64,000 nt of DNA, taken from an uncultured Chloroflexia bacterium. Lineage in GTDB: Bacteria > Chloroflexota > Anaerolineae > Anaerolineales > UBA4823. The notes beneath the pieces are model-generated. The model was not told where the DNA came from. It saw only the letters and a list, made by a program, of their open reading frames with translations, and ran no database searches. The translations under genes were made by a program, and so were the position numbers. Positions 1-64,000 of this stretch are shown in pieces (within the stretch, counting starts at the first letter, position 1; the number at the start of each line of letters is the position of its first letter). The stretch spans positions 27,458 through 91,457 of the forward strand of contig CAVPNY010000019.1 of the NCBI GenBank assembly GCA_963706905.1. Direction: 5' to 3'.

Positions 1-1191
1 CAGGCCTTCCTCCCAGCCCGGGATAACCCCGCCAGTTCCGAGGGTAAAGGTGAAGGGTTCGCCGCGGGTGACCGAGCTGTCGAACAACGTGCCATCCTCA
101 AGCCAACCACTATATTGAACTGATACAGTCTGCCCGCTGGCTGCCTCAGCGCCCTCGCCGGTCACGATGTCGTAATAGGCCAGGCCGCTATCGGTGGTGG
201 TGAGCTTGTCTTCGGGTGCCCTGGACAGGACCGGCGGCTCCAGGCGATCGACCAGCTCGACTTCCATCACCAGGGTGGCGTTCGCCGGGATTCCGCTGCC
301 GCCTGTCTCGCCTAATCCCAGGTCGGCCGGGATGACCAGATAGCGTTTACCGCCCACCTGCATCCCCAGCATACCTTCCTCCCATCCGGGGAAGACCGTA
401 TCGCCGGCACCCGTGGTAAAGGTCAGTGGATTGACCCCATCTGAGCCGGTGATGTAATCGACTTCATTCTCACCCTGCACCCAGATGGTGTAATGTGTGC
501 TGACGATGTCCCCGGCTTTGACGGCTTCGCCTTCACCGGTGGTCAGGTCGGCGTACTGCAGACCGCTGTCAGTGGTGGTCAGTTCAGAGGAAGTCACCGT
601 GGTCGGCTTTGGCGGTTCTTCGGCGCTGACCAGCTCGACCTCCAGAATAACCTGGCTGTTGGCTGGGACCACGCCGGAGTAGCCCTGTGCGCCAAAAGCA
701 AGCTCAGGGGGCAGCACCATTTTTGCCGTGCTGCCAACTTTCATCAAGGCCAGCCCTTCATCCATACCGGGCAAAATCTGGTCTTGCAAAAAGACGATTG
801 TGATTGGTTTGCCGTACTCTTGCGCGGTGTTGGCAAACTCGGTTCCATCGGGCAACGTGGCAGTGAAATTTAAAGTGAGGATATCGCCTTCCTGCGGAAC
901 GGCCCCGCTACCGGGGGTCACTTCGAGGAACTGCAAACCGCTGGCGGATGTTTTGGCGCCTTCCAGCACGATGGGTTCCTGGGTAGCCTGCGGAGTGGCT
1001 CCCTCTGTCGATGCATTGTCAGATAAATCGGATAATGCATCCGATAATGCGTCGGTCGCGGCTGGCGCAACGGTGGCAATCGTGGCTTCGGTCGGCTGTT
1101 CGGAGGCTGGCGTGGTCGTGCTGGAACAAGCTGCCAGGCTCAGCAGAAGAATTGTGGCAATGGTGATGGCGATCTTGTTTTTTAAGTTCAC
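1..1191 (-). CDS. FKBP-type peptidyl-prolyl cis-trans isomerase lipoprotein with three tandem FKBP domains (3' end runs off the left window edge)
   Basis: Not in the ORF track because it is truncated by the window edge. My own minus-strand translation from GTG 1191-1189 gives VNLKNKIAITIATILLLSLAACSS (signal peptide plus lipobox Cys). Three FKBP-like repeats follow (...PG(W/M)(E/D)EG...(V/M).VG(G/S).....IP..L(A/G).G......IP.N(A/S).L..EVELV). AAAGGAA lies just upstream of the start. Confidence 0.85.
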   Translation of the reverse strand, partial: MNLKNKIAITIATILLLSLAACSSTTTPASEQPTEATIATVAPAATDALSDALSDLSDNASTEGATPQATQEPIVLEGAKTSASGLQFLEVTPGSGAVPQEGDILTLNFTATLPDGTEFANTAQEYGKPITIVFLQDQILPGMDEGLALMKVGSTAKMVLPPELAFGAQGYSGVVPANSQVILEVELVSAEEPPKPTTVTSSELTTTDSGLQYADLTTGEGEAVKAGDIVSTHYTIWVQGENEVDYITGSDGVNPLTFTTGAGDTVFPGWEEGMLGMQVGGKRYLVIPADLGLGETGGSGIPANATLVMEVELVDRLEPPVLSRAPEDKLTTTDSGLAYYDIVTGEGAEAASGQTVSVQYSGWLEDGTLFDSSVTRGEPFTFTLGTGGVIPGWEEGL

Positions 1192-1370
1192 GAAAAGTTC
1201 CTTTAGTTTTTTTTGAAAAACTTGCTTCCCGGGTTTTCCCAGGCAGTGAATTTGAGCTGCCGTTGCCCGGGAACTCTTAATTCCGGATAGCATCATACCT
1301 CATATACCTGTGAAAAGGGTGAGAATAGAGTTAGGGTGAATATAGTTAGAAATGAGAGCAAGTACAAAAG

Positions 1371-1406
1371 CGCTGGCCCGCGATTTAGCTCGATCGCGGG
1401 CCAGCG
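1371..1406 (-). terminator. Putative intrinsic terminator of the ABC-2 exporter operon
   Basis: Perfect 14-bp inverted repeat CGCTGGCCCGCGAT / ATCGCGGGCCAGCG with an 8-nt loop, 22 nt past the permease stop on the minus strand. It is followed on that strand by CTTTTGT (weak U-tract). Confidence 0.5.
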
Positions 1407-1427
1407 ATATACCCCCGGTCTCGGGTT

Positions 1428-2705
1428 TCACCCCTCAAACCGGAAGCGCCAGATGGCAATTAAGAAGAAGACGATGCCAAATGCCAGCAGGATGCCGATC
1501 TCGGGCAAGATCTGGATGATGGTTTCGTTTTCTGCCATCACCCGGTAGTAACCCTCGACGGCATGAGCGTGTGGGGTGAGCTTGGAGATCACGCCAATAA
1601 ATCCGCCTGCCCGGCTGAGTGGCTCCTTGCCGGTGGGCAGGGCGCCTCCCAGCCCGGCCAGCACGAACGCCAGGATCAGGCCGGTGCTGTTGGCCTGGCT
1701 GGCTGATTTTGCCAGGGCGGCAACCATCATCCCCATCGCCGCGGCGGTGAAGGTGACCACCAGGGTCATCACCACCAGCGCCAGCGGTGAGCGGCCCAGC
1801 GGCGCTCCGAGCAGCAAGTTAGCCACGCCGAACATGATCACCACCTGCATACAGCCCAGCAGCATGAAGGCCAGTATCTTGCCGGCGATGATCGCCCCGC
1901 GCGGCACCGGCGCAGACAGCAGGCGCCGGATCGTACCGGCTTCGCGCTCGCCCAGCAGGGAATTGCTGCACATCGCCACGATGAAAAAGATGAACATGAC
2001 CGTCAGACCGGCGAATTGATAAGCAATGAAGAGCTCGATGCCTCCCTGGATCTTGGCCCCTTGCAGGTCCTCGCTGACGACCAGGATCGCCGGGTTGCGG
2101 CGCATGTCATTGATGCGGGTCATGATCACGCCCAGGTTCTGCGCTTTGATGGCGCGCTGCTCCTCAGAGCTGGCCTGGGCCAGCAGGCCTGATTCCTCGA
2201 AGATGCTGCGCACACCATATTGCACCTCTCCCCACAAGCTGACTTCACTCACCACCTGGTTCATGATGCCGGCGACGATACTGGCGCTCTCCGGCTGGGC
2301 AGGGTCGACCATTACCTCGATCTCGGTTGGCGAGTAGGCATTGATCTTCTCGCTGAAATCTGCCGGAAGGATGATGGCGGAAGTGATCTCACCCTGGGCC
2401 ACTCTCTCCACCGCCTGGTCAGCACTGCTGAACACCTGCACCTGTAACTGATCGATGTCTTGAATCGCTTTCGATACTTCCGTCCCAAAAGCGCCCGGGT
2501 CCTGGTTCACCAGCCCGACCTTCAACAATATTCCACCCTGCCCCCCCTCTTCGCTTGTAGATGAAGTCACCGCCAGGTTCATACCGCCAATAAATCCGCC
2601 GATCAAAAGCGGCAATAAGAAGAGCATTACCAGCCAACCGCGGTCCTTGAGGATAAGCTGGATTTCCTTCCAGGCAACCGATAGCGTGTAATAGATCGCT
2701 TTCAT
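1428..2705 (-). CDS. ABC-2 type transporter permease
   Basis: 425-aa ORF with one N-terminal TM helix, a long loop and then a cluster of C-terminal TM helices (GLTVMFIFFIVAM, ILAFMLLGCMQVVIMF, LVVMTLVVTFTAAAMGMMVAAL). This is the ABC-2/YhhJ layout. It is the last gene of an operon with a paralogous permease and an ABC ATPase. Confidence 0.8.
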   Translation of the reverse strand: MKAIYYTLSVAWKEIQLILKDRGWLVMLFLLPLLIGGFIGGMNLAVTSSTSEEGGQGGILLKVGLVNQDPGAFGTEVSKAIQDIDQLQVQVFSSADQAVERVAQGEITSAIILPADFSEKINAYSPTEIEVMVDPAQPESASIVAGIMNQVVSEVSLWGEVQYGVRSIFEESGLLAQASSEEQRAIKAQNLGVIMTRINDMRRNPAILVVSEDLQGAKIQGGIELFIAYQFAGLTVMFIFFIVAMCSNSLLGEREAGTIRRLLSAPVPRGAIIAGKILAFMLLGCMQVVIMFGVANLLLGAPLGRSPLALVVMTLVVTFTAAAMGMMVAALAKSASQANSTGLILAFVLAGLGGALPTGKEPLSRAGGFIGVISKLTPHAHAVEGYYRVMAENETIIQILPEIGILLAFGIVFFLIAIWRFRFEG

Positions 2706-2727
2706 AGGTCATTCTCCCGGTATGGAT

Positions 2728-3969
2728 TTACTCGAAATCAAACCGCCATAAGCCGATGACGAAGAAGAGCATGGCAAACCCGAGCAGTATAGCCAGCTCG
2801 AGAGCAACATCCTGTAGCCCGAGGCCGCGCAGGAGCAGGTCATCGAAAGCGCGGTTGGCCCAATACTGGGGCACGATCTTTGGTAAAGGACCCAGGTAGC
2901 GGTCCAGCAGGAAAGCCGGAGCGATGCAGCCGCCCAGCAGGCCCATGCCCCACAGTACCAAAGTGCCCATCCCGCCGATCTGGTTCTCGGTGCGGGCGAT
3001 GGCGGCGATGACGATCCCCAGGGCGCTGGCGCACAATGCCATCACGATGGAGACCAGCGCCACAGCCAGGGGAGCATCTTCGAATGGCACCGGGGTCGCC
3101 CCGATCAGTCGCAAACCCAGGCTGCCGAAGAGGAAGATGACCAGGATTTGCACCAGAGCAGTGAGGAAGTTGGGCAAAATTTTTCCGGCTAACAAGGCTG
3201 GTCTGCTCAGGGGGGCAGCCATCAATCGGCGGAATGAGCCGACTTTCTTCTCTTCGTAGATCGAGCGGGCTGCGGTCTGAGCGGATAGGAAGACGAACAG
3301 CACGGTGACGCCAGATAAGACCGCCTTTCCGAAATCAGGCATCGCCTCACTCTCTCCCTGCTGAGCGGGGACAGTCTGTTTTACAACGATCAAAGGCCGC
3401 GTTCTGGATTGCTCGAATTGGTTGCTTGCCTGCGCGACCAGGCGATCGGTGCTGAAGGCTTGCGCTGCATCCGGGTTGCCGGCTTGCATATCGCCCATCT
3501 GGCGCAGGCTGGCGAGAATCTGGCTTTCCAGGGTCATGTCGTTTGCCACGCCTTCCAGGACCAGCATCACAGACTCCGTCTCCTGTGCGCTTGCATCCGG
3601 ATGCGCCACCAGGCGCAGGGTCACCGGACGTCCTGCGCTCAATCCAGCGCTGAAATCAGCCGGAATGAACAGGAGGCGGCCCAGCTTGTTCTCGTCCAGC
3701 AAAGACTCCGCTTCAGCTTGATCATAAAGTTCGGTACGCACGCCGCCGGCCGCGTCGATGCCTGCCAGCAGCGATTGGGCCCCTGTGCCGCCATCCAGGT
3801 TGACGACCGCCAGCGCCATTCTGGTATCCCCTGTGCTGCTTCCGATGGAGCTCAATCCTCCACTGAAAATAAGCACAAAGAGCAGGGGCAGCAGAAAATA
3901 CTGGAACAGCGAGCCGCGGTCCTTGACCAGGAGCTGTAAATCCTTGAGGGTTATGCTCAATGCTTTCAT
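2728..3969 (-). CDS. ABC-2 type transporter permease (paralogue of 1428..2705)
   Basis: 413-aa ORF with the same topology and the same N-terminal motif (MKALSITLKDLQLLVKDRGSL versus MKAIYYTLSVAWKEIQLILKDRGWL). It lies 6 nt downstream of the ATPase gene. Confidence 0.8.
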   Translation of the reverse strand: MKALSITLKDLQLLVKDRGSLFQYFLLPLLFVLIFSGGLSSIGSSTGDTRMALAVVNLDGGTGAQSLLAGIDAAGGVRTELYDQAEAESLLDENKLGRLLFIPADFSAGLSAGRPVTLRLVAHPDASAQETESVMLVLEGVANDMTLESQILASLRQMGDMQAGNPDAAQAFSTDRLVAQASNQFEQSRTRPLIVVKQTVPAQQGESEAMPDFGKAVLSGVTVLFVFLSAQTAARSIYEEKKVGSFRRLMAAPLSRPALLAGKILPNFLTALVQILVIFLFGSLGLRLIGATPVPFEDAPLAVALVSIVMALCASALGIVIAAIARTENQIGGMGTLVLWGMGLLGGCIAPAFLLDRYLGPLPKIVPQYWANRAFDDLLLRGLGLQDVALELAILLGFAMLFFVIGLWRFDFE

Positions 3970-3975
3970 TTTCGC

Positions 3976-4983
3976 TCACTCCCGTAATTTCTTCCCGGTC
4001 AAATGCAGGAAGACGCTTTCCAGGTTAGGCTGCAGGATATCCAGCGAGGTGAGGCTGATGTTTTTCTGATTGAGGTATTCAATCACGTTCAACACAGCTT
4101 CCTGGTTGTGTTCCGCCACGATCTTGATCACTGGATTGGCAGCCGGGGTTTTTCCCTCTTTTTCCTGCACGCTGCCCTCAAGAGCAGGCGGGCTGACGGG
4201 CGGAGGCACCAGCTCGACAGCTTTGACCGCCGGCAGCGCAGCCAGTTGGCCCAGCATGTTCTCATCCACAGAAGCGAGGCCGATGTAGATCACGCCACCG
4301 CCCAGCATAGCGATCAGGTTCTTGATCGTATCCAGGGCGATGATCTTGCCCTGGTCAATGATCGCCACCCGGTTACAAAGCAATTCAACCTCTTCCATAT
4401 AATGGCTGGTGTAAACCACGCTCATGCCGCGCTCGCGGTTCAGGCGCTGCACGCTCTCGAAGATCTGGTTGCGGCTCTGCGGGTCGACCCCCACGGTGGG
4501 CTCGTCGAGGAACAGCAGGCGCGGCTGGTGCACCAGCCCGGCGGCGATGTTCACCCTGCGTTTCATCCCACCGGAGTATTTGTCAACCACCTGGTCGGCG
4601 CGCTCGGTCAGCGCCACCACGTGCAGCACGTCGTCGACGCGTTCCTTGAGCTGCCGCCCGCGCAGCCCGTAAATGCGACCAAAGAAGTTCAGGTTAGCCC
4701 GGGCGCTTAGCGTGGGATACAGCGCCAGGTCTTGCGGCACCAGCCCGTTGATCTCCTTGACCTTGCTCATCTGGGTGTGGAGATCGAACCCGCCGATACG
4801 CGCCTTGCCAGAGGTGGGGGTGATCACGCCGGTCAGCATGGAGATGGTCTGGGTCTTGCCGGCCCCGTTCGGTCCCAGCAGGCCAAACACCTCGCCCTGT
4901 TCGACGCTAAAGCTGATCCCTTTAACAGCTTCGAAGTCACCGTATTTTTTGACAAGATTTTCCACTTCTAGAATTGCGGGCAT
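3976..4983 (-). CDS. ABC transporter ATP-binding protein
   Basis: Walker A GPNGAGKTQT, signature YSGGMKRRVNIA, Walker B LLFLDEPTVGVD, H-loop TSHYMEE. I prefer ATG 4983 (MPAILEVENL) because AAGGAG lies 8 nt upstream; the ORF-track start is 5013. Confidence 0.9.
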   Translation of the reverse strand: MPAILEVENLVKKYGDFEAVKGISFSVEQGEVFGLLGPNGAGKTQTISMLTGVITPTSGKARIGGFDLHTQMSKVKEINGLVPQDLALYPTLSARANLNFFGRIYGLRGRQLKERVDDVLHVVALTERADQVVDKYSGGMKRRVNIAAGLVHQPRLLFLDEPTVGVDPQSRNQIFESVQRLNRERGMSVVYTSHYMEEVELLCNRVAIIDQGKIIALDTIKNLIAMLGGGVIYIGLASVDENMLGQLAALPAVKAVELVPPPVSPPALEGSVQEKEGKTPAANPVIKIVAEHNQEAVLNVIEYLNQKNISLTSLDILQPNLESVFLHLTGKKLRE

Positions 4984-5010
4984 ACTTAAACTCCTTTCGA
5001 GAACATAAAC

Positions 5011-5078
5011 CACAGATGGACACGGATAAACACGGATGTTAATCAGAGCATATCTGTATGCACCTGTGTTTATCTGTG
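5011..5078. promoter_or_regulatory. Phased heptamer array (putative operator) in the divergent ABC operon / LuxR-regulator intergenic region
   Basis: CACAGAT (5011), CACGGAT (5021) and CACGGAT (5031) are direct repeats at 10-bp spacing. They are mirrored by ATCTGTA (5052), ACCTGTG (5062) and ATCTGTG (5072), also at 10-bp spacing. The outer pair is a perfect inverted repeat. The array starts 28 nt upstream of the ATPase start codon. Confidence 0.5.
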
Positions 5079-5217
5079 TATTATTTTGAACAATGATTGC
5101 TGGCGATCACGAACCATGGGATCTCTCCAGGTTTACTATAGCAAATTGGCGAATTGAAGTCATCTATCATTGGGTAGATCAGGGGGGTTGAAATCCCTGT
5201 ATAATTTAATTGCATCC

Positions 5218-7842
5218 ATGGACCAAATTCTGCTGGCTACCAAGCTCTACCCGCCGGTGATCCGGGAAAACCTGGTGCATCGAGCGCGCCTTGTGAACCA
5301 GCTGCAGGCTGGGTTGAGTGCGGAGGCCGGTTTTGGTCGCAAGCTGACCCTGATCTCTGCCCCGGCAGGGTATGGCAAGAGCACCCTGGCCGCGGAATGG
5401 CTGGCAGCCGCGCCAGCGCCGGCTGTCTGGCTGTCTCTGGATAACTCAGACAATGACCCGGCGCGCTTCCTGGCTTACCTGCTGGCGGTCTTCCAGGGGG
5501 TGAATGCCAGCCTGGGCGTAGTCGCGCAAACCATGCTTCAGGCGCCCCAGCCGCCGCCGGCCGAAGTTGTCCTGACGACGCTGCTCAATGACCTGGCTGC
5601 CGCCGAGCCGCTTATCCTGGTGCTGGACGACTATCACACCATCCACAGCCAACCTATTCACAAATTGATAGCAACACTCCTGGAGCGCCAGCCGGTGACT
5701 CTGCACCTGGTGATCTTGACCCGCGAAGACCCGCTGCTGCCGATCTCCCGGTTGCTGGCGCGTGGCCAGGCTTTTCAGTTACGCCAGGATGATCTGCGCT
5801 TTGCCCTCGGCGAGACGGCTGAATTCCTCAGCCGCACGATGGGGCTCTACCTGCCACCCGGCGACCTGGCTGAGCTTCAGCTACGCACAGAAGGCTGGAT
5901 CGCTGGCCTGCAGCTGGCGGCCATCTCCATCCAGAGTCACCCAGACCGGCAAGAGTTTATTGCCTCCTTCGCTGGCAGCAGCCGTTTTATCCTGGATTAC
6001 CTGTTCGAGGAAGTTTTCGAGCGCCAGCCAGCCGCCACCCAGGAATTTCTGCTGAAGACCTCCCTGCTCGAGCGGATGACTGGCGGGTTGTGTGACCTGG
6101 TTGCTGGGCGCAGCGACAGCGCCTCCCTGCTGGAGAGCCTCGAGCGGGCTAACCTTTTTATCTCCCCGCTGGACGCCAGCCGGCAGTGGTATCGTTATCA
6201 CCATCTCTTTCAGGAATTGCTGCGCCACCGGTTGCGCTTCCAGGGCAAAGCTGAGGTGGACCGGCTGCACCAGGCCGCCAGCCAATGGTATGAGGCGCAT
6301 GGCCTCCTGGAGGACGCCATCTGGCATACCCTGGCGGCGGATGACTGGGTGTATTCCAGCCGTTTGATCCAGCAGGCAACCGGCGATATGCTCAGGCGCG
6401 GCGAGATCGCCACCCTGCTCGGCTGGTACCAGCGTTTCCCCAGCGAAATCGTTCAAACCGATCCGGGTCTGTGCTTCACTTTTGCCTGGCCGCTGATCCT
6501 GGCAGGGCAGCTCGAGCGAGCCGAGGCGCTGCTGGCTATCGCCGAGGTGGCCGCGCAGCTTGATCCACCTTTCTTGGGTTCCGTGCTGACTGCCCAGTCC
6601 CACCTGGCACGCACGCGCGGCGACCTGCCCCGCACCATCGACCTGTCCCGCCGGGCGCTGGAATGCGTGCCCGAATCCGATCTGACAGACCGCAGCGTGC
6701 TGGCCCTTAACCTGGGGCTAGCCTACTGGCATACCGGCCAGAACAATGCCGCTGAAAAAGCGCTCTCAGAGGCGCAAGACATGGCCCAGGCCTGCGGCAA
6801 TAAGTTTGCCTTGCTAACCGCCATCATTTTCCTGGGGCGGGTATGCGCCGTGCGCGGCGAGCTGCACCAGGCGGCTGAGCGATACCAAATCGCCATCCAG
6901 AAAGGCGGGCAGGTGCCCATCCTGGCGATCGCTCACCATGACCTGGCGATGTTGCATTACGAGTGGAATGATTTCGATGCCAGTTCCAAAGAGTTAAAGC
7001 TTGCCCTGGAATTGAACCGTTTTGGTGGAAACAGCGAAGTCCAGGCAGCTATCTACCTGGTGCTAGCCCGATTGGAATTTGCCCGGGGAGATTTCGCCGG
7101 GATGGAAGTCGCCTATGAGCAGCTCCGCCAGATGGTGGAGAATGCTGAACTCCCGAAGCTGGTACAACAGCGTATCCAGGACAGCCGGGTAGATCTGGCG
7201 CTGGCGCGTGGCGATTTGCCTTTGGCTCAATCACTGGCTGGCTCGAGTGCACCTAAGGCGGACACGCATCCCTTTTATCGCTTCCTGGGACTGGCTGGCG
7301 CCCGCCTGGCCCTGGCTCGCGGGGAAATGTTAACCGCCAGCCAGGTTCTGGGGGATTGCTATGATCAGGCTGAGCGGGAGGGGTGGGGGTATGGCGCACT
7401 GGCGGTGAGGATCTTGCAGGCGCTGGCAGCGCATTCTCGGGAAGCTGCCCTTACTGTTCTTACGGATGCCCTGCAGCGCTCCCAGCCAGATGGATTTCTG
7501 CGGATTTACGCCGATAGCGGGCGAGATTTAATCCCGCTGCTCGAGGAAGCTGCCCGGCGGGGCGTCCACCCAGTGTATGTCGGGCAGATCTTGCGGGCAA
7601 TTGGCGACCAGTTAACCCCCGCCTCCGGCCAATCCCAGGCTGGCCTGGTAGAGCCGCTCAGCGAGCGCGAGCTGGAGGTGCTGCGCTTGATGGCGGCTGG
7701 CCTATCCAACCGGGAGATTGCAGCCCGGCTGGTGGTCAGCCTGGGAACCGTCAAGACTCACGTCCACCATATCTGCGGGAAGATGGGGGTAACGAACCGC
7801 ACCCAGGCTGTCGTTCAAGCCAGGGATTTAGAGATATTATAA
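5218..7842 (+). CDS. MalT/LuxR-family STAND transcriptional regulator (P-loop NTPase + helical/TPR region + LuxR HTH)
   Basis: Walker A-like SAPAGYGKST and Walker B-like ILVLDDYH, followed by a long helical-repeat region. C-terminal LuxR HTH LSERELEVLRLMAAGLSNREIAARLVVSLGTVKTHVHHICGKMGVTNRTQAV. Start placed at ATG 5218 (MDQILLATKLYPP); the ORF-track start is 5170. Confidence 0.9.
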   Translation: MDQILLATKLYPPVIRENLVHRARLVNQLQAGLSAEAGFGRKLTLISAPAGYGKSTLAAEWLAAAPAPAVWLSLDNSDNDPARFLAYLLAVFQGVNASLGVVAQTMLQAPQPPPAEVVLTTLLNDLAAAEPLILVLDDYHTIHSQPIHKLIATLLERQPVTLHLVILTREDPLLPISRLLARGQAFQLRQDDLRFALGETAEFLSRTMGLYLPPGDLAELQLRTEGWIAGLQLAAISIQSHPDRQEFIASFAGSSRFILDYLFEEVFERQPAATQEFLLKTSLLERMTGGLCDLVAGRSDSASLLESLERANLFISPLDASRQWYRYHHLFQELLRHRLRFQGKAEVDRLHQAASQWYEAHGLLEDAIWHTLAADDWVYSSRLIQQATGDMLRRGEIATLLGWYQRFPSEIVQTDPGLCFTFAWPLILAGQLERAEALLAIAEVAAQLDPPFLGSVLTAQSHLARTRGDLPRTIDLSRRALECVPESDLTDRSVLALNLGLAYWHTGQNNAAEKALSEAQDMAQACGNKFALLTAIIFLGRVCAVRGELHQAAERYQIAIQKGGQVPILAIAHHDLAMLHYEWNDFDASSKELKLALELNRFGGNSEVQAAIYLVLARLEFARGDFAGMEVAYEQLRQMVENAELPKLVQQRIQDSRVDLALARGDLPLAQSLAGSSAPKADTHPFYRFLGLAGARLALARGEMLTASQVLGDCYDQAEREGWGYGALAVRILQALAAHSREAALTVLTDALQRSQPDGFLRIYADSGRDLIPLLEEAARRGVHPVYVGQILRAIGDQLTPASGQSQAGLVEPLSERELEVLRLMAAGLSNREIAARLVVSLGTVKTHVHHICGKMGVTNRTQAVVQARDLEIL

Positions 7843-7908
7843 AATCATCCCCCCCAATCTATCCTCCGGTAGATGCAACCATGCTCCCGGTTGGGCTACA
7901 CTGTGCAT

Positions 7909-8139
7909 GTAGCCTGGCCCCTTGTGAGCGAGATCATGAGGATCTTCTGTAGTCTAGCCCCTTGTGGGCGAAGCACGGGCACAAGGCCCTAGACTACAGC
8001 GATGTGGTTTGTTTTGGTCATGAGGCGAGAGAATTCTGTAGTCTAGCCCCTAGTGGGCGTGAACATACGGATCTTCCGTAGCATAGCCCCTTGTGGGCGT
8101 GGAAACAGAGGTGCGTCGTAGTCTGGCCCCTTGTGGGCG
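7909..8139 (+). repeat. Array of a 22-bp REP-like repeat (consensus GTAGTCTAGCCCCTTGTGGGCG), five direct copies plus one inverted copy
   Basis: Direct copies at 7909-7930, 7949-7970, 8038-8059, 8078-8099 and 8118-8139, with starts on a 40-bp lattice and 18-nt different spacers. One inverted, diverged copy at 7976-7997 forms a long imperfect hairpin with copy 2. Each unit contains the mini-hairpin GCCC-CTTGT-GGGC. The same motif recurs at 46398-46603 on the other strand. Confidence 0.85.
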
Positions 8140-8171
8140 TAGTTTCGCTGACAAGACTCGAAAGTGGGAAT

Positions 8172-8381
8172 ATGCATTACGCCGAGATACACATTGAAGG
8201 ATTGCTTGACCCGCATTGGGCGGAATGGCTGGGGGATGTTTCTATTGTCTATACGGAGCAGGACGAGACTATCCTGACCGGATCCTTTCCCGACCAGGCT
8301 TCCCTCTATGGCCTGATCGCCAAGCTGCGCGACCTGGGGGTGAAGCTGATCTCGGTGAACTTCCAGGAAGCGCCCTGCTGA
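8172..8381 (+). CDS. Small conserved hypothetical protein (69 aa)
   Basis: MHYAEIHIEGLLDPHWAEWLGDVSIVYTEQDETILTGSFPDQASLYGLIAKLRDLGVKLISVNF. From memory this resembles a widespread family of ~65-aa proteins (..G.LD..W..WL......... T.L.G...DQ.AL.G.L..LRDLG..L.S). Start moved to ATG 8172, because the upstream part of the 8091 ORF lies in the repeat array. Confidence 0.6.
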   Translation: MHYAEIHIEGLLDPHWAEWLGDVSIVYTEQDETILTGSFPDQASLYGLIAKLRDLGVKLISVNFQEAPC

Positions 8382-8408
8382 GATTCCCTGCGATTTTTAA
8401 TCAGACAC

Positions 8409-8777
8409 TCAACCCGGTTGGGTGTTTCCCTTCCCGATCCAGCCCAGATGCGTATGTTGAAAAGCATCCGGGTATTTCAATCCGTAGCCCAGGACGCGGT
8501 CAGCGCTGGAATGCCCCAGGATGATCACGCCTGCCAGCTGCAGCAGCGGGATGGAAAAACCCGCTCCGATCAAGAATAGCGCCACGGCGATCGCCTTATG
8601 GTGGAGCAGGTTGTAAATCTGTGCGCCAACCTGCGGGCTGATGAAATAGCCGATCATGCCCAGGTCAGGTGCCAGGAACAACAGGGCGTACCACCACCAG
8701 GCATAATCCAGCTGGATGAACAGGTAGATCGATAACAGGAACAGGAATAGCTCTTCTAGCTTGATCAGGTTTCTCAT
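8409..8777 (-). CDS. DUF4260-like small membrane protein
   Basis: 122-aa ORF with 3-4 TM helices and motifs LAPDLGMIGY and LHHK...GHSSADRVLGYGLKY, which I recognise as DUF4260-like. Confidence 0.6.
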   Translation of the reverse strand: MRNLIKLEELFLFLLSIYLFIQLDYAWWWYALLFLAPDLGMIGYFISPQVGAQIYNLLHHKAIAVALFLIGAGFSIPLLQLAGVIILGHSSADRVLGYGLKYPDAFQHTHLGWIGKGNTQPG

Positions 8778-8912
8778 CGAGGATTTCCTTTAAAGAATAA
8801 TGGACAATTATAGTCCAGATATCACAAGGATCTCTCCTAGCTTTGCCCGCCGGAAGAACAAATCTGGCAATCTGCAGCTGGGCTGAATCTCCCCGCGCTC
8901 AGACTTGCCAAT

Positions 8913-9893
8913 ATGCAGTTGAATCCCTATAATGACCTGATGAACAGAAAATGCCTGGCGTACGATCATGGGAAAGCCAGAACATTCCGCAGGTGGATGC
9001 TCCTGGCTGGTTTCATCTCCATCACCTTCCTTTTTGCCTGCCAGGTGGTGCAGCCGGATGAGACCGTCCATCCCTCAGCGACACAACCTGCGGCGATTCC
9101 CACACTCACCTCCACCACTACCCAGGTCCCTACCTTAACCCCAACCCCATCGCGTACACCAACTCAACCTCCTTCCCAATCCCCGACCAGCTCTCCGACA
9201 GTAACGCTCACCTCCTCGCCTACCGTCACTCCCACTTATGCCATTCTGCGCGCCAAGGTGCTGGTGCGCGCCAACTGTCGCTACGGGCCTGGGTGGCCTT
9301 ATCTGTACAAATATGGGCTGGTGGTGGGGAGCAACTTCGAGGTGCTGGGACGCACCGATTCGGGTGCCTGGCTGCTGGTACAGGGCGTCGGAGATCACGA
9401 TAACGCCTGTTGGGTCAAGGCTGATCTAATGGATGTGAAGGGGGATGTGATGACCGTCCAGCCGACGTATATCCCGCTGCCCCAGTCCCCATATTATGTC
9501 CCTCCGACGGGTGTCACCGCCAGCCGGGACGGGGATAATGTGACTGTCTCCTGGAACGCTATCTCCTTCCGGGCCGGGGACGAGACCGCCTCGCCGCCTT
9601 ATCTGCTGGAGGCCTGGCTGTGCCAGGATGGGCAGTTGATTTTCACCCCGCTTGGGACTTATGAGACCATGGTGACGGTGGTGGATGAAGGCGGGCTGCG
9701 CAGAGCCTTCCCATGGGCGCGTGTTCGGCGTCGAGAAGCACGGCTACACCAACTGGGTCGAGGTGCCCTGGCCAGAGCACTAAACGTTCCCCCATCTGTA
9801 CGGGTTGACAATCCAGTCTCGCCCTCGGGTATGCCTAGGGATCAGACGGTTATTGTCGCCAGCCTGCGGCTTGCTAAACCGAATCTCGCCTGA
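8913..9893 (+). CDS. Membrane-anchored secreted protein with Thr/Pro-rich linker and SH3-like domain (probable frameshift near 9690-9697; likely true stop 9781-9783)
   Basis: TM helix (WMLLAGFISITFLFA), a TPT-rich linker and an SH3-like segment (VLVRANCRYGPGWPYLYKYGLVVGSNFEVLGRTDSGAWLLVQG...CWVKADL). After VVDEGG the tail becomes Arg-rich nonsense. The +1 frame instead reads CAEPSHGRVFGVEKHGYTNWVEVPWPEH-stop. Confidence 0.65.
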   Translation: MQLNPYNDLMNRKCLAYDHGKARTFRRWMLLAGFISITFLFACQVVQPDETVHPSATQPAAIPTLTSTTTQVPTLTPTPSRTPTQPPSQSPTSSPTVTLTSSPTVTPTYAILRAKVLVRANCRYGPGWPYLYKYGLVVGSNFEVLGRTDSGAWLLVQGVGDHDNACWVKADLMDVKGDVMTVQPTYIPLPQSPYYVPPTGVTASRDGDNVTVSWNAISFRAGDETASPPYLLEAWLCQDGQLIFTPLGTYETMVTVVDEGGLRRAFPWARVRRREARLHQLGRGALARALNVPPSVRVDNPVSPSGMPRDQTVIVASLRLAKPNLA

Positions 9894-9920
9894 AGTGCCT
9901 GAGTTTGCTTTACAGCTTGA

Positions 9921-10370
9921 CCTACTGCCCGCTCTGGGCTGATTGCTGGGCTGCCAGGGCGAAGCGCAGGATCTCGCGTCCCTGCTCTGCGGTCAGGCTG
10001 GGCGGTTCTCCCTTGAAATAGGCGTCAATGAAATGGCGCGTCGAGTGGATAAAGCTGTATTTCCAGTCGACTTCCATGTCGGAATATGTGATTACCTTTT
10101 GATCCTTGTACAATACCACCGGGGGGATATCCATCATTTTTCCATGGCCGCGCGTGACCCAGATCACACCCTTGGTGCCGGTGATCTCAATGCGATCATC
10201 CTGGGCGTAGTATGTAAAATCGACGACCATCTCAGGGGTGTACACCACTTCCAGGCTTCCGAAGCGGTTGCCCGGAAATTTCCAGGAGATGATCGCTGGC
10301 GAATCGATACATAAGCTCATATCTCCAGGAAAGATGGGCGTCTGGCGATCCAGGCATGTACTTCTTCCGC
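9921..10370. repeat. Direct repeat copy A (~450 bp) of the 3' end of the oxidoreductase gene at 12467..13537
   Basis: Aligns with 12470-12928. I count 9 substitutions and one 1-nt indel (TCTGG-CGATCC versus TCTGGCCGATCC) over ~437 nt. Homology stops abruptly after CTTCTTCCGC (10370 / 12928). Confidence 0.9.
9922..10320 (-). pseudogene. Displaced 3' fragment of a Gfo/Idh/MocA-family oxidoreductase gene
   Basis: The 132-aa ORF is nearly identical to residues ~222-353 of the 356-aa protein at 12467..13537 (MSLCIDSPAIISWKFPGNRFGSLEVVYTPEMVVD...). It lacks the whole Rossmann N-terminus, and a 1-nt deletion upstream breaks the frame. Confidence 0.85.
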
Positions 10371-10634
10371 TTCACACTCATGGCAACCTCCAAGTCGATT
10401 ATAGATGCTCCTTAACTTGGTGTCCATTCTATGGGGTCTAGCCCAACCCTAAATGTGCTAAACTATTGTTTAGACAAATGATATGGGGGATACCCAGATC
10501 AATAGGAGGGATCGTGATTTATAAGACATTTCACCTGAAATTCAGTATCTGATTCTCGAAAGCCTACCTGACAGGGAGTTTGCAATCAAACAAGGGTCTA
10601 TTGAATCAATAGTTGAACTTAGGAGGATAATGCA

Positions 10635-11861
10635 ATGAATCGCAATAGACTGGTATCGCAAATGGTTTACTTGGCTGTGGTTGTGCTGCTTTCAGCATCA
10701 TGTGCCACATCCCAGTTGTCCCCTACCTCGGTGCCACCGACATCTACACCGATGCCACCAACTGCTACTTCAGTCCCACCGACTGATACACCAATACCCC
10801 CGACACCTACTCTTGCGCCACCTACGGTTACGCCAATCCCACCTACAGCGACCACTCGACCCACCAGCACTGCTGCTCCATCGGTAAACGACCCTCTTGG
10901 CGCAAACCCTTCACCTCGGGCGTATGTCTCATTGGCCTACGACTTCGAGTCAGGCCAAGTGATTATGGTCGGAGGACTGACCGGGGATCCCTATGATCCT
11001 ACTGGTTTATCCGGTGCGACATGGGCTTATGATATGGCAACGAACAATTGGAGCCAGATGAAGCCACCTAGCGGACCTGGAAGAAGCTCGGGGACCTTAG
11101 CTTACGACATCGATTCCGACCGGGTCATCTTGTTTGGATCTTATCCTGAAGGAAAAACTTGGGAAACATCGGACCTGAATGAAACCTGGGCATATGACTT
11201 CAATACAAATAACTGGACCAGGTTGGCGGATGGACCTGCCAAACATCTTGGTGCACGAATTGCCTATGACGCAGAGTCGGACAGGATTATTCTCTTTGGC
11301 GGATATCATGTGTCTGGATTGTTATACAATGACACTTGGGCTTATGATTTTAACTCGGATACCTGGACTAAGATGGAACCCGCAGTAAAACCTCCTGGTC
11401 GAAACTATCAGGGCATGACCTATGATGCCAAGGCTGACCGGGTGCTCACTTATGGCTCGATAACAGTTGAAGGAAAGCCCCTGGAAACATTATGGGCTTA
11501 TGATTTCAATTCCGACTCATGGCAGGAGCTGGTTCCCGGTGAGCAGTCATTTCCCGGCATGCGCGATTACACTGCTATGGTCTATGATGCTGAGTTAGAC
11601 CGGATGATCCTGTATGGCGGAAAAACTAAAGAACAAAGTAGCGGAGAGGTCTGGGTGTACGACTACAATACCAACACCTGGACAAAGTTGGAATCCAGCC
11701 CGAACCCTGGCAAACTGTATAAACATGGAATGGTGTATATTCCAACCATCGATCGATCTATTTTATTTGGCGGTGATGTTGGAGCATACAAGTTTTCAGA
11801 TGAAACATGGTCGTATGATCTCAACACCAATACCTGGACGAATATGACGTCGCAGCCCTAA
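10635..11861 (+). CDS. Kelch-repeat (beta-propeller) lipoprotein with Pro/Thr-rich linker
   Basis: Signal peptide plus lipobox (VVLLSASC), a PPT-rich linker, then ~7 repeats of the pattern D...(I/V)(I/V)(L/M)FGG......NDTWAYD...N.W... AGGAGG lies 8 nt upstream of the ATG. The region is visibly AT-richer than its flanks. Confidence 0.85.
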   Translation: MNRNRLVSQMVYLAVVVLLSASCATSQLSPTSVPPTSTPMPPTATSVPPTDTPIPPTPTLAPPTVTPIPPTATTRPTSTAAPSVNDPLGANPSPRAYVSLAYDFESGQVIMVGGLTGDPYDPTGLSGATWAYDMATNNWSQMKPPSGPGRSSGTLAYDIDSDRVILFGSYPEGKTWETSDLNETWAYDFNTNNWTRLADGPAKHLGARIAYDAESDRIILFGGYHVSGLLYNDTWAYDFNSDTWTKMEPAVKPPGRNYQGMTYDAKADRVLTYGSITVEGKPLETLWAYDFNSDSWQELVPGEQSFPGMRDYTAMVYDAELDRMILYGGKTKEQSSGEVWVYDYNTNTWTKLESSPNPGKLYKHGMVYIPTIDRSILFGGDVGAYKFSDETWSYDLNTNTWTNMTSQP

Positions 11862-12035
11862 AAGCCCATCCGACCGCATCCGCTAAAGGGAGCTTGTGTA
11901 GGTGACCTGCCGATCAGCCCAACTTGGCCAGATTTTTGCCGAGATCGAAGTCCTGTTAACGCAGCAATCCGAATAACCTGGCACCCTTTCAAACCAATGG
12001 TGCGCACCTCCATTAAGACGTTACCCCGGTTTACG

Positions 12036-12144
12036 GGCGAACAAGTTCGCCTTGGGTGTAAATCCATCAAAATTGGGGTTTACACCAGCCGAATCAGGGT
12101 TCACACCAGGGGATCACACCAGCCAATAGGGGGGATTACACCAG
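12036..12144. repeat. Iteron-like cluster: 16-nt palindrome plus five copies of T(T/C)ACACC(A/C)(G/A)
   Basis: GGCGAACAAGTTCGCC (12036-12051) is a palindrome. One inverted copy TGGGTGTAAA lies at 12053-12062. Direct copies TTACACCAG (12080), TCACACCAG (12101), TCACACCAG (12114) and TTACACCAG (12136) follow. The stretch is non-coding and sits inside the repeat-bracketed insert. Confidence 0.5.
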
Positions 12145-12466
12145 TCTTGTGCACCTTTATTGGTTCGTTTCTGGATTGGACTCGCCGGTCACCACTCCCA
12201 AATTCATGTAAATACCCTAGATCCTTTGCCGTCTGAAAGACCGTGGTGGCTCTTGATGATAATAAGTCGGGTGCGATTTGGGTGCAATTCGCACAGACAG
12301 ACAATACAAAGCACACCGAATGGACTCTGACCGCCCCCAGATATGCTGCACACCGTCCCTAACCTCCCCCACCTAGATGGGATAGACGATACAGACTCAC
12401 CCCAGATACACCTTCGGATCAGATGGTTGTAAGTTCGAATCTTGTCGGAGGGGGCCAGATAAGGTT

Positions 12467-13537
12467 TTACAACCTGACCGATTGTCCACTTTGGGCCGAT
12501 TGCTGGGCCGCCAGGGCAAAGCGCAGGATCTCGCGTCCCTGCTCTGCGGTCAGGCTGGGCGGTTCTCCCTTGAAATAGGCGTCAATGAAATGGCGCGTCG
12601 AGTGTATAAAGCTGTATTTCCAGTCAACTTCCATGTCGGAATATGTGATTACCTTTTGATCCTTGTACAGGACCACCGGGGGGATATCCATCATTTTTCC
12701 ATGGCCGCGCGTGACCCAGATCACACCCTTGGTGCCGGTGATCTCAATGCGATCATCCTGGGCGTAGTATGTAGAATCGACGACCATCTCAGGGGTGTAC
12801 ACCACTTCCAGGCTTCCGAAGCGGTTGCCCGGAAATTTCCAGGAGATGATCGCTGGCGAATCGATACATAAGCTCATATCTCCAGGAAAGATGGGCGTCT
12901 GGCCGATCCAGGCATGTACTTCTTCCGCCATGCCCATGAAGAACCAGCCCAATGAAAACTTGTGGTGGCCGTCGTCAAAGACCAGGGGACCCCCACCGCA
13001 TGATTTTGGATCAAAACGCCAGGCCCAGGCGGATAGCGGAACGGGCCAGGAATTCGGGCTTGAGGCAGCATTGCTCTTGATGCGGATGGAGAGCGGCGTG
13101 CCGATCTCACCGGCATCAATCAGGCTTTTGGCGCGTACGACTGGCGGGTAAAAAATAAAGTTCTCGAAGACTTTGAAAATGACCCCGGCCTGTTGCGCAG
13201 CGGCGATCATCTCATCGGCTTCATTCACTGAAAGCGCCATGGGCTTTTGCAGGGAAATATGCTTGCCAGCCGCGGCTGCGTCCAGGGTCGCCCGGTAGTG
13301 CAGGTGGTGCGGCAGCAAAATCTCCACCAGGTCCAGGTCTTTAAGCGCCAGCATCTCATGATAATCGGTAAATACCCGCTCTTCGGGCACTCCCCAGGCT
13401 GAGGCGCGGGAACGCGCCATGTCAGCATCCAGATCACACACGGCTACAAGCTCAGCCCGCTCATTTTGCAGGTATTCGATGGCATGCAAATCAGAGATTC
13501 GCCCGGTACCGATGATGCCGACGCGCAGTCTATCCAT
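12467..13537 (-). CDS. Gfo/Idh/MocA family NAD(P)-dependent oxidoreductase
   Basis: N-terminal Rossmann motif RVGIIGTGRISDLHA and the EKP-like motif SLQKPMALS. Length of 356 aa is typical for the family. Confidence 0.9.
   Translation of the reverse strand: MDRLRVGIIGTGRISDLHAIEYLQNERAELVAVCDLDADMARSRASAWGVPEERVFTDYHEMLALKDLDLVEILLPHHLHYRATLDAAAAGKHISLQKPMALSVNEADEMIAAAQQAGVIFKVFENFIFYPPVVRAKSLIDAGEIGTPLSIRIKSNAASSPNSWPVPLSAWAWRFDPKSCGGGPLVFDDGHHKFSLGWFFMGMAEEVHAWIGQTPIFPGDMSLCIDSPAIISWKFPGNRFGSLEVVYTPEMVVDSTYYAQDDRIEITGTKGVIWVTRGHGKMMDIPPVVLYKDQKVITYSDMEVDWKYSFIHSTRHFIDAYFKGEPPSLTAEQGREILRFALAAQQSAQSGQSVRL
12470..12928. repeat. Direct repeat copy B (3' end of the intact oxidoreductase gene)
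   Basis: Partner of 9921-10370; see that entry. Confidence 0.9.
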
Positions 13538-13701
13538 AGAAGAACCTCCTGCCTGTATTGTGTAAGGATGGAACGGATTACATCTGCTGTTTGAAGCTCA
13601 GGCGGGATGAGAGCGCCATACCAATATCCTGAACGACTTGTGCCATGTTGTAAAATGATCTGAACCAACCCTTTTGTTCGAATATTGCATCATTTTAATT
13701 T

Positions 13702-16329
13702 CTAAGGTGGAGGCGGACACTGTTGAAGATGTAAATACTTCTTGCATTCTTCTATTGTCAAAGTACGAGTCAAACGAGAGATGGTCATGTCGACAATTTC
13801 GTTTACCTGCAATGTGTAGATGCGGAAGGTCATATCCGTGCCGGCTGTGATTAGGTGTTTCCCGTCGGGGCTGAAGGAGGCACCGATAACCGCGCCGGTG
13901 TGGCCGGTCAATGTCAATAGCTCCTCGCCTGTCGATACATTCCATATTTTCGCTGTCCCATCATTGCTGGTTGTCGCCAGCCGTGTGCCATCTTGACTAA
14001 AAGATATCATATTAACCGTTGCCATGTGACCTGAGAGGATATTCAGCAGCTTGCCAGAGTCGCTATCCCACACCCTGGTCACTCCATCATAGCTGCCTGT
14101 GATCAGGCGCCTCCCGTCTGGAGCAAAGGAAACTGCTACGTCCCCCATTACATTCTGTAACTCATGACCAGTTAAAGCATCCCACACTTTCGTACTGCCA
14201 TCCTCGCTGGTAGTCGCCAGGCGCTTGCCATCTGGACTGAAAGCTACCTCGTTGACAGGGCCTTTCAGATCCGACAATTCGAGCAGTTCCTGACCTGTAT
14301 TTGCATCCCATACCCTGGCAGTCATGTCAGCACCTCCAGTGGCCAGGCGCTTTCCATCTGGGCTGAACACAAGTGTATAAATCGTATCATGGTGTCCTGA
14401 CATAGTTGCCAGTTTATGTCCGGTCTTTATATCCCAAACCAGCGCCGTTGTTCCCAGGGCAGTCGCCAAGCGGGTATTGTCCGGACTCAAGGCAATCCAA
14501 AGAATCGAGCCGGTAATGGGCAGGGAGGTCGTGAGCAGCTCCTGAGAGGTGGAACTGCTTCGAATTTTAACCACACCATCTTCGCTGATCGTAGCCAGGA
14601 GGGTTCGGTCAGGGCTAAAATTTCCAGCGGTGACCATAGCCGAATGGTCGAAGAAAAATGTCAACACCTCTCGGCTACCGGTTGGAGTAATATCCCAGAA
14701 CGTAACTGTACCATCCCGGTTAGCAGTAGCTACGCGCATTCCGTCCGGGCTGACGGCTAGATGGTTAATCGGTCCATGCCCGGTAAGAGAGAATAGCTCT
14801 TGCCCGGTGGAGGTGTCCCATACTTTAGCAGTTCCATCCTGGCTGCCTGTAATCAGGAAGGCGCCGTCGGGCGTGAAGGCCAGGCCGGGCACTCCCCGCC
14901 GGTGACCAGCCAAAGTCAAGATTGCCTGGGTAGGCGCTTCATCCGATGAAACATCCCACAAGGTGACCAATGCATCGCCCCCAACCGCCAGGTTCTTTCC
15001 ATCCGGGCTAAAAGCCAGGCCCCAGACGGCAAGATCATCGGCGGACCAGGCAAAGAGTTCGTCGCCGGTGGCTGCCTCCCACATTTTAACCGTGCCATCA
15101 TCGCCACCCGTTGCCAGGCGTTTCCCGTCTGCAGTGAAAGCCACCTGCCGGACAGCCGGATGTACCAGAGTAAATACTTCTGCTGCCTGTAGCCTCGCCG
15201 CTGAACGATTGAGATTCCACAGGCTGATTATCCCATCCGCGCTGGTCAGCGCCAGCTGCTTTCCATCAGGTCTGAAAGCCAGGCTGTATATCGCATGAGG
15301 CCGATTGATATTGGCTAGTTCCTTTCCGGTTTGTGCATCCCATAGTCTGGCGGTTGAATCTTCGCTAGCAGTAGCCAGTGTCTTACCATCTGGGCTGAAA
15401 GCGATATCATCTACCCAACCAGAATGACCCTGCAGCGATAACAACTCCTGACCAGTTTGTGCGTCCCACACTTTGGTTGTTTGATCAAAGCCTGCGGTAG
15501 CCAGTCGCTTTCCGTCAGGGCTAAAATCCAAGCTCCACACATCGCCTATATGCCCGGTAAGGTTAAATTGGGCACGTAGAGCCTGCACCGCTTGGTGAAG
15601 GGCGTTTTCTGCTTGCGGGGTATTGGCTTCTGAGACTGCATAAATAGCAAGCCAAGCGCTTAACTCAGGATCCGATTCCAGGTTATTGAGCGCAGCAGTC
15701 GCCCATTCACGCGAGGCGGCAAGGCGGGCTCTTTCTTGGGCTTGTTGACCGAGGGCCAGCGCGACTACCGCCATTAGCCCTGCAAAGATCAAAGCTAACG
15801 CTAGAAATACTGATCGATGGCGCATAAGCCGCACCAGCCTGACCTGCTCCTCAGCCCGCTGCCTTTCAACCTCGGCCAGTTTTTGAGCCGCCACAAGCTC
15901 ACGTTGCTGCTGTGCTTCACGTTCGGCAATTTCCTGCTCAGCATGGGATTTGGAAGCCTCAAGAAACTCTCGCTCTATGACATTCAGGTCGGTTGGGTGG
16001 GTTTTTGCCCATTCCAGCGCCTGAGCAAGCCGCAAACCACCATACAACACCTCGATATTGTGCCCCAGTCGTTCCCATTCCTGTGCGGATTCCGTAATGC
16101 GGCGATGTAGGCGTAAGCTCTGGCGATCTTCATCTAACCATTCGCGCAATGCAGGCCATTCGCGGATTAGCGCTTCGTGCGCAACTTCGACGGTTCCCTC
16201 AGCCGCTATGACCAAGCGCGCGTCGATTAGCATCTTTAGCACAGCCATGATAGCTGAACTCTTGCTCGGGAAAGGAGTACAACTCCGAAATGACAACCCG
16301 TCGGCGGGTATCTTGCGTGCCCTCACCAA
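13702..16329 (-). CDS. C-terminal part of the SARP-NTPase-WD40 protein: conserved helical block, coiled coil, one TM helix, 14 WD40 repeats (continues ORF 16199..18220 after a frameshift)
   Basis: VAHEALIREWPALREWLDEDR block, TM helix SVFLALALIFAGLMAVVALALG, then 14 units of the type (F/S)SPDGK.LAT...D.T.(K/R)(V/L)WD. The first ~27 codons of the ORF are out-of-frame read-through of the upstream fragment. Confidence 0.85.
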   Translation of the reverse strand: MVRARKIPADGLSFRSCTPFPSKSSAIMAVLKMLIDARLVIAAEGTVEVAHEALIREWPALREWLDEDRQSLRLHRRITESAQEWERLGHNIEVLYGGLRLAQALEWAKTHPTDLNVIEREFLEASKSHAEQEIAEREAQQQRELVAAQKLAEVERQRAEEQVRLVRLMRHRSVFLALALIFAGLMAVVALALGQQAQERARLAASREWATAALNNLESDPELSAWLAIYAVSEANTPQAENALHQAVQALRAQFNLTGHIGDVWSLDFSPDGKRLATAGFDQTTKVWDAQTGQELLSLQGHSGWVDDIAFSPDGKTLATASEDSTARLWDAQTGKELANINRPHAIYSLAFRPDGKQLALTSADGIISLWNLNRSAARLQAAEVFTLVHPAVRQVAFTADGKRLATGGDDGTVKMWEAATGDELFAWSADDLAVWGLAFSPDGKNLAVGGDALVTLWDVSSDEAPTQAILTLAGHRRGVPGLAFTPDGAFLITGSQDGTAKVWDTSTGQELFSLTGHGPINHLAVSPDGMRVATANRDGTVTFWDITPTGSREVLTFFFDHSAMVTAGNFSPDRTLLATISEDGVVKIRSSSTSQELLTTSLPITGSILWIALSPDNTRLATALGTTALVWDIKTGHKLATMSGHHDTIYTLVFSPDGKRLATGGADMTARVWDANTGQELLELSDLKGPVNEVAFSPDGKRLATTSEDGSTKVWDALTGHELQNVMGDVAVSFAPDGRRLITGSYDGVTRVWDSDSGKLLNILSGHMATVNMISFSQDGTRLATTSNDGTAKIWNVSTGEELLTLTGHTGAVIGASFSPDGKHLITAGTDMTFRIYTLQVNEIVDMTISRLTRTLTIEECKKYLHLQQCPPPP

Positions 16330-18220
16330 GCTCAGTCAGCCTCAGGAAGATGTTGCGGGCGATCGCCCTCTGCATAGGTGATAGCTTATCAAAAGTTGAC
16401 TCGGCTGTCATGGCAATAGCACCGTGAACTCCGCCAGATTCCGTGTATCCGTTGAGGGAGAGCATGCGACCACGCCGTCGCTTCCAAGTCTCTAGCAAGG
16501 CGTGGGAGAGCAGAGGTAGCCTACCAGGCTCGTCTCCGGCATCGCGAATCATTAATTCCAATAGGCCAGGCTCTATGATCCATCTGTCGCGAATGGCTGG
16601 CCCTTCGATCGCCTGGCGCAATCCAGCCGCATTCATTGGACCGATGAATTCCTGCTGCATGCTCAATGCCTGACGAAGAATTTCGTAAGGGGCGCATTGG
16701 TAATAGAAATCTGCGCGTAAGGCGATCAGAATGATTGTTGGCCCCTCGATGTTTTGGAACTCATCATCAACTCGGCTTTGATTGGCGCTGGCCGCATGCA
16801 ATTCTCTATCCGTTTCCAATTTGAGATGGTTGAGACCTGCAGCAAATAACAAATTGTCTATGAAGGCTTTACGCTCGGCTTCATTACGGCAAAGTGTAAA
16901 TAATTCTTCAAATTGGTCCACCACCAATAAAAGACGTTTTTCCTTTCCTGCTCGTCCCCTGGTCGGCGAGAGAGTGAGTAGTTTTTTTTGCACGTACAGG
17001 TGCAAGCTACGCGGGTCACGCGCCAGGTCATCCATCAGCGTGGATGTGGCAGTGACTGATGCAGAGTCGAGAGTCAAGCTGGTGGCCAGTGCTTCTAGTG
17101 GATGGGCGGTGGGAGTAATGATATGAACCAGCCAGCTAGTACTGCCTTCAGGTGGGAGTGTTCCATCTGCCAGGAGACTACCGCTTTTGAGGGCAGGCAC
17201 CAAGCCAGCCCGCAGGATGGATGATTTGCCGCTCCCCGAAGCGCCGACGATTGCGAGAAAGCGCCCATCCCCACCTGGATAGCCTGTAGGAGATCTAGAT
17301 AATCCATCTCGCAAGCGCTGAACAAGCTTAGCGATTAACGATTCGCGACCGAAGAAGATGCCAGCATCAATTTCATCAAAGTGTTGCAAACCCTTATAGG
17401 GAGGTTTGCCAGGCTCTGGTTGTTTCTCATCCAGGACAATAATTGGAGCAGTCCTGATCAATCTTCCATCACGGATGCTCTGGTAAAGAGTCGTGGTTTC
17501 TTCTGATGGCTCAACGGCCAACTCATCAGCCAGCACACGACGGCAAGCAGCATATTGCGCTAAGGCCGCGCTACGCTGCCCGCACAGCGCCAGCATCCGC
17601 ATGAGTTGTTGATGCGCTTCCTCATTCCAGGGTTCCAATTCAACCTGGCGCCGAGCATAGCTTTGGGCTTGCTCAAATTTACCGCGCTGCTCAAACAATA
17701 TTGCCAGCCGATGCAGTATGTTCAGCATCCGCCTGTGAAGCTGCTCACGGGTGAGCAGCGCCCACTCATCGAAAGGGGCGCTGTCTTTGACCGCGAATCC
17801 ACTCAGGAAGTTGCCCTGATACAAAGCTACAGCTTGCTCAAGCACTTGCACTGAATCTGCTCCCGCAACCACGACAGGTTTTGTAAGTTCCAGGAAGCGA
17901 GTTGAATCTATCCAATGGTCACTGTTAATATTAAATTGGATCGTATCGTGGGTTATCAGTAAGTAAGGTGGGGAGGCCTGGCGGTCGCCAATCGCTTGGC
18001 GCAGATTGGAGAGATTGTAACGTAAATTGTCGAGGGCTGAGCGATCAGGCCAACCTGGCCACAGCAGGTCGGCTAGCGCCTCCCGGCGGTGAGGCCGATC
18101 TGCTTCAATTGCCAGGTAAGCCAGTAAAGCGCGGACTTTGTTAGATTTAAAGTCCGTTGCCAGCTTGCCATCCAAACTCACCTGGAAATTCCCCAGCAGA
18201 GAAAGTGATAGACACGCCAT
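16199..18220 (-). CDS. N-terminal part of the SARP-NTPase-WD40 protein: OmpR-type winged helix + BTAD (SARP) + STAND-like P-loop NTPase
   Basis: SARP head (LSLLGNFQVSLDGK...KVRALLAYLAIE...R..LADLLWP) and a BTAD-like helical region (EEAHQQLMRMLALCGQRSAALAQYAACRRVLADELAVEPSEET). Walker A GASGSGKSSILRAGLVPAL and Walker B LLLVVDQFEELF. The last ~20 codons are out of frame. Confidence 0.85.
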   Translation of the reverse strand: MACLSLSLLGNFQVSLDGKLATDFKSNKVRALLAYLAIEADRPHRREALADLLWPGWPDRSALDNLRYNLSNLRQAIGDRQASPPYLLITHDTIQFNINSDHWIDSTRFLELTKPVVVAGADSVQVLEQAVALYQGNFLSGFAVKDSAPFDEWALLTREQLHRRMLNILHRLAILFEQRGKFEQAQSYARRQVELEPWNEEAHQQLMRMLALCGQRSAALAQYAACRRVLADELAVEPSEETTTLYQSIRDGRLIRTAPIIVLDEKQPEPGKPPYKGLQHFDEIDAGIFFGRESLIAKLVQRLRDGLSRSPTGYPGGDGRFLAIVGASGSGKSSILRAGLVPALKSGSLLADGTLPPEGSTSWLVHIITPTAHPLEALATSLTLDSASVTATSTLMDDLARDPRSLHLYVQKKLLTLSPTRGRAGKEKRLLLVVDQFEELFTLCRNEAERKAFIDNLLFAAGLNHLKLETDRELHAASANQSRVDDEFQNIEGPTIILIALRADFYYQCAPYEILRQALSMQQEFIGPMNAAGLRQAIEGPAIRDRWIIEPGLLELMIRDAGDEPGRLPLLSHALLETWKRRRGRMLSLNGYTESGGVHGAIAMTAESTFDKLSPMQRAIARNIFLRLTELGEGTQDTRRRVVISELYSFPEQEFSYHGCAKDANRRALGHSG

Positions 18221-18417
18221 GGAGCGATATGTAAGAGAAGCTGCAGGTAAATACTATTTTCTTTGTCATTATACAACATCAAACATTGGTTTTCAATCGG
18301 CACGCTTTCGGCACGCTTACTCCCACATTCACGCCACACTTGAATGATAGATTGAATACAAACAGCCAATCCATGATCCATCCATTCTTGAGCGAGTTCT
18401 ATTAAGGAGAAACTAAA

Positions 18418-18810
18418 ATGAAAAGGCAATCGACAAAATTAATCTTGGTCGCGCTTACCATCCTGTTGATCATCGTCGGGTGTAGCCCAAACGTGACTCA
18501 ACCCTCACCTCCCCCGGTTCCGACAGCGACACAGGTGAGCTTTCCAATCGGCGTCTTTACCAAGGCAAATTGGACGATGGAGATTAATGGCGACGGCAGT
18601 TGTCATGTCTATCAGCAATTAGTGGATGATAACTGTACCTACACGGCGACCGGGGATCAGGTTGTCTTCCAGAGCGAGCATTGCAAAGGTGTACCGGGCA
18701 CATACAACTGGTCCTACGATGGTCAGGTATTGAGTTTCACGGTGATCACAGACAAGTGTACCGACATTCGAAATCTGCTTGGTCATAGCGAATGGAAGAA
18801 AACGCCATAG
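18418..18810 (+). CDS. Small lipoprotein, function unknown
   Basis: Signal peptide plus lipobox (LLIIVGCSPN). 130 aa, Cys-rich. GGAGAA lies upstream of the ATG. Confidence 0.6.
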   Translation: MKRQSTKLILVALTILLIIVGCSPNVTQPSPPPVPTATQVSFPIGVFTKANWTMEINGDGSCHVYQQLVDDNCTYTATGDQVVFQSEHCKGVPGTYNWSYDGQVLSFTVITDKCTDIRNLLGHSEWKKTP

Positions 18811-19039
18811 AGGCCATTCCGGTTGTCGCCCTCACACCCCTTCCCAGTATCTGCGTTGTTTTAGGGCGTTACCGGGAGAGGTGTGAGGGCAAACATCACC
18901 TACAAATTCTAGCTTTTACAACAAATACGTGACGCGGAAGCGTCTGCCGCATCGCTCGAACACTTATCGCAGCCCACGTTTTTTCCCGATCGCAGATTAA
19001 ATCCCACACCTTTCATGTTGAAATGTAAAGATTGCCCTC

Positions 19040-19237
19040 ATGACTGCCGAACAGAGACGCTATATAGCCTACCTGCTGCGTATATGGCAAGAACAGTGTA
19101 ACGCCGAGCTGGTTTGGCGCTTCTCGCTGGAGGATGCCCATACCAAGGAGCGTTATGGCTTTTCTGAGCTGGAGCTGCTTTTTGTGTTCCTTAGGCTGAA
19201 AGTTAAGGAAGAAAACGAGGAGAACATGAGTGACTGA
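19040..19237 (+). CDS. Small conserved hypothetical protein (65 aa)
   Basis: MTAEQRRYIAYLLRIWQEQCNAELVWRFSLEDAHTKERYGFSELELLFVFL. The pattern YLLR.WQ....WR.SLE...T.ER.GF..L..LF.FL is one I recall from small proteins in Chloroflexi/cyanobacteria. I prefer it over the antisense ORF 19013..19255. Confidence 0.55.
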   Translation: MTAEQRRYIAYLLRIWQEQCNAELVWRFSLEDAHTKERYGFSELELLFVFLRLKVKEENEENMSD

Positions 19238-19615
19238 GTTCAAATCGCTGGACATATCGCCACCTGCCGTCCGGTTTCACGTCCATCTTGTCAACTCTGG
19301 TGGTTAATCTTCTTGGCCTCCACCTTCGTGGGACGAGAATTAGATTCGCGTACGCCGTAAACACCAGCTCTCAGGGGGCATTGAATAGGTGTGTGATGGC
19401 AGTCTCTTGTTTTCCTGGTTCAGCGATAAGGGATTGGTTCCAACCCATCTTTGCCATCTCGCCGTGTTCGCCTTCCGGCATCCCGGCATGCCGCAGGGTG
19501 AACCTGGTTTTGCCATCTGCGGTTTCTTCAAACGTCACCGTCACCAGCAGTTCAAGCGGGAAGTCCTCTCCCATGCCGTAGTGAGAGCCCGGGTCGACAG
19601 GGCAGACTGCGCCGA
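19238..19615 (-). pseudogene. Rearranged remnants of an SRPBCC/AHSA1-family gene
   Basis: The minus strand reads a C-terminal fragment (...LLVTVTFEETADGKTRFTLRHAGMPEGEHGEMAKMGWNQSL). It is fused directly to an N-terminal fragment (IAEPGKQETAITHLFNAP-stop-ELVFTAYANLILVPRRWRPRRLTTRVDKMDVKPDGRWRYVQR). That fragment is homologous to 32584..33054 (MLIAEPGKQETVITYLFDAPRELVF...MDVQPGGRWRYVQR). It has an in-frame TGA where the paralogue has Arg, and it is truncated at 19238. Confidence 0.7.
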
Positions 19616-19714
19616 CCTAAGGCATCGGCAGGCGTTTGAGGTTGTGAAGTATGGGTGCACGAATGGGTTCGTTGTGCCCAGGTCACCGCGTCATTGATGG
19701 AGAGAACCTGATGT

Positions 19715-20542
19715 TTACTTCGAACTTTGGAGATAGTTCTGCATCCGCCTCAGCGCTTCACTCACCGCTGGCATGGGATCGAAGGTGTAGCCCCATCCTA
19801 GTTCGAGCGATAAGAAGCCTGCATATCCCACCTGGTGGAGCAGCTTGATCAGCCGCGGAAAATCATAGGTTCCCTCACCGGGGATAGCGTTCTGTTGCTG
19901 ATGCCCGTCATTGTCGTTGACATGTACCTGGAGCAGGTGGTGACCCAGGTTCAGGATGGCGCGTTCAGTATCCTCGCCGGACAGGTTGAGATGTCCCGTG
20001 TCGATCACCACCCCCAGGCAGGGGCTTTTCAAATTTTCGATGGCTGCGAGTGCGTCCTGGCTGGAGCACATATAGTCGGACAGATTTGGATAGACTATCT
20101 CCAGGCCAAGCAAGGTGTTCATCTCTTCGGCGACCAGGCAGATCGACGCCAGGCTTCCCAGGTAGAGAAGGCGCGCTTCGTCGATGGTCTGTCCATGCAA
20201 GCTGTGGCTGGGGACGATCAACACCTGTTTGCAGCCCACAGCCACGGCATTTTGGATGGTTTCGATCACATATTGAATGCTATCCTGGCGAATAGCTTCG
20301 ATTGGGCTGGACAGCGAATATGGGTAGCGAAAGAAGGCCGGCATTAAGCAGGCCGGAGTCAGTCTGTGTGCAGCAAGCTGCTCATGTAACCGTTCCAGCC
20401 ATGCCGGTGGGTGATCATGGCGGTACAGGTGCGGCCGCCCGCACCAGATATCAATCCCCTCAAATCCCATCTGAGCCATGGAATCGATAGCCTGTGGCAG
20501 CTGATAATTCACAAATACGGATGTGGCAGTAGATATTTTCAT
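19715..20542 (-). CDS. Sugar phosphate isomerase/epimerase (xylose isomerase-like TIM barrel)
   Basis: MKISTATSVFVNYQLPQAIDSMAQMGFEGIDIW...GVVIDTGHLNLSGED...VHVNDNDG.... Start moved to ATG 20542, which overlaps the upstream stop (ATGA). The ORF-track start is 20701. Confidence 0.8.
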   Translation of the reverse strand: MKISTATSVFVNYQLPQAIDSMAQMGFEGIDIWCGRPHLYRHDHPPAWLERLHEQLAAHRLTPACLMPAFFRYPYSLSSPIEAIRQDSIQYVIETIQNAVAVGCKQVLIVPSHSLHGQTIDEARLLYLGSLASICLVAEEMNTLLGLEIVYPNLSDYMCSSQDALAAIENLKSPCLGVVIDTGHLNLSGEDTERAILNLGHHLLQVHVNDNDGHQQQNAIPGEGTYDFPRLIKLLHQVGYAGFLSLELGWGYTFDPMPAVSEALRRMQNYLQSSK

Positions 20543-21186
20543 AAGGATATATTGGGTTTGTGAACCGGATGCGGCCGGTCGATGAATTCGCGCATCACAA
20601 ACATGCGCTCCAGTCGGCGAGTGTCTACGAAGATTTCTGTTGAAAGCCCATGCTTCAAAGCCTGCACTGCGCGCCTGGCAGAGGCATCGATCAGCAGGCA
20701 TTCCTGCATGGGGAGCTGCGCTCGGTAAGCCAGGTGATAGAAAGCATCCGGGATGAGCCGTTGCAGTTTGCTGGTAGGAAGGAAAATGATCCGCTCGGGC
20801 ACGAAAGAAGTGAGCAGCTCGAGCTGACCGGCGATTTTCTCAAACCATTCGACTGGCAGATCCACTACCAGCCAGCGCTGGATATGCTCGGGCAGCTTCC
20901 GGGTAGCTTCGATGACACCCGGATTGGGGGTTATGCAATCCAGGATCTGATCACGCAGCGCAGCCGGGCCGCCCTTTATCCCTGCCGACTGGTTAAGCAC
21001 CTGGCAAAAAGCCAATCCGTCGATATTGCCGGTCGCTAACTCCTCAACCTGGACTGCAAAATTGGGCAACGCCAGCGGGTTTATTGCCATGCGCTTTGTC
21101 TGGTTCAAGGCCTGTGCTATCAGGGTGTGGAATGGTTGGGTATAGACGCCGGTCAGCCAGAAGAATATTCCGCGGATCTCACCCAT
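20539..21186 (-). CDS. HAD-superfamily-like protein lacking the catalytic Asp motif (possible pseudoenzyme)
   Basis: The overall pattern resembles HAD phosphatases: GIFFWLTGV where IFFDLDGV is expected, and LLIDASARRAVQALKHGL where ..IDD......A...G. is expected. Both nucleophile-motif Asp residues are replaced (W, T). Confidence 0.4.
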   Translation of the reverse strand: MGEIRGIFFWLTGVYTQPFHTLIAQALNQTKRMAINPLALPNFAVQVEELATGNIDGLAFCQVLNQSAGIKGGPAALRDQILDCITPNPGVIEATRKLPEHIQRWLVVDLPVEWFEKIAGQLELLTSFVPERIIFLPTSKLQRLIPDAFYHLAYRAQLPMQECLLIDASARRAVQALKHGLSTEIFVDTRRLERMFVMREFIDRPHPVHKPNISL

Positions 21187-21189
21187 TTC

Positions 21190-21606
21190 CTATTCTCCCA
21201 TTACCTGTAAGATAAGGTACCGTGGCTCCTGGTCGATCTGGTCGTCGATTACGAGGATCTCCTGGTAAGTGCCGAGCGCCAGCTCACCCTGGATCACCGG
21301 TATGGTCACGCTGGTGGGCATCAGGGCCGCGCGCAGGTGAGCGTGACCGTTGAAATCAACGGTGCGGATGTGGTGCTTGAAGGGATAATCGGTGGGGATG
21401 ATCCGCTCGAACATATCTTCCAGGTCGGCAATAATTCCTGTTTCGTGCTCGCCCAGGATCACGGCCCCTGTAGTATGCTGAAAGAACACCAGTGCCTGGC
21501 CGTTCTGCACACCGGAGCCATGCACAAAATTTATCACCTGATCGGTGATGTTCATTACGTTGAAGCGGCCGTCTGAAAGCAGCTCGATTTGTTTGGAAAC
21601 AATCAT
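21190..21606 (-). CDS. yjbQ: YjbQ/UPF0047 family protein (secondary thiamine-phosphate synthase-like)
   Basis: FQHTTGAVILGEHETGIIADLEDMFERIIP....FKH.......NGHAHLRAALMPTSVTIPV..G.L.LGT(Y)Q.I is the family signature. Start at ATG 21606, 2 nt after the upstream stop. Confidence 0.8.
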   Translation of the reverse strand: MIVSKQIELLSDGRFNVMNITDQVINFVHGSGVQNGQALVFFQHTTGAVILGEHETGIIADLEDMFERIIPTDYPFKHHIRTVDFNGHAHLRAALMPTSVTIPVIQGELALGTYQEILVIDDQIDQEPRYLILQVMGE

Positions 21607-21608
21607 AC

Positions 21609-22724
21609 TCAAGTGACCTTGCCTCGACCGGAATTCTCCCAAACCGCTTCGACCAGCCCGTTGCGTATGATGTATACCTTATCGTGCAGGTTGAATGTGC
21701 CGTTGGCATCCCTGACCCACAGCTCTACTTTCTCCCCGATGTGGGGTTCCGGGCTTGGCCCGGGCAGCTTGAGCCGGCTGTGCTCCTGCGGCATGGAAAT
21801 GATCTCACCCGGCGGGGTTTTCACTTCTGGGAAACCATAAGTCAAATCGATAGCCTTGCGGCCAATATCCAGGATAGCGATATCATCTGCACCTGGGCGT
21901 TCGGGACGGCTGATCACCGTTGCCAGCATGCTGAGAGATAGTTCAAAGTTGCTCAGACCCAGGTCGCGAAAGGTGGTGTCCATGAAGATGTACGTGCCAA
22001 CCTGAAGCTCAGTAATCCCCGGCACACTGCTGGCCGGCTTATGTGTGACCGAGCCGCCACCGCTAACGATCTCAATCGGAAGGCCTGCATCCTCAATGTA
22101 CCGGCGCGTTTCAACCAGCAGCCGGTAGCACTGCTCTGAGAGCTGGTCGCGCTCGGTAAAATCCTTCATCATGACCAGGTGACCATCATAGCCCATCAGC
22201 CCACGGAAGGTCAGCCCGGGAGAGATATGCACCATGCGGGCTAGTTCAAGAGAAGGCCCTAATGGCTCTACCCCGCAGCGGTTGTTGCCGATATTGACCT
22301 CGACCAGCACACCGACCGTGACTCCTCTCGCCTGGGCGGCTGCTGACAGGGCTTGCACGTTCTGAAGCGAATCCACCGCGACGATAATATCGGTGTATGC
22401 CGCCAGATTGACCAGGCGTTGAATCTTGCGCGCTCCAACCACCTGGTTGGCAATCAGGATATTGCGGATGCCGCCCGAGGCCAGCACCTCAGCCTCAGAG
22501 ACTTTGGAGACCGTCAGCCCAATCGCCCCGGCTCTGATCTGCATCCAGGCGAAGATGGGTGTCCCCTTGTAAATCTTGGCATGCGGCCGCAAGGCAACCC
22601 CGGCCTCCCGGGCAAAATTGGCCATTTTCTGGATATTGCGCTCAACTGCGGCGATATCCACCAACAGAGCAGGGGTATCCAATTCAGAAACCGGCAGGCC
22701 AACTTCGTATTCGTAGACATTCAT
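21609..22724 (-). CDS. Fold-type III PLP enzyme of the D-serine dehydratase-like / D-threonine aldolase (DSD1) family
   Basis: Alanine-racemase N-terminal-like domain with the PLP-lysine motif LRPHAKIYKG. 371 aa, with a C-terminal beta domain ending ...NGLVEAVWENSGRGK. Confidence 0.75.
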   Translation of the reverse strand: MNVYEYEVGLPVSELDTPALLVDIAAVERNIQKMANFAREAGVALRPHAKIYKGTPIFAWMQIRAGAIGLTVSKVSEAEVLASGGIRNILIANQVVGARKIQRLVNLAAYTDIIVAVDSLQNVQALSAAAQARGVTVGVLVEVNIGNNRCGVEPLGPSLELARMVHISPGLTFRGLMGYDGHLVMMKDFTERDQLSEQCYRLLVETRRYIEDAGLPIEIVSGGGSVTHKPASSVPGITELQVGTYIFMDTTFRDLGLSNFELSLSMLATVISRPERPGADDIAILDIGRKAIDLTYGFPEVKTPPGEIISMPQEHSRLKLPGPSPEPHIGEKVELWVRDANGTFNLHDKVYIIRNGLVEAVWENSGRGKVT

Positions 22725-22730
22725 GGGCGA

Positions 22731-23192
22731 TTACCGTTTGATGCGATAGGATTCATCTAAATTGTTGATCTTATTTACCTTGGCAGTTGAACGCCCGCCG
22801 AGAAATTCGGACTGTAACCAGTGATCGAGTACGATCCGGGCGAGCGTGGGAGCGATGATTTGTGCTCCCATTGTCAATATCTGGGCGTCATTGCTTTTCC
22901 TGGCTCTTTCGGCCGAGTATGGATCGTGGCAGCAAGCTGCGCGCACCCCTGGCACTTTGTTAGCTGTGATTGCCATACCGATTCCGGTTCCGCATAAGAG
23001 AATCCCTCTCTCAAACTCATTGCGTGCGATGCTCTCGGCAACTTGAATGGCAACATCCGGGTAATCGATCCCGTCGTCTATGCCCTTACATCCAAAGTCG
23101 ACTGGCTCGAAGCCCAATTCTCTGAGATAGGCTTTGAGATCCTCTTTCAGGGCAAATGCATTCTGGTCGCTGCCAATGGCGATTTTTTTCAT
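22731..23192 (-). CDS. rpiB: Ribose-5-phosphate isomerase B / RpiB-LacAB family sugar-phosphate isomerase
   Basis: MKKIAIGSDQNAFALKEDLKAYL...GILLCGTGIGMAITANKVPGVRAACCHDPYSAERARKSNDAQILTMG, the characteristic RpiB sequence. 153 aa. Confidence 0.9.
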   Translation of the reverse strand: MKKIAIGSDQNAFALKEDLKAYLRELGFEPVDFGCKGIDDGIDYPDVAIQVAESIARNEFERGILLCGTGIGMAITANKVPGVRAACCHDPYSAERARKSNDAQILTMGAQIIAPTLARIVLDHWLQSEFLGGRSTAKVNKINNLDESYRIKR

Positions 23193-23241
23193 TAGGACGA
23201 TCCTCGCTGTTCTGTACTCGATTGGTTGTAGATGCAGTCCA

Positions 23242-24189
23242 TCAATATTCAGGAATCATCTCTTCCCTGGCGATCTTGTTCTGGGTCTCGATAATTTCGG
23301 CTGGATCGATAGCTGCGTTCAGCACCGCCTGAAGCGCCTCGCTGTCGGATCGACCGACAAACGCCGCGGAAATCGATTTCTCACCCAATAACTGCATCGC
23401 TGCATCTGAGATCGGCTTTTGCAGGATGCCAGGTCCCAGGTAAGCCTCTTCTTGATCGGATGTCCACACGGTGGCATCGACTTCGCCGTTTTTTAACAGG
23501 CGTGAAAACTGAACGAATGGCGCCAGATGGGGCTCGATCGCCTGCCCAGCGAAAACCAGATCGGTCAGACGGCGGTGGTCGAAGGAATCTGGATCAACAG
23601 CCACCCGTAACGGTCGAGTCTGGCCAGGTGGCAGCTCCCGGTAAAAGATGCAATAGCTGGATACCCAACTCCCAGGTGGCAGGGTTAGCAAGATGGTGTG
23701 ATTTTTTCCAGTCAGCTCATCGGCCGCCAGGCCAGACATCAACGCCACATGGCAGCGGTTCTCATCCAGGGCTTTCAATCGCGTGCGCGAGCCGCGGATG
23801 AAGATCATATAAGTCTCGATGCTGGCTCGCTCCAACGCGCGCTTGACGCCGGTAGCCAGGCCTTCAAAGCGGCGGTGCATCGGCAGGGTCATCCCGATCA
23901 CCAGCGGTCCTTGCTCCACCAGGTTCCACAGGTCGCCCATGGAAAGCTTTACCACAACTGATCCCAGGTGACCGCGTTTCTGGATCTGCACCGCACCCAT
24001 ATCTTCCAGATCGTTGAGCACGGTAGAAACAGAGCCGACGCTCATGTGCGTGGAAGAGGCCAGCTTGCGAATACTGGGCAGGCGTTGGCCTTCGTGGAGC
24101 TGGATCAGTCGTTTCGCCAGGCTGATCTGCAGGTCTTTAATGCTGCGCCGGCTTTGGCGTTTGATGGCCTGGTGGTTACTTACAGTCAC
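23242..24189 (-). CDS. GntR-type HTH transcriptional regulator with large C-terminal effector domain (YhfZ-like, tentative)
   Basis: N-terminal winged helix LPSIRKLASSTHMSVGSVSTVLNDLEDMGAVQIQKRGHLGSVV followed by a ~230-aa C-terminal domain. GTG start. It is the first gene of the catabolic operon. Confidence 0.7.
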   Translation of the reverse strand: MTVSNHQAIKRQSRRSIKDLQISLAKRLIQLHEGQRLPSIRKLASSTHMSVGSVSTVLNDLEDMGAVQIQKRGHLGSVVVKLSMGDLWNLVEQGPLVIGMTLPMHRRFEGLATGVKRALERASIETYMIFIRGSRTRLKALDENRCHVALMSGLAADELTGKNHTILLTLPPGSWVSSYCIFYRELPPGQTRPLRVAVDPDSFDHRRLTDLVFAGQAIEPHLAPFVQFSRLLKNGEVDATVWTSDQEEAYLGPGILQKPISDAAMQLLGEKSISAAFVGRSDSEALQAVLNAAIDPAEIIETQNKIAREEMIPEY

Positions 24190-24221
24190 GATGGATCCTC
24201 CCTTTCTTTGGTTCGCCCGGC

Positions 24222-24447
24222 TCAGCGCCAGCTCACGTAAACCACACTAATGAGATTAGGCACCAGGCTGCGGTAAACCTCAAGTCTTTCCTGGTGAAGG
24301 GTGGCTCGCCTCGCATCCGGCTCAAAGACCCGGCTCAGGGTGCAGGCCGGTCAAAGGATTGGAAACCACCGCCAGGAGAATCCCATCCTCGCTGTAAGCG
24401 GCGGTTTTTACCGAACTGGAGCTGACATCAATGCCGATCAGGCTCAT
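24222..24447 (-). pseudogene. Remnant of an FGGY-family carbohydrate kinase (N-terminal ~35 aa joined to C-terminal ~35 aa; internal deletion)
   Basis: My own minus-strand translation from ATG 24447 gives MSLIGIDVSSSSVKTAAYSEDGILLAVVSNPLTGLHPEPG, the FGGY N-terminal phosphate-1 motif. After a 1-nt frame change it continues FEPDARRATLHQERLEVYRSLVPNL, which resembles the typical FGGY C-terminal tail. Only ~225 bp are available between the flanking genes. Confidence 0.5.
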
Positions 24448-24462
24448 GATCCACTCGATCCT

Positions 24463-25227
24463 CTACTCAGCATTGGTGATGAACCCGCCATCAACCAGCA
24501 GCTCTGAGCTGGTAATGTAGCTGGCGTCGTCGCTAAGTAGAAATGCTGCCACGCTGGCAATCTCCTCCGGTTCGCCGATGCGCCCCAAGGGGATGCGCTG
24601 GATGTAATAGTCCCGAGTTGGCGAGTCCGGATCGACCAGCTCCTTGCTCATATCGGTCAAAATAGCTCCGACCAGGATGGTGTTGGCGCGGATCTGGTGA
24701 GGTCCCAGCACCTGGGCCAGCGCTTTGGTCAGCATCCAGATGCCGGCCTTGGTGCCGCAATAGGCAGTTTGTTCCTTGGCCGACACCCAGGCGGAAATGG
24801 ACGAGATGGTGACGATGGCGCCGCCGTGGCCTTCTTTGATCATCTGTTTAGCCGCCGACTGGCACACCACCCAGGTGCCGCGCAGGTTGATCTCCTGGAT
24901 GGCATCATAGTCTTCCAGGGTGGTTTCATCCCACTTGAGCAGGGGATTGATGGCGGCGTTGCTTACCACGAAATCTAATCGGCCGCCAATGCGCGCGGTC
25001 TCATCAACCATCGCCATCACCTGCTGCGGGTTGCGCATATCGGCTTCGACCGGGAAGCCCTTACCGCCAGCCGCCTTGATCAGCGCTAATGTGGGTTTGG
25101 GATCGCCGGTGGAGCGATAGTTAACGCCGACCAGTGCTCCTTCGGATGCCAGGCGCACAGCTATCGCCCGGCCGATGCCGCGCGTGGCACCGGTCACCAG
25201 GGCAACTTTTCCATCAAATCGTCCCAT
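24463..25227 (-). CDS. SDR family oxidoreductase
   Basis: TGATRGIGRAIA cofactor motif, NAAI, and catalytic YCGTKAG (Y-x3-K). 254 aa. Confidence 0.9.
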   Translation of the reverse strand: MGRFDGKVALVTGATRGIGRAIAVRLASEGALVGVNYRSTGDPKPTLALIKAAGGKGFPVEADMRNPQQVMAMVDETARIGGRLDFVVSNAAINPLLKWDETTLEDYDAIQEINLRGTWVVCQSAAKQMIKEGHGGAIVTISSISAWVSAKEQTAYCGTKAGIWMLTKALAQVLGPHQIRANTILVGAILTDMSKELVDPDSPTRDYYIQRIPLGRIGEPEEIASVAAFLLSDDASYITSSELLVDGGFITNAE

Positions 25228-25247
25228 AGTATCTCCTAGTTAAAGTG

Positions 25248-26066
25248 TCAATCGGCGACAATGCGCGAGGTCGCCCCTGGCAGGACCTGCCCGCCGTCAA
25301 CGGCAATCACCACACCGGTCACCCAGCTCGTTGCCGGGCTGGCCAGCCAGGCGATCCACAGCGCCAGCTCATCGGCGGTGCCCATGCGCCCGAGCGGAAC
25401 TTCTTTGGTCATGCGGGCGTAAGCCCCTTCAATATCGTCGCCAGCCCAGAGGCGATGGATGGGGGTGTCCACCGGGCCAGGGGCGATGGCGTTTACCCGG
25501 ATGCCCCAGGGGGCCAGCTCGGCTGCCAGCGAGCGCGTCTGGTATTCCAGGGCGGCTTTGGACATGCCATACACCGATTGGCCTGGGATAGATAAGGAAC
25601 CTGAAGAAGAAGATATGTTGATCACAGATGCTGAGCTGGCCTGTTTCAGGTATGGAAGGGCAGCCTGGGTGAGGAAAAACGGCGCCCGGACGTTCACCGC
25701 CATATGCTCGTCGAAGACGTCCAGCCTGGCCTGTTCCAACGGCAGGTGCAGGATGGCGGCTGCGCTGCTGACCAGCACATCCAGCCGTCCCCAGGCCTGC
25801 ACAGTAGTTTGCACGATATACTGCGGGCTGGCTGGATCGGCCAGATCGGCAGAGATGGCCAGGCCTTCCCCGCCCAGCTCGCGAATAGCCTGAACTGTCG
25901 CTTCCAGCAGCTCAGGTCGCCGCCCGACGACGGCTACCGCAGTATTCTCCATTGCCAACCGGCGCGCTGCGGCTGCCCCAATTCCGCTTCCACCGCCGGT
26001 GACGATCGCCACACGCTTAATCTGATCCTTCACCGCACACTCCTTTCCTGAGACTTCCGAAGTCAA
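25248..26066 (-). CDS. SDR family oxidoreductase
   Basis: TGGGSGIGAAAA cofactor motif, catalytic YGMSKAA, and IRVNAIAPGPVDTP. Confidence 0.9.
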   Translation of the reverse strand: MTSEVSGKECAVKDQIKRVAIVTGGGSGIGAAAARRLAMENTAVAVVGRRPELLEATVQAIRELGGEGLAISADLADPASPQYIVQTTVQAWGRLDVLVSSAAAILHLPLEQARLDVFDEHMAVNVRAPFFLTQAALPYLKQASSASVINISSSSGSLSIPGQSVYGMSKAALEYQTRSLAAELAPWGIRVNAIAPGPVDTPIHRLWAGDDIEGAYARMTKEVPLGRMGTADELALWIAWLASPATSWVTGVVIAVDGGQVLPGATSRIVAD

Positions 26067-26084
26067 TTTCGGAAATCTGTACGC

Positions 26085-27041
26085 TTAGAAAACGGCAATC
26101 GGGTTGAACGGCGAACCGGTCGCCTTGGGCAGGCGCAGGGGAGCAATGACCACCATAAACTCCCAACGACCCTCTGCCTCGCATATGTGTGCCAGATCCT
26201 CGAATTGCAGGCTGTCGGCAACGACCATGCCCATCGCTGTGACCTGGAGAGGGTGGATTGGGTACTGGATCTCTTGCATTGGACCAGGGACAACTTCGCC
26301 GTCGCCGTCGGGCAGGAATACTGCCACCTTGCGCTCATGGAGCAGTGTCAGGCTGTAGGGGTCCAGCCCGGCCCGGCCCTGACCGGTGTAACCCACGTCC
26401 CAGGCGCCTAATTCTAGCCGCCGCCGGTGGTGCCCGGTGCGGAAGACCATGATATCGCCTTCACCCAGGCGAACACCTTCTGCCGATTCTATGGCCTCGA
26501 TCTCCTGGCGGGTGACAGCCTCGCCTGGTTCCAGCCACTTGACGCCTCGGTAGCGCGCCGCATCGATCAGCACGCCGCGTCCGACAATTCCATGCGCGTA
26601 GCTGGTTATATCTTGAGCTAGTGAGCCACGGCTGGTGACAGTCTCTGCAGGCAGCCCATTGTAAAGCTGGCCGCGATAGGCGATGTGGCAGAGCGCGTCG
26701 ATATGGGTGTGGCAATCGCCATGGAATTGCATTCCGAGGAAGTCGGTGGCAAAATGGAGCAGATCACCTGAGCCGACATCCACATCATGGGTGGTGCACA
26801 TGTAGTGCAAAGCTGGATTGGCGTTATCTGGCCCGCTGATCGTGTTGATCGGAATCGACATCGATACACTGCGGCCGCTCCGCACCAGAGCAGCGGCCGC
26901 CTGGACCTTGTCTGGAGTGATGTAATTCAGCGTGCCTTTTTCATCATCTGCCCCCCAACGCCCCCAATTCTTCAGCGACTCAAAGAGCCGGTCAAATTCC
27001 TCTAGCGATAGGCGCGCAGTCTTGAAATTAGCTGTTGCCAT
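26085..27041 (-). CDS. Cyclase family protein (kynurenine formamidase-like metal hydrolase fold)
   Basis: The FHGDCHTHIDALCH motif corresponds to the HxGTHxDxPxH signature of the putative-cyclase family. 318 aa. Confidence 0.7.
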   Translation of the reverse strand: MATANFKTARLSLEEFDRLFESLKNWGRWGADDEKGTLNYITPDKVQAAAALVRSGRSVSMSIPINTISGPDNANPALHYMCTTHDVDVGSGDLLHFATDFLGMQFHGDCHTHIDALCHIAYRGQLYNGLPAETVTSRGSLAQDITSYAHGIVGRGVLIDAARYRGVKWLEPGEAVTRQEIEAIESAEGVRLGEGDIMVFRTGHHRRRLELGAWDVGYTGQGRAGLDPYSLTLLHERKVAVFLPDGDGEVVPGPMQEIQYPIHPLQVTAMGMVVADSLQFEDLAHICEAEGRWEFMVVIAPLRLPKATGSPFNPIAVF

Positions 27042-27168
27042 CCTCAGCTCCTCCGTCTACCCCCAGTTACTATTCGGCAGGGCATAAATACCCGCTGGCA
27101 CCGTTACAGTCATCCCGGGGAAAGGATGCAAGGCGAAACGGCACCAGCGGGCCCTATTCAACGCGGCT

Positions 27169-28236
27169 TTACGGGGCTGCTTGCTTCTCAGCCTCTTCCA
27201 TATATTTGGAAACTTGATCGACATTCTCCTCGGTCACCAGGAGCAAGCCAGAGTCAATCGATTTAGGCATCCAGTTAGTCTGCCACGGGTCTATTCCCGC
27301 TACCCGGATGGCGTCGTTGTGCCAGGAATACAGCAGGAACAGGGCCATATAGTTCATCAGGTCGTACTTTTCCATCGTGATGAGCTGGGCCTTGCCATTT
27401 TTGAGGTTCTCCAGGAACTCGCGGCCGCGTTCATTCACGGTAACCACCAGCTCGCCAGCCTTGCCGGCCTCATCCAGCGCAGTGATGATCCCGGGGCCGG
27501 CCTCCGAATCAAGACCGACCAAGCCGGACAGGTTGGGGTATGCGCTGAGCAGCGCGGCAGTCTGCTGCGCAGAGATAGCCACATCCGAGTTATTGTCCTC
27601 TTCGGCCACCAGCTCGCAGTTGGTGCCTTCGAAGGTGGCGCGGATCCCGGCTTTGGAGCGCTGCATGTTCTCGTTGGCGATTGGCGAGAGCACGGCGACT
27701 TCGCATGCGTCCAGGCCACGCCGCTCATGCTCGGCAATCTGGAACTCGGCCATCGCGACGCCCAGGTTGTACCAGTCGGTCCCCACGTAGGCCAGCCGAT
27801 TCGCATCGAACAAATCACCATCGGTGACGACCACGGGCACCTTGTTTTCGATACACTTGTTGACTGGTTCGGTCAGCGCCTGGTCCCAGCCGCCCACCAC
27901 AATCACGCCGGCTGGTTTCCGGGCGCATTCTTGCTCGACCGTCGCAATGAAGGCTGCCAGATCGACAACGGTAGGGCCGGCCTTCCTGACTGTGACGCCA
28001 AAGTCACGGGCGAAGGCGTCCAGCCCGGGGTAAACGCGCTCGACAAATAGGGGCAGCGTGGAGAACTGGGAGATCCAGACATACTCTTGATCGGCCCGAT
28101 CCGAACCCCCGATCGTGCCCACCTGCGTTGATTCGCTGGCGGCCGGGGGCTCAGTTGCCGTTGGCGCTCCTTGACCACACCCACTGGCGAGTACTGCTAC
28201 GAGCACAAAAATCAATATCAGTTGTACGGTCTTCAT
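27169..28236 (-). CDS. Sugar ABC transporter substrate-binding lipoprotein (periplasmic binding protein type I)
   Basis: Signal peptide plus lipobox (LASGCGQG) and a PBP-I-like alternation (VVVGGWDQA, VPVVVTDGD, YVGTDWYN). It is adjacent to the permease gene. Confidence 0.8.
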   Translation of the reverse strand: MKTVQLILIFVLVAVLASGCGQGAPTATEPPAASESTQVGTIGGSDRADQEYVWISQFSTLPLFVERVYPGLDAFARDFGVTVRKAGPTVVDLAAFIATVEQECARKPAGVIVVGGWDQALTEPVNKCIENKVPVVVTDGDLFDANRLAYVGTDWYNLGVAMAEFQIAEHERRGLDACEVAVLSPIANENMQRSKAGIRATFEGTNCELVAEEDNNSDVAISAQQTAALLSAYPNLSGLVGLDSEAGPGIITALDEAGKAGELVVTVNERGREFLENLKNGKAQLITMEKYDLMNYMALFLLYSWHNDAIRVAGIDPWQTNWMPKSIDSGLLLVTEENVDQVSKYMEEAEKQAAP

Positions 28237-28318
28237 GCGATTATCTCCTTTATCTATTCCCTATGGTTGGATGGACACCCTTGCTCCTCAATTATTTGAA
28301 TTGCGTGACGCCACGCAA

Positions 28319-29326
28319 TCACTCACTGCTCCGCGCCACCTGGTCGACCCCGATGGCGATAAGCAAAACAACGCCGACCACGATGCTCTGCCAGAATACA
28401 CCTACCCGCGCGATGATCAGCGCATTCTGAACCAGTGACATAAACAGGACCCCCAGGAACGCCCCGGGGATGGTACCTACACCGCCAGACAGGCTGGCCC
28501 CACCCAGGATGGCCGCCGTGATGGTGCGCAGCTCGGCTCCCACTCCGGCCAGGACCACGGCATTACTCAGCCGGGAAGCCAACAAGGTGCCTGCCAATCC
28601 AGCCAGCGAGCCCATGATGATAAAAGCATATAAAATCATGCGCCCAACCTTGATCCCGGCCAGGTCGGCTGCCGCTGAATTGCTGCCAATGTAGTAGAAC
28701 TGCCGGAAGAAACGCAGGCGAGTCATGCCGAACCAGGCCAGCAGCACCACCACAGCCATCACCCAGAATGGAGATTGCAGCCCAATGAACATGGTTTGCC
28801 CGTAAACCCGAAAGGCGTGAGGTAGATTGGCTTCCCCTCCCATCGATACGAGCTGCGTGACGCCGCGCAGGATGCCGGCCATCGCCAGCGTGGTAATCAG
28901 CGCATTGATGCGCAGCTTGGTAACGATGAAGCCATTGACCGCCCCGACCACTGAGCCGGCCGCGATGCCGATCAAAAACGAGGGAAAAGCCGGCACGCCC
29001 ATATCATTCACCAGCACGCCTGCCACAATGCCGCTAAATGCCAGGATGGATCCGACAGACAGATCAAACACACCGCTCACCAGCAGGATCATCATGCCTA
29101 CGGTCAGGATGCCTCCCTGGGCTGTATCCAACAAAACCGCAGCAATGTTGGCAGGTTGCGGGAAGGACTCCGGGTATACGATCGTCATCCAGGCGATTAA
29201 GACTACATTGAGGCCGATCAGAATCAATGGCCGGTCCTGGGCCAGGCGAATGGCTACCCTTTGGAGGTTGCTCCTTGAAGAACGTTTCTTAGGCTCATCT
29301 GATGCCGCGTCGACCATGGATCCCAT
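28319..29326 (-). CDS. Sugar ABC transporter permease (RbsC/AraH-like)
   Basis: 335 aa with ~9-10 TM helices. The motifs GGFDLSVGS-like (GVFDLSVGSILAF) and INALITTLAM are typical of ribose/xylose-type permeases. Confidence 0.85.
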   Translation of the reverse strand: MGSMVDAASDEPKKRSSRSNLQRVAIRLAQDRPLILIGLNVVLIAWMTIVYPESFPQPANIAAVLLDTAQGGILTVGMMILLVSGVFDLSVGSILAFSGIVAGVLVNDMGVPAFPSFLIGIAAGSVVGAVNGFIVTKLRINALITTLAMAGILRGVTQLVSMGGEANLPHAFRVYGQTMFIGLQSPFWVMAVVVLLAWFGMTRLRFFRQFYYIGSNSAAADLAGIKVGRMILYAFIIMGSLAGLAGTLLASRLSNAVVLAGVGAELRTITAAILGGASLSGGVGTIPGAFLGVLFMSLVQNALIIARVGVFWQSIVVGVVLLIAIGVDQVARSSE

Positions 29327-29616
29327 TAATTACATCCTCCATCCTAACCTGAATTGTTTGCCCCAATCAACTGCAGAAGAATTTCTGGTATATGCGTAAG
29401 GGATTTACTGCCTACGTGTTCGAGATAGTTTCGGCGATTTGTGGATAGAGATCACGTGGAATATTATTGCATTCAAATCAAGAAGCTGGGGAACTTGCAT
29501 CCCGAGTGGCTTTTTTTACCAGCTATAAGTAGACAGCCACACGCGAACGAAAGTTCACGGAACGAGAACGTTCACGATTCTTGAACATTATATCATAACC
29601 TTTGAAGGAGTCAATA

Positions 29617-29626
29617 CCCTGCTGTG
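29617..29626. repeat. Left target-site duplication of the IS (CCCTGCTGTG)
   Basis: The identical 10-mer occurs at 31058-31067, immediately outside the opposite inverted repeat. Confidence 0.85.
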
Positions 29627-31057
29627 CGGTGATTACCCATAAGTCACCATGCAGTAAAGAGTTCGTGAGGGAAAGGTGAAATTGCGACATAGGACAAGGT
29701 TGCAGTTGTCAAGAAAACGGCGCTGATGCCACGCAATACAATGTAAGGCCCATCCCGATCCGTTTTACGGCCGAGTTTGCCGCCCAACTTACGCAACCAG
29801 TAGACCGCCTTGCGTGGCCAATGTTGCATGAGATGAAAGACAAACTGAGCGGCAGCCAGGACTAAGGCGAACAGGCGGCGCATGCGCTCAAGGGTCTGGA
29901 CGCGCAGATCTTCTACATCCAAGCCCTGTTCTTGGTCAAAGCGATAGCCATGTTCGATCTTGCCGCGCAAGCGCCAGTCGGAGTAGATTTGTAAGGCATC
30001 GGCTTCAGAGCCGATGGGCACATTGGTGATGAGGACGGCATTGCGATTTTCGAGGTCATTGTGAGCAACCAAAACAGACAAAGGCTGATGAGTACCAGGT
30101 AAGCGGATGGTGAACCAACCGGCCTGAATGGTGGCCAGACGGGTTTTACCAGCGTGATGAAAGACAGCCTGGTAAGAGGTAACCCAGGGAACGCTATCCA
30201 CCAAGTCTTGTAAGTGTTCGGTTTCCCAACGATCCAGGCGATCATTGTAGACTTCAACCAATCTTTCCAGGTGGCTGGCCACAATAACAAACTCGCAGTT
30301 GGGTTGGTTCATCCAGGCAAACACTTTTTGGTCATCTCCACCAGAGTCCATGACAAAGCGGATGCGCAGAGCAGGAAAAACCCAGCGGGTCGTTCGAATG
30401 GCGCGTTGAATTTCTCGATTTTGACTGAGGAAATCGGCCGTTTTGTACGAAAACCAGTTTGCATAACAGATGCCAGGCACACATGTATTCACCACACTGG
30501 CTGTGATCGCTGGATAGCCTTTTGCCAGACGTTTTTCACCGTCCAGGTTTGGCGGTGTGCTCTTGTACACCGTACTGACCCCTTCCAGCTTCTTTGTGTA
30601 AGGTTTCTCAAAATTCACTGGGTCAATCGCCACGACTACATAATTGGGGTTCTCTGTCCGCACGGTTTTCTGCGCAATGCGATACAACCCTTTGTACAAA
30701 TGGTGGTGGTTGAAACGCTTGTTCTCCAGAAACCGGTACACCCGCTTTGCCACGGCCCAGCAATCTGCCTCCACTCGCGAAGCGCTGCGTGACATCGCTG
30801 CGATCACGGGTGTCTCGGTTGCCAGAATGTTCTGTACACTCATGCAAACGACATCGCTCAGACGCTTATCCGGCAAGGTCGTTGCCATTGGTTCTGTAAA
30901 TTCCCTGATCTCAGCCTGTAATTTTGCGACAGGCAACTTGGCAAGAATCTCAGACAGTGCTATATTCAGCATGGCTCCATCTCCTAGGTGAAATGTTGGC
31001 AAACAATTCATACCACAGGTCGGTGGAGCTTACTGCATTAATTGTGGGTAATCACCG
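29627..31057 (-). mobile_element. Intact insertion sequence (1431 bp, IS4-superfamily-like DDE transposase; family tentative)
   Basis: Terminal inverted repeats CGGTGATTACCCA (29627-29639) and TGGGTAATCACCG (31045-31057), with further similarity inward (..ATGCAGTAA). Flanked by the 10-bp direct repeat CCCTGCTGTG. A single 455-aa ORF fills the element. Confidence 0.9.
29644..31011 (-). CDS. DDE transposase (IS4-like)
   Basis: 455-aa ORF between the IRs. Candidate catalytic segments are VVAIDPVNFEKPY, FVMDSGGDDQKVF and a C-terminal W..R...E-containing block (YSDWRLRGKIEHGYRF). Confidence 0.8.
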   Translation of the reverse strand: MNCLPTFHLGDGAMLNIALSEILAKLPVAKLQAEIREFTEPMATTLPDKRLSDVVCMSVQNILATETPVIAAMSRSASRVEADCWAVAKRVYRFLENKRFNHHHLYKGLYRIAQKTVRTENPNYVVVAIDPVNFEKPYTKKLEGVSTVYKSTPPNLDGEKRLAKGYPAITASVVNTCVPGICYANWFSYKTADFLSQNREIQRAIRTTRWVFPALRIRFVMDSGGDDQKVFAWMNQPNCEFVIVASHLERLVEVYNDRLDRWETEHLQDLVDSVPWVTSYQAVFHHAGKTRLATIQAGWFTIRLPGTHQPLSVLVAHNDLENRNAVLITNVPIGSEADALQIYSDWRLRGKIEHGYRFDQEQGLDVEDLRVQTLERMRRLFALVLAAAQFVFHLMQHWPRKAVYWLRKLGGKLGRKTDRDGPYIVLRGISAVFLTTATLSYVAISPFPHELFTAW

Positions 31058-31067
31058 CCCTGCTGTG
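31058..31067. repeat. Right target-site duplication of the IS (CCCTGCTGTG)
   Basis: See 29617-29626. Confidence 0.85.
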
Positions 31068-31154
31068 TGGGGATTGACAGGGTTATTCTGTTCATGTATG
31101 ATTGCTATGTTCATAGAGTGTGAACATTCACAGGAATAAAGGAAGAGGCCAGCT

Positions 31155-31955
31155 ATGAGCGACGATTATGTTGTTGAAATGAAAGGCATCTCCAAGCACT
31201 TTGGCGCAGTCCAGGCTCTCAACAACGTCAACCTGGAATTGCGCCGGGGTGAAATTCTTGGACTGGTCGGTGACAATGCGGCGGGCAAGTCCACGCTCAT
31301 GAAAATCCTGGCGGGGGCATACATGCCTGACAGCGGCGAGATCGTCCTCGATGGGAAACCGGTACAAATTGAAGGGCCGCGCCATGCGCGTGAGCTGGGC
31401 ATTACGATGGTGTACCAGGACCTGGCGTTGTTCAACAGCATGGATGTTGCCAGCAATATCTTCGTTGCCAGGGAGCCCACGACCAACGTGATGGGCCTCA
31501 AGCTATTCGATCGGAAAGAGATGCGCGCGCAAGCCAAGAAATTGCTGGCGAAGATGAAGGTCGACATCAGCTCCGTTGACCTGCCGGTTGCACGCATGTC
31601 TGGCGGCCAGCGACAGATGATCGCGGCTGCCAGAGCCCTGGCGTTTGAAGCGAAAATCCTCCTGCTGGATGAACCCACGGCCGCCCTGGGGGTGAGGGAA
31701 GCCAACACCCTGCTCAACCAGATCAAGGAGTGGAAGGCTCAGGGCCTATCCATCATCCTGATCACCCAGCGCATTCCCGATGTCCTGGCTGTGGGGGACC
31801 GCGTCATGGTTCTAAAAGGCGGGGTTCGGCAGGACATACTGGATGTCGCCAATTGCCATCTGGATGATATTGTCAACTTGATCGTGAAAGGACGTACAGA
31901 TCCGAAGGAGCCAGCTGCCGAAAAGCCAGACATCGAATTTCTGTCTTTCGGGTAG
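31155..31955 (+). CDS. Sugar ABC transporter ATP-binding protein (single NBD)
   Basis: Walker A GDNAAGKST, signature MSGGQRQMIAAARAL, Walker B ILLLDEPTAAL. GGAAGAGG lies upstream of the ATG. It is divergent from the permease/SBP genes and separated from them by the IS. Confidence 0.9.
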   Translation: MSDDYVVEMKGISKHFGAVQALNNVNLELRRGEILGLVGDNAAGKSTLMKILAGAYMPDSGEIVLDGKPVQIEGPRHARELGITMVYQDLALFNSMDVASNIFVAREPTTNVMGLKLFDRKEMRAQAKKLLAKMKVDISSVDLPVARMSGGQRQMIAAARALAFEAKILLLDEPTAALGVREANTLLNQIKEWKAQGLSIILITQRIPDVLAVGDRVMVLKGGVRQDILDVANCHLDDIVNLIVKGRTDPKEPAAEKPDIEFLSFG

Positions 31956-32008
31956 ACAGGTCGACAGAGGAGAGTGGTCTGATCCTGTCGAACTCCCCGG
32001 CTCAGTCC

Positions 32009-32566
32009 TTATTGTGATCGGCCTCTCCACACGCCGGCGTACTTCTTGCGGTATTTGAGGTCCGTTTCGGTCTCGATCAGCGCCAGGGATTGTTCTCTTA
32101 TTATCTCATCGCCCACTGCAGCATACAGGTTGTGCAAGCTCTGGGTAATATCATAGCGAATCAGGGTGCAGTTCTTTTCGGTAGCGCACTCGTGGAAGCG
32201 ACCTGCCAGCCCGTTGATCACCATCTCCTGCTGTGCCTTGCCAGCCGCGCCTACTTTCCAGATCGCTTGCAGGGTGTGCCGGGCAGTGACAAAGCGCTGG
32301 TCTCTCGTCACGGCGAGCAGCGTTGCAAAGTCCTTCAGCATTCTTCTTTCAGGATCGCTCTTCGCCAGATTACACAGCACCTGGGCTGAAATTGCCCGAA
32401 CATGATTGTCTGGATGGCTTAAGCCTGCCACCAGCTCATCCCATACTTCGTATGCCCAATTGACGGGCTTGTCCGTTGTCTCAAGAATATAGAAAAAAGC
32501 CTGGTTCTGTAGCTCACGATCCGTAGAGCGCAGGTTGTTCAGGTTTGTACGGGTGATCTCGTCCAT
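32009..32566 (-). CDS. Hypothetical all-helical (HEAT/ARM-like) protein
   Basis: 185-aa ORF with coding-like composition and helical-repeat-like segments (HPDNHVRAISAQVLCNLAK, RFVTARHTLQAIWKVG). I recognise no specific family. Confidence 0.45.
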   Translation of the reverse strand: MDEITRTNLNNLRSTDRELQNQAFFYILETTDKPVNWAYEVWDELVAGLSHPDNHVRAISAQVLCNLAKSDPERRMLKDFATLLAVTRDQRFVTARHTLQAIWKVGAAGKAQQEMVINGLAGRFHECATEKNCTLIRYDITQSLHNLYAAVGDEIIREQSLALIETETDLKYRKKYAGVWRGRSQ

Positions 32567-32583
32567 CGCTGACCTCCCTTGAA

Positions 32584-33054
32584 TCAGGCTTTAGCCAGCA
32601 ATTCGGCAAAACGCTGCATGGACTCGGCTGCCCCGCGCTCCATCCCCATACTGAGCATTCCATCCCGATCCGCCACCGATTGGAATACTGTTTGATCGGT
32701 CATTTTTGTCCTGCCATCCAGCTCTTCAAAGCTCACCGTTTCCAGCAGCACATGTCCCGGCATGCCTTCAAATTCAAAAGTGTAAACCAGCCGCTCGAGC
32801 GGCACGACGGCGTGATACACCCCGTGAAAGGCAAACTCATTGCCCTGCGCGTCGCGCTGCACATAGCGCCACCTGCCGCCCGGTTGCACATCCATCCGAT
32901 CTACCACGGTCGTCAGGTATTTCGGCCCCCACCATTGGGGGATAAGATGGGGGTCGCTAAAGGTTCTAAATACAAGCTCGCGCGGTGCATCAAAGAGGTA
33001 AGTGATGACAGTCTCTTGTTTTCCTGGTTCAGCGATCAGCATTGTTTTCGACAC
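32584..33054 (-). CDS. SRPBCC / AHSA1 (Aha1-like) family protein
   Basis: LIAEPGKQETVITYLFDAPRELVFRTFSDPHLIPQWWGPK...GGRWRY...GNEFAFHGVYH.VVP.ERLVYTFEFEG is the classic AHSA1 pattern. The start is uncertain: GTG 33054 has AGGAGA 7 nt upstream, ATG 33042 is an alternative, and the ORF-track start is 33168. Confidence 0.8.
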   Translation of the reverse strand: MSKTMLIAEPGKQETVITYLFDAPRELVFRTFSDPHLIPQWWGPKYLTTVVDRMDVQPGGRWRYVQRDAQGNEFAFHGVYHAVVPLERLVYTFEFEGMPGHVLLETVSFEELDGRTKMTDQTVFQSVADRDGMLSMGMERGAAESMQRFAELLAKA

Positions 33055-33324
33055 GCCGGATTCTCCTGTTATTTCTCTGGATGGTGATTCGGAGTTTGTA
33101 TTGGCATCTACACAGGCAAGGATTCCATCATGAAGTGCATAGCAAACCTGGGCAGAATTATAGAACACCCATTCTAGACTGTCAAGGTAAGAATTGTCGT
33201 AATATCGAGTATTCGAGGCGCGGCTATTATGATAGAATAGACCTTAAATATCTAGATACGTTAGTCGACAGCCCGAGTTTCTATTTCAATTTCTTATCGA
33301 ATTTAGGGGACTATTTAACCTAGC

Positions 33325-36300
33325 ATGACTCAACCTGCCTCACCACCTGATGATCAAGAAGCCATTGATGCCCGCGGTTTGCAGGGCTTTATCGACCAGC
33401 CCTCTGGCCCGGTGGAGCAGGTCTTTGGCGATCGAGTCGCCGGCGACAAGGTCGCGGGCGATAAAATCGCGGGCGATAAGATCGCCGGTGACAAGATCGT
33501 CACCGGCGGCGGTGATTACATCGTCTACAACATCACCACCACCGTGGTCAGCGAGGCGCAGGTCAAGACCATTGAAGACCTGCCGCCCGAGCCTGGCGAG
33601 GCGCCCTTCCAGGGCTTGCAGTACTTCGACGAATCCGACGCCGAGCGCTTCTTTGGGCGCGAGGAGCTGACCGCCCGTATCGTCGGCCGCCTGGGACGGG
33701 CACCTTTCCTGGCGGTGATCGGCGCCTCCGGCAGCGGTAAATCCTCGCTGCTGCGCGCCGGGGTGATCCCTGCCCTGCGTCGCGGAGAGCGCCTGGCAGA
33801 CGGCAGCCTGCCCCCTACCGACAGCCCGAAGTGGGCTATCCAGGTTATTACCCCCACCGCTCACCCGCTGGACGCCCTGGCGGCGGCCTTGTTGCCCGAG
33901 CCCGAGCAACTGGCGGCCATGACCGCCTTGCGCGAGCAGCTTGCCCAGCACCCTGAGATGTTGACCCAGGCGGTCAGCCAGTACCTGGCCCGGCATAAAA
34001 ATCCGCACCTGCTGCTCTTCGTGGACCAGTTCGAGGAGCTCTTTACCCTGTGCCGCAAACCAGACGAGCGCGAAGCCTTTATCGCCAGCCTGCTTTCCGC
34101 GGCTGCGCCGGATGAGACTGGCAATCTGAGCCTGCTGATCGCCCTGCGCGCGGATTACTATGCCCAGGTGGCGCAGATCGAGCGCCTGCGCGAGGCCGTC
34201 TCGCAGTCCCAGGAGCTCATTGGGGCGATGAGTCGCACCGAGCTGGCGCGCGCCATCGACCGTCCATTGGCCCTGGGAAACTGGCAGATCCAGCAGGGGT
34301 TGATTGAGGTCATTCTGGGTGATATTGGATACGAGCCCGGCGCCCTGCCGTTGCTTTCGCATGCCCTGCACGAGACCTGGCTGCGCCGCCGCGGCCGCAC
34401 CCTGACACTATCTGGCTATACCGAGGCAGGTGGGGTGCGCGGCGCGGTCGCTCAGACCGCCGAGGCGGTTTTCCAGCGCCTGCCAGCCCTGCAGCAGGAG
34501 GTAGCGCGCAGCATTTTCCTGCGCATGGCCGAAGTCGGGCAGGATTCGCAGGATACGCGCCGCCGGGCGACTTACGACGAGCTGATCACGCGCTCGACCG
34601 ATGAGCTGGTGATCGACGCTGTGGTGGGCGTCCTGGCGGATGCCCGTCTGGTGACTACCGATACCCTGCAGCCGGGCGGCGAGAAAATTGTCCAGGTGGC
34701 GCATGAAGCCTTGATCCGCGAGTGGCCCACCCTGCGCGGCTGGCTGGATGAGGACCGCGAAGGTCTGATCCTGCACCAGCGCCTGGCGGAAGCCGCCGAT
34801 GATTGGTCCAAGCTGGGGCGCGATCCGGGCGCGCTGTACCGCAGCGCCCGATTGAAAGCTGCCCAGGATTGGGCGACCGCCCATCCTAAGGCGATCAGCG
34901 TGCTGGAGGAGGAATTCCTGAAAACCAGCCAGCAGGTTGCCGATCAGGAAGCCGCGGATATCATCCGTCTCAGACGCGCCCGGCAAATCCAGCGCATTAT
35001 GATCGGGGTGACTATTGCCCTGGTCGCAGCAGTGGCTTACCTGGCCTATACCTTCTTGATCAAGAAGACGCCGGCAGTCATGGATGGTTTCTTCAATGTC
35101 GCTATCGCTTCCGCCCCTGGACCAGCCACAACCACTTCGGACGCCAATCCGGCTTTTACGGAGGCGCTGTACACCAACATGCGCCGTGCGCTGGGCGACA
35201 ATTCCAACATTCTGGTATGGCGCGACAGCCCCGAGCTGCGCGACCTCAATGTAACTATCGGGTCTGTGGAGGGGGAAACCCCCGAGGCGCAGACTCAATC
35301 GGCCGATCAAATGGCAGCACGCTTGCATGCCAATATGGTGATCTATGGCAGCCAACAGAGCGGCCCGGATGGGCGTGAATTTGTCTTGCAGTTCTACCTG
35401 GCGCCTCGCGAAGGAACCGACTATGCCGACATCCAGGGCGGGTTTGACCTGGGCTGCCACGCTTCGCTGGAGGATCAGCCTGGATCCTTTTATATTATCC
35501 CCACCGAGCTGGAATCGTATTTTGGCGGCTGCGCCAGCGCGCTGGCCCAGATCGCCCTGGGCTTGAGCGAAGCTGAACTGGGCCATTCACTCGAAGCGCT
35601 GGAAGCCTTCCAGAAAGCAAGGGATTATTTTTCGACCTCTGAGGTGATCCAATTCCTGATCGGGCGTGAATACCTGTTCCTGGTCGACCGCGAATCGGTG
35701 TTGAATTTCGTCCGGGATGAATTCTACGCCCAGGCTGCACAGGCTTTTACCGTTTCGGCTAATCTCAATCCTGGATATCCCCGCGCCCATATCGGGCTCG
35801 GTTCCGTTTACTTTAAACAGGCGCGTGACCTGGAGGACAAATCGGTTTCTGATTTTGGAGCCGGTGTCAGCTCCCCAGAGCAGTTAGCCCAAGCCTTGCA
35901 GCTCGTCGATCAATCCATCGCCGAATACGGTAAAGCCCTGGAATTAGCCGCCAATGACCTCTCGGGTATCCCGGTTGACAGCGTAGCCCGCCAGGGCCAG
36001 GGCAATGCCCTGAAACTAAAAGGCGAGATCCTGTTAGATCAAGGCCAGACTGAGCAGGCCCGGGGGTATTTCGAGCAGGCGGTGCAGGCTTTGGAACCCA
36101 CGATCGGGTCTTTCGAACAGTCTGGTCAAGCCCGCTACCTGGCGCAGACTTACGAATATCTGGGCCGGGCTTATTTATATCTGGGATCGGCTGATGAGCA
36201 GGTGCAGGCCTATGCTGATGGGTTGGTTGCTTACCAATCAGCCCTCAACTATTTCGACCTGTGCATCGCGCAGGCGGAGTCGACCCAGGACTTTATTATT

Positions 36301-36384
36301 AAAACGAATATAGTGGCAGAAGCCTGCCAACTCAACCGCGAGTTTGTGCAGGAGCGCATTGCACTATTAGGAGGTACGCAATGA
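33325..36384 (+). CDS. STAND-like P-loop NTPase with N-terminal 5-residue repeats, one TM helix and C-terminal TPR-like domain
   Basis: GDRVAGDKVAGDKIAGDKIAGDKIV repeats, Walker A GASGSGKSSLLRAGVIPAL and Walker B LLLFVDQFEELF. Conserved blocks are shared with 16199..18220/13702..16329 (PLLSHAL.ETW.RRRGR.L.L.GY; QDTRRR; VAHEALIREWP.LR.WLDEDR). TM helix IMIGVTIALVAAVAYLAYTFLI. The C-terminal ~250 aa consist of TPR-like helices. Confidence 0.85.
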   Translation: MTQPASPPDDQEAIDARGLQGFIDQPSGPVEQVFGDRVAGDKVAGDKIAGDKIAGDKIVTGGGDYIVYNITTTVVSEAQVKTIEDLPPEPGEAPFQGLQYFDESDAERFFGREELTARIVGRLGRAPFLAVIGASGSGKSSLLRAGVIPALRRGERLADGSLPPTDSPKWAIQVITPTAHPLDALAAALLPEPEQLAAMTALREQLAQHPEMLTQAVSQYLARHKNPHLLLFVDQFEELFTLCRKPDEREAFIASLLSAAAPDETGNLSLLIALRADYYAQVAQIERLREAVSQSQELIGAMSRTELARAIDRPLALGNWQIQQGLIEVILGDIGYEPGALPLLSHALHETWLRRRGRTLTLSGYTEAGGVRGAVAQTAEAVFQRLPALQQEVARSIFLRMAEVGQDSQDTRRRATYDELITRSTDELVIDAVVGVLADARLVTTDTLQPGGEKIVQVAHEALIREWPTLRGWLDEDREGLILHQRLAEAADDWSKLGRDPGALYRSARLKAAQDWATAHPKAISVLEEEFLKTSQQVADQEAADIIRLRRARQIQRIMIGVTIALVAAVAYLAYTFLIKKTPAVMDGFFNVAIASAPGPATTTSDANPAFTEALYTNMRRALGDNSNILVWRDSPELRDLNVTIGSVEGETPEAQTQSADQMAARLHANMVIYGSQQSGPDGREFVLQFYLAPREGTDYADIQGGFDLGCHASLEDQPGSFYIIPTELESYFGGCASALAQIALGLSEAELGHSLEALEAFQKARDYFSTSEVIQFLIGREYLFLVDRESVLNFVRDEFYAQAAQAFTVSANLNPGYPRAHIGLGSVYFKQARDLEDKSVSDFGAGVSSPEQLAQALQLVDQSIAEYGKALELAANDLSGIPVDSVARQGQGNALKLKGEILLDQGQTEQARGYFEQAVQALEPTIGSFEQSGQARYLAQTYEYLGRAYLYLGSADEQVQAYADGLVAYQSALNYFDLCIAQAESTQDFIIKTNIVAEACQLNREFVQERIALLGGTQ

Positions 36385-36806
36385 GAAAAAAGCAAACCTA
36401 TCGTCTATTGATCTGGTCCCTGGTGGTTGTCCTGGCGCTGCTGGCTTGCGGTATCTCGGTTGATACCGGTTCCGACACACCCGAAAACCAGGCGCCTCCC
36501 ACCAGCACCAACCCCGCGCCGGTGGAGCCCAGCCCGCTGCCGCCCACCGATACCCCTCCCGCGGCGCAGCCTTCCCCAACCATCCAGCAAGCTGAGGCGA
36601 CCGAGCCTCCCGCGCAGCCCTCACCGACCGACGCCCCACAGTGCACGGTGCTCCAGGATCTTTTCTTCCGCTCTGGCCCTGGCACTTTATACGATCCACC
36701 AGTGCGCGCCCTGGAGCCGCAAACCGTGCTTTCCCGCAGGGCTATAATCCGGTGGGTGTGCCCGGCGGTTCCTGGGTGCAGGTGCGCGAGCCGCAGGCCA
36801 ATCTGA
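36381..36806 (+). CDS. Lipoprotein, N-terminal fragment (signal/lipobox, Pro-rich linker, start of SH3-like domain); same gene as 36641..37300
   Basis: The ATG overlaps the stop of the NTPase gene (ATGA at 36381-36384). Signal peptide plus lipobox (ALLACG). After ...CTVLQDLFFRSGPGTLYDPPVRALEPQTVL the frame is lost at the T-run near 36730-36732. Confidence 0.75.
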   Translation: MRKKQTYRLLIWSLVVVLALLACGISVDTGSDTPENQAPPTSTNPAPVEPSPLPPTDTPPAAQPSPTIQQAEATEPPAQPSPTDAPQCTVLQDLFFRSGPGTLYDPPVRALEPQTVLSRRAIIRWVCPAVPGCRCASRRPI

Positions 36807-37300
36807 TCGGCTGGGTCAGCGCCGGGGAGCAGTACGTCGACTGCAATATCGATCTCACCAGCCTGCCCTCCGTGGCGGTGGAGCCGCCGCCGCCGCCCGC
36901 CCCGCCCAAGACCGGCAACTCAGCCCCGGATGGCTCCTTCCCGGATAACCTGATCTTTACAGAGGATTTCGATCGGGATTATCTATACCGCCTGTACGCC
37001 CACGATATCAACGTCGGCGAGGGAGATGGCGACGGGATTGCATCGATCGAGTTCACCATCCGCGATGCGGATGGCAATGAAGTCCATTCGAATAGCGAGG
37101 AGACGCCCGGATTCTGTGTCTTTGGCGGCGGCGAGCCGAATTGCAACACCTGGCTGCTGGAGGACTACGTCTACAAGTGGCCTTCCACGGGTATTCCGGT
37201 CGAGGATGGAGTTTATGAGCTGCGGGTGCGCGTGATCCTGGACGACGACTCCCAGGGCGATGGCAACTGGAGCTACGATCTCACTGTAAGTTTGGATTAG
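36641..37300 (+). CDS. Lipoprotein, C-terminal fragment (rest of SH3-like domain, Pro-rich linker, beta-rich C-terminal domain)
   Basis: The real coding part begins ~36733 (FPQGYNPVGVPGGSWVQVREPQANLIGWVSAGEQYVDC) and directly continues the upstream fragment if one T is added. It ends ...GVYELRVRVILDDDSQGDGNWSYDLTVSLD. Confidence 0.75.
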   Translation: MHGAPGSFLPLWPWHFIRSTSARPGAANRAFPQGYNPVGVPGGSWVQVREPQANLIGWVSAGEQYVDCNIDLTSLPSVAVEPPPPPAPPKTGNSAPDGSFPDNLIFTEDFDRDYLYRLYAHDINVGEGDGDGIASIEFTIRDADGNEVHSNSEETPGFCVFGGGEPNCNTWLLEDYVYKWPSTGIPVEDGVYELRVRVILDDDSQGDGNWSYDLTVSLD

Positions 37301-37314
37301 ATTGTATGTGAATC

Positions 37315-37693
37315 TTACAATCCCAACTGGTTTTGGATGAAGGATCTAATGGCCTGAACGGATTTAAACGCAGCCCTGGCTTCTGATTTTTCGGCGCTCT
37401 CTCCTGGGTAATGAAAACGGACTGCGTATCCTTCCAGGATGCTGAGATCTGGATTCAGGAAAGCCAGCGAAGGATCTTGTTTCAAGCAAAGCGCGAGCAA
37501 ATCATTGAGGTTGTGCGTCTTTGGGATATTTTGCCCAGCTTCCTGGAGCAGGGCCTTCAAATACTTCTCAGCAGTCTGTTGGGCATGAAAACAGACCGTG
37601 TCATAATTTGGAGATTCCTGGCTCTAAGCTCTCTCTGCGCAGTTTTAAAGTCCCCTCCGCTTTTTCCACCCATTCAAGCGTCAGGGGATTCAT
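37315..37693 (-). CDS. HEPN-domain protein (toxin-like partner of the MNT), interrupted by two 1-nt frameshifts
   Basis: Three-frame reconstruction gives MNPLTLEWVEKAEG / DFKTAQRELRARN / SPNYDTVCFHAQQTAEKYLKALLQEAGQNIPKTHNLNDLL...GYAVRFHYPGE. Frame changes fall at the G-run 37652-37655 and at 37615-37616. The ORF track shows only 37315..37560. Confidence 0.7.
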
Positions 37694-38035
37694 AGAGGAC
37701 AACGCCGCGTTCGACGATCTCTTTTAAAAAGAATCCCCCAATGAAATTCTCTGTTTCAGTCTTTCAGGGGTATATACGATGATGTCTAAACCAAACAGGG
37801 GGTTGAGCGACTGACGGATTTCCAGTGCTTGATGAATTTCTCTAAGCTGAGTGTTCATGATCACCAGGATATCCACATCGCTCTCGGGTTTAGGCTCCCC
37901 ATATGCGTAGGAACCGAAGAGAATGATCCTTTCCGGGTGGAATTGCTCGGCGATGCGCCTGGTTAATTCCTGGATGACACGATCTGATATCTTCGTGCGC
38001 TGATCGATGGTCGGGACTTCAAGCAGGATATCCAC
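37674..38035 (-). CDS. Minimal nucleotidyltransferase (MNT, antitoxin-like), 1-nt frameshift near its 3' end
   Basis: RIILFGSYAYGEPKPESDVDILVIM is the GS-x10-DxD nucleotidyltransferase motif. The ORF stops at 37724 (…LGDSF-stop). Adding one T to the T5 run (37726-37730) gives ...DSFLKEIVERGVVLYESPDA-stop at 37674, which overlaps the HEPN start. Confidence 0.8.
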
Positions 38036-38075
38036 GGTATTTCTCAGGGTGATTATACTTGAAAACCGATGCAGA

Positions 38076-38876
38076 TTATTTTCCCCACTTCTTTAACAGA
38101 TCCTCACCCTTGTAAAACTCCCAGGCCAGCACAAACAAGGCTACCTGCGAGAAAGCCAGCCAGACGAAAATGACGGTCAAGATAACCGCGGCCCAATCCA
38201 GCCAGCCAGGGATGTTTGCTTGCAAATCCTGCACGCGCCCCTGGTAGGCGCTGATCTTTACAGTATAGCTGTCTAGCATGGCCAGGTTTTCCTGGATGGT
38301 TGTCTCCCAGTTGGTGAAGCCGGACGAGAAAGTCTCCACCGTCTCCTGGGTCAGCGTGGAGACATCCTGCACCTTCTGTTTGGTCTCCAGGATCTGGCTG
38401 TTCAGGTCGGCCACGTTTTGGGCGATCTGGTCGATGGTCTCCACACCGGGGATCTCGATATTGACTAGCGGCAGGTCGTTGAGCGATTCAAGCGATTCCT
38501 TGAAAGATATGAATTTATCCCGAAAGCTGCTCACTGTCCCGGCGGCCTGATCCAGGATCGGCGTCAGCGTGTTTTCTACTTTGGCGACCACCTCCGCCAG
38601 CACCTGGGTGTCCTCCATCGCATCCAGCCCGATGGCTTCGAGAGCCGTCTGGAAAATATCGATCTGCGCCTGGGCTGATTCCAGATTTTCCTGGGCCGTC
38701 TGCAGATTCGTTTGTGTCAGGGTCAGGTCGGCCTGGATGGCGCCCAGCTCTGTCATGGCCTGGTCGGTGAAGCGCGCATTATATACCCAGGCTGCGGCGA
38801 TGCCTGCCAGGCTGGCGATAAAGAAGAAGACGCTCAGGATCAGCAGGATCAGTCCCAGGATGCGTTTGTTTTTCAT
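38076..38876 (-). CDS. Membrane protein with long coiled-coil ectodomain/loop, function unknown
   Basis: 266-aa ORF with an N-terminal TM helix (ILGLILLILSVFFFIASLAGIAAAW). A ~190-aa Q/E/L/T-rich helical region follows, then two C-terminal TM helices (AAVILTVIFVWLAFSQVALFVLAW). Confidence 0.6.
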   Translation of the reverse strand: MKNKRILGLILLILSVFFFIASLAGIAAAWVYNARFTDQAMTELGAIQADLTLTQTNLQTAQENLESAQAQIDIFQTALEAIGLDAMEDTQVLAEVVAKVENTLTPILDQAAGTVSSFRDKFISFKESLESLNDLPLVNIEIPGVETIDQIAQNVADLNSQILETKQKVQDVSTLTQETVETFSSGFTNWETTIQENLAMLDSYTVKISAYQGRVQDLQANIPGWLDWAAVILTVIFVWLAFSQVALFVLAWEFYKGEDLLKKWGK

Positions 38877-38978
38877 CAGATGATCTCCTCGATAATATCT
38901 GGAACGATTCTAGCACGGAGGCACGCAGGTGGATATGCGTCAAATGCCGGATTTTTTAATTCAAACCAGGTGTTTAAA

Positions 38979-39009
38979 GTATTTGGACGGGTTATGCCCG
39001 TCCAAATAC
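38979..39009 (-). terminator. Putative terminator hairpin downstream of the giant repeat-protein gene
   Basis: 13-bp stem GTATTTGGACGGG / CCCGTCCAAATAC with a 5-nt loop, 40 nt past the stop at 39050 on the minus strand. It is followed by only a weak T-tract (TTTAAAC). Confidence 0.4.
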
Positions 39010-39049
39010 TGTTCATTCCACCCCTCAAATCGATTGAAATCCCACCCGA

Positions 39050-39301
39050 TTAGCGGAAGATCATCGGCAGCAGGAGTATCTCGTCTGCCTCATTCGGATC
39101 GATGATGATCACCGCGTCGCTGAACGGGCCGACTTTGCCGTCCCGGTCCACGATCGCCACCCGCCAGTAATAGGTGCGCCCGATCTCGTAGTTTTTCGTG
39201 GGGGTATAGCGGGTGTTATCCGTGGTGATCGAGTTCGTACATCGGCGAGAAGGTAGCATACTGGGATACCTCCAGCTTATAGCTGGCTGCCCCGAGAACA
39301 T
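39050..39301 (-). CDS. Giant YYWRV-repeat surface protein, fragment 3 (C-terminal)
   Basis: The real coding part starts ~39233 (SITTDNTRYTPTKNYEIGRTYYWRVAIVDRDGKVGPFSDAVIIIDPNE...). It continues fragment 2 (...YKLEVSQYATFSPMYE) after a frameshift near 39229-39236. Confidence 0.7.
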   Translation of the reverse strand: MFSGQPAISWRYPSMLPSRRCTNSITTDNTRYTPTKNYEIGRTYYWRVAIVDRDGKVGPFSDAVIIIDPNEADEILLLPMIFR

Positions 39302-41234
39302 AAGGCGTCACCCCATCCCCCGCTGTCCAGACGAAAGTGGGCGTCTTGGCGATGCGGTTGCCGTTTTTCGGCGAGAGGGGCAGCGCCACCGGATATTGTT
39401 TGGTGAACACCGCCGCCGGGCTGTATTCGCCCAGCTTGTTCATCCCGTCGATCATCGCCACCCGCCAGTAGTAGGTGCCGTCATCGTAGCCCTTCATGGG
39501 GGTCCAGCAGGACTGCTCGGTCTCGGCTTGCTCGTAGATCACCGAGAAGGTGGGATCGCCCCGGCTGACCTGCATGCGGTACTTGTAAGCCGCCAGCACC
39601 GGCGTCCCACCCGATTCCTTGATCAGCGGCTCCCAGCAGAAAGTGGGCGCGCTGCGCACGGCGTGACTGGGGTCGGCGTCGTTTGGGGTCAGCCCCTGCG
39701 GGTAAGGCAAGGCCAGTGTGAATTCCTCCTTGGGGCTCCATTCGTTAATAACCTGGTTATTTTGGTAGCGCGTGACCCGCACCCGCCAGTAGTAGCTGCC
39801 GTTGTTGAGCGTGCTGGGGTGGGTGTAGGAATTCTGCGCGGTGCGGATGGCGATATCCGGGGAGCCAAAGTTGGGATCGTTATCCACCTGCAGGTCGTAA
39901 TTCATGGCGCCTTCGACAATATCCCAGGAGAAACTTGGGGTGGCGAAGTCGACCGACTCAAGCAGGTTGGTAGGGATAAAGCCCTTGCGCTCGAAGCGCC
40001 ATCCCTGGCTCCATGCTCCGTACATCGTGCAATTCGTTAAGTAGCAAGGTTGGACTCGCCAGTAATAAGTATTGTCTCCTTCAAAATCGGTCGGCCAATG
40101 GTTGCTGGTAGAAGCATAATATGAGCCGGTGGATTTAACCGTGAATTCTGCCACCTGGGTGGTGAACAGCGGGTCCAGGTAGACGCCCATCCTGGCTCCG
40201 TTCCAGGGGGAGGCTGGAGCTGAGCCGGTAGGGTTGTCCCATCGGAAAGGCGGGACGAAGGGGAAAGCTTTAGGCTCTCCAACGGTGTAATTGGCAGGCG
40301 TGACCAGGTTCACCCGTTCGGAGACGCTGGTGAAGCGGCTGAGAGGCCCGCTGCCGGGTGCGAGTGGATCGGAGGGCACGCTGTCCTGCGGCGTGCCGCT
40401 GCCGGACGGCAGGCTGAAGAGTGACAGGGCGTAGCTGCCGGTGTCATCCTGCATGCCAATGGCGGTGTTGGGCACCCTGAACTCCACATATTTACTCACA
40501 TTATCCCAGGTCAGATCGCCGCCAATGCTGCTCAGTAATTGCGGGCTGTTCCAACCGCTGCCGTTCCAGGCGTAAACGGCGGTCTGGCTGGCGGAGAAGG
40601 TTTGGCTAGTCTGGTTGATGTAGATGGCGAACTCCGGTTGATGGGCCGGGATGGTGGTGACGGTGTAACCCCGAGCGTCAAACGTCGCCCCGGAGTCGTC
40701 TGTATGGTCCACGTCGAGGTACAGTGCGTAGGTCATGTTCGCCGCGGCAGTGTTAGCGTTAAATCCGAAATACCAGTAATGGGTATCCTGAGCAGCTTGC
40801 AGGGTGGTCAGCTCGAAGTTGTTATCCGCTGTGTCGTCTGGATCGTCAGCGATGATCAGCTGGTTGGAGGCGTCGCCCAGCGTGCGTTCGTCGACGCGTT
40901 CGCTCTGGGAGGCGATCTGGAAGCGGCGCACCTCACTCCAGGTTCCCAGCGGGCTGCCGCTGGAGCGTGCCCGCACCCGCCAGTAGAAGGTCCCGTAATC
41001 GGTGCGCTCTAACAAGCGTTGGGCCAGGCTGGTGTCTGGTGAGTACACCGCATAGGGGACAGTGGCTGTAACCAGCCTGGTAGTGAAGGTCGAATCATCG
41101 CTGATCTGCACCTCGTAAGCGTCGGCGCCGTCCTTCGGCCACCATTCCAGCAAAGGCGTGGTTTCGACGATCTCCGCGGCGGGTGCCGGGCGAAGCAGCT
41201 GCGGCGCTGAGTTGGTCTTGGGAGTTAACCCCAA
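39216..41234 (-). CDS. Giant YYWRV-repeat surface protein, fragment 2
   Basis: 672-aa ORF with repeated ~85-100-aa modules (W.....GA..Y..Q(V/I)S.D..F..........T.....(L)..G.YYWRV(R/Q/A)). It continues fragment 1 after a frameshift near 41270-41275. Confidence 0.8.
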   Translation of the reverse strand: MGLTPKTNSAPQLLRPAPAAEIVETTPLLEWWPKDGADAYEVQISDDSTFTTRLVTATVPYAVYSPDTSLAQRLLERTDYGTFYWRVRARSSGSPLGTWSEVRRFQIASQSERVDERTLGDASNQLIIADDPDDTADNNFELTTLQAAQDTHYWYFGFNANTAAANMTYALYLDVDHTDDSGATFDARGYTVTTIPAHQPEFAIYINQTSQTFSASQTAVYAWNGSGWNSPQLLSSIGGDLTWDNVSKYVEFRVPNTAIGMQDDTGSYALSLFSLPSGSGTPQDSVPSDPLAPGSGPLSRFTSVSERVNLVTPANYTVGEPKAFPFVPPFRWDNPTGSAPASPWNGARMGVYLDPLFTTQVAEFTVKSTGSYYASTSNHWPTDFEGDNTYYWRVQPCYLTNCTMYGAWSQGWRFERKGFIPTNLLESVDFATPSFSWDIVEGAMNYDLQVDNDPNFGSPDIAIRTAQNSYTHPSTLNNGSYYWRVRVTRYQNNQVINEWSPKEEFTLALPYPQGLTPNDADPSHAVRSAPTFCWEPLIKESGGTPVLAAYKYRMQVSRGDPTFSVIYEQAETEQSCWTPMKGYDDGTYYWRVAMIDGMNKLGEYSPAAVFTKQYPVALPLSPKNGNRIAKTPTFVWTAGDGVTPYVLGAASYKLEVSQYATFSPMYELDHHG

Positions 41235-42994
41235 TGAGAGGTCAAAGCGCGCCAGCCAGATCTGGCTCCATTCGCCGGTTTCGTGCCAACATTATTCAAA
41301 GCGCGCACCCGCCAGAAATAATCCTGGCCAGCCGCGGGCGTGAAGGGGTTGCTGGAGGTCGGAGCGGCGTGTGTGCTTTCAGTATCGACTTCCCAGACAA
41401 TATCCGCGGGATCAAACAAAGGATCGGTGCAAACCTGCAGGCGGTAAGCGTCGGCATACGTGCCTCCTCCTTCTGCAGGCGAATTGGTCAAGCGATGCCA
41501 GTAAAACACAGGCAAGGCCACGGTGCGATCGACATGCGGCTGCATGGTGACGCTTTGGTCAGGTGCTGGGAAATTATTCGGTTCGTAATAAAAGTCCGGG
41601 AAGACTGGATCCGGGGCGATGGCATCAGCTGAGGAGTCATAAGAGAAAACCAAACTCTCTTTACCCTGTTTACCACTCCCGTCAAAAGGAGTAACTCGCC
41701 AATAGTAGATCTCATCGGTTCCAATATAATTCGTCGGTGTATAAAAGGTGTTTGAAGTATATGCTGGCAAATTAGAAATCGGATAGGGAGGCACAAAATC
41801 CTGTTCGTCGTCAAGCTCAAATTTATAATAGCTGGCGCCTGGCACCGGGCTCCATGAGAAGGTTGGGATGCGCACATGCTGGTAGTTGTTGACCGGGGTA
41901 AGCAGCACCGGGCGGATATACCATTTCTTGATGAACGACCACACTGCGCTCCAATCGGAGATCGAGTTGCCCGAGTAGGTGCGCACCCGCCAGTAGTAGT
42001 TCTTGTCATTGGGCAGGGTGACCAGCGGCGTGTAGGTGGTGTTACGCGTATCGATGGTGGTAGTATCGGCATTAAAGGTCGGGTCGGTGGAATACTGCAG
42101 CTTGTAGAACTGCGCCCCGCGCACCGCCTTCCAGCGAAAAGTGGGGGTGAAAGTCGGATTAGAGAAATTCTCCGGCTCGATCAGCTCCGGGATTTGATTG
42201 TAGCTGACGTTGAAGGAGCGTACCTCGCTGTAGGTGCCCTCGCGGCTCTTGGGGTCGAGCGGGATCACCCGCCAGTAGAATGTGCCGTTGGCCAGCTTGA
42301 GCGCTGGCTGGTGGGATGTCGCCAGAGTGGTTTGATTGTAGACCAGGGCGCTGAAATCGTATGAGGTGGCGATTTGCAGGCGGTAGAGGCCCGCGCCGAT
42401 CACCGCTGCCCAGCTAAACGTAGGCGCATCGAAGAATTCCAGGCTGGCGCCTTCCTCAGGGGACTGTAATATGGGCAAATTGTCCGGGCTGGCCCACTGG
42501 CGGGTGAAGAACCCGATATCGGAGTAATTACCGGCAGCCGGAGCATCCACCCGCACCCGCCAGTACCATAAACCATCATTGAAATTGGCCACATTGGGCG
42601 GCGTGAAGCGTGTTTGCGGGGTGGTGAACTCGAACTTGACGCTGAAAGCGATATCCTGGCTGATCTGCAGGCGGTAATTGGTGGCGTCTTTCACCGCGCT
42701 CCAGGCAAATTCGGGAATGGCAACCGGCGGTTGGGCAGTTTCACCTGTCCCGCTGGCGGTGATAGTGACGCTGTTGGCGGGTTGGAACAGGGAGGGGGCC
42801 TCTGCCGCAGAAATCGGAGTCTGCATGAACGGCGCCAGGAAGCTGCTCAACAGGGTCAGGATGATCCCAAGGCTGATGAAGAAGCGCCTTCCAATGGAAA
42901 AGTTTCTTTGTCGTCGCATAGTGGTAATCAGTGTTTGACTGCTCATTTTTTCCCCTTGAATGGGATGCGTCTGGGATTGGGTACCGTTTTTCAT
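41225..42994 (-). CDS. Giant YYWRV-repeat surface protein, fragment 1 (N-terminal, signal/TM anchor)
   Basis: N-terminal hydrophobic segment (FFISLGIILTLLSSFLAPF), then five modules ending LWYWRVRV, FYWRVIPL, YYWRVRTY, YYWRVTPF and YFWRVRAL. Confidence 0.8.
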   Translation of the reverse strand: MKNGTQSQTHPIQGEKMSSQTLITTMRRQRNFSIGRRFFISLGIILTLLSSFLAPFMQTPISAAEAPSLFQPANSVTITASGTGETAQPPVAIPEFAWSAVKDATNYRLQISQDIAFSVKFEFTTPQTRFTPPNVANFNDGLWYWRVRVDAPAAGNYSDIGFFTRQWASPDNLPILQSPEEGASLEFFDAPTFSWAAVIGAGLYRLQIATSYDFSALVYNQTTLATSHQPALKLANGTFYWRVIPLDPKSREGTYSEVRSFNVSYNQIPELIEPENFSNPTFTPTFRWKAVRGAQFYKLQYSTDPTFNADTTTIDTRNTTYTPLVTLPNDKNYYWRVRTYSGNSISDWSAVWSFIKKWYIRPVLLTPVNNYQHVRIPTFSWSPVPGASYYKFELDDEQDFVPPYPISNLPAYTSNTFYTPTNYIGTDEIYYWRVTPFDGSGKQGKESLVFSYDSSADAIAPDPVFPDFYYEPNNFPAPDQSVTMQPHVDRTVALPVFYWHRLTNSPAEGGGTYADAYRLQVCTDPLFDPADIVWEVDTESTHAAPTSSNPFTPAAGQDYFWRVRALNNVGTKPANGARSGWRALTSHWG

Positions 42995-43310
42995 GCTTAA
43001 TTTCTAAAGCCAGGTGGACAGATCAGGATCACCTGTCCACCTCCCATTTTATAGGTTCATCCCCGCTTCGTTAAATATAGAACTGTTGAGTTGGATTACA
43101 GTTTTGTAAGAATCAGGTGCAAGTGGTGTGAGCTCTTCTGATGATATTTCCGCCCTGGTGCGTCGAATTGTGGGGTGTTGAGTCATAACCGCTTATCCGC
43201 TGGCTGTGTCAACTATTCATTACATATTCTTGAAATATTCACGAATACTTCACATCTACCGGTTAAGATTGGTTTCATCAAAAAGGGGTACCTTGCTGGA
43301 GGACGACGAT

Positions 43311-43934
43311 ATGAGAAAAACTGGTGAGATTTCGGGACAAACCCGGCGTAACTGGCTGACCGACGCACTGCTTTTCAGCAGTGCCCTGCTGGCTGCGCTT
43401 TCCGGGATCTACTTCCTGTTCCTGCCGCGCGGCGGTTACCAGGGCGGGCGCAATCCCTGGTACGGTGTCACGATTCTCTTCACCCGCCACACCTGGGATG
43501 ATATCCATACCTGGGCAGGGGTGGCGATGATCGCTATCGTGGTCATACACCTGTCCCTGCACTGGTCCTGGGTGGTGAGCATGGCGCGGCGCACCGTTCG
43601 CGAGCTGCGCGGCCAGGTGGGCGCCATGAACGTCCGCGGGCGATTCAACCTGGCGCTTAATCTGATTGTGGCGTTGAGCTTCCTGGTATGCGCGCTGAGC
43701 GGGATTTACTTCCTGTATTTTCCCGGCAATCAGGCTGTGGCTGACCCTGGCCTTCTGTTCAGCCGCCTGACCTGGGATCTGCTCCACACCTGGAGCGCCA
43801 TCCTGCTGATCGTCACTGCCGTGCTGCACTTTGCCATCCATTGGAGATGGGCGGTCAAAGTGACGCGTAGCGTCCTCTCCCAGAACGGCCCGGGCCTCAA
43901 GCTGGCTGATCAGGCTAATCTGGCTCAGAAATAA
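43311..43934 (+). CDS. DUF4405-like four-TM membrane protein (duplicated His-containing halves)
   Basis: Two similar halves: ...HTWDDIHTWAGVAMIAIVVIHLSLHWSW and ...LTWDLLHTWSAILLIVTAVLHFAIHWRW. Start at ATG 43311, with GGAGG 8 nt upstream; the ORF-track start is 43206. Confidence 0.7.
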   Translation: MRKTGEISGQTRRNWLTDALLFSSALLAALSGIYFLFLPRGGYQGGRNPWYGVTILFTRHTWDDIHTWAGVAMIAIVVIHLSLHWSWVVSMARRTVRELRGQVGAMNVRGRFNLALNLIVALSFLVCALSGIYFLYFPGNQAVADPGLLFSRLTWDLLHTWSAILLIVTAVLHFAIHWRWAVKVTRSVLSQNGPGLKLADQANLAQK

Positions 43935-43975
43935 CACTCAACAAATAAAAGATTCAATCGAAAGGGTAAATAATC

Positions 43976-44737
43976 ATGGCGAAGAAAATAATTCTCGGTG
44001 TATTGTTAGCTGGTTTGGTTGGCTTGCTGGTATGGGGCGGGGTCAATCGCACTCTGGCCAGAACAGAAGAGACCCCGCGTGGGGGACAGTCGGAATCCCT
44101 GTACGGTGGAAACGGTCAGGGCTTGAGCGAGCAGGCAAATGAGATCGACGCAGGTTTGGGTGGGCAGGGATTTGGCGCCAGTGCTGGCCAGGACGGCGAG
44201 CAAGCAGCATTCCCCCAAAACGCGACCGGTCGAGGTCAGGGCGGGCAGGGGATTGGAGCTGGTACTGGTCAGGGTAGCGATCAGGCGGCCTCCCCCCTCA
44301 ACGCGTCCGGTCAAGGCCAGGGCGGGCAGGGCGGTGGAGCTGGCAGTGGTGGCCAAGGGCAGGGCGGGCAGGGGACTGGTGGCGGAGCTCGCGGAGCTGG
44401 TGGTCAGTCTGGACTGGCCGAATCCGGCGGCTATCCCCAGGTGGAAGTCGCTGAGTGGGTCACCCTGCAGGGGACTGTGGAGAGCGTGAGTGTGGACGAG
44501 GCATTGATTGCAGCTTCCACGGGCGAGACCATCATCCTGGATGGGCGCGCCTGGTCCTTTGCTCAGGAAGCTGGTTTTTCCATTCAGACTGGCGAGGAAG
44601 TCAGCTTGACTGGTTTCTACGAAGAGGGTGAATTTGAAATCGGTTTGGTGGAAGACCTCACCAGCGGGCAGTCCATCCAGCTACGCGAGCAGAGCGGTCG
44701 CCCGGCCTGGGCTGGCAATGGTCGCTGGAATAAGTAA
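43976..44737 (+). CDS. Membrane-anchored Gly/Gln-rich repeat protein with C-terminal beta (OB-like) domain
   Basis: N-terminal TM helix (IILGVLLAGLVGLLVWGG). About 120 aa of G-Q-G repeats follow (NATGRGQGGQGIGAGTGQGSDQ / NASGQGQGGQGGGAGSGGQGQGG), then VTLQGTVESVSVDEALIAASTGETIILDGRAWSFA...GEEVSLTGFYEEGEFEIGLVED. Confidence 0.65.
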   Translation: MAKKIILGVLLAGLVGLLVWGGVNRTLARTEETPRGGQSESLYGGNGQGLSEQANEIDAGLGGQGFGASAGQDGEQAAFPQNATGRGQGGQGIGAGTGQGSDQAASPLNASGQGQGGQGGGAGSGGQGQGGQGTGGGARGAGGQSGLAESGGYPQVEVAEWVTLQGTVESVSVDEALIAASTGETIILDGRAWSFAQEAGFSIQTGEEVSLTGFYEEGEFEIGLVEDLTSGQSIQLREQSGRPAWAGNGRWNK

Positions 44738-44762
44738 ACAGCTAATCACCAGATACGAAAAA

Positions 44763-44789
44763 ATGCGGGCAATTCAAAGATGCCCGCAT
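44763..44789. terminator. Bidirectional intrinsic terminator between convergent genes
   Basis: ATGCGGGCA / TGCCCGCAT stem with a 9-nt loop. It is flanked by an A-run upstream and TTTTTT downstream. Confidence 0.75.
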
Positions 44790-44813
44790 TTTTTCATTTC
44801 TAAGAACATTCCT

Positions 44814-45788
44814 TTAACGGATCAGCTCCATCAGCTTTGGATACACAACGTCCACCCGCGCATCCGGGTGGGTGGGCCGGATCAGGTCGTGCGGCAGCTC
44901 CAGCGATTTCTCGAATTGATAAGAGCTGACCAGCTCCTCCCCGTAGGCTGCCCAGGTGTGAAGAAAATCAACAATGGCGGGGTAGCTCACCGCCTTATCA
45001 TCAGCGTTGCTGATCATCACGATTTTTTCTGCCGCTGGCCGGGTTTTCCTGGCTTGCGCGCCGGCTGACAACGCCAACCGCAGGATTTCTAACACGGCGT
45101 GCACCGGAAAGCGCCTATCGGAGTATGGCGCTGAAAAGGGATTGTTCACCTTGTTGACCGGGTCCCACCAGAAAAAGAAGTCCGGCAGGCGCCGCGCCAG
45201 GTGAGCCAGGGCGTGGCTGAGAAAAGGCGGCATCATAAAAATCCCCAGGAATGGCGAGATCGGCACTGCCAACGCCACATCCGCCCGGTTTTGAGACAGC
45301 CAGACGGTCATGGCGCCGCCGCAGGATAAGCCGCTCACGATAACCCGCTCGCCCAGTCCCTGGGCAATATCAGCGGCCTGCATGGCGGCCTCGGCCAGCT
45401 CTTCAGCGGTCATGCCTTGGAGTGAATTGCCCAGCGGGTCCTGGTCTCCATGGCGCGGCAGGCGCGGGATGTATACGTTGTAACCCTGCTCGAAGTACAA
45501 CTTGCCGAGCTGGTCAAACTGATCCGGGCAGGCGGTGAAGCCGTGCAGGAAGACGATGGCGTTGTTCGCCCGCTCCCCGTGGGTGAAGGCGCGCGTGACG
45601 CACAGCGGGTGCACATTGGCTGCAGGCTCTTGCGCCTGGATGTCAGCGATGCGCTGCATGGCGTCGGCATAACTCTGCGCCGGGTTGGGGGAGAAGCTGC
45701 GTTTTAAGTGAAATGGGACGAGGCCGGCAACGATGATTGCCAGCACAATCAATAATATGATTCCCAATAGAATGTAAAGGATTGTCAT
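44814..45788 (-). CDS. Membrane-anchored alpha/beta hydrolase
   Basis: N-terminal TM helix, HG oxyanion motif (VFLHGFTACP) and nucleophile elbow SGLSCGG. 324 aa. Confidence 0.8.
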   Translation of the reverse strand: MTILYILLGIILLIVLAIIVAGLVPFHLKRSFSPNPAQSYADAMQRIADIQAQEPAANVHPLCVTRAFTHGERANNAIVFLHGFTACPDQFDQLGKLYFEQGYNVYIPRLPRHGDQDPLGNSLQGMTAEELAEAAMQAADIAQGLGERVIVSGLSCGGAMTVWLSQNRADVALAVPISPFLGIFMMPPFLSHALAHLARRLPDFFFWWDPVNKVNNPFSAPYSDRRFPVHAVLEILRLALSAGAQARKTRPAAEKIVMISNADDKAVSYPAIVDFLHTWAAYGEELVSSYQFEKSLELPHDLIRPTHPDARVDVVYPKLMELIR

Positions 45789-45877
45789 CAGCCACCTGGT
45801 GAGGGTATTGTATCAGTGAAGCGAGTTTCTATTAATACCTCAAAAAGCGACTTAGATGCTGCTTTGCCGTTTCTCAG

Positions 45878-46333
45878 TCAGCCTTCTGCAGTAAGCGGGT
45901 AGAGGATTAGCGTCTTCAGCTCTTGTGGCGGCGTCTGAGCCGAGTCGTTTAGATATATTTCGTACACCAGACCAGATGGTGTATACCCCTTGTCTGCCAT
46001 CCACTGGTTGAGCGCGTCGTACGCTGTGCCCAGCTCGCTGCACGGCCCGGTGTACAGGCAGGTGGCATAGCTGCCCCCGGATATCTCGCCGGGCAGGATT
46101 TGGTCTTTACCGGGCAAGCTTCTGGCAACGGGGAAACCGATCCCCACCTCCAGGTCCTGCATATCCATATTGTAATAGGCCACGAAAGGCGCCCCGGCTG
46201 GCTGCTCGCCCAGCTCGACCAGGTAGCCGGCGATAGCGCCGTACCACTGACCGAGCACCTCAGGCAGCTCTTCCACGCGAGTCCTGACCCGCACTGCCAG
46301 GGTAGGCTGTGCAGGCAACTCCTCTGTATTCAC
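45878..46333 (-). CDS. GyrI-like small-molecule-binding domain protein
   Basis: 151 aa. The pattern ...LAVRVRT....L........Y..I..YL...G....G.PF..Y......D.EVG.PV...............GG.YA...Y.GP...L...Y..L..W....GY......EIYL is typical of GyrI-like/AraC effector-binding domains. Confidence 0.7.
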   Translation of the reverse strand: MNTEELPAQPTLAVRVRTRVEELPEVLGQWYGAIAGYLVELGEQPAGAPFVAYYNMDMQDLEVGIGFPVARSLPGKDQILPGEISGGSYATCLYTGPCSELGTAYDALNQWMADKGYTPSGLVYEIYLNDSAQTPPQELKTLILYPLTAEG

Positions 46334-46397
46334 AAGTTATTGACATAGTGCGATTCCTGTTGCGTATAGATTAATGTCTCTTGCTGGTTTGTTTCAA

Positions 46398-46603
46398 CGT
46401 CCACAAGGGGCTAAGCTACACTTCACATGGCCTTGTGCCCGTTGTTTTGGTTCGCCTTACGCACACAAGGGGCTATACTACACCTCAGGAGAGCGGTGCC
46501 CGTTGTTTTGGTTCGCCCTACGCCCACAAGGGGCTATACTACACCTCAGGAGGGCGGTGCCCGTTGTTTTGGTTCGCCCTTCGCCCACAAGGGGCTATAC
46601 TAC
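46398..46603 (-). repeat. Tandem ~61-bp repeat (3.5 units) containing the same 22-bp motif as 7909-8139, in the opposite orientation
   Basis: CGTCCACAAGGGGCTAAGCTAC (46398), CGCACACAAGGGGCTATACTAC (46460) and CGCCCACAAGGGGCTATACTAC (46521 and 46582). These are the reverse complement of GTAGTATAGCCCCTTGTGGGCG. The inter-motif segments are nearly identical (ACCTCAGGAG(A/G)GCGGTGCCCGTTGTTTTGGTTCGCCC). Confidence 0.9.
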
Positions 46604-46620
46604 ACCTCACGTGGGCTGTG

Positions 46621-47124
46621 CTACGCCGGTGTAATCGGTGAGCTCGGGGTGCTTGGTGGAATCGGTGAGCTCTGCCCGCCTTTGAAGATCAGCGTGCCCA
46701 GCATACCACCGACTACGCCGAAGAACGAGTAAAACACCAGGTTGGTAATCAGTTCAAAGAACGAGAAACCAGTGCGCGCTTCGAGCATACCGGTCAAGGG
46801 TCCCAAATCCGTGCCGGACCCCTGGACGAGGTTGAGTGCCTGGCTGATAAACTGCGACGAAATCGGGCCGATTATGGCAGCCAGAATGGTCCCCAGGACG
46901 GCGCTGACCAGGCCGGCTACCAATCCGACCAGCACACCCTGTGTGAGGGTGGTTGGACCGACCGAGTTGTCGAAGCGGCGGTAAAGAAACACAGCGAAGA
47001 TGCCGCCCACCCAGACCCATAAGCACAGGCAGCAGTTGAGAATGCTGACTATTGGCAGCTCGGAGAATAATGCCATAAGGACGCCGGCGATCAGGCCAGA
47101 CAGGAGCAGGGCGCGTGTGTTCAT
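46621..47124 (-). CDS. Small integral membrane protein, function unknown
   Basis: About 4 TM helices (ALLLSGLIAGVLMALF, CLCLWVWVGGIFAVFLY, GVLVGLVAGLVSAVLGTILAAII, VFYSFFGVVGGMLGTLIF). Start at ATG 47124. Confidence 0.6.
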   Translation of the reverse strand: MNTRALLLSGLIAGVLMALFSELPIVSILNCCLCLWVWVGGIFAVFLYRRFDNSVGPTTLTQGVLVGLVAGLVSAVLGTILAAIIGPISSQFISQALNLVQGSGTDLGPLTGMLEARTGFSFFELITNLVFYSFFGVVGGMLGTLIFKGGQSSPIPPSTPSSPITPA

Positions 47125-47352
47125 CTTTTTCCTCCAAGAATATTGTTCCACACCGGTTGAATGGGTGGCTATGAATGGGTTTCCTCTTAGAATGTTATAT
47201 CTGAATTTCCTAAAAAGTCAACTGATGCGCGCAAGAAAGCCAGGGCATTCTCCCTTTGGCTTTCCCTGGCATGTCCACTGGCGCGGGACTGTTCAATTGG
47301 CTGCTGGATCGGGGTTGGGGTGACTGATTCGGAATCCGTCGGTGTGGGAATC

Positions 47353-48477
47353 TCAGCTGTCTATCCAGGATACTGTGCCATTCGGGCTGGGTGACTTGCC
47401 TGTCGCAGGCGCATCCCTGAGCATCGGCATCAACAGGATTGTTTCGGGGGGCGCTGGCAACAGGCTGAACCACTGCCCGGCCAGTGGGTCGGTCGAGAAG
47501 AAAGTGAGCAGTTTTTGGGAGACTTTTAGATTGCCGGATTTGGATGGATGCACGGCGTCATCGGTGTAGTCGGTGCACTCCCAGGTCAGGCCCTCGCTGT
47601 TGGGGGTCAAGCCATCTGCCCACAGGTAAGGTCCCCATAATAAAACCGGCGCGTTGGCGTAGGTAACTCCGGTCAATGGGCCGCCATTGATCTGATCCTG
47701 GATCAACCAGTGGTTGGAAAATCCACCTTCATAGGCAAACGGCTCGGGGCTTTGCGGGGAAAGGCTGTAACCAGCATAGATGCGGCTGGAGAGATAGACA
47801 ATTTGAACGTTTGGGTAATCTTGTTTGAGGCGCCTGGCGATCACCGCCATTTCATCTCGCAGGCGATAGGCGAACACAGGGAAATCGTCCGCGCCGGGTT
47901 TGGGACCCATCTCGGTCAGCTTCATCCACACCACTTGAATCTGGGAGGCTGTAAGACCGGCGTTCTGGATTTGCTGGTTGAAATTGATCCATGGATCGCG
48001 CGATTCGGTGGGATAAGCCCACCAGTAGGCGGTCATCGAAGCCTGTGCGCCGTTGACCGCGATCACAGCCGGCGCTTTCAAGGGAGAATTTTGGATCAAC
48101 GTTTGAAAAGTGTAGAATTCGGAAGATGTATTCGACATACCCAACGAGATAAGCCCAATTTTCCCGTCTGCAGCCGGCGTGCCATCCGCGAGGCGCGGGG
48201 TGATAGCCGCATTGGCGGCCTTGGCTTTTTGCCAGTGACTCTGTGGCGGGGTGTTATTGCCATCCCTGTACAACCCGCCATTGACCTTATCAGGGTGTTC
48301 GGCGTTGGGGTAGTAATCAGTCGCCTGCATCTCGATCAGCGGCTTGAATCCAACCGAGGTTTTTGCGCAGTCTTTCAGCGCCTCAGCCATTTGGGCAGGA
48401 TTGACCGAGAATAGAAAAACCGAGAGGATCAACCCGATCCCAAAAAGCGAAGAAACGACATGTCTCAACCAGTTCAT
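47353..48477 (-). CDS. Secreted hypothetical protein (possible esterase-like fold; unassigned)
   Basis: 374-aa ORF with an N-terminal signal/anchor (VVSSLFGIGLILSVFLFSV) and coding-like composition. I could not place it in a family with confidence. Confidence 0.5.
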   Translation of the reverse strand: MNWLRHVVSSLFGIGLILSVFLFSVNPAQMAEALKDCAKTSVGFKPLIEMQATDYYPNAEHPDKVNGGLYRDGNNTPPQSHWQKAKAANAAITPRLADGTPAADGKIGLISLGMSNTSSEFYTFQTLIQNSPLKAPAVIAVNGAQASMTAYWWAYPTESRDPWINFNQQIQNAGLTASQIQVVWMKLTEMGPKPGADDFPVFAYRLRDEMAVIARRLKQDYPNVQIVYLSSRIYAGYSLSPQSPEPFAYEGGFSNHWLIQDQINGGPLTGVTYANAPVLLWGPYLWADGLTPNSEGLTWECTDYTDDAVHPSKSGNLKVSQKLLTFFSTDPLAGQWFSLLPAPPETILLMPMLRDAPATGKSPSPNGTVSWIDS

Positions 48478-48622
48478 TAGCGCTTTTCCTTATTAAGCCT
48501 TCCCTTGACCAAATATAGAACTGAGAACGGACGGGATACCAGATGCCATTAACCTCCCAGTCTCCTGGTTGATTATACTAAACAGTTGTGAAGAAACGTG
48601 TAAGGGATGCGATTAAATCGAT

Positions 48623-49551
48623 TTACTTCGCCAGCGCGGCGATCTCTTGCTCGCTCAGCACACGGGAATAGATCCGCGCCTCGTCGATCAGCCCGTCCAG
48701 GTGCCAGTTGTACGTACTGTGCCATCCCAGGACCAGCGGTTGGGTATTGGCGACAAGTGGGCCGACTGCATTGGTGACGGTGGAATTAGAGCGCCATTCA
48801 TGTAAAGTTTGATCAGCGAGGCTGTGCTGGAAAGGTAATCGTATATCACCGCCACGTGGGTCCAGGTATTGGCGGAGAGCGACCGGGAGGATTTGGCGAT
48901 GGTCGAGGTGAAGTTGCCGCTAAAAACTTCCAGACATAATTTGTTTCCCGAATTGATATAAAAGTCAAATCCACGAATCTTAGAGGTTTGTTTGGCGAAG
49001 ATCGGTTGGTTCCTGCCGGTGCGATCAAGCTTAATCCAGGCGGAGAGGCTGAAGTGCTGGGCTGCATTGCTGCTTTTCGACGGGAATGATCCAACCAGCT
49101 CGGCATCGTTGCGAGCGGCATAATCATTTGTACCGTCCAGGCTAAGCGCGATGTTGCTCTGCCCGCTACTCCAGGCTGCGCCATTGGTTAAGGTTAACAT
49201 ATTTCCGTTGGTTGAGTTGTCATAAGCCTGTGTGCCGGCCCCTTCGTCGAATTTCCAGCGGGCGACATAATCCAGTGGCTCGCCGGCGGAGTGCGCTGTG
49301 GGGGTGAACGTGGGCGTAAGTGTTTGGGATGCGGTTGGGGTTGGAGTGGGCGTTCCGGTTGGGGTGGGATTATCGGTTGGGAAGAGTGTGCTTGTCGGGG
49401 ATGGCGTCTGGCTGGGGGCAGGGGGCACCGTTGGGCTTGGCGATGGGATCACCGTTTCACCTCCCCTAATGGACACATTGTCATAACAGCGCCCCGAAAA
49501 GTAAACCTGGTTTAACCCATCCGTGAGGTAGCGCACTGTGTCAAGGCTCAC
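48623..49551 (-). CDS. Multidomain exoprotein, fragment 3: Pro/Thr linker + LamG/concanavalin-like domain (frameshift near 48785)
   Basis: ...WKFDEGAGTQAYDNSTNGNMLTLTNGAAWSSG...ALSLDGTNDYA......FSLSAWIKL......IFAKQ.....F.FYINSGNKLCLEV......TWTHVAVIYD....LKLYMNGAL. The ORF track then ends at 48688. The +1 frame gives STVTNAVGPLVANTQPLVLGWHSTYNWHLDGLIDEARIYSRVLSEQEIAALAK-stop at 48623, the canonical LamG ending. Confidence 0.75.
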
Positions 49552-49555
49552 ATTG

Positions 49556-50023
49556 TTATCGAAGGGGAGATTTGATCAACCACTGCCCATTCACCGCAAC
49601 CTGGTAGGTATAGGTATCCAGGCTCGCCGTCACCAGGATTACAGCCGAACCGCTGACTGTCGCCAGGCTGGTATCTAGGCTGCCCCGCTGGTATGCCAGG
49701 GTTTCCTGCGCGCTGTTCAGTGCCATCCAGACCAGGTTAATACCCACACCGGCGTTCGGACTGGCGTCAGACATCAGCCCGGACTGCCCGAGCTGCATGA
49801 AATGGCGGTAGACTTTTTCGGTGCCAGTGCGCTTCCAGTCAAAATCGAACTGCCAGACTAGCTCGCCCTTGTCCACCACCGGGAAGGAATGGCTGACCAT
49901 TGGCCGGTTGGCCACGTCAGAGGTGTCCAGGAAGCACAGGCGATCACCCTGAATGCCAACCTGCGCGCCGCTAGTTTCCACTTCGACCCAGCCATTCCCC
50001 ACCCACTGCTGTCCGCCGGTCAA
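49556..50023 (-). CDS. Multidomain exoprotein, fragment 2: beta-rich domain of unknown family
   Basis: 155-aa ORF (…GGQQWVGNGWVEVETSGAQVGIQGDRLCFLD…YTYQVAVNGQW). It is joined to the upstream Pro/Thr linker if one C is added near 50031. Confidence 0.6.
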   Translation of the reverse strand: MTGGQQWVGNGWVEVETSGAQVGIQGDRLCFLDTSDVANRPMVSHSFPVVDKGELVWQFDFDWKRTGTEKVYRHFMQLGQSGLMSDASPNAGVGINLVWMALNSAQETLAYQRGSLDTSLATVSGSAVILVTASLDTYTYQVAVNGQWLIKSPLR

Positions 50024-50050
50024 AATGATCGGAGAACAACGTATTGTAAT

Positions 50051-51514
50051 TCAATTGTTGGGATGGAAGTGGGCGAGGCAGTCGGGGTTGGGCTGCGGGT
50101 TTCTGTGGAGGTTGGCGTCGAGGTGCTGGTGTCCGTTGGAGGGGCAGTCTGCGTGGGCGAAGGGGTGTTGGTGGGTGCGCCGGTTTCGGTTGGGGTAGGT
50201 GTATCTGGATCGGGGAAGAGTCGGCGTGGGTGTGCCAGTTAGAGTTGGGGTAGGCTCCAGTGTTTCAGTGGGGGTCTGGTTTGAAATCACCGGGAAATAC
50301 AGGTCATTACTTCTCTGTCCGCCCGTCACAGGCTGGAGCACCTTTGGGTCTAAGATCGGGCCTACTGGAACGATCACGCGCACCGCTCCGCTGGTGGCCT
50401 GGTCTGGAAGCGTAGTCTGGATGATGTGCAGTAAAGCTTGGGCAAAGTGATCTGACCGTTGAAAAGGATCTGGCTGTTGCTGTTCAGATTGGTTCCAAAA
50501 TGCGAACCGCTTATCGTAAGAATATCTCCCGGCAAGCCTATGGACGGAGAGAGGGCAGTAATTTGGGGTGCGGGCAGGCTGAACCAGTCTCGGATGAAAC
50601 TGGGCTACTTGAGCAGCGGTCAGCGGGTTGGCATTCAGATCATGCCCGATCTCCGGGAACCAGACCAGCTGAAAGGGTTTGTCATAATCGGTTAACGCGT
50701 CAGCCCAGGCCTGGGAAGCCGCGGGAGTCATAGTACCATCCTGCTGTCCGTGGAGCATCAGGAAAGGCGCCTGGATGGTTGCTGCCGCGGCTGCCCCGGA
50801 GGGGGTGAGCTCAGGATCGGTTAGAGCTAAACCGGAAGCGGTATAAGCCGCGGCCTGTATCCGCCCGCCGGCCTGTGCGGCGGCTTCAATCGTGACAAAC
50901 CCACCCATGCTGTTTCCGTAAAGATAAAGCCGGTCCTGATCGACGGCATCGCCGATCTGATCGATCAGGTCCTGGCTCTCCAGGATATCCAGGCAGCGCA
51001 TTGCCCGTTTGACATTTTCCGGACTGCCACCTTGAGGGCCGGTGCCGCCGATTCCATTTGCCGCATGGGTGTAGTTGGGAGCGATGCTGATGTAGTCTGA
51101 AAACCAGGTTTGAGCCTTGACCAGGGAAAATCCCTCTGCCAGGCCACCTTTGCCGTGACTGATCAGCACTGCCGGATAAGGACCGTCGCCTTCTGGTTTA
51201 TGAATGATGCCGGTCAGGGTGGTCTCCCAACCAGATTCAGTATAGGAAAAACGCCACAAGTCAAAACCGGGCAGCGCATACAGCGGGGTAAGCGTTAGCG
51301 TGCCTGGTAAAGCAGGCGTTAACGTCCCAATCAGGGTGGGTTCTACCGTAACGGCTGGCGTCTCGGTGATGTCAAGCGGGACAGCGGTAAGTGCGGTTGG
51401 AATAGAGACAAACAGATAGGCGAGGAGCAATCCAATTCCCAGCAGTGTGGATGCTCCTCGCCGGTACCAATCTGTGTGCCTGTTGCCCGTCATTTCATCG
51501 CCTCCAGTAAACAT
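50051..51514 (-). CDS. Multidomain exoprotein, fragment 1: signal/anchor, alpha/beta hydrolase (GNSMGG), IPT/TIG-like domain, Pro/Thr linker (several internal frameshifts)
   Basis: Hydrolase motifs AVLISHGKGG and LYLYGNSMGG. Between ~50598 and ~50446 the alternative frame reads IRDWFSLPAPQITALSPSIGLPGDILTISGSHFGTNLNSNSQILFNGQIT (IPT/TIG-like), whereas the listed frame is featureless. The tail after TPTPTLP is out of frame (G-run 50212-50215). Confidence 0.7.
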   Translation of the reverse strand: MFTGGDEMTGNRHTDWYRRGASTLLGIGLLLAYLFVSIPTALTAVPLDITETPAVTVEPTLIGTLTPALPGTLTLTPLYALPGFDLWRFSYTESGWETTLTGIIHKPEGDGPYPAVLISHGKGGLAEGFSLVKAQTWFSDYISIAPNYTHAANGIGGTGPQGGSPENVKRAMRCLDILESQDLIDQIGDAVDQDRLYLYGNSMGGFVTIEAAAQAGGRIQAAAYTASGLALTDPELTPSGAAAAATIQAPFLMLHGQQDGTMTPAASQAWADALTDYDKPFQLVWFPEIGHDLNANPLTAAQVAQFHPRLVQPARTPNYCPLSVHRLAGRYSYDKRFAFWNQSEQQQPDPFQRSDHFAQALLHIIQTTLPDQATSGAVRVIVPVGPILDPKVLQPVTGGQRSNDLYFPVISNQTPTETLEPTPTLTGTPTPTLPRSRYTYPNRNRRTHQHPFAHADCPSNGHQHLDANLHRNPQPNPDCLAHFHPNN

Positions 51515-51636
51515 TTCTCAGATCTGAGCAGGGCAATCGCCAGGCGGTCCCCCCACGTGCTGGGCATAACTGAGTGATATCAATGATAATCCAATCATTG
51601 TGTTACCTTTTATAATCATTAGCGATATGCTTAACG

Positions 51637-52227
51637 ATGGATAAAATGGCTCCAACCCGCATGAAAACTAGCCCGCCAGCAACCTACCTTGCCGTGGATG
51701 ACGAAGCCCGATTGGCGGATCGCATCTCCCAGGACCCGGCTGCCTTCGCCGAGCTATACCGGCGCTACGTGGATCGTGTCTACCGCTACCTGTACAGCCA
51801 CGTTGGAGATGCCGACGAAGCTGAGGACTTGACCGCTCAGGTATTCACCGCTGCCTGGGAAAGCCGCCAGCGCTACCACGAGCAGGGCGCCTTTGCTGCC
51901 TGGTTGTTCAGTATTGCCCGCCGCAAGATCGCCGATCATTTCCGTCACCGCCGCCTGCAGGTCTCACTGGAAGGCGAAGACCCGCCTCTAAGGGTGGATT
52001 GGGACCCCCTCAGCCAGCTTGTCCATACCGAATCCATGCAGCGGTTAACGCGCCTGGTGCACTGCCTGCAGCCCAGGGAGGTCGAGCTGCTGCGGTTGCG
52101 CTTTGCGGCTGATTTGAGCTATGCCGAGATCGGCGCTGCGCTGGGAAAGAGCGAGGCCGCGGTCAAGATGGCGATGCACCGGTTATTGGAGGAGTTGCAG
52201 GGAGAATGGGAGCGCAGTGATGAGTGA
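51637..52227 (+). CDS. ECF-type RNA polymerase sigma factor (sigma-70 family)
   Basis: Region 2 (FAELYRRYVDRVYRYLYSHVGDADEAEDLTAQVFTAAWE) and region 4 HTH (LSYAEIGAALGKSEAAVKMAMHRLLEEL). Confidence 0.9.
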   Translation: MDKMAPTRMKTSPPATYLAVDDEARLADRISQDPAAFAELYRRYVDRVYRYLYSHVGDADEAEDLTAQVFTAAWESRQRYHEQGAFAAWLFSIARRKIADHFRHRRLQVSLEGEDPPLRVDWDPLSQLVHTESMQRLTRLVHCLQPREVELLRLRFAADLSYAEIGAALGKSEAAVKMAMHRLLEELQGEWERSDE

Positions 52228-53533
52228 TCTGAAACCCTTAAATCAAGGTTCCCCACCAGATATCGAAGCCTCCCTGACGGAATTATTCCATGCCCCCGCC
52301 CCCGATGCTGTTTTTGTGGCGCGCTTTGAACAGAACTTATTAACCCGCGCTCGCCAGGAGAAGCAGACACCCTCCCTGCGGCAGCGTTTATCGGCGCTGT
52401 TCCCCTCGGCTGCCCGAGGATTGGCCTGGGGATTAGGCGCGCTGCTGCTTATCGCCGCGCTGGCCTGGGGCATCCGCAACCTGATCCCGGGAGTTCTACC
52501 CGCCGGGCAAGCCTCACTTACACCGGCTGATCTTGCCGTCCCGCCGGAAGAGCCCCCTGCGCCTTCCGGGCTGCTCATCGCAGGCAGCTTCTCTGGCCTC
52601 GCCAGCCCGGACGATCTGGTGACCTTCCACGTGACCACCTCAGAAGGCAGGGAGCCCGTCTCCGCATCCCAGCGCGGCAATGGCGCCTGGGAGGCAGAGC
52701 TGTCCAGTGCCCAGGATAGCGATAATTTCACAGTCACTGCCGAGGCGGTGGGCTATATCGTCAGCCCGGCCAGCTACGCGCTCACGATCCGGGGTGGGCA
52801 GGTCTATCTGCTGGACGGTGACCAGCCTGGCGCGCCAGCCACCAACCTCCATTTTGCATTCTTTTATCCGGCGGCGGAATTCCAGACGTATACCCACCCG
52901 GAAATTGGTTTCACATTCGAATATCCTGGGGATTGGACGCTGGAAGAAGCGCCGCATTACGTGTTTCTGCGCAAAGGGCCGTTCCGGCTCATGATCGCCT
53001 TCCGCCGTCCGGAGGAATCGCACCAGATCCAGCCCACCGGCCTGCCTTCCGGGGAGCTCCTCGAAGCTGGCTCGCTCCAATTCCTGGATCAGGAGATCAG
53101 CCGTACAAAGCTGGTCAGCGAGGAGCGGGTCAAAGAGGTGTTGTACAACGGTGCTCGGGAGATCCAGTTCAAGGATATTGCTTTCGTGCTGATGCTGGAT
53201 GCGGGACAGAACGATTACGCCGCCATCGACATTCCCCAGGAGGTTCAGGCCATCGCTGACCAGGTCCTGGCTTCCTTCTCCATGCCGGGTTTAGAGCCGC
53301 TGCCTGACATCCTCTCTGCCGAGGGGCTGGGCCGGGTGGCAACCATGCAAGATGGCGACATCTGGGTCAAATCCCTGCCGGACGGCGAATCAATCCGCCT
53401 GACATCGGACGGGGCAAACTATCATTCCGCTCTGGTCGCCTTCCGGTACGTGGCTGGCTTACCTCCACGGGGAAGGACAGGTGGTAAACCTGGTGCGCGC
53501 CGATGGGACCGGCGCCCACACTTTAGAACTTGA
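52220..53533 (+). CDS. Putative anti-sigma factor, fragment 1 (cytoplasmic N-terminus, one TM helix, extracytoplasmic domains)
   Basis: ATG 52220 overlaps the sigma-factor stop by 8 nt. TM helix GLAWGLGALLLIAALAWGI. The frame is lost near 53425 (…RLTSDGANYH / PLWSPSGTWLAYLHGEGQVVNLVRADGTG continues in the next fragment). The ORF-track start is 52121. Confidence 0.65.
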   Translation: MSDLKPLNQGSPPDIEASLTELFHAPAPDAVFVARFEQNLLTRARQEKQTPSLRQRLSALFPSAARGLAWGLGALLLIAALAWGIRNLIPGVLPAGQASLTPADLAVPPEEPPAPSGLLIAGSFSGLASPDDLVTFHVTTSEGREPVSASQRGNGAWEAELSSAQDSDNFTVTAEAVGYIVSPASYALTIRGGQVYLLDGDQPGAPATNLHFAFFYPAAEFQTYTHPEIGFTFEYPGDWTLEEAPHYVFLRKGPFRLMIAFRRPEESHQIQPTGLPSGELLEAGSLQFLDQEISRTKLVSEERVKEVLYNGAREIQFKDIAFVLMLDAGQNDYAAIDIPQEVQAIADQVLASFSMPGLEPLPDILSAEGLGRVATMQDGDIWVKSLPDGESIRLTSDGANYHSALVAFRYVAGLPPRGRTGGKPGARRWDRRPHFRT

Positions 53534-54296
53534 GCCGGTGGCCGAGTTCATCTGGTCGCCCATCGCTGATCGGCTGGCCTTCACGCTGGGCGGGGCGCGC
53601 CAGGGCGAGCTATGGGTGGTCAACGCCGATGGCACCGGGCTGATCAACCTGGTTCCACAGGATCCTGCTGAGAATGGTCAGATAGGGCGTGTGGGAGGCT
53701 TTCTGTGGCACTCGCTGGGCGGGGAATTGATATACGAGTGGCAGGTAGGCGCCCCGGATCAGCCCTTCACCTATCAGGGTCTGTGGGAGGTCAATTCTTT
53801 CATTGGAGAAGACCGGCGGGAGATCTATACCAGCGACGATGGCAGCCAAACTCTCCTGGCCGGCTGGCTGGCAGAGGGCAAGCTCCTGCTGGTCTGGAAA
53901 GGCTACCAGGGTTCCGCTTCTGCGATTGCCGATGGCGCGCCCCTGTGGCAACTGCCTTACGCCGTCGAGGGGCAGGCTGAGCCGATCGTCGAAATGCTCA
54001 CTTACCCGGACTACTTTTCGGCAGACCCGACCAACACCGGCCGGCTGGCGGCGATCAGCGGGACGGGCCGGGAGACCTGGGCGGATAAGGGCCTGTTCCT
54101 GTACGACTACGCCGCCGGGGAAGGGCGCAGCCTGACAGGTATCGACCAGGCGGCCGCCTTCCCGGCCTTCTCACCGGATGGTAGCCGCCTGGCTTATGTC
54201 GCCATGCCAAATCTGGAGGCCAGCCTGGGCGGCGAGGAGCTGCACCAGGCGCTGCTGGGGCGCGACCTGTGGTTGTTTGAGCTCGACGGCGGATAA
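53481..54296 (+). CDS. Putative anti-sigma factor, fragment 2 (TolB-like beta-propeller repeats)
   Basis: Repeats of the type WSP..D.LAF.......LW..N.DG.G...L (IWSPIADRLAFTLGGARQGELWVVNADGTGLINLV; FSPDGSRLAYVAMP...LWLFELDG). Confidence 0.7.
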   Translation: MVNLVRADGTGAHTLELEPVAEFIWSPIADRLAFTLGGARQGELWVVNADGTGLINLVPQDPAENGQIGRVGGFLWHSLGGELIYEWQVGAPDQPFTYQGLWEVNSFIGEDRREIYTSDDGSQTLLAGWLAEGKLLLVWKGYQGSASAIADGAPLWQLPYAVEGQAEPIVEMLTYPDYFSADPTNTGRLAAISGTGRETWADKGLFLYDYAAGEGRSLTGIDQAAAFPAFSPDGSRLAYVAMPNLEASLGGEELHQALLGRDLWLFELDGG

Positions 54297-54954
54297 CCCC
54301 GAAGATCCCGGGTCTGCCCGCCAGCTCACCCGCGACCCGGCTTACCGCGATGAGCGCCCTGAGTGGAGCGCGGATGGGACGCGTCTGCTCTTCCCACGTC
54401 TGGACACCATCGGTAGAGCCTCGCTGTGGATGGCTCCAGTGGAGGGCGGCGATCCTATCCCGGTTGTGGACTCATTCGCCTCTGGAATAAATTCGTTTGG
54501 CTACTACGGCTATATTGAATGGGTTGCTTTTTACGACTGGTGGCAGCCGTCGGCCGCCGCGCCGGATGAGTATCCGCCCCAGCCTGAACTGCCGGAAACG
54601 GTCGCCACGCCAGCCGCCGCCCTGGAACCCCCCACGGCGACCTTCAGCGAGCCGTTGGTTGGCTACAAATTTGAATATCCCCAGGGCTGGTATCTAAACA
54701 ACGTGACTGGCTCGACCGAGATCAGCTCCTCCGACCCGCATACCTGGGAGACCAAGGGCATGCTCCCGCCAGGCGACACCCAGGTGCTGTTCCAGAATGA
54801 TGCCGCTCTGAAAGGCTATTCCTTCACCGATGTGCGCGATGTGACCTTTGAGAAGATTGACATGGCTGGTGAAACCATCTTGCGGGAAGAAAATTGGGCA
54901 TTGCCGGGCGGGGATTCCCGCCGTGCGCTTGCAGGTCAGCGGCCCGAACGGTGA
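54178..54954 (+). CDS. Putative anti-sigma factor, fragment 3
   Basis: The real coding part begins ~54291 (DNPEDPGSARQLTRDPAYRDERPEWSADGTRLLFPRLD...ASLWMAPVEGG). It follows fragment 2 after a 1-nt shift in the GGCGG run. The frame is lost again at the G-run 54910-54913. Confidence 0.65.
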   Translation: MVAAWLMSPCQIWRPAWAARSCTRRCWGATCGCLSSTADNPEDPGSARQLTRDPAYRDERPEWSADGTRLLFPRLDTIGRASLWMAPVEGGDPIPVVDSFASGINSFGYYGYIEWVAFYDWWQPSAAAPDEYPPQPELPETVATPAAALEPPTATFSEPLVGYKFEYPQGWYLNNVTGSTEISSSDPHTWETKGMLPPGDTQVLFQNDAALKGYSFTDVRDVTFEKIDMAGETILREENWALPGGDSRRALAGQRPER

Positions 54955-55054
54955 GTATGCCGTGCTGGTCACCATTTTGGATGGGGAGCCACTGCAGGTC
55001 TACGGCTACGGCGACCTGGCTTTGTTCGACGCCATCATTACCACGCTGAGATAA
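54848..55054 (+). CDS. Putative anti-sigma factor, fragment 4 (C-terminal end)
   Basis: The real coding part begins ~54914 (IPAVRLQVSGPNGEYAVLVTILDGEPLQVYGYGDLALFDAIITTLR-stop). A strong terminator follows. Confidence 0.6.
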   Translation: MRRLTWLVKPSCGKKIGHCRAGIPAVRLQVSGPNGEYAVLVTILDGEPLQVYGYGDLALFDAIITTLR

Positions 55055-55057
55055 CGG

Positions 55058-55098
55058 ACTTCAGAAGATGGCGACCAAGGTTCGCCATCTTCTGAAGT
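55058..55098 (+). terminator. Strong hairpin terminator after the sigma/anti-sigma operon
   Basis: Perfect 17-bp stem ACTTCAGAAGATGGCGA / TCGCCATCTTCTGAAGT with a 7-nt loop, 4 nt after the stop. The trailing T-tract is weak (CTTCAAG). Confidence 0.6.
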
Positions 55099-55145
55099 CT
55101 TCAAGACTTAATTCCGGGTTTATCCGGTAAAATCATCCAAACCGG

Positions 55146-55715
55146 ATGGACCCCTATTCTTACCTCTCCGTTCTGACATCGATCGTCCTGGCACTGGGGA
55201 TCACCCGCATCCTGAGCGGGTTAGGCCGGCTGCTGCAGAAGCGCGGCCGGGTGCGCGTTTACTGGGTCCACTTGATGTGGGGGCTCAACTTATTCCTGTA
55301 TCTGACGCTCAACTGGTGGATCCTGTTCCGCTGGCAGGCTCAGCAACAGTGGACATTCTTCCTGTTCCTGTTCGTGCTGGTCAGCCCGACGATCGGTTTC
55401 CTGCTCTCGGTACTGCTCTTCCCGGATGAGATCGATGATGGCAGCGATCTCAAGCGACACTTTTACCGCAATCACCGCTCTTATTTCCTGCTGGCTGCGC
55501 TGCTTTTCCCGGTCGACGCCATCGACACCCTGCTCAAAGGCTGGCAGCATTTCCTCAAACAGGGCCCGGTATATTTCCTCACCCTGACCCTGTTATGCGC
55601 CCTGTGCCTGGTGGCAGCCTTTACAAAGAACGAGCGCTACCACGCCGTGTTTTCAGTCTTCTTTCTCTTCTATTTGCTTGCGTTTATCACCATCAACCTG
55701 CGGGTGCTGGCCTAG
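55146..55715 (+). CDS. Integral membrane protein, function unknown
   Basis: 189 aa with 5-6 TM helices (LSVLTSIVLALGITRIL, VHLMWGLNLFLYLTLNWWILF, FFLFLFVLVSPTIGFLLSVLLF, ...). Confidence 0.65.
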   Translation: MDPYSYLSVLTSIVLALGITRILSGLGRLLQKRGRVRVYWVHLMWGLNLFLYLTLNWWILFRWQAQQQWTFFLFLFVLVSPTIGFLLSVLLFPDEIDDGSDLKRHFYRNHRSYFLLAALLFPVDAIDTLLKGWQHFLKQGPVYFLTLTLLCALCLVAAFTKNERYHAVFSVFFLFYLLAFITINLRVLA

Positions 55716-55716
55716 A

Positions 55717-56403
55717 TCAAGGTCCCCTTTCAAACCCATCCAGTGTCAGCTCGTGCCCATTTTTATGGAACCAGGCCTGGCGGATCTTGTAATCGGGCAT
55801 CAGCTCCCTCAGCGCTGCCCAGTAAGCAGGGGAGTGGTTCCTGACTCGGGTGTGCGCCAGCTCGTGCAGCACCACATAATCGATCATCTCCAGCGGCGCC
55901 ATGACCAGCCGCCAGGTGAAGCTCAATGTGCCGGTGGTGCTGGATGAGCCCCAGCGGGTGCGCGCCCCGCTGATGCGGATTTTTTTGTAGTGAAAGCCAT
56001 GCTGCTTGGCGTACCAGACGACCCGCTCGGTGATCACCTGGCGGGCCTGTCCCCGATACCAGGCTTCAACCAGAGCGGCGGCGCGCGGCTGGGCGTCTCG
56101 CCTCAGGTGGAAGCCGGCGTTGAAGACCAGGGGCTTCGCCTGGCTTTCGACGATGCGCAACGAGTAAGCCTCCCCCAGAAATAAGAAGGTTTCCCCATCC
56201 ATAAACTGCCGGGGCTGATTTTGCGCTGCCATCTGCCGGGCGATAGCCTGTTTCTCACGGATCCAGGCCTCCTTTTCCTGCACAAAAGCCTCGATTAATA
56301 TCCGCGAGGCCTGGCGCGGGGCGCGCACGATCAGCCGCCCGTCGCGCTGGATGTACAGGCCGATGGTCTTGCGTTTGCTGCGAATGAGTTGATCAAATTT
56401 CAT
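55717..56403 (-). CDS. YgjP-like (DUF45/M48-related) zinc metallopeptidase-fold protein
   Basis: C-terminal HEXXH motif in the context IDYVVLHELAHTRVRNHSPAYWA, plus ISGARTRWGSSS. 228 aa. Confidence 0.8.
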   Translation of the reverse strand: MKFDQLIRSKRKTIGLYIQRDGRLIVRAPRQASRILIEAFVQEKEAWIREKQAIARQMAAQNQPRQFMDGETFLFLGEAYSLRIVESQAKPLVFNAGFHLRRDAQPRAAALVEAWYRGQARQVITERVVWYAKQHGFHYKKIRISGARTRWGSSSTTGTLSFTWRLVMAPLEMIDYVVLHELAHTRVRNHSPAYWAALRELMPDYKIRQAWFHKNGHELTLDGFERGP

Positions 56404-56485
56404 CGAAAGAGCTTACACTCCCAAAAAAGCATTACAATTGAAAGAGAATCCATTTTCAGGATAAATTCATCCAAGGTTACATCTT

Positions 56486-56746
56486 ATGCCAGAAATTAGC
56501 CGATTTTTCGGAATTGTGATTAAGATGTATTATAACGATCATTTTCCTCCCCATTTCCACGCAGAATATGGCGAGTATTTCCTCGAATTGGGCATCGACA
56601 CCTTTGAGATTTTACGCGGGGACATGCCACCGCGTGTGATGGGATTAGTGCTCGAATGGGCGGTTCTACATCGAGATGAGCTGCGAGCGAATTGGTCCCG
56701 AGCGAGATCTAAAGAGCCTTTACTCCCGATTGATCCATTGGTTTGA
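56486..56746 (+). CDS. DUF4160 family protein
   Basis: MPEISRFFGIVIKMYYNDHFPPHFHAEYGEYF is the characteristic DUF4160 N-terminus. 86 aa. Confidence 0.85.
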   Translation: MPEISRFFGIVIKMYYNDHFPPHFHAEYGEYFLELGIDTFEILRGDMPPRVMGLVLEWAVLHRDELRANWSRARSKEPLLPIDPLV

Positions 56747-56755
56747 GAGGTGTAT

Positions 56756-57008
56756 ATGAATAGAGTTGTCAATGTTCGCCCGGTGCAAAAATATCTACTA
56801 CGGCTAACCTTTTCAGACGGATTTCAGAAAGTCGTCGATCTGGCTCCTTTTATCGATGATGGATTGTCAGTTGCGTTAGCAGATGAAAAATACTTCCAAC
56901 TCGTGGATATCGAAAGCGGGGGTGGAATTCTACTGGCCAAACGGTTATGATTTTTGCCCAAACTTTCTGCGGGACGATGTGCCTGCAGTTAATCTCGTCA
57001 GCGCATAA
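56756..57008 (+). CDS. DUF2442 family protein (1-nt frameshift near 56930)
   Basis: MNRVVNVRPVQKYLLRLTFSDGFQKVVDLAPFID...FQLVDIESGGGI, after which the ORF track ends at 56950. Skipping C56930 gives YWPNGYDFCPNFLRDDVPAVNLVSA-stop at 57008. The ..I.WPNG.D..P..L ending is typical of DUF2442. Confidence 0.75.
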
Positions 57009-57019
57009 TTTTCATCTCG

Positions 57020-58354
57020 ATGTCCCACGCTTCCCATATTGCCTCCCAATTGAATATCCGTCCCGAGCAGGTCGCCGCGACCATCGAGCTGCTCGACGCT
57101 GGCAACACGCTGCCCTTCATCGCCCGCTACCGCAAGGAAGCCACCAGCGGGCTGGACGAGGAGCAGATCCGCCAGGCCAGCGCTATGCTGGAAAAGCTGC
57201 GCGCCCTCGACGAGCGCCGCCTCACTGTGCTCAAGTCGATCGAAGAGCAGGGCAAGCTGACCCCCGAGCTGGAGGGGCAGATCGCCGCCGCCGAGACCAT
57301 GACCGCCCTGGAGGACCTGTACGCGCCTTTCAAGCCCAAGCGCCGCACCCGCGCCAGCCTGGCCAGGGAGAAAGGCCTGCAAGGGTTAGCCGATTTGATC
57401 CTGCAGCAGCCGCTGACCAGCCAGCCGCTGGACGCAATCGCCCGCCCTTACCTGAGCGAGGCGGTGCCCACGCTGGAGGAGGCCTGGGCTGGGGCGCGCG
57501 ACATTGTCGCCGAGACGATCAGCGAAGCGGCCGAGGTGCGCGGTGCAACCCGGGAGAAAGCCCTGCACTGGGGCGTCCTGCACTGCGAGAAGATCGAAGA
57601 TGCCCAGGATGAGCGCCAGGTATACGCCCTGTATTACGCTTTTGAGTGCGGGGTAGAGCGGCTGCGACCCCACCAGATGCTGGCCATCGATCGCGGCGAG
57701 TCCGAGAAGGTGCTGCGCGTGCGTGTTGACATTGCCGAGCGTGATTGGCGCGGTGCGGTGCAGGCTGCTTTCCGCCCCGACCGGCGCTCCCCGCTGGCAG
57801 GTCAGCTCGAGCAGGCTATTCAGGACGCCGCCGAGCGCCTGCTGCTGCCAGCCATTGAGCGGGATGTGCGCCGCGAGCTGGCCGAAAAAGCCGAGGCGCA
57901 CGCCATCGGGGTGTTCGCCGCCAACCTGCGCGCGCTGCTCACCCTTCCGCCGCTGGCCGGGCATACTGTGCTGGGCCTCGACCCCGGCTTCCGCACCGGC
58001 TGTAAGGTGGCGGTGGTCGACCCCACTGGCAAGCTGCTCGATACAGCCACCATCTATCCGCACGAGCCGCAAAGGCAGCATGAGCCGGCTCTCAAAATTC
58101 TGGCGGCGCTGGTCGAAAAGCACGCCGTCACCCTGGTGACCATTGGCAACGGCACCGCCTCGCGCGAGACAGAAGCCCTGGTGGCCGAGCTGATCCGCGA
58201 GCGCACTCCCGCCCTGCAGTACCTGATCGTCAACGAGGCCGGGGCCAGCGTGTACTCGGCCAGCCCGCTGGCGCGCGCTCGAGCTGCCCACGCTGGATGT
58301 CTCGCTGCGCGGGGCGGTCTCGATTGCCCGCCGCGCCCAGGACCCGCTGGCTGA
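57020..58354 (+). CDS. tex: Tex-like transcription accessory protein, N-terminal fragment
   Basis: IASQLNIRPEQVAATIELLDAGNTLPFIARYRKEATSGLDEEQI is the Tex N-terminus, followed by a YqgF/RuvX-like domain (VLGLDPGFRTGCKVAVVD). The frame is lost near 58280 (…SPLARA / ELPTLDVSLRGAVSIARRAQDPLAELVKIDPKSIGVGLYQHDV). Confidence 0.85.
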   Translation: MSHASHIASQLNIRPEQVAATIELLDAGNTLPFIARYRKEATSGLDEEQIRQASAMLEKLRALDERRLTVLKSIEEQGKLTPELEGQIAAAETMTALEDLYAPFKPKRRTRASLAREKGLQGLADLILQQPLTSQPLDAIARPYLSEAVPTLEEAWAGARDIVAETISEAAEVRGATREKALHWGVLHCEKIEDAQDERQVYALYYAFECGVERLRPHQMLAIDRGESEKVLRVRVDIAERDWRGAVQAAFRPDRRSPLAGQLEQAIQDAAERLLLPAIERDVRRELAEKAEAHAIGVFAANLRALLTLPPLAGHTVLGLDPGFRTGCKVAVVDPTGKLLDTATIYPHEPQRQHEPALKILAALVEKHAVTLVTIGNGTASRETEALVAELIRERTPALQYLIVNEAGASVYSASPLARARAAHAGCLAARGGLDCPPRPGPAG

Positions 58355-58442
58355 GCTGGTCAAGATCGACCCCAAATCGATCGGCGTCGGCCTGTACCAG
58401 CACGACGTTGACCAGAAGCAGCTCTCAGCCGCCCTGGAGGGG

Positions 58443-59168
58443 GTGGTGGAGAGCGCCGTCAACCAGGTGGGCGTGGAGGTTTCCACCGCCTCGCCGGCGC
58501 TGCTGGCGCATGTAGCGGGGGTTGGGCCGAAGCTGGCCGAGAAGATCGTGGCCTACCGCGACGAGCACGGGCCGTTCCACAGCCGGGCGGCGCTGGGCAA
58601 GGTGCCCGGGCTGGGGCCGAAGGCTTTCGAGCAGGCCGCCGGCTTCCTGCGCATCCGCGACGGGAAAAACCCGCTGGACGCCAGCGCCATCCACCCGGAG
58701 AGCTACACCATTGCCGGGGCTGTCCTGGAGCGCGCCGGCGTCAGCCTGGCTGCACCGCCTGCCGAGCGCAAGGCCGCGCTGGACAACCTGCTGGCTGCCA
58801 CGCCGCTCGAGCGGCTGGCTGCCGAGCTGGGGGCGGGCGCGCCCACCCTGGCGGATATCTTCGAGCAGCTCGTGCGCCCGGGGCGCGACCCGCGCCAGGA
58901 CACCCCGCCGCCCATCCTGCGCAGCGACGTGCTCTCCATGGAAGATCTGGCCCCCGGCATGCGCCTGAAGGGCACCGTGCGCAACGTGGTCGACTTCGGC
59001 GCCTTTGTGGACATCGGCGTCAAGCAGGACGGCCTGCTGCACCGCAGCCAGGTACCGCCGGGCACGCCCCTGCAGGTGGGGCAGGTGATCGAGGTGGTGG
59101 TGTTGAAGGTGGAGGCGGAGCGCGGGAGGATCGGGCTGGGGATCGGGACAGTGAGCAGTAAGAAGTGA
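58443..59168 (+). CDS. tex: Tex-like protein, C-terminal fragment (HhH motifs + S1 domain)
   Basis: The reading frame is actually open from ~58281. VPGLGPKAFEQAAGFLRI (HhH) and the S1 domain GMRLKGTVRNVVDFGAFVDIGVKQDGLLHRSQV. Confidence 0.85.
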   Translation: MVESAVNQVGVEVSTASPALLAHVAGVGPKLAEKIVAYRDEHGPFHSRAALGKVPGLGPKAFEQAAGFLRIRDGKNPLDASAIHPESYTIAGAVLERAGVSLAAPPAERKAALDNLLAATPLERLAAELGAGAPTLADIFEQLVRPGRDPRQDTPPPILRSDVLSMEDLAPGMRLKGTVRNVVDFGAFVDIGVKQDGLLHRSQVPPGTPLQVGQVIEVVVLKVEAERGRIGLGIGTVSSKK

Positions 59169-59278
59169 GAAGTGAGAAGTGAGAAGGAAGTAGGCAGCCG
59201 GTAGAGGTTGGGCGGGGGGATATCGAGCAATAATCTGTGAATTGCGTGAATGAGAGCGTATTTTGAATTAAATAAAAA

Positions 59279-59310
59279 GTGGTGCGGCGCCAGACCAGGC
59301 GCCGCACCAC
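59279..59310 (-). terminator. Intrinsic terminator for the minus-strand membrane-protein gene (may also stop Tex transcription)
   Basis: 13-bp GC-rich stem GTGGTGCGGCGCC / GGCGCCGCACCAC with a 6-nt loop. On the minus strand it is followed by TTTTTATTTAATTC. Confidence 0.75.
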
Positions 59311-59323
59311 CATAAGCCAATGA

Positions 59324-59620
59324 TTAAGGAGCTGAAGCGGGGTAACCAGGCACATCCTTGCGCTTGTAGACGCCGCCCCCGTATGCCGCGATGTCGCCGA
59401 CCAGGGCCAATCCGAGCCAGACCCAGTCAAAACCGACGATGCCGTTCGCGCCGAATACGAGCACGTACATTAGCGTGGTCCAGGGCAGGAAGATCAAGCC
59501 CAGCAGCGGCCAGAACCAGCCGTTGAATACCGTCTGGACATAGGCAGGCCGGAAAAGCCAGTAAACCAGGAAGGCAAAACGCGGCCCCAACGCAAACAGG
59601 GAAACAAAGAAACAGCACAT
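59324..59620 (-). CDS. Small membrane protein (3 TM helices), function unknown
   Basis: 98-aa ORF: CCFFVSLFALGPRFAFLVYWLF, WFWPLLGLIFLPWTTLMYVLVF, FDWVWLGLALVGDIAAY. Confidence 0.6.
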   Translation of the reverse strand: MCCFFVSLFALGPRFAFLVYWLFRPAYVQTVFNGWFWPLLGLIFLPWTTLMYVLVFGANGIVGFDWVWLGLALVGDIAAYGGGVYKRKDVPGYPASAP

Positions 59621-60049
59621 GATACATTCTCCTTTGACTGAATAACGAACAATTTAAAATGGGAATAAACCAACCTTATCATCCTGCAGGGTATTCGGCG
59701 TCTGGTATCGGAAATATGTTCACCTCCTGTGCTCCTGGGGAGCCGGAATGGAGCAAAGCGATTTTTGCGATGTGGGCTGGGTGGGATGGCCTATTCTATC
59801 AGATAATCCACCAGCTCGAATCATAAGTATCCGGCTTCTTTCTTGCCCCCAACCAGCTCGATTGGCAGGCGTTTGTGCGCATCGGTGGACAGGGTGAGCA
59901 GCTCGGCGGCGGATTAATTCGGGTTGGGGAAGGGGCTGTCGTGCAGTTCAGTATAAAGTATACTGTACTAAGATCTAAGCGGCCAACAGTTAATAGCTAA
60001 CAGCTAACAGGGAAGGCTTTGGGAGTGGCATAATAATAAGGAGTGACGG

Positions 60050-60508
60050 ATGAAGAAACTACAGGTTCTGAACAAGATTGAGCAGACCTGGGCAGCGTTT
60101 AATGACTCCTACACCGGTTTATCCAATGAGCAGATGATCGAGCCTGGCGTTACGGGGGATTGGTCGGTGAGAGATATCCTCGCCCATGTTTGCTGGTGGG
60201 AGCAGGAAGCCCTCAAGCATCTCCCCCAGATCCAGCAGGGCGACCAGCCGCCGCGCTATTCGGTCCTGTATGGTGGCATCGATGCCTTCAACGCGCATAT
60301 GACAGAACAAAAACGCAGACTGAAACTGTCTGAGGTACGCTATCAGTTGGAGAAAACCCACGGCAGGCTGATCGAATATCTGCAGACGGTGCCGGAGGAG
60401 CAGTTCGCCTCGGGAACGCGCTTCCGACGCCGGCTGCGGCTGGACACATACAGCCATTATCCGATCCACACCCGGGACATCAGCGCCTGGCGCGATCGTC
60501 CGGCCTGA
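60050..60508 (+). CDS. DinB-superfamily four-helix-bundle protein (DinB_2/ClbS-like)
   Basis: ...W.....Y.GLS.EQ...PGV.GDWSVRDILAHV.WWE.EAL......Y.H...H...I..W. AAGGAG lies 8 nt upstream of the ATG. Confidence 0.65.
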   Translation: MKKLQVLNKIEQTWAAFNDSYTGLSNEQMIEPGVTGDWSVRDILAHVCWWEQEALKHLPQIQQGDQPPRYSVLYGGIDAFNAHMTEQKRRLKLSEVRYQLEKTHGRLIEYLQTVPEEQFASGTRFRRRLRLDTYSHYPIHTRDISAWRDRPA

Positions 60509-60658
60509 AATTGAAATCATCTGGCTCTCGGATGGTTCAGGCAAGTCATCTGATTGCCGTTATCGAGACGATCTGAAACCAAAAAGGGCGCTTGTGGCGC
60601 CCTTTCTGTATGATTCCCGGATTACGAATGAATCGAGGGTTTGGTTAAATATGAGGGA

Positions 60659-60871
60659 CTAGCTGGACAGGGTAACGTTGGTCGCCTGCAGGCCCTTGGA
60701 GCCTTGCTCGATGGTGAACTCGACGCGCTGGCCTTCTTCCAGGCTCTTGTAGCCTTCGATCTGGATGGCGGAGTAATGCACGAAGACATCGTCGCCGCCT
60801 TCACGTTCGATAAAGCCGTAGCCTTTGCCACTATTGAACCATTTTACCGTGCCGGTAATTCTGTCAGACAT
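60659..60871 (-). CDS. csp: Cold-shock protein (CspA family)
   Basis: [62 protein letters not shown] carries the RNP1 (KGYGFI) and RNP2 (VFVHY) motifs. Confidence 0.95.
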
Positions 60872-61012
60872 TTCTTTGTTTCCTTGTTACATTTGTTTAG
60901 ATTCGCAGGCTTCCAGCTCGTTGCATCGGAATTTAAGAAAAAAACCCATGGGATGAACCATGAGCTGCTGTCGTCTTCTCCAACACAAACCTACTGGTAT
61001 CCTGCAAGAAGA

Positions 61013-61041
61013 ATAATACTCGATTCAGTCTAAAATGTCAA
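61013..61041 (-). promoter_or_regulatory. Sigma-70-type promoter of csp 60659..60871
   Basis: The minus strand reads TTGACA-17 nt-TATTAT. This implies a ~135-nt 5' UTR. Confidence 0.6.
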
Positions 61042-61167
61042 GGATTTTGGGGTGAAAAAATAGGGCTTTCACAAGCAAAAAAGGTAGCTTCCTGAGCGGA
61101 GCAGCGCTCCTGGCTGCGCAGTCGAAGGGAGCGAAAAGTAAGCAGGCTGTGTTCGATCGAATAAAAG

Positions 61168-61380
61168 TTAGCTGATCAAGGTTACATTGGCAGCCCACAC
61201 ACGCTTTTCGTCCTGCTCGATCTCAAACTCAACTCTCTGGCCTTCAGCCGGGGTTTTGAAATTGTCGTTCGTGATGGCAGAGGCATGGAAGAAGACGTCT
61301 TTCCCACCCTGACGTTCGATAAAGCCGTAGCTTTTTTCGGTGCTGAACCACTTGACCCTACCAGTAAAACGTTCTGCCAT
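61168..61380 (-). CDS. csp: Cold-shock protein (CspA family), second paralogue
   Basis: MAERFTGRVKWFSTEKSYGFIERQGGKDVFFHASAI...GQRVEFEIEQDEKRVWAANV. Start at ATG 61380; the ORF-track start is 61431. Confidence 0.9.
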   Translation of the reverse strand: MAERFTGRVKWFSTEKSYGFIERQGGKDVFFHASAITNDNFKTPAEGQRVEFEIEQDEKRVWAANVTLIS

Positions 61381-61420
61381 TTTTACATTTCCTTTTATAT
61401 TTACCAATATCTGCAGAGAA

Positions 61421-61449
61421 ATATTAATCAATCAGGTCTAAATTGTCAA
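61421..61449 (-). promoter_or_regulatory. Sigma-70-type promoter of csp 61168..61380
   Basis: The minus strand reads TTGACA-17 nt-TAATAT. The -35 context TTGACA(A/T)TTTAGAC is shared with the other csp promoter. The 5' UTR is short (~35 nt). Confidence 0.6.
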
Positions 61450-61469
61450 GGATGCGAGGATTTAAAAAA

Positions 61470-61497
61470 CTGCCCCTCCACAGGTCGGAAAGGGCAG
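61470..61497 (-). terminator. Putative terminator of gene 61517..61786
   Basis: Stem CTGCCC / GGGCAG with a 16-nt loop. On the minus strand it is followed by TTTTTT (A-run 61464-69 on the plus strand). Confidence 0.45.
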
Positions 61498-61516
61498 CTT
61501 TCTGGTGATCGAATGG

Positions 61517-61786
61517 CTAGGCTTCGTTCAGGAAAAACATGGAAGGGATGCCTTCCACGCCGGCTTCCTGCATGCCTGCCTTCAGCTCGGGCGATTGCGC
61601 GAATTTGTGCGCGTTCGCCAGCGAATCCCACTGAAAAATTGTTGTGATCTCGTTCGGATCGCTTTCGCTCCGATAGATGTTTGCCGAAAGCTCACCGTTG
61701 GCGGCGCGCAAATCGACCTTTGAATCGAACACCTTCTTCCACGCGGCAAAGTCCTTGACTTGATGGTGAATTAACATACTGGCCAT
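61517..61786 (-). CDS. Small alpha+beta (Dabb/ABM-like) protein, function unknown
   Basis: 89 aa: MLIHHQVKDFAAWKKVFDS....R...G.......R...DPNE....F.WDSL.NA.KF..S.ELK..M...GV.G.P..FFL. From memory this resembles a common family of ~90-aa proteins often annotated as cyclase or hypothetical. Confidence 0.55.
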   Translation of the reverse strand: MASMLIHHQVKDFAAWKKVFDSKVDLRAANGELSANIYRSESDPNEITTIFQWDSLANAHKFAQSPELKAGMQEAGVEGIPSMFFLNEA

Positions 61787-61877
61787 GCTGTTTATCTTCC
61801 TTTTTATTTTAGAATTTGGTCAAATTGGATTCGCTGTTAGAAGGCGCCCAGAAGACATTCGACTTTTTCCCACCCAT

Positions 61878-61915
61878 AAAAACCGGGCAATCTGCACTTG
61901 AAGCAAATTGCCCGG
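61878..61915 (-). terminator. Orphan intrinsic terminator (leader or small-RNA 3' end)
   Basis: Stem CCGGGCAAT / ATTGCCCGG, extended by 3 more bp (TGC/GCA). On the minus strand it is followed by TTTTTAT. No ORF ends upstream of it. Confidence 0.5.
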
Positions 61916-62117
61916 GAGGGTATCCTGATATCAACAGATATATACTAGTTTGACCTTAATAGTCTATATTATACCATTGGAGGGGTTTTTATTTATGATA
62001 GTTGGGTGTGAGTTTGGGACGGCGGGAGGAGAGCAGGAAGGAGGAAGTGGTCAGCGTTTTTCGCTAACAGGCAATTGCTAACCGCTGGCCTTCGTGTAAC
62101 TTAACGACGGCTCAGGC

Positions 62118-62390
62118 TTGAAGCAGTATATTAATCCTGGGGAAGCGGTGCTGCGTTATGATACGGGCAGCTCCCGGCTCTTGATTTACAGCAATCTGGT
62201 GAGAAGGTTTTATGATGATGGTGATGCGATGAATCTTACGGTGCAATATATCGATAATATTTCATCGGCAACCTCCTTGCCGGGCTCGCCGCCGTTTGAT
62301 CCTAATGTGGGGCAACCTTCTGAGAATAACAACCCCCTGAATGAGATGTTTGTTTTGAAATTATCTGATTTGATTGACATTGGGGAATAA
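62118..62390 (+). CDS. Hypothetical ORF (weak)
   Basis: 90-aa ORF with a TTG start and no recognisable family. Its 3' end overlaps the -35 box of the toxin-antitoxin promoter. Confidence 0.25.
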   Translation: MKQYINPGEAVLRYDTGSSRLLIYSNLVRRFYDDGDAMNLTVQYIDNISSATSLPGSPPFDPNVGQPSENNNPLNEMFVLKLSDLIDIGE

Positions 62391-62422
62391 TTATGCTATA
62401 TTCTTATAGCATATATGCTATA
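62374..62422 (+). promoter_or_regulatory. Promoter plus triple 9-bp operator of the toxin-antitoxin operon
   Basis: TTGACA (62374-79), 17 nt, then TATATT (62397-402). The -10 region overlaps TATGCTATA (62392-400), TTCT, TATAGCATA (62405-13) and TATGCTATA (62414-22). This is a perfect palindrome plus a third half-site. Confidence 0.6.
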
Positions 62423-62452
62423 TTTATCTTCAGTAGAATGATTGGATAGACC

Positions 62453-62650
62453 ATGTGGGAGATCATATTCTATGAAAAGCCCAATGGTCGCTGTCCTGCC
62501 ATGGAATTCCTGGATGGATTGTCTCCCAAAGTTGACTTGCCATTCATTGATCGCATGTTTCGCCTGTTAGCCGAGTTTGGCCCAGAATTGAAACGCCCAC
62601 ATGTGGACTATCCTGCGAGACGATATTTGGGAATTACGAGTAAAAACTGA
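62453..62650 (+). CDS. Gp49/HigB-like (RelE/ParE superfamily, DUF891-type) toxin, frameshifted (coding continues to ~62810)
   Basis: MWEIIFYEKPNGRCPAMEFLDGLSPKV...RMFRLLAEFGPELKRPHVDY. After a 1-nt shift at ~62611 it reads LRDDIWELRVKTESGVYRFFHFYIDGRRIVITHGYHKKAGKV. After another shift at ~62740 it reads SEIDKAIEYRKRLFGQKK. Confidence 0.7.
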   Translation: MWEIIFYEKPNGRCPAMEFLDGLSPKVDLPFIDRMFRLLAEFGPELKRPHVDYPARRYLGITSKN

Positions 62651-62811
62651 AAGCGGAGTATACCGCTTCTTTCACTTTTATATCGATGGTCGAAGAATTG
62701 TAATAACTCACGGATACCATAAGAAAGCTGGAAAAGTGGCTGATTTCAGAAATTGATAAAGCGATCGAATATCGTAAACGATTATTTGGCCAGAAAAAGA
62801 GGTCAGAGAAG

Positions 62812-63027
62812 ATGAAATACTCTGAATACAAGAAAAATCTGGAACAGAATCCAGAATACCAGGAAGCCAATGCTGAGTTGGAACTGGTCTTTGCCTTTGG
62901 GGATGCGGTGCTGCATGCCCGGCTTGAGAAAGGCTGGACGCAAACCGAGCTGGCAAGAGAGTGGGAACAAAACAGGCCAATATTTCACGGATTGAAGCGG
63001 GTCTGGCAAATCCGACGTTGGAATTGA
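62812..63027 (+). CDS. XRE-type HTH antitoxin, N-terminal fragment
   Basis: MKYSEYKKNLEQNPEYQEANAELELVFAFGDAVLHARLEKGWTQTELARE. The frame is then lost at ~62961; the tail WEQNRPIFHG... is out of frame. Confidence 0.7.
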   Translation: MKYSEYKKNLEQNPEYQEANAELELVFAFGDAVLHARLEKGWTQTELAREWEQNRPIFHGLKRVWQIRRWN

Positions 63028-63152
63028 TCCAAAAGGTGTGTAAGGCGCTGGAAATCCGGCCGGAGTTTCAGCACAAGGAAAAACGGAGCCAACGCTATCC
63101 GATTGCGCAGGCTTTTCCGGCCGAACATGCCATTGCTGATTTGCCTGAATAA
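62961..63152 (+). CDS. XRE-type HTH antitoxin, C-terminal fragment
   Basis: VGTKQANISRIEAGLANPTLELIQKVCKALEIRPEF completes the HTH begun in 62812..63027 (…GWTQTELAREVGTKQANISRIEAG). Confidence 0.7.
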   Translation: MGTKQANISRIEAGLANPTLELIQKVCKALEIRPEFQHKEKRSQRYPIAQAFPAEHAIADLPE

Positions 63153-63293
63153 ACCGTTTTTTGGGAGTCCTTTCATGCCCCAGCCCAACCGCTACGAACA
63201 GCAATTCCTGGATGCGCTGTGCCTAAGATGCAGCCCAAGAAACGCTGATCCATTTGTGGGCACTGCTATAATGAATGGGGGCGCGATCGAGAA

Positions 63294-63653
63294 TTAAGTC
63301 ACTTTATCGAGGCGATAGACGAGGAATATCTGCAATACGTTTGATATGAGTAAAATTTGTTTAAAATCAAGATAAATGTTCCAAATATCCACGCACAAAT
63401 GCTCAGCAAAATGAGAGATCCCGATTAAGGTAGCAACTGTTGAGATATTCCCAAGGTATTTTGTTTGTTTCTTGGCCAATTCGAGAGATCTGGAAACTAG
63501 TTTTGTTTGCATTTCAACGAACTGACTTTGTTGCATCAGCAAGTTTTTCTGCTGCTCAGGCTTATCCCGAGCAGGAGTTCGGTTTGGCGAGTAAGTAAAT
63601 CGAGCGGTGTATTTGTTTTTTCGGGGGGTTGTTCCATGTCTCAATTTCTCCAC
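63294..63653 (-). CDS. Hypothetical protein (AT-rich region)
   Basis: 119-aa ORF with a Lys/Gln-rich N-terminus and one C-terminal hydrophobic helix. No family recognised. Confidence 0.35.
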   Translation of the reverse strand: MEKLRHGTTPRKNKYTARFTYSPNRTPARDKPEQQKNLLMQQSQFVEMQTKLVSRSLELAKKQTKYLGNISTVATLIGISHFAEHLCVDIWNIYLDFKQILLISNVLQIFLVYRLDKVT

Positions 63654-63658
63654 ATTCT

Positions 63659-64000
63659 CTATAAGTTCGATCCGGTTTTCGATAATTTGCTGAGCAAATA
63701 CGAATTGGAGGAAAGCACGGTGTGGAATCGCTGAACAATTAAGATAGACTTAATCGGGTTCTGAGCTCTAATCCTTAGATATTTCTCAACGCTGCCACCC
63801 ACATAATGTTGCAATTCTTGGGCGACTTCCCCATCGAACCTCCAGCGGTTCTGCCTCTTAGCAGTATCGCTGCGAGCTTGCACCGGAAACCAGCGTTGGA
63901 TTTTATAGACCTCTCTCACAATTCCCTTATAAACTGAAAAAGCGTACCTGGCTTTGCTTTTTCGCGCTCCAACCACCCAATTTCCACGGGTGACTTCGTA
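63659..64000 (-). CDS. Conserved hypothetical protein, 5' end beyond the right window edge
   Basis: The frame stays open to the edge (YEVTRGNWVVGARKSKARYAFSVYKGIVREVYKIQRWFPV...RWRFDGEVAQELQHYVGGSVEKYL...AQNPIK). I recall this pattern from an uncharacterised family and cannot name it. Confidence 0.5.
   Translation of the reverse strand, partial: YEVTRGNWVVGARKSKARYAFSVYKGIVREVYKIQRWFPVQARSDTAKRQNRWRFDGEVAQELQHYVGGSVEKYLRIRAQNPIKSILIVQRFHTVLSSNSYLLSKLSKTGSNL

What the first reader, a model, noticed from the sequence alone, without database searches (positions are those of the whole stretch)
13702..18220. About 1500-aa SARP-NTPase-TM-14xWD40 protein, split by a single-base frameshift and paralogous to the NTPase at 33325
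The two overlapping minus-strand ORFs are one gene.
- ORF 16199..18220 ends ...QDTRRRVVISELYSFPEQEF.
- ORF 13702..16329 continues in the neighbouring frame with ...SSAIMAVLKMLIDARLVIAAEGTVEVAHEALIREWPALREWLDEDR.
- The same order is seen uninterrupted in the paralogue (QDTRRRATYDELI...VVGVLADARLV...VAHEALIREWPTLRGWLDEDR).
- Removing one base at ~16257-16258 (TT on the coding strand) restores the frame.

The restored architecture is: OmpR-type winged helix + BTAD (SARP), a P-loop NTPase (GASGSGKSSILRAGLVPAL; LLLVVDQFEELF), a coiled coil, one hydrophobic helix (SVFLALALIFAGLMAVVALALG), and 14 WD40 blades.

A DNA-binding head and a double-propeller sensor separated by a membrane helix is topologically odd. 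Either the propellers are extracytoplasmic or the helix is not membrane-inserted.

Two paralogous NTPase cores sit 15 kb apart with different heads (SARP versus 5-residue repeats) and different tails (WD40 versus TPR). This suggests modular diversification of one switch family.
Basis: partly seen in the sequence, partly recalled or inferred. Interest (0 to 1): 0.65.

Follow-up and report, generated by a model that had tools for sequence, protein, structure and literature searches.

The report
Frameshifted membrane-spanning SARP–STAND–WD40 regulator gene
The two overlapping ORFs are one 1505-residue gene broken by a single extra T, and it belongs to a very large but untested family of regulators that probably sense something outside the cell with a WD40 double propeller and switch on genes directly from the membrane.

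Summary
ORFs 16199..18220 and 13702..16329 (minus strand) are two halves of one gene.

- **Frameshift.** Four near-identical public contigs (99.6-99.9% DNA identity) carry one T where the window has TT at 16257-16258. They encode an intact 1505-aa protein. Orthologues at 81-70% identity are also intact.
- **Error or mutation.** Whether the extra T is an assembly error or a recent strain mutation cannot be decided without reads.
- **Architecture.** SARP head (winged helix + BTAD), nSTAND1 NTPase (PF20703), one long helix holding a strongly hydrophobic segment, then 14 WD40 blades.
- **Membrane helix.** It is conserved in 104/108 family members and 105/113 diverse nSTAND1 representatives. Its flanking charges point the same way every time (N-terminus inside), so the propellers are most likely outside the cytoplasm.
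- **New here.** A perfect 2 x 11-nt direct repeat abuts the gene's own promoter. Related 11-nt-spaced repeats sit upstream of 12/17 homologues, which suggests autoregulation through the SARP head.
- **Paralogue.** The gene at 33325 shares the NTPase core (47% identity) and the membrane helix, but has a different head and tail.

This is an ordinary member of a large, machine-annotated family. The family's transmembrane STAND design is under-described.

The parts
13702..18220 (-). Whole gene (two ORFs plus the stop codon): a 1505-aa SARP-nSTAND1-TM-WD40 protein once one T is removed
16257..16258 (-). Frameshift site: TT in the window, single T in four near-identical contigs (one extra base)
   Evidence: the only gap inside the gene in alignments of 5.3-6.6 kb
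17960..18142 (-). OmpR-type winged-helix DNA-binding domain (aa 27-87)
   Evidence: Pfam Trans_reg_C scores 26.2 bits, exactly at the cut-off. Residues 4-247 align to EmbR 2FEZ (E 8e-11) and residues 4-249 to AfsR 8HVR (E 1.6e-07).
17471..17860 (-). BTAD domain (aa 121-250), completing the SARP head
   Evidence: Pfam BTAD, E 1.5e-26
16060..17401 (-). nSTAND1 NTPase (aa 274-720), interrupted by the frameshift. Walker A GASGSGKS at 17222..17245; Walker B LLLVVDQFEE at 16904..16933.
   Evidence: Pfam PF20703, 406.6 bits, profile 1-376 of 379 after repair; coordinates
15685..15981 (-). Single long helix (aa 747-845): a charged stretch, the hydrophobic segment, and an extension beyond it
   Evidence: AlphaFold2 helix 92-190 of the 850-aa model. 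pLDDT is 61-72 in the charged part and 83-95 in and after the hydrophobic part.
15748..15813 (-). Predicted transmembrane helix SVFLALALIFAGLMAVVALALG (aa 803-824), preceded by RLVRLMRHR
   Evidence: Kyte-Doolittle 2.84 over 19 residues. Conserved in 104/108 family members and 105/113 nSTAND1 representatives. K+R higher on the N-terminal side in 103/107.
13813..15573 (-). Fourteen WD40 blades (aa 883-1469), read as two seven-bladed propellers
   Evidence: Fourteen FSPDG-type repeats; 56 strands, pLDDT mostly above 90; Foldseek top hits 2YMU and Apaf-1
13705..13812 (-). C-terminal helical tail with the conserved motif EEC-x2-YLH-x3-CP (13714..13752)
   Evidence: The motif is present in 86/108 full-length homologues. 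Its two Cys are the only ones after the membrane helix.
18268..18296 (-). Near-consensus sigma-70-type promoter of the gene (TTGAAA, 17-nt spacer, TATAAT)
   Evidence: 11 of 12 matches. The TATAAT and a TTG-type -35 are kept in L004, L005, L006, L007, L080, L081, L082 and L083.
18297..18318 (-). Candidate SARP box: perfect tandem repeat of 2 x 11 nt (AAGCGTGCCGA on the gene strand), abutting the -35
   Evidence: Related 11-nt-spaced repeats occur upstream of 12/17 homologues, against 0.026 expected per 300 nt.
18418..18810 (+). Divergently transcribed 130-aa lipoprotein-like ORF; a possible second target of the shared intergenic region
   Evidence: Conserved next to the gene only in the closest relatives (L001-L004, L079)
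33325..36384 (+). Paralogue (1019 aa): 5-residue repeats (33436..33498), nSTAND1 (33604..34827), TM helix (34996..35061), TPR-like tail

Best explanation
**Shown**
- 13702..18220(-) is one gene for a 1505-aa protein.
- In this assembly it carries one extra T (TT at 16257-16258) inside the nSTAND1 domain. That cuts it into a 673-aa SARP-NTPase fragment and an out-of-frame remainder.
- The intact allele exists in four near-identical contigs and in all orthologues.
- The protein has an N-terminal SARP head (winged helix + BTAD), an nSTAND1 STAND-type NTPase with intact Walker A and B motifs, a long helix with a conserved hydrophobic segment, and 14 WD40 blades.

**Inferred**
- The hydrophobic segment is a single membrane span with the N-terminus inside. 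The DNA-binding head and the NTPase are then cytoplasmic, and the double propeller is outside the cytoplasm as the ligand sensor.
- Ligand binding outside would change the oligomeric state across the single helix.
- The nSTAND1 module would lock that state by nucleotide-dependent oligomerisation.
- The side-by-side SARP heads would then bind 11-nt-spaced direct repeats at promoters. One such site is the 22-bp box just upstream of the gene's own -35 (positive autoregulation).
- In effect this is a ToxR/CadC-like membrane-tethered activator with a STAND switch built in.

**Unknown**
- The ligand and the wider regulon.
- Whether the extra T is an assembly error or a very recent inactivating mutation. 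If it is real, this copy cannot couple sensor to output.
For: **One gene, one extra base**
- Repair by one base gives 1505 aa.
- The nSTAND1 profile match grows from 1-307 to 1-376 of 379.
- P0001 matches across the junction.
- L001-L003 and L079 show a single gap at 16258 within the gene.
- Orthologues P0002-P0005 and locus L004 are intact at about 1505 aa.

**Domains**
- BTAD E 1.5e-26, nSTAND1 406.6 bits.
- The head aligns to EmbR and AfsR.
- Fourteen blades.

**Membrane span and orientation**
- Kyte-Doolittle at least 2.0 at a fixed offset (median 124 aa after the AHEAL motif) in 104/108 and 105/113 proteins.
- Mean K+R 4.7 upstream against 1.8 downstream; upstream higher in 103/107 and never lower.
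- The helix sequence itself varies freely while hydrophobicity is kept.
- Non-WD40 tails in the clade include a Sortilin/BNR-type propeller.
- Precedent for periplasmic WD40/TPR arrays behind a single span: PMC11032199.

**DNA target**
- Perfect 2 x 11-nt repeat abutting the -35.
- The strict pattern occurs once in 64 kb (0.12 expected). Among the 79 loci fetched by then it matched in 9, always on the gene strand. The 5 that are not window-strain contigs all carry a SARP-headed homologue, and the sites checked lie upstream of it.
- The relaxed pattern occurs in 12/17 upstream regions, clustered at -97 to -117, against 0.026 per 300 nt background.
- SARPs are known to bind direct repeats spaced 11 or 22 bp apart (PMC10936776).
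Against: - **No reads.** Error versus mutation is undecided. The TT allele was found in no other public contig.
- **Topology rests on hydropathy and charge bias only.** No dedicated predictor or experiment was available.
- **Conflict with the canonical STAND mechanism.** STAND proteins are normally held off by direct contact between the sensor repeats and the NTPase. That is impossible across a membrane, so the signalling step is conjecture.
- **Export.** Moving a 680-aa double propeller without a signal peptide, after 800 cytoplasmic residues, is demanding.
- **Box position.** The candidate box lies upstream of a near-consensus -35/-10 pair. This is not the classical SARP position (3' repeat 8 bp from the -10). 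A promoter that good may not need an activator, so the box could mediate something other than activation.
- **No further sites.** No other convincing box sites exist in the window.
- **Exceptions.** Five of 17 homologue upstream regions lack the pattern.
Confidence: 0.8

Rival explanations
1. The extra T is a sequencing, polishing or assembly error. The organism's real gene is intact and functional.
For: - Four of four near-identical contigs from other assemblies have a single T.
- ORF2 is otherwise completely open and identical to L003 over 2.6 kb.
- There is no sign of decay: five SNPs in the gene, three synonymous and two conservative (E>D, I>V).
- Neither ORF product is on record anywhere else.
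Against: - TT is not a long homopolymer, the usual site of indel errors.
- No other split gene was detected among the suspicious overlapping ORF pairs of the window, so the assembly does not look error-prone.
- The window is a distinct strain, sharing five SNPs against all four other contigs, so a private mutation is possible.
Confidence: 0.5
2. The extra T is a genuine, very recent mutation. In this strain the gene is a fresh pseudogene, or yields a truncated soluble SARP-NTPase fragment uncoupled from its sensor.
For: - The window differs from the intact contigs at five shared SNPs, so it is another strain.
- The rest of the window shows no evident indel damage.
- Large multi-copy STAND genes are plausible targets of loss. 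A paralogue sits 15 kb away.
Against: - No second disabling change and no excess of non-synonymous differences.
- The allele is unseen in public collections.
Confidence: 0.45
3. The split is a functional arrangement: programmed +1 ribosomal frameshifting, or two genuine genes.
For: The two ORFs overlap by 131 nt, and an in-frame ATG (16246..16248) follows the site.
Against: - The break lies inside the nSTAND1 domain.
- Strains 99.6-99.9% identical encode the protein in one frame.
- All orthologues listed at 70-81% identity, and locus L004, are single ORFs.
- No recognisable shift signal is conserved, because the site simply does not exist in relatives.
Confidence: 0.03
4. The hydrophobic helix is not membrane-inserted. 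The whole protein is cytoplasmic and works like Apaf-1 or AfsR, with the WD40 propellers sensing an intracellular ligand and contacting the NTPase.
For: - This is the canonical STAND mechanism.
- The closest structural matches of the tail include cytosolic Apaf-1.
- Four of 108 family members lack the helix.
- The C-terminal Cys-containing motif is not proof of an oxidising compartment.
Against: - A 22-residue segment with Kyte-Doolittle 2.84 and no charged residue.
- Conserved in hydrophobicity but not in sequence in over 90% of two independent samples, at a fixed position.
- Uniform positive-inside bias in 103 of 107.
- AlphaFold2 shows it as part of an isolated 99-residue helix rather than a separate globular element (secondary structure only; coordinates were not inspected).
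Confidence: 0.12
5. The protein is part of an anti-invader (conflict or defence) system, as proposed for nSTAND1 proteins generally, rather than an environmental signal transducer.
For: - nSTAND1 was defined in predicted counter-invader systems (PMC8195603).
- Relatives in the same clade carry CHAT protease heads.
- Tandem arrays of paralogues occur (L086).
Against: - The head is a transcription activator, not a toxic effector.
- PADLOC gives no meaningful hit.
- The neighbours scanned (19.7-22.7 kb) are metabolic or uncharacterised families, with no defence domains; the ORF immediately downstream looks like an oxidoreductase by sequence only.
- An external sensor cannot see cytoplasmic phage proteins.
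Confidence: 0.2

Closest known systems
AfsR and other 'large' SARPs (Streptomyces); EmbR
   Same: - N-terminal OmpR-type winged helix plus BTAD. The head aligns to EmbR 2FEZ and AfsR 8HVR.
- Followed by a STAND NTPase and a repeat domain.
- SARPs bind direct repeats spaced 11 or 22 bp apart (PMC10936776), matching the 2 x 11-nt box found here.
   Different: - The NTPase here is nSTAND1, which has no solved relative detectable by sequence.
- The tail is WD40 rather than TPR.
- A membrane helix separates the NTPase from the repeats.
- The box sits upstream of the -35 instead of overlapping it.
- The NCBIfam AfsR equivalog scores 54 bits against a cut-off of 1430.
nSTAND1 NTPases of predicted counter-invader systems (Kaur, Iyer, Burroughs, Aravind 2021, PMC8195603)
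   Same: The same Pfam family PF20703 over its full length, with variable N-terminal heads and C-terminal repeat tails.
   Different: - The head is a transcription factor rather than a death or effector domain.
- There is no defence context.
- The membrane helix between NTPase and repeats, near-universal in this clade, is not mentioned in the passages I could search.
ToxR / CadC-type membrane-bound one-component activators (my own knowledge)
   Same: A cytoplasmic N-terminal OmpR-type winged helix, a single membrane span, and an extracytoplasmic C-terminal sensor. The DNA is bound by a membrane-tethered protein.
   Different: Those proteins have no BTAD and no NTPase, are about five times smaller, and have unrelated sensors. 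The resemblance is architectural, not an orthology claim.
Single-pass Ser/Thr kinases with periplasmic WD40/TPR arrays (Planctomycetota, PMC11032199); M. tuberculosis PknD (my own knowledge)
   Same: A cytoplasmic ATP-using head, one membrane helix, and long external beta-propeller or TPR arrays.
   Different: The output there is a kinase, not a STAND NTPase with a DNA-binding head. Relatives with SARP + kinase + nSTAND1 do exist (P0174).
Apaf-1, and the Nostoc punctiforme 14-blade WD40 protein 2YMU
   Same: Tandem seven-bladed WD40 propellers. Foldseek gives E 1.9e-51 for 2YMU and 2e-37 for Apaf-1 3SFZ. In Apaf-1 the arrangement is also STAND plus double propeller.
   Different: Apaf-1 is cytosolic, and its propellers contact the NTPase. 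Here a membrane span intervenes.
MalT / GutR (STAND transcription activators)
   Same: A nucleotide-dependent oligomerisation switch fused to a DNA-binding domain. They are cited as non-immune STANDs in PMC13581612.
   Different: The DNA-binding domain is C-terminal and LuxR-type in MalT. Those proteins are soluble, with cytoplasmic ligand sensing.

Membership tests
SARP (Streptomyces antibiotic regulatory protein) family | N-terminal OmpR-type winged-helix DNA-binding domain | tested here: met
   Pfam Trans_reg_C, aa 27-87, scores 26.2 bits, exactly at the cut-off of 26.2. Residues 4-247 align to EmbR 2FEZ (E 8e-11) and residues 4-249 to AfsR 8HVR (E 1.6e-07).
SARP (Streptomyces antibiotic regulatory protein) family | Bacterial transcriptional activator domain (BTAD) directly after the winged helix | tested here: met
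   Pfam BTAD, aa 121-250, E 1.5e-26, 94 bits against a cut-off of 22.1
SARP (Streptomyces antibiotic regulatory protein) family | Binds direct repeats spaced 11 or 22 bp apart at target promoters, with the 3' repeat 8 bp from the -10 | tested here: inconclusive
   A candidate 2 x 11-nt perfect repeat lies at 18297..18318. Related repeats occur upstream of 12/17 homologues. However, the box lies upstream of the -35 and 23 bp from the -10, and no binding was measured.
nSTAND1 (PF20703) STAND NTPases | Full-length match to the family profile above the curated threshold | tested here: met
   406.6 bits against a cut-off of 27.1, profile positions 1-376 of 379 after frame repair
nSTAND1 (PF20703) STAND NTPases | Intact Walker A and Walker B motifs | tested here: met
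   GASGSGKS (aa 326-333) and LLLVVDQFEE (aa 430-439), read directly and invariant in alignments
nSTAND1 (PF20703) STAND NTPases | Nucleotide-dependent oligomerisation | not testable with these tools
   Needs biochemistry. No solved structure of the family was found by sequence.
AfsR orthologues (NCBIfam NF053617 equivalog) | Score above the equivalog cut-off | tested here: not met
   54.1 bits against a cut-off of 1430, and only the SARP head matches. The protein works like a large SARP but is not an AfsR orthologue.
Single-pass membrane receptors (N-in / C-out) | One hydrophobic segment long enough to span the bilayer, conserved in relatives | tested here: met
   22 uncharged residues, Kyte-Doolittle 2.84. 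Present in 104/108 and 105/113 relatives at a fixed offset.
Single-pass membrane receptors (N-in / C-out) | Positive-inside charge bias that defines the orientation | tested here: met
   Mean K+R 4.7 on the N-terminal side against 1.8 on the C-terminal side. Higher on the N-terminal side in 103/107, never lower.
Single-pass membrane receptors (N-in / C-out) | Experimental membrane insertion and an external C-terminal domain | not testable with these tools
   No TMHMM/DeepTMHMM was available, and there is no experiment.
WD40 double beta-propeller | Fourteen four-stranded blades | tested here: met
   Fourteen repeats by motif; 56 strands with pLDDT mostly above 90; Pfam WD40 gives 12 significant stretches; Foldseek hits tandem seven-bladed propellers
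Known anti-phage defence systems (PADLOC-DB; Avs-type STANDs) | Match to a defence-system protein model over the NTPase or effector | tested here: not met
   Only a WD40-region hit and P-loop-only hits of about 20 residues

The most novel reading that the evidence does not exclude
The gene exemplifies a very large, experimentally untouched clade of nSTAND1 NTPases that are single-pass transmembrane receptors. The output head and the NTPase are inside the cell and the repeat sensor (WD40, TPR or BNR-type propeller) is outside.

This would be a STAND/NLR-like switch whose sensor and nucleotide-binding module lie on opposite sides of a membrane. It could not use the canonical autoinhibition by sensor-NTPase contact.

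In the SARP-headed subfamily the whole pathway would sit in one polypeptide: external ligand, then NTP-dependent oligomerisation, then direct promoter activation. It would feed back on its own promoter through conserved 11-nt direct repeats.
Probability: 0.45. Interest if true: 0.65.

Novelty: new member of a known kind. Interest (0 to 1): 0.4.

Why it matters
**For annotation.** The two ORFs should be merged and flagged as a frameshifted copy of a 1505-aa gene.

**For biology.**
- The gene itself is one of thousands of machine-annotated 'WD40 repeat / SARP family' proteins of Chloroflexota.
- The family-level pattern is of wider interest. The membrane helix is nearly universal, always oriented the same way, and sits between an NLR-like NTPase and its repeat sensor.
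- If the topology is right, these are one-protein transmembrane signalling pathways built on a STAND switch.
- The conserved 11-nt repeats give a concrete, testable DNA target for the SARP head outside Actinobacteria.

Tried and rejected
- **Programmed frameshift or two-gene arrangement.** Rejected: near-identical strains and all orthologues listed at 70-81% identity are in one frame.
- **Search for the TT allele elsewhere.**
  - A scan of JGI metagenome contigs for the junction with T or TT found one further contig, with a single T.
  - Exact look-ups of the ORF1 product, an ORF2 product and the neighbouring 356-aa protein found nothing.
  - The source strain is therefore not in that collection, and error versus mutation stays open.
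- **Other split genes in the window** (as a gauge of assembly quality). Five overlapping same-strand ORF pairs were scanned. Every domain that was detected is complete, and five of the ten ORFs gave no Pfam hit and stay uninformative.
- **Defence-system membership.** PADLOC gave nothing meaningful.
- **Solved structure of nSTAND1 by sequence.** None found.
- **Species-representative genomes.** The best match is a 79% orthologue in a Chloroflexia MAG, so the window's own genome is not a representative.
- **The small divergent lipoprotein as a conserved partner.** It is conserved only in the closest relatives.
- **More SARP-box sites in the window.** The relaxed pattern gives 16 hits against 9.8 expected. 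All hits except the promoter site lie outside intergenic promoter regions or look fortuitous.
- **Whole-protein Pfam census of the clade.** It was swamped by overlapping WD40 families, so heads and tails were scanned separately on small samples.
- **A SARP-dependent -10 placed 8 bp after the box (CAATGT).** Considered, but not conserved in L004-L006.
- **Literature.** No description of a membrane helix after nSTAND1 was found in the passages searched.


Full report
**1. The observation**

The two minus-strand ORFs are present as described: 16199..18220 (673 aa) and 13702..16329 (875 aa). They overlap by 131 nt in neighbouring frames.

- ORF1 carries Trans_reg_C (weak), BTAD and nSTAND1 (PF20703). 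The nSTAND1 match stops at profile position 307 of 379.
- ORF2 starts with sequence that aligns to the continuation of the paralogue's NTPase region (47% over 131 aa, E 2e-29). WD40 repeats follow.
- Removing one T at 16257/16258 gives a single 1505-aa ORF. The nSTAND1 match then covers positions 1-376 of 379 at 406.6 bits. The break therefore lies inside one domain.

**2. Independent proof of the indel**

- P0001 is encoded on three contigs from ENA, JGI and Logan assemblies (L001-L003). A fourth JGI contig (L079) came from a pattern scan that accepted either T or TT.
- All four align to the window over 5.3-6.6 kb at 99.6-99.9% identity. Inside the gene the only gap is TT (window) versus T at 16257-16258.
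- Orthologues at 81, 80, 77 and 70% identity are single ORFs of 1505-1526 aa. So is the 79% orthologue in a 291-kb contig of a Chloroflexia MAG (L004).
- The window shares five SNPs against all four contigs: three synonymous, plus E492D and I497V. It is therefore another strain.
- No further damage is seen. ORF2 is identical to L003 over its whole length.

I could not find the TT allele anywhere else. Exact look-ups of the window's ORF products and of a neighbouring protein found nothing. Five other overlapping same-strand ORF pairs gave no evidence of a split: every domain detected is complete, though half the ORFs had no Pfam hit. Whether the extra T is an assembly error or a fresh mutation stays open, at roughly even odds. 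A programmed frameshift or a two-gene arrangement is effectively excluded.

**3. Anatomy of the intact protein** (coordinates)

| Part | Residues | Evidence |
|---|---|---|
| Winged helix | 27-87 | Trans_reg_C at threshold |
| BTAD | 121-250 | E 1.5e-26 |
| nSTAND1 | 274-720 | 406.6 bits |
| Walker A GASGSGKS | 326-333 | read directly |
| Walker B LLLVVDQFEE | 430-439 | read directly |
| Long helix | 747-845 | AlphaFold2 |
| Hydrophobic segment | 803-824 | Kyte-Doolittle 2.84 |
| WD40 blades | 883-1469 | |
| C-terminal helical tail | 1470-1505 | |

- The whole SARP head aligns to EmbR (2FEZ, E 8e-11) and AfsR (8HVR).
- AlphaFold2 was run on the 850 residues after the break, with 47 aligned sequences (mean pLDDT 88.2). 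It gives one continuous 99-residue helix, two short helices, and then 56 strands, which is 14 four-stranded blades.
- Fourteen FSPDG-type repeats are counted directly.
- Foldseek's best matches are tandem seven-bladed propellers: 2YMU at E 1.9e-51 and Apaf-1 at 2e-37.
- The C-terminal tail carries the motif EEC-x2-YLH-x3-CP, conserved in 86/108 homologues. Its two Cys are the only ones after the hydrophobic segment.
- The 'coiled coil' was not tested as such.

**4. Is the hydrophobic helix a membrane span?**

Yes, as far as sequence can tell.

- In 108 full-length homologues of the SARP-headed family, 104 have a 19-residue window with Kyte-Doolittle at least 2.0. Its median position is 124 residues after the AHEAL motif.
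- The segment's sequence varies freely, but the RRLRRR-like cluster in front of it is kept.
- A profile of the two window NTPase cores was searched against 1.84 billion cluster representatives. It found 42,233 hits at E up to 1e-3 and 12,947 at E up to 1e-30.
- Among the 138 new top representatives, 105 of 113 with enough downstream sequence have the same single hydrophobic segment at the same offset. These representatives have many different heads and tails.
- In 107 of them, K+R in the 15 residues before the segment averages 4.7, against 1.8 after it. The count is higher before in 103 and never lower.

The clade therefore has a uniform N-in/C-out signature. This is also the only orientation compatible with a DNA-binding, ATP-using N-terminal half. 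The paralogue at 33325 has the same helix (aa 558-579).

This layout has precedent. Most Planctomycetota Ser/Thr kinases are single-pass proteins whose WD40/TPR arrays are predicted to be periplasmic (PMC11032199). ToxR/CadC-type winged-helix activators work while membrane-anchored (my own knowledge).

The unusual point is that a STAND NTPase is separated from its repeat sensor by a membrane. That rules out the usual sensor-NTPase autoinhibitory contact. I found no description of this in the searchable text of the papers that defined nSTAND1.

**5. A candidate DNA target**

The 197-bp region between the gene and a divergent 130-aa lipoprotein-like ORF (18418..18810) is about 84% identical to that of the 79% orthologue. 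It contains two features:

- a near-consensus promoter for the gene, TTGAAA-17-TATAAT, at 18296..18268;
- a perfect tandem repeat of 11 nt abutting the -35, AAGCGTGCCGA AAGCGTGCCGA on the gene strand, at 18297..18318.

How specific is this box?

- The strict pattern RRNCGTG-N4-RRNCGTG occurs once in the window, against 0.12 expected.
- Among the 79 loci fetched by then, it matched 11 times in 9 loci, always on the gene strand. Four of the 9 are window-strain contigs. The other five (L004, L006, L007, L014, L017) carry SARP-headed homologues at 39-79% identity, and every site checked lies upstream of the homologue. None was found in about 65 loci that matched only the WD40 part.
- With seven further homologue loci fetched later, a relaxed pattern is present in 12 of 17 upstream regions. 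It mostly lies at -97 to -117 from the start codon. The background is 0.026 per 300 nt.
- Several loci have three units, for example CAACGTGTAGA AAACGTGAGGG GAACGTGATGG in L014.

SARPs bind direct repeats spaced by 11 or 22 bp (PMC10936776). The simplest reading is that the head is a working DNA-binding module that autoregulates its own gene.

Caveats:

- The box lies upstream of a good -35 rather than 8 bp from the -10.
- No binding was measured.
- No further sites were found in the window.

**6. The paralogue and modularity**

The gene at 33325..36384 shares the NTPase core: 47% over 396 aa (E 2e-101), 55% in a trimmed alignment. It also shares the membrane helix.

- Its head is a run of 5-residue repeats with no Pfam match.
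- Its tail has only sub-threshold TPR hits. Homologues of the tail carry TPR families.
- In the wider clade, the heads sampled include SARP, SARP + protein kinase, SARP + nucleotide cyclase, CHAT protease and unknown domains.
- Tails are WD40 in 19/35 sampled, or 66/107 by motif. Others are TPR or a Sortilin/BNR-type propeller.

It agrees with the published description of nSTAND1 (PMC8195603).

**7. What it is not**

- It is not an AfsR orthologue: 54 bits against a cut-off of 1430.
- It does not match any PADLOC defence model beyond WD40 or P-loop fragments.
- The neighbours scanned (19.7-22.7 kb) are metabolic or uncharacterised families.

**8. Verdict**

The gene is a frameshifted copy of an ordinary member of a very large family that databases label 'WD40 repeat protein / DNA-binding SARP family transcriptional activator'.

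Two family-level points raise the interest above routine:

- a near-universal, uniformly oriented membrane helix between the STAND NTPase and its sensor repeats;
- conserved 11-nt direct repeats in front of the SARP-headed genes.

Both are computational inferences that simple experiments could test.

Noticed in passing
window 18268..18318 (- strand): A near-consensus promoter (TTGAAA-17-TATAAT) with a perfect 2 x 11-nt direct repeat (AAGCGTGCCGA) abutting its -35. Related 11-nt-spaced RRNCG[TC] repeats lie upstream of 12/17 SARP-nSTAND1-WD40 homologues. This is a candidate autoregulatory SARP box.
   Followed up: yes
window 18418..18810 (+): A divergent 130-aa ORF with a lipoprotein-like signal (…LLIIVGCSP…) and four more Cys. 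It has no Pfam context. It is conserved beside the gene only in the closest relatives (L001-L004, L079) and shares the conserved intergenic region.
   Followed up: partly
P0121-P0258 (nSTAND1 cluster representatives); window 15748..15813 and 34996..35061: A single hydrophobic helix about 124 residues after the AHEAL motif is present in 105/113 diverse nSTAND1 proteins, whatever the head or tail. K+R is higher on the N-terminal side in 103 of 107. This is a family-wide transmembrane design that I did not find described in the searched papers.
   Followed up: partly
window 13714..13752 (- strand): The conserved C-terminal motif EEC-x2-YLH-x3-CP, found in 86/108 homologues. Its two Cys are the only ones in the 680 residues after the membrane helix. 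It may be a disulfide or metal site; the meaning is unknown.
   Followed up: no
window 33436..33498 (+): The paralogue's N-terminus holds about four 5-residue repeats (VAGDK/IAGDK). There is no Pfam match and the function is unknown.
   Followed up: partly
L086 1..7020: Three nSTAND1 genes in tandem on one strand, two of them with BTAD heads. This looks like local paralogue expansion in an ENA metagenome contig.
   Followed up: no
L081 71..808, L084 270..1082, L085 1..802: In three more distant homologue loci the divergent upstream neighbour carries a SnoaL_2 domain. The window has the small lipoprotein ORF in that position instead.
   Followed up: no
P0174 and P0147 (relatives): Heads that combine SARP with a Ser/Thr protein kinase, or with a class III nucleotide cyclase, in front of nSTAND1.
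   Followed up: partly
window 19353: A second 1-nt difference between the window and contig L079, where a C on the + strand is missing in L079. It lies between ORFs and not in a homopolymer. L001-L003 do not cover it.
   Followed up: no
window 51637..53533 (+): An ECF-type sigma factor (Sigma70_r2 + r4). It is overlapped by a 470-aa ORF with no Pfam match, which may be its anti-sigma partner.
   Followed up: no

Follow-up and report, generated by a model that had tools for sequence, protein, structure and literature searches.

The 64-kb stretch of DNA analysed here (the window), from an Anaerolineales-like host, carries a receptor gene followed on the same strand by a lipoprotein gene, with a HEPN/MNT remnant behind them (Table 1). 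The receptor consists, from N- to C-terminus, of a coupling motif, an nSTAND1 NTPase, one transmembrane (TM) helix and a predicted external alpha/beta plus TPR domain; its reading frame is unbroken and all motifs are present. A first-pass annotation had recognised a STAND-like NTPase from Walker A, Walker B and conserved blocks, and the profile match bears this out: it includes Walker A (residue 133, nt 33721-33744) and Walker B (residue 229, nt 34009-34038), both located by a motif scan of the ORF, and the conserved blocks PLLSHALHETW and VAHEALIREWPTLRGWL. Judged by this match, the 1019-aa ORF is a full-length, canonical nSTAND1 NTPase. The C-terminal half of the receptor is confidently modelled as a new alpha/beta domain and a TPR solenoid outside the cell (AF2, pLDDT 87, pTM 0.87). 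The alpha/beta domain has the order beta-alpha-beta-alpha-beta-beta-beta in the model, and its profile (A4) gave no match in searches against PDB and Pfam. The superhelix, noted earlier as TPR-like helices, matches the TPR proteins CTPR/OGT/LGN (Foldseek prob 1.0), and its Cys980 and Cys1001 are invariant in the family.

Table 1. Features of the receptor module and its surroundings (positions in the window).
Feature	Position	Strand	Evidence
Receptor gene, 1019 aa	33325..36384	+	ORF; PF20703 E 6.7e-127; local ecto HMM E 5.6e-211 and NTPase match
Predicted coupling motif region at the cytoplasmic N-terminus, about residues 15-76	33367..33552	+	Partner match; tailA HMM; L070 alignment by eye
15-nt tandem repeat encoding GDKxA units	33437..33499	+	TRF: period 15, 4.2 copies
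nSTAND1 NTPase module, residues 94-501	33604..34827	+	Pfam PF20703, profile positions 1-378 of 379
Single TM helix, residues 558-579, predicted N-terminus inside / C-terminus outside	34996..35061	+	Kyte-Doolittle (KD), family conservation, positive-inside statistics
Membrane-proximal alpha/beta domain, predicted external, residues ~590-714	35092..35466	+	AF2 model, secondary structure
TPR-like superhelix, predicted external, residues ~727-1016, 11 helices	35503..36372	+	AF2 model; Foldseek; invariant Cys
Lipoprotein (putative co-receptor) gene, 306 aa once repaired	36381..37300	+	ORFs, signal peptide/lipobox, model, SH3b match
Single-base deletion site splitting the lipoprotein gene	36730..36731	+	DNA alignment with L068 and L069
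HEPN/MNT toxin-antitoxin remnant, outside the module	37315..38035	-	Pfam; frame analysis; absent beside the module in other loci

The coupling motif region reads DARGLQGFIDQPSGPVEQVFGD(R/K)xAGDK... TGGGDYIVYNITTTVV, and its 5-residue repeats do arise from 15-nt tandem repeats near the ORF start, as had been observed before. The number of GDKxA units differs between orthologues (about 0-1 in L061, 2 in P0285, 4 in P0286 and 5 in the window). Partners bearing the window-type motif occur in related contigs, namely P0287 and L070 (56% over 55 aa, E 1.6e-13), where a caspase C-terminal end followed by motif and tail is found at 2 kb from a gene that is nSTAND1-like and shares this motif; the tailA HMM matches receptor residues 30-75 (E 4e-9). 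More generally, the cytoplasmic 20-35-aa beta-type N-terminal motif of the receptor recurs in a neighbour protein in many loci, either as caspase/CHAT, motif and helical tail or as motif and helical tail alone. The caspase partner in L006 shares the motif at 79% over 24 aa (E 8e-12; Peptidase_C14 E 6.8e-11), class B receptors share theirs with upstream CHAT, motif and tail proteins in four loci (L044, L049, L056, L057), and in L005 the protein upstream of a class B receptor has only motif and tail. In class A, a small upstream protein carries the NTPase's own N-terminal motif in 16 loci. The motif type switches jointly in the NTPase and small-protein genes (SGDFRGA vs SGNI.NS), and motif identity is 0.63 within a locus vs 0.51 between loci (p=5e-5); within one motif type the likeness of NTPase and partner within vs between loci does not differ significantly (p about 0.1), so the co-variation rests on few type switches. 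Only a weak homology links the small proteins to the caspase tails (hhalign prob 2%, HMM E 5e-4 to 7e-3), and in some receptors, which have no NTPase, the motif immediately precedes the TM helix. A motif-sharing neighbour is missing in about one third of class A loci, in the class B subtype whose N-terminus is helical and next to the receptor of L061, a close relative of the window, and the 64 kb of the window hold no second ORF with its motif or the partner tail. In the relatives, the motif sharing with caspase/CHAT or small helical neighbours points to a likely output of the receptor, which replaces the earlier statement that no effector was recognised and the output was unknown.

The stop of the receptor and the start of the lipoprotein indeed share ATGA at 36381-36384, with GGAGG 6 nt before the ATG. 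The membrane-anchored lipoprotein is composed of a signal peptide, a lipobox (LLAC; Cys23), a Pro-rich linker, an SH3b-like barrel, a poly-Pro hinge and a beta-sandwich. When modelled via the 97% identical P0018 (pLDDT 87), its SH3b domain matches 2krs (Foldseek prob 1.0), SH3_3 matches are found in many homologues, and the beta-sandwich has weak Foldseek matches to MD-1/MD-2 (TM about 0.4). Among about 60 related loci, all from Chloroflexota, 54 had upstream DNA, and in 52 of these a TM plus ectodomain gene lies directly 5' of the lipoprotein gene, which makes the lipoprotein a conserved neighbour as the first-pass annotation expected. The pairing is also found in 5/5 loci retrieved via the ectodomain, and the stop/start overlap in 36 of 45 ectodomain-lipoprotein pairs. 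Gene order thus shows that ectodomain and lipoprotein form one co-inherited cassette, and the same linkage points to a putative contact between the two proteins.

The domains described earlier for the lipoprotein are all there, but in the window its gene runs over two frames (36381..36806 and 36641..37300) instead of forming one intact ORF, owing to a deletion at which the window reads GTGCT-TTCCC and the intact relatives L068 and L069 (96.2% and 92.3% nucleotide identity, blastn) read GTGCTCTTCCC and GTGCTCATCCC. With one base restored, the lipoprotein has 306 aa, as in its homologues. With a 1-nt deletion in the lipoprotein gene and no partner gene in the window, this copy may be incomplete; it need not be if the assembly introduced the deletion and the partner is encoded elsewhere in the genome. 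It is possible, though in our opinion unlikely, that the window copy is a non-functional relic, with the lipoprotein truly inactivated and the partner lost, decaying beside an IS element and a dead HEPN/MNT pair. An IS-like transposase is located 2.3 kb upstream of the receptor gene, HEPN is broken here and otherwise broken in L068, and stop codons (TAG) or frameshifts occur in several other copies of the family. However, the receptor ORF is fully intact, and the three breaks in a 1.1-kb stretch are all single-base deletions, a pattern of the indel errors of long-read assemblies; the long gene at 39216-42994 also seems split, and most of the frameshifted relatives come from MFD MAGs.

At E<=1e-30 the ectodomain family counts 469 representatives, the majority of which carry short tails. 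Its cassette is found behind varied cytoplasmic modules: nSTAND1, CHAT protease (E 1.4e-32), EAD7 (E 1.9e-17 and 5.6e-13) or death-like adaptors (bDLD1, E 6.7e-8), and short tails. SH3b-type domains often bind peptidoglycan, and with the SH3_3 and 2krs matches of the lipoprotein the cassette might be a housekeeping module, in which ectodomain and lipoprotein take part in peptidoglycan/envelope assembly or surveillance and the NTPase is a regulatory switch, following the logic of TPR/lipoprotein regulators of wall synthesis and without involvement in conflict or cell death. The neighbourhood in the window is ordinary metabolism with no defence island, some class B loci adjoin PBP1-like, SurE and membrane-protein genes without a motif-sharing partner, and searches against PADLOC and NCBIfam families gave no significant match, which also agrees with the earlier remark that no characterised system has this layout. 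We nevertheless regard the housekeeping role as improbable, since CHAT, EAD7, bDLD1 and nSTAND1 are hallmarks of predicted conflict and cell-death systems (Kaur 2020, 2021), the receptor motif is common to the caspase/CHAT partners, the flanking genes vary among loci, and broken copies would be unexpected if the function were essential.

Exactly one hydrophobic helix had been reported in the receptor, and residues 558-579 are its sole strong hydrophobic peak (KD 2.1). A single TM helix immediately precedes the ectodomain in all full-length members of the family, with KD 2.1-3.0 across 19 residues. The K+R content of its flanks is higher on the N-terminal side (2.9 vs 1.2, n=163, p=6e-20), and Cys pairs are invariant in both ectodomain and lipoprotein. 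Because of the single TM helix, the K+R asymmetry and the Cys pairs, the predicted topology is supported in which the NTPase is cytoplasmic and the TPR part is external, on the side of the lipoprotein; the two parts would thus be on opposite sides of the membrane, as proposed earlier. Classical STAND proteins of the Avs/NLR-like type are cytoplasmic, and the topology is here predicted from sequence. It is still very improbable that the segment is something other than a membrane helix, with the whole protein cytoplasmic and the lipoprotein an unrelated neighbour, given the hydropathy in every member, the strong positive-inside asymmetry, the invariant Cys pairs past the helix, the obligatory and translationally coupled secreted partner, and the TM annotated at the same position in published tables (Kaur 2021, PMC8195603).

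The HEPN/MNT pair does follow on the other strand, but at 14 nt (37301-37314) between the two stops and not 15, and with HEPN broken. MNT (37724-38035) is intact (NTP_transf_2 E 2.6e-12), while in the HEPN gene (37315-37727) the Pfam match (E 7.5e-10) covers the C-terminal part only, an 81-aa ORF; the N-terminal part is spread over two other frames, indicating two 1-nt deletions. Despite this proximity and the same junction in the near-identical L068, there is hardly any chance that the pair is a functional third component or effector of the module, as the genes are convergent, HEPN has a larger deletion in L068, and in the other loci (about 60) the pair, earlier suggested as a possible conserved neighbour, is neither beside the module nor part of a recurring cluster.

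The layout of the receptor is not undescribed, as was first thought: the TM helix follows nSTAND1 in 6/6 distant members sampled and is family-wide, and Kaur, Iyer, Burroughs & Aravind 2021 (eLife 10:e70394, PMC8195603), who place nSTAND1 among predicted counter-invader systems, list in their supplementary tables 'nSTAND1+TM' 412x, 'nSTAND1+TM+TPR' 22x and also 'nSTAND1+TM+BetaPropeller'. The same tables have no 'SIG+SH3' entry, and the coupled SH3/beta-sandwich lipoprotein is unrecorded there (PMC8195603). The receptor shares with the nSTAND1 clade the full-length profile, the Walker motifs, the TM right after the NTPase with repeats behind it, the multicellular bacterial hosts and the associated EAD, death-like and caspase modules; it differs in its specific alpha/beta plus TPR ectodomain, the alpha/beta part being without Pfam or PDB relative, in the lipoprotein that always accompanies it, and in a short repeat motif instead of a fused N-terminal enzymatic effector. 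In multicellular bacteria, BASS motifs have been described on CHAT, TIR and hydrolase effectors adjoining NLRs (Dyrka et al. 2020, bioRxiv 10.1101/2020.01.06.895854). As in these amyloid pairs (HET-s/NWD2 paradigm), an N-terminal G/D/N/V/I-rich NLR motif of ~20-35 aa recurs on a nearby-encoded protein, with CHAT/caspase effectors, motif pseudo-repeats and filamentous hosts. In contrast to them, the receptor spans the membrane with an external sensor, lacks the NTPase in some members of its family, and has no partner in the window; the likeness is one of sequence pattern, and the motif is N-terminal on small partners and before the helical tail on caspase partners, whereas in BASS/Bell it is at the extreme C-terminus of the Bell protein. 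Avs and other bacterial NLR-like defence proteins have the same tripartite plan of repeat sensor, STAND NTPase switch and effector output, but the receptor does not match the PADLOC Avs models in sequence, and its predicted sensor is outside the cell and its putative effector on a separate protein. In animals, TLR4/MD-2 and Drosophila PGRP-LC, with its cytoplasmic RHIM-like motif, are analogues. They combine an external solenoid or ligand-binding domain, a small beta-sandwich co-receptor and a single TM with a cytoplasmic homotypic/amyloid-like motif that recruits death or protease machinery; the analogy is functional only, the MD-1/MD-2 structural matches being weak and generic.

Taken as a whole, we favour, with a probability of roughly 0.55, a trans-membrane NLR-like receptor that triggers its partner via a clustered motif. 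The TPR ectodomain and the lipoprotein would jointly bind an extracytoplasmic cue, plausibly a cell-wall or envelope-derived ligand because the lipoprotein has an SH3b domain. Binding would signal through the TM helix and license NTP-dependent oligomerisation of nSTAND1, which would cluster the N-terminal motif (in the window the GDKxA-repeat / VEQVFGDK...TGGGDY segment). Once clustered, the motif could recruit or template its counterpart on a caspase-like protein, like in BASS/HET-s-type NLR-effector pairs, and the engaged partner would arrest or kill its cell in the filament by proteolysis. Ligand binding, oligomerisation and amyloid-type templating are predicted steps.

The two-gene receptor of nSTAND1 ATPase and lipoprotein is conserved in filamentous Chloroflexota, and its basic protein layout is already catalogued. 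What appears to be new is the obligatory lipoprotein co-receptor, the N-terminal receptor motif that recurs in neighbouring proteins and corresponds to the GDKxA repeat region in the window, and the fusion of the same ectodomain to CHAT, EAD7 or short tails.

The receptor and the lipoprotein encoded directly after it form a two-gene module that is real and strongly conserved. The lipoprotein gene was directly downstream in five of five loci found via the ectodomain, and a lipoprotein profile run against 185,579 species-representative genomes gave 53 loci, all of them in Chloroflexota MAGs (Anaerolineales, Caldilineaceae, Ardenticatenaceae, Promineifilaceae and Thermoflexales). According to local HMMs, a gene for a TM helix and ectodomain stands directly 5' of the lipoprotein gene in 52 of the 54 loci having upstream DNA, the two exceptions being weak partial matches, and the lipoprotein gene is thus the conserved neighbour that the first-pass annotation had proposed to look for by a neighbourhood survey. 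Stop and start overlap in 36 of 45 pairs, including 22 by 4 nt (ATGA) and nine by 1 nt, and gaps of at most 20 nt separate five further pairs. The ATGA overlap noticed in the window was found as described, with a GGAGG 6 nt 5' of the lipoprotein ATG. The genes flanking the pair differ between loci.

Coordinates of the receptor module and of the features around it in the window
Feature	Position	Strand	Basis
ABC-transporter permease	28319-29326
455-aa ORF, IS-like	29644-31011	-	weak DDE transposase match PF13701, E 0.002
ATPase	31155-31955
Receptor ORF, 1019 aa	33325..36384	+	ORF call
GDKxA units, 15-nt tandem repeat, 4.2 copies	33437-33499
Receptor stop/lipoprotein start overlap	36381-36384
Lipoprotein gene, spread over two frames	36381..36806 and 36641..37300	+
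MNT (intact) + HEPN (broken)	37315-38035	-	Pfam, frame analysis
266-aa protein	38076-38876	-
Adjacent ORFs, 672 and 589 aa, 10-nt overlap	39216-42994	-	DUF4962 + Ig_Rha78A_N in both

The nSTAND1 profile PF20703 covers residues 94-501 of the receptor (profile positions 1-378 of 379, E 6.7e-127, Pfam) and scores 424.7 bits against a gathering cutoff of 27.1. The Walker A motif (GASGSGKS at residue 133) satisfies the pattern GxxxxGK[ST], and the Walker B motif (LLLFVDQFEE at residue 229) has hhhhD and then acidic residues; both are kept in the related loci L001 and L002, and the conserved blocks named from the sequence were likewise found in the ORF. The receptor gene of L002, a short-read assembly, has TAG at 1448-1450 in place of a conserved Gln codon, and receptor genes are also frameshifted in L001, L012, L018, L023 and L059, of which L012, L018 and L023 come from MFD MAGs; these interruptions may reflect sequence errors, frequent inactivation or both. 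The GDKxA units at the N-terminus are indeed encoded by a tandem repeat, and since their number differs among close orthologues (about 0-1, 2, 4 and 5 units among the window, loci L059 and L061 and the protein P0285), this part of the coupling motif, the short cytoplasmic N-terminal segment of the receptor, expands and contracts quickly.

The sole hydrophobic peak of the receptor lies at residues 558-579 (Kyte-Doolittle 2.1), in agreement with the single helix first reported, and one strong hydrophobic helix is found right before the ectodomain in every full-length family member. Its N-terminal flank carries on average 2.9 K+R versus 1.2 on the C-terminal flank (163 proteins, Wilcoxon p 6e-20). 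Taken together, the TM helix, the flank bias, the conservation of the Cys pairs and the secretion of the partner lipoprotein support a topology in which the NTPase is cytoplasmic and the TPR part external, as the earlier inside/outside model had it. Cys980 and Cys1001 of the receptor are invariant across the family. Residues 579-1019, modelled with AlphaFold2 (pLDDT 87, pTM 0.87), form a membrane-proximal alpha/beta domain followed by 11 helices, and this helical part matches TPR superhelices (CTPR, OGT and LGN at Foldseek prob 1.0, best E 2e-7). On the window receptor TPR_2, TPR_12 and TPR_16 reach about 19 bits, under cutoffs of 27-33, and its homologues carry many precomputed TPR matches. 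A TolB-N/LpoB-like fold was considered for the alpha/beta domain; a profile of 23 diverse sequences matched nothing in PDB (best E 0.67, IF-3) or Pfam, and Foldseek with the whole ectodomain model gave TPR matches only and none for this domain.

The product of the second gene is a predicted lipoprotein, which would be anchored to the membrane via its lipobox. In the window the end of the signal peptide with the lipobox reads MRKKQTYRLLIWSLVVVLALLAC, followed by G. Alignments of 40 and of 55 homologues show the lipobox Cys without exception, all 45 of 45 pairs have it, and two more Cys pairs are conserved besides it. The coupled start, lipobox, Pro-rich linker, SH3-like segment and beta-rich C-terminus ascribed to the protein all stood, but the window gene itself proved to be split by a 1-nt deletion. 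A DNA alignment with relatives 96% and 92% identical places the absent C between 36730 and 36731. With this C restored the lipoprotein has 306 aa, intact 306-aa copies are known at 97% and 95% identity, and homologues read through the split point uninterrupted (...TVLIPLGYNPVG...). The fold was modelled on the 97%-identical protein P0018 (pLDDT 87), in which a signal helix and a disordered Pro-rich linker lead to an SH3-like barrel that a poly-Pro hinge joins to a beta-sandwich. SH3_3 (PF08239) is precomputed on many homologues and is matched by neither half of the window lipoprotein in Pfam, because the frameshift splits the domain. Part of the P0018 model superposes on the 2krs SH3 domain (Foldseek prob 1.0, TM 0.68 relative to the target); at E<=1e-3 Foldseek found no match, just generic Ig/FN3/MD-2-like sandwiches and one SH3b domain. 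Eight loci (L025, L026, L028, L035, L038, L046, L051 and L053) have, 3' of the lipoprotein gene, a gene for its C-terminal beta-sandwich alone, which is possibly a second external component in loci of the Ardenticatenaceae/Promineifilaceae type.

The neighbours in the window are otherwise ordinary (ABC sugar transport, SDR dehydrogenases, racemase and hydrolases). The HEPN/MNT pair following the module can be set aside as its partner, as HEPN is frameshifted twice and the pair does not recur beside the module in other loci save L068, a near-identical relative. What is left of HEPN is a C-terminal 81-aa ORF, with the N-terminal part in two other frames; the two 1-nt deletions turn a G5 run into G4 and AATT into AAT. 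The HEPN remnant beside the lipoprotein gene in L068 has a larger internal deletion, and this different breakage suggests that the toxin gene is decaying in the lineage. Beyond the pair, a 266-aa protein with hydrophobic helices at both termini around a long coiled-coil-like region belongs to no assigned family and does not recur beside the module in other loci. The two adjacent DUF4962 ORFs probably represent one surface protein of ~1260 aa split by an indel at about 41225-41234. Three 1-nt deletions in a stretch of 1.1 kb (the one that splits the lipoprotein gene and the two in HEPN) together with this split gene suggest that the window assembly is indel-prone (long-read), and there may also be genuine decay, of HEPN especially. 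The IS-like ORF, 2.3 kb upstream of the receptor gene and between the ABC-transporter permease and the ATPase, may be an IS insertion into the transport operon.

The ectodomain is a cassette found on several kinds of receptor. A word-indexed search with 17 matches had made it seem very rare, which was overturned by an exhaustive profile search giving 469 cluster representatives at E<=1e-30. Most ectodomain family members have a short cytoplasmic tail only. We divided the loci into class A with nSTAND1, to which the window receptor belongs (about 30 loci), class B with short tails (about 15) and class C with a CHAT fusion (three loci, CHAT PF12770, E 1.4e-32). EAD7 (E 1.9e-17 and 5.6e-13) or the bacterial death-like domain bDLD1 (E 6.7e-8) stands at the N-terminus of some receptors, and one class B subtype begins with a helical domain (LNILREREAKYGGNAPLELLNQI) that had neither a Pfam match nor a copy in neighbouring genes. 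CHAT, EAD7, bDLD1 and nSTAND1 are signature modules of conflict and apoptosis-like systems of multicellular bacteria (Kaur et al., PMC7159879, PMC8195603).

The N-terminal motif of the receptor (residues ~15-76 in the window) falls into conserved types across class A and, in relatives, recurs on neighbouring proteins. In 16 class A loci a protein of ~127 aa is encoded just 5' of the NTPase gene and starts with the NTPase's own motif (GD.F.LSGDFRGAILNIKSTL), and its HMM matches the NTPase N-termini at exactly the motif positions. The variant ISGNI.NS..N.KS, where present, is found in NTPase and small protein alike. Motif identity between the two is 0.63 within a locus and 0.51 between loci (p 5e-5); because the within-locus excess loses significance inside either motif type (p 0.09 and 0.10), this co-variation comes down to a small number of switches made in both proteins. 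The closest genome relative of the window is L006, where the lipoprotein gene is followed by one for a caspase (Peptidase_C14, E 6.8e-11); after the caspase domain this protein continues with DTGGGAFIRGNVHTGGGAFVGRDQ, 79% identical to the N-terminus of the L006 NTPase (E 8e-12), and a helical tail. With the window's N-terminal segment as query we obtained the protein P0287, and scanning metagenomes with P0287 and the tail from L006 led to the locus L070; P0287 and L070 each have the C-terminal end of a caspase domain, then DASGSKGFVYKPTGPVEQVFGDKVTGDKIAGDKIGGDKIDTGGG and a tail homologous to that of L006 (E 1e-22). An nSTAND1-like gene 2 kb downstream in L070 begins with DASDSQGLVYKPTGPVEQVFGDQVAGDKIAGDK, the window counterpart being DARGLQGFIDQPSGPVEQVFGDRVAGDKVAGDK. 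The gene upstream of the class B receptors in L044, L049, L056 and L057 encodes CHAT, then GDVIIG..GAGA..VAIGK.ITQ and a tail, that of L005 motif and tail only, and the class B receptor tail bears the motif of the upstream protein just before the TM helix. Motifs are shared on the same principle, with other sequences, in L071 and L073. The small upstream proteins were also considered as homologues of the caspase-partner tails, for which hhalign gave no support (prob 2%) and HMMs gave little. Thus the output, left blank by the first-pass annotation, is likely to be a caspase or CHAT partner judging from the relatives. In the window itself, regex, blastp-short, tblastn and HMM searches found no second motif copy and no partner tail within the 64 kb. 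The close relative L061 has no adjacent partner.

The nSTAND1 clade was defined by Kaur et al. 2021 (PMC8195603), and the layout was not as undescribed as it had first seemed. A hydrophobic helix follows an Arg-rich stretch at the same place in six of six distant nSTAND1 relatives, before WD40 or other domains, and the supplement of Kaur et al. 2021, sampled by string search, tabulates 'nSTAND1+TM' with 412 occurrences, 'nSTAND1+TM+BetaPropeller' with 278 and 'nSTAND1+TM+TPR' with 22, as well as 'EAD7+nSTAND1+TM+FGS' in Chloroflexi (PMC8195603). A string search of its supplementary table gave no 'SIG+SH3' entry, and in the text-searchable main texts of the Kaur papers the membrane-spanning nSTAND1 topology is not discussed; therefore, as far as these sources extend, the layout is catalogued but uncharacterised. 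The lipoprotein pairing was described nowhere in the searchable literature texts or, by string, in the architecture tables. Within the reach of these searches, three things appear to be new: the obligatory lipoprotein partner, the occurrence of one ectodomain cassette on nSTAND1, CHAT, EAD7 and short-tail receptors alike, and the motif by which such membrane receptors are linked to caspase/CHAT partners. Motif pairs of the BASS/HET-s type, joining NLRs to CHAT, TIR and hydrolase effectors, are known in filamentous bacteria (bioRxiv 10.1101/2020.01.06.895854), and they resemble our loci in that the receptor motif recurs on an effector-type neighbour, here known from sequences. Plasmid tblastn gave 185 records with relatives, mainly from Streptomyces, Rhodococcus and Nostoc. 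On the Gloeothece verrucosa PCC 7822 plasmid NC_014502.1 (L064, 3215-6804) a caspase-nSTAND1-TM gene overlaps the next gene, annotated as an ABC transporter substrate-binding protein, a cyanobacterial pair alike in joining a membrane nSTAND1 receptor to a secreted partner. Among defence models in PADLOC, including Avs, the receptor matched only mad3 (E 1.7e-4) and mad8 (E 7.6e-4), at the P-loop level over about 20-45 residues, and the lipoprotein had no match; NCBIfam likewise placed neither protein in a meaningful family.

From gene linkage, domain swaps and motif sharing we infer a mechanism in which an external cue would be sensed, nSTAND1 would oligomerise and the motif would recruit a caspase-like partner. 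In its full form, to which we give a probability of roughly 0.3, the ectodomain and the SH3/beta-sandwich lipoprotein would be a surface pattern-recognition receptor and its co-receptor, clustering an amyloid-like motif directly in the short-tail forms or, where nSTAND1 is present, after its NTP-driven oligomerisation, and the clustering would template and activate caspase/CHAT proteases. The window itself holds one member of the family, in which the lipoprotein gene may be damaged and no partner is encoded close by. Discussion of bacterial NLR-like (STAND) proteins usually treats them as sensors of phage proteins in the cytoplasm; here and in much of the nSTAND1 clade the sensor domain is apparently outside the cell. 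One sensor cassette is attached to an NTPase, a caspase-like protease, death-like adaptors or a bare motif-bearing tail, and these swaps, together with the motif on caspase/CHAT proteins, offer a testable wiring for outside-in protease signalling in multicellular bacteria. If confirmed, BASS-type amyloid-motif signalling would reach beyond soluble NLRs to receptors in the membrane, and there would be a defined pair of ligand-sensing domains to study. In its full form the system would be the prokaryotic equivalent of outside-in death signalling of the PGRP-LC/Imd or TLR type, by which filamentous Chloroflexota would sacrifice damaged or infected cells.
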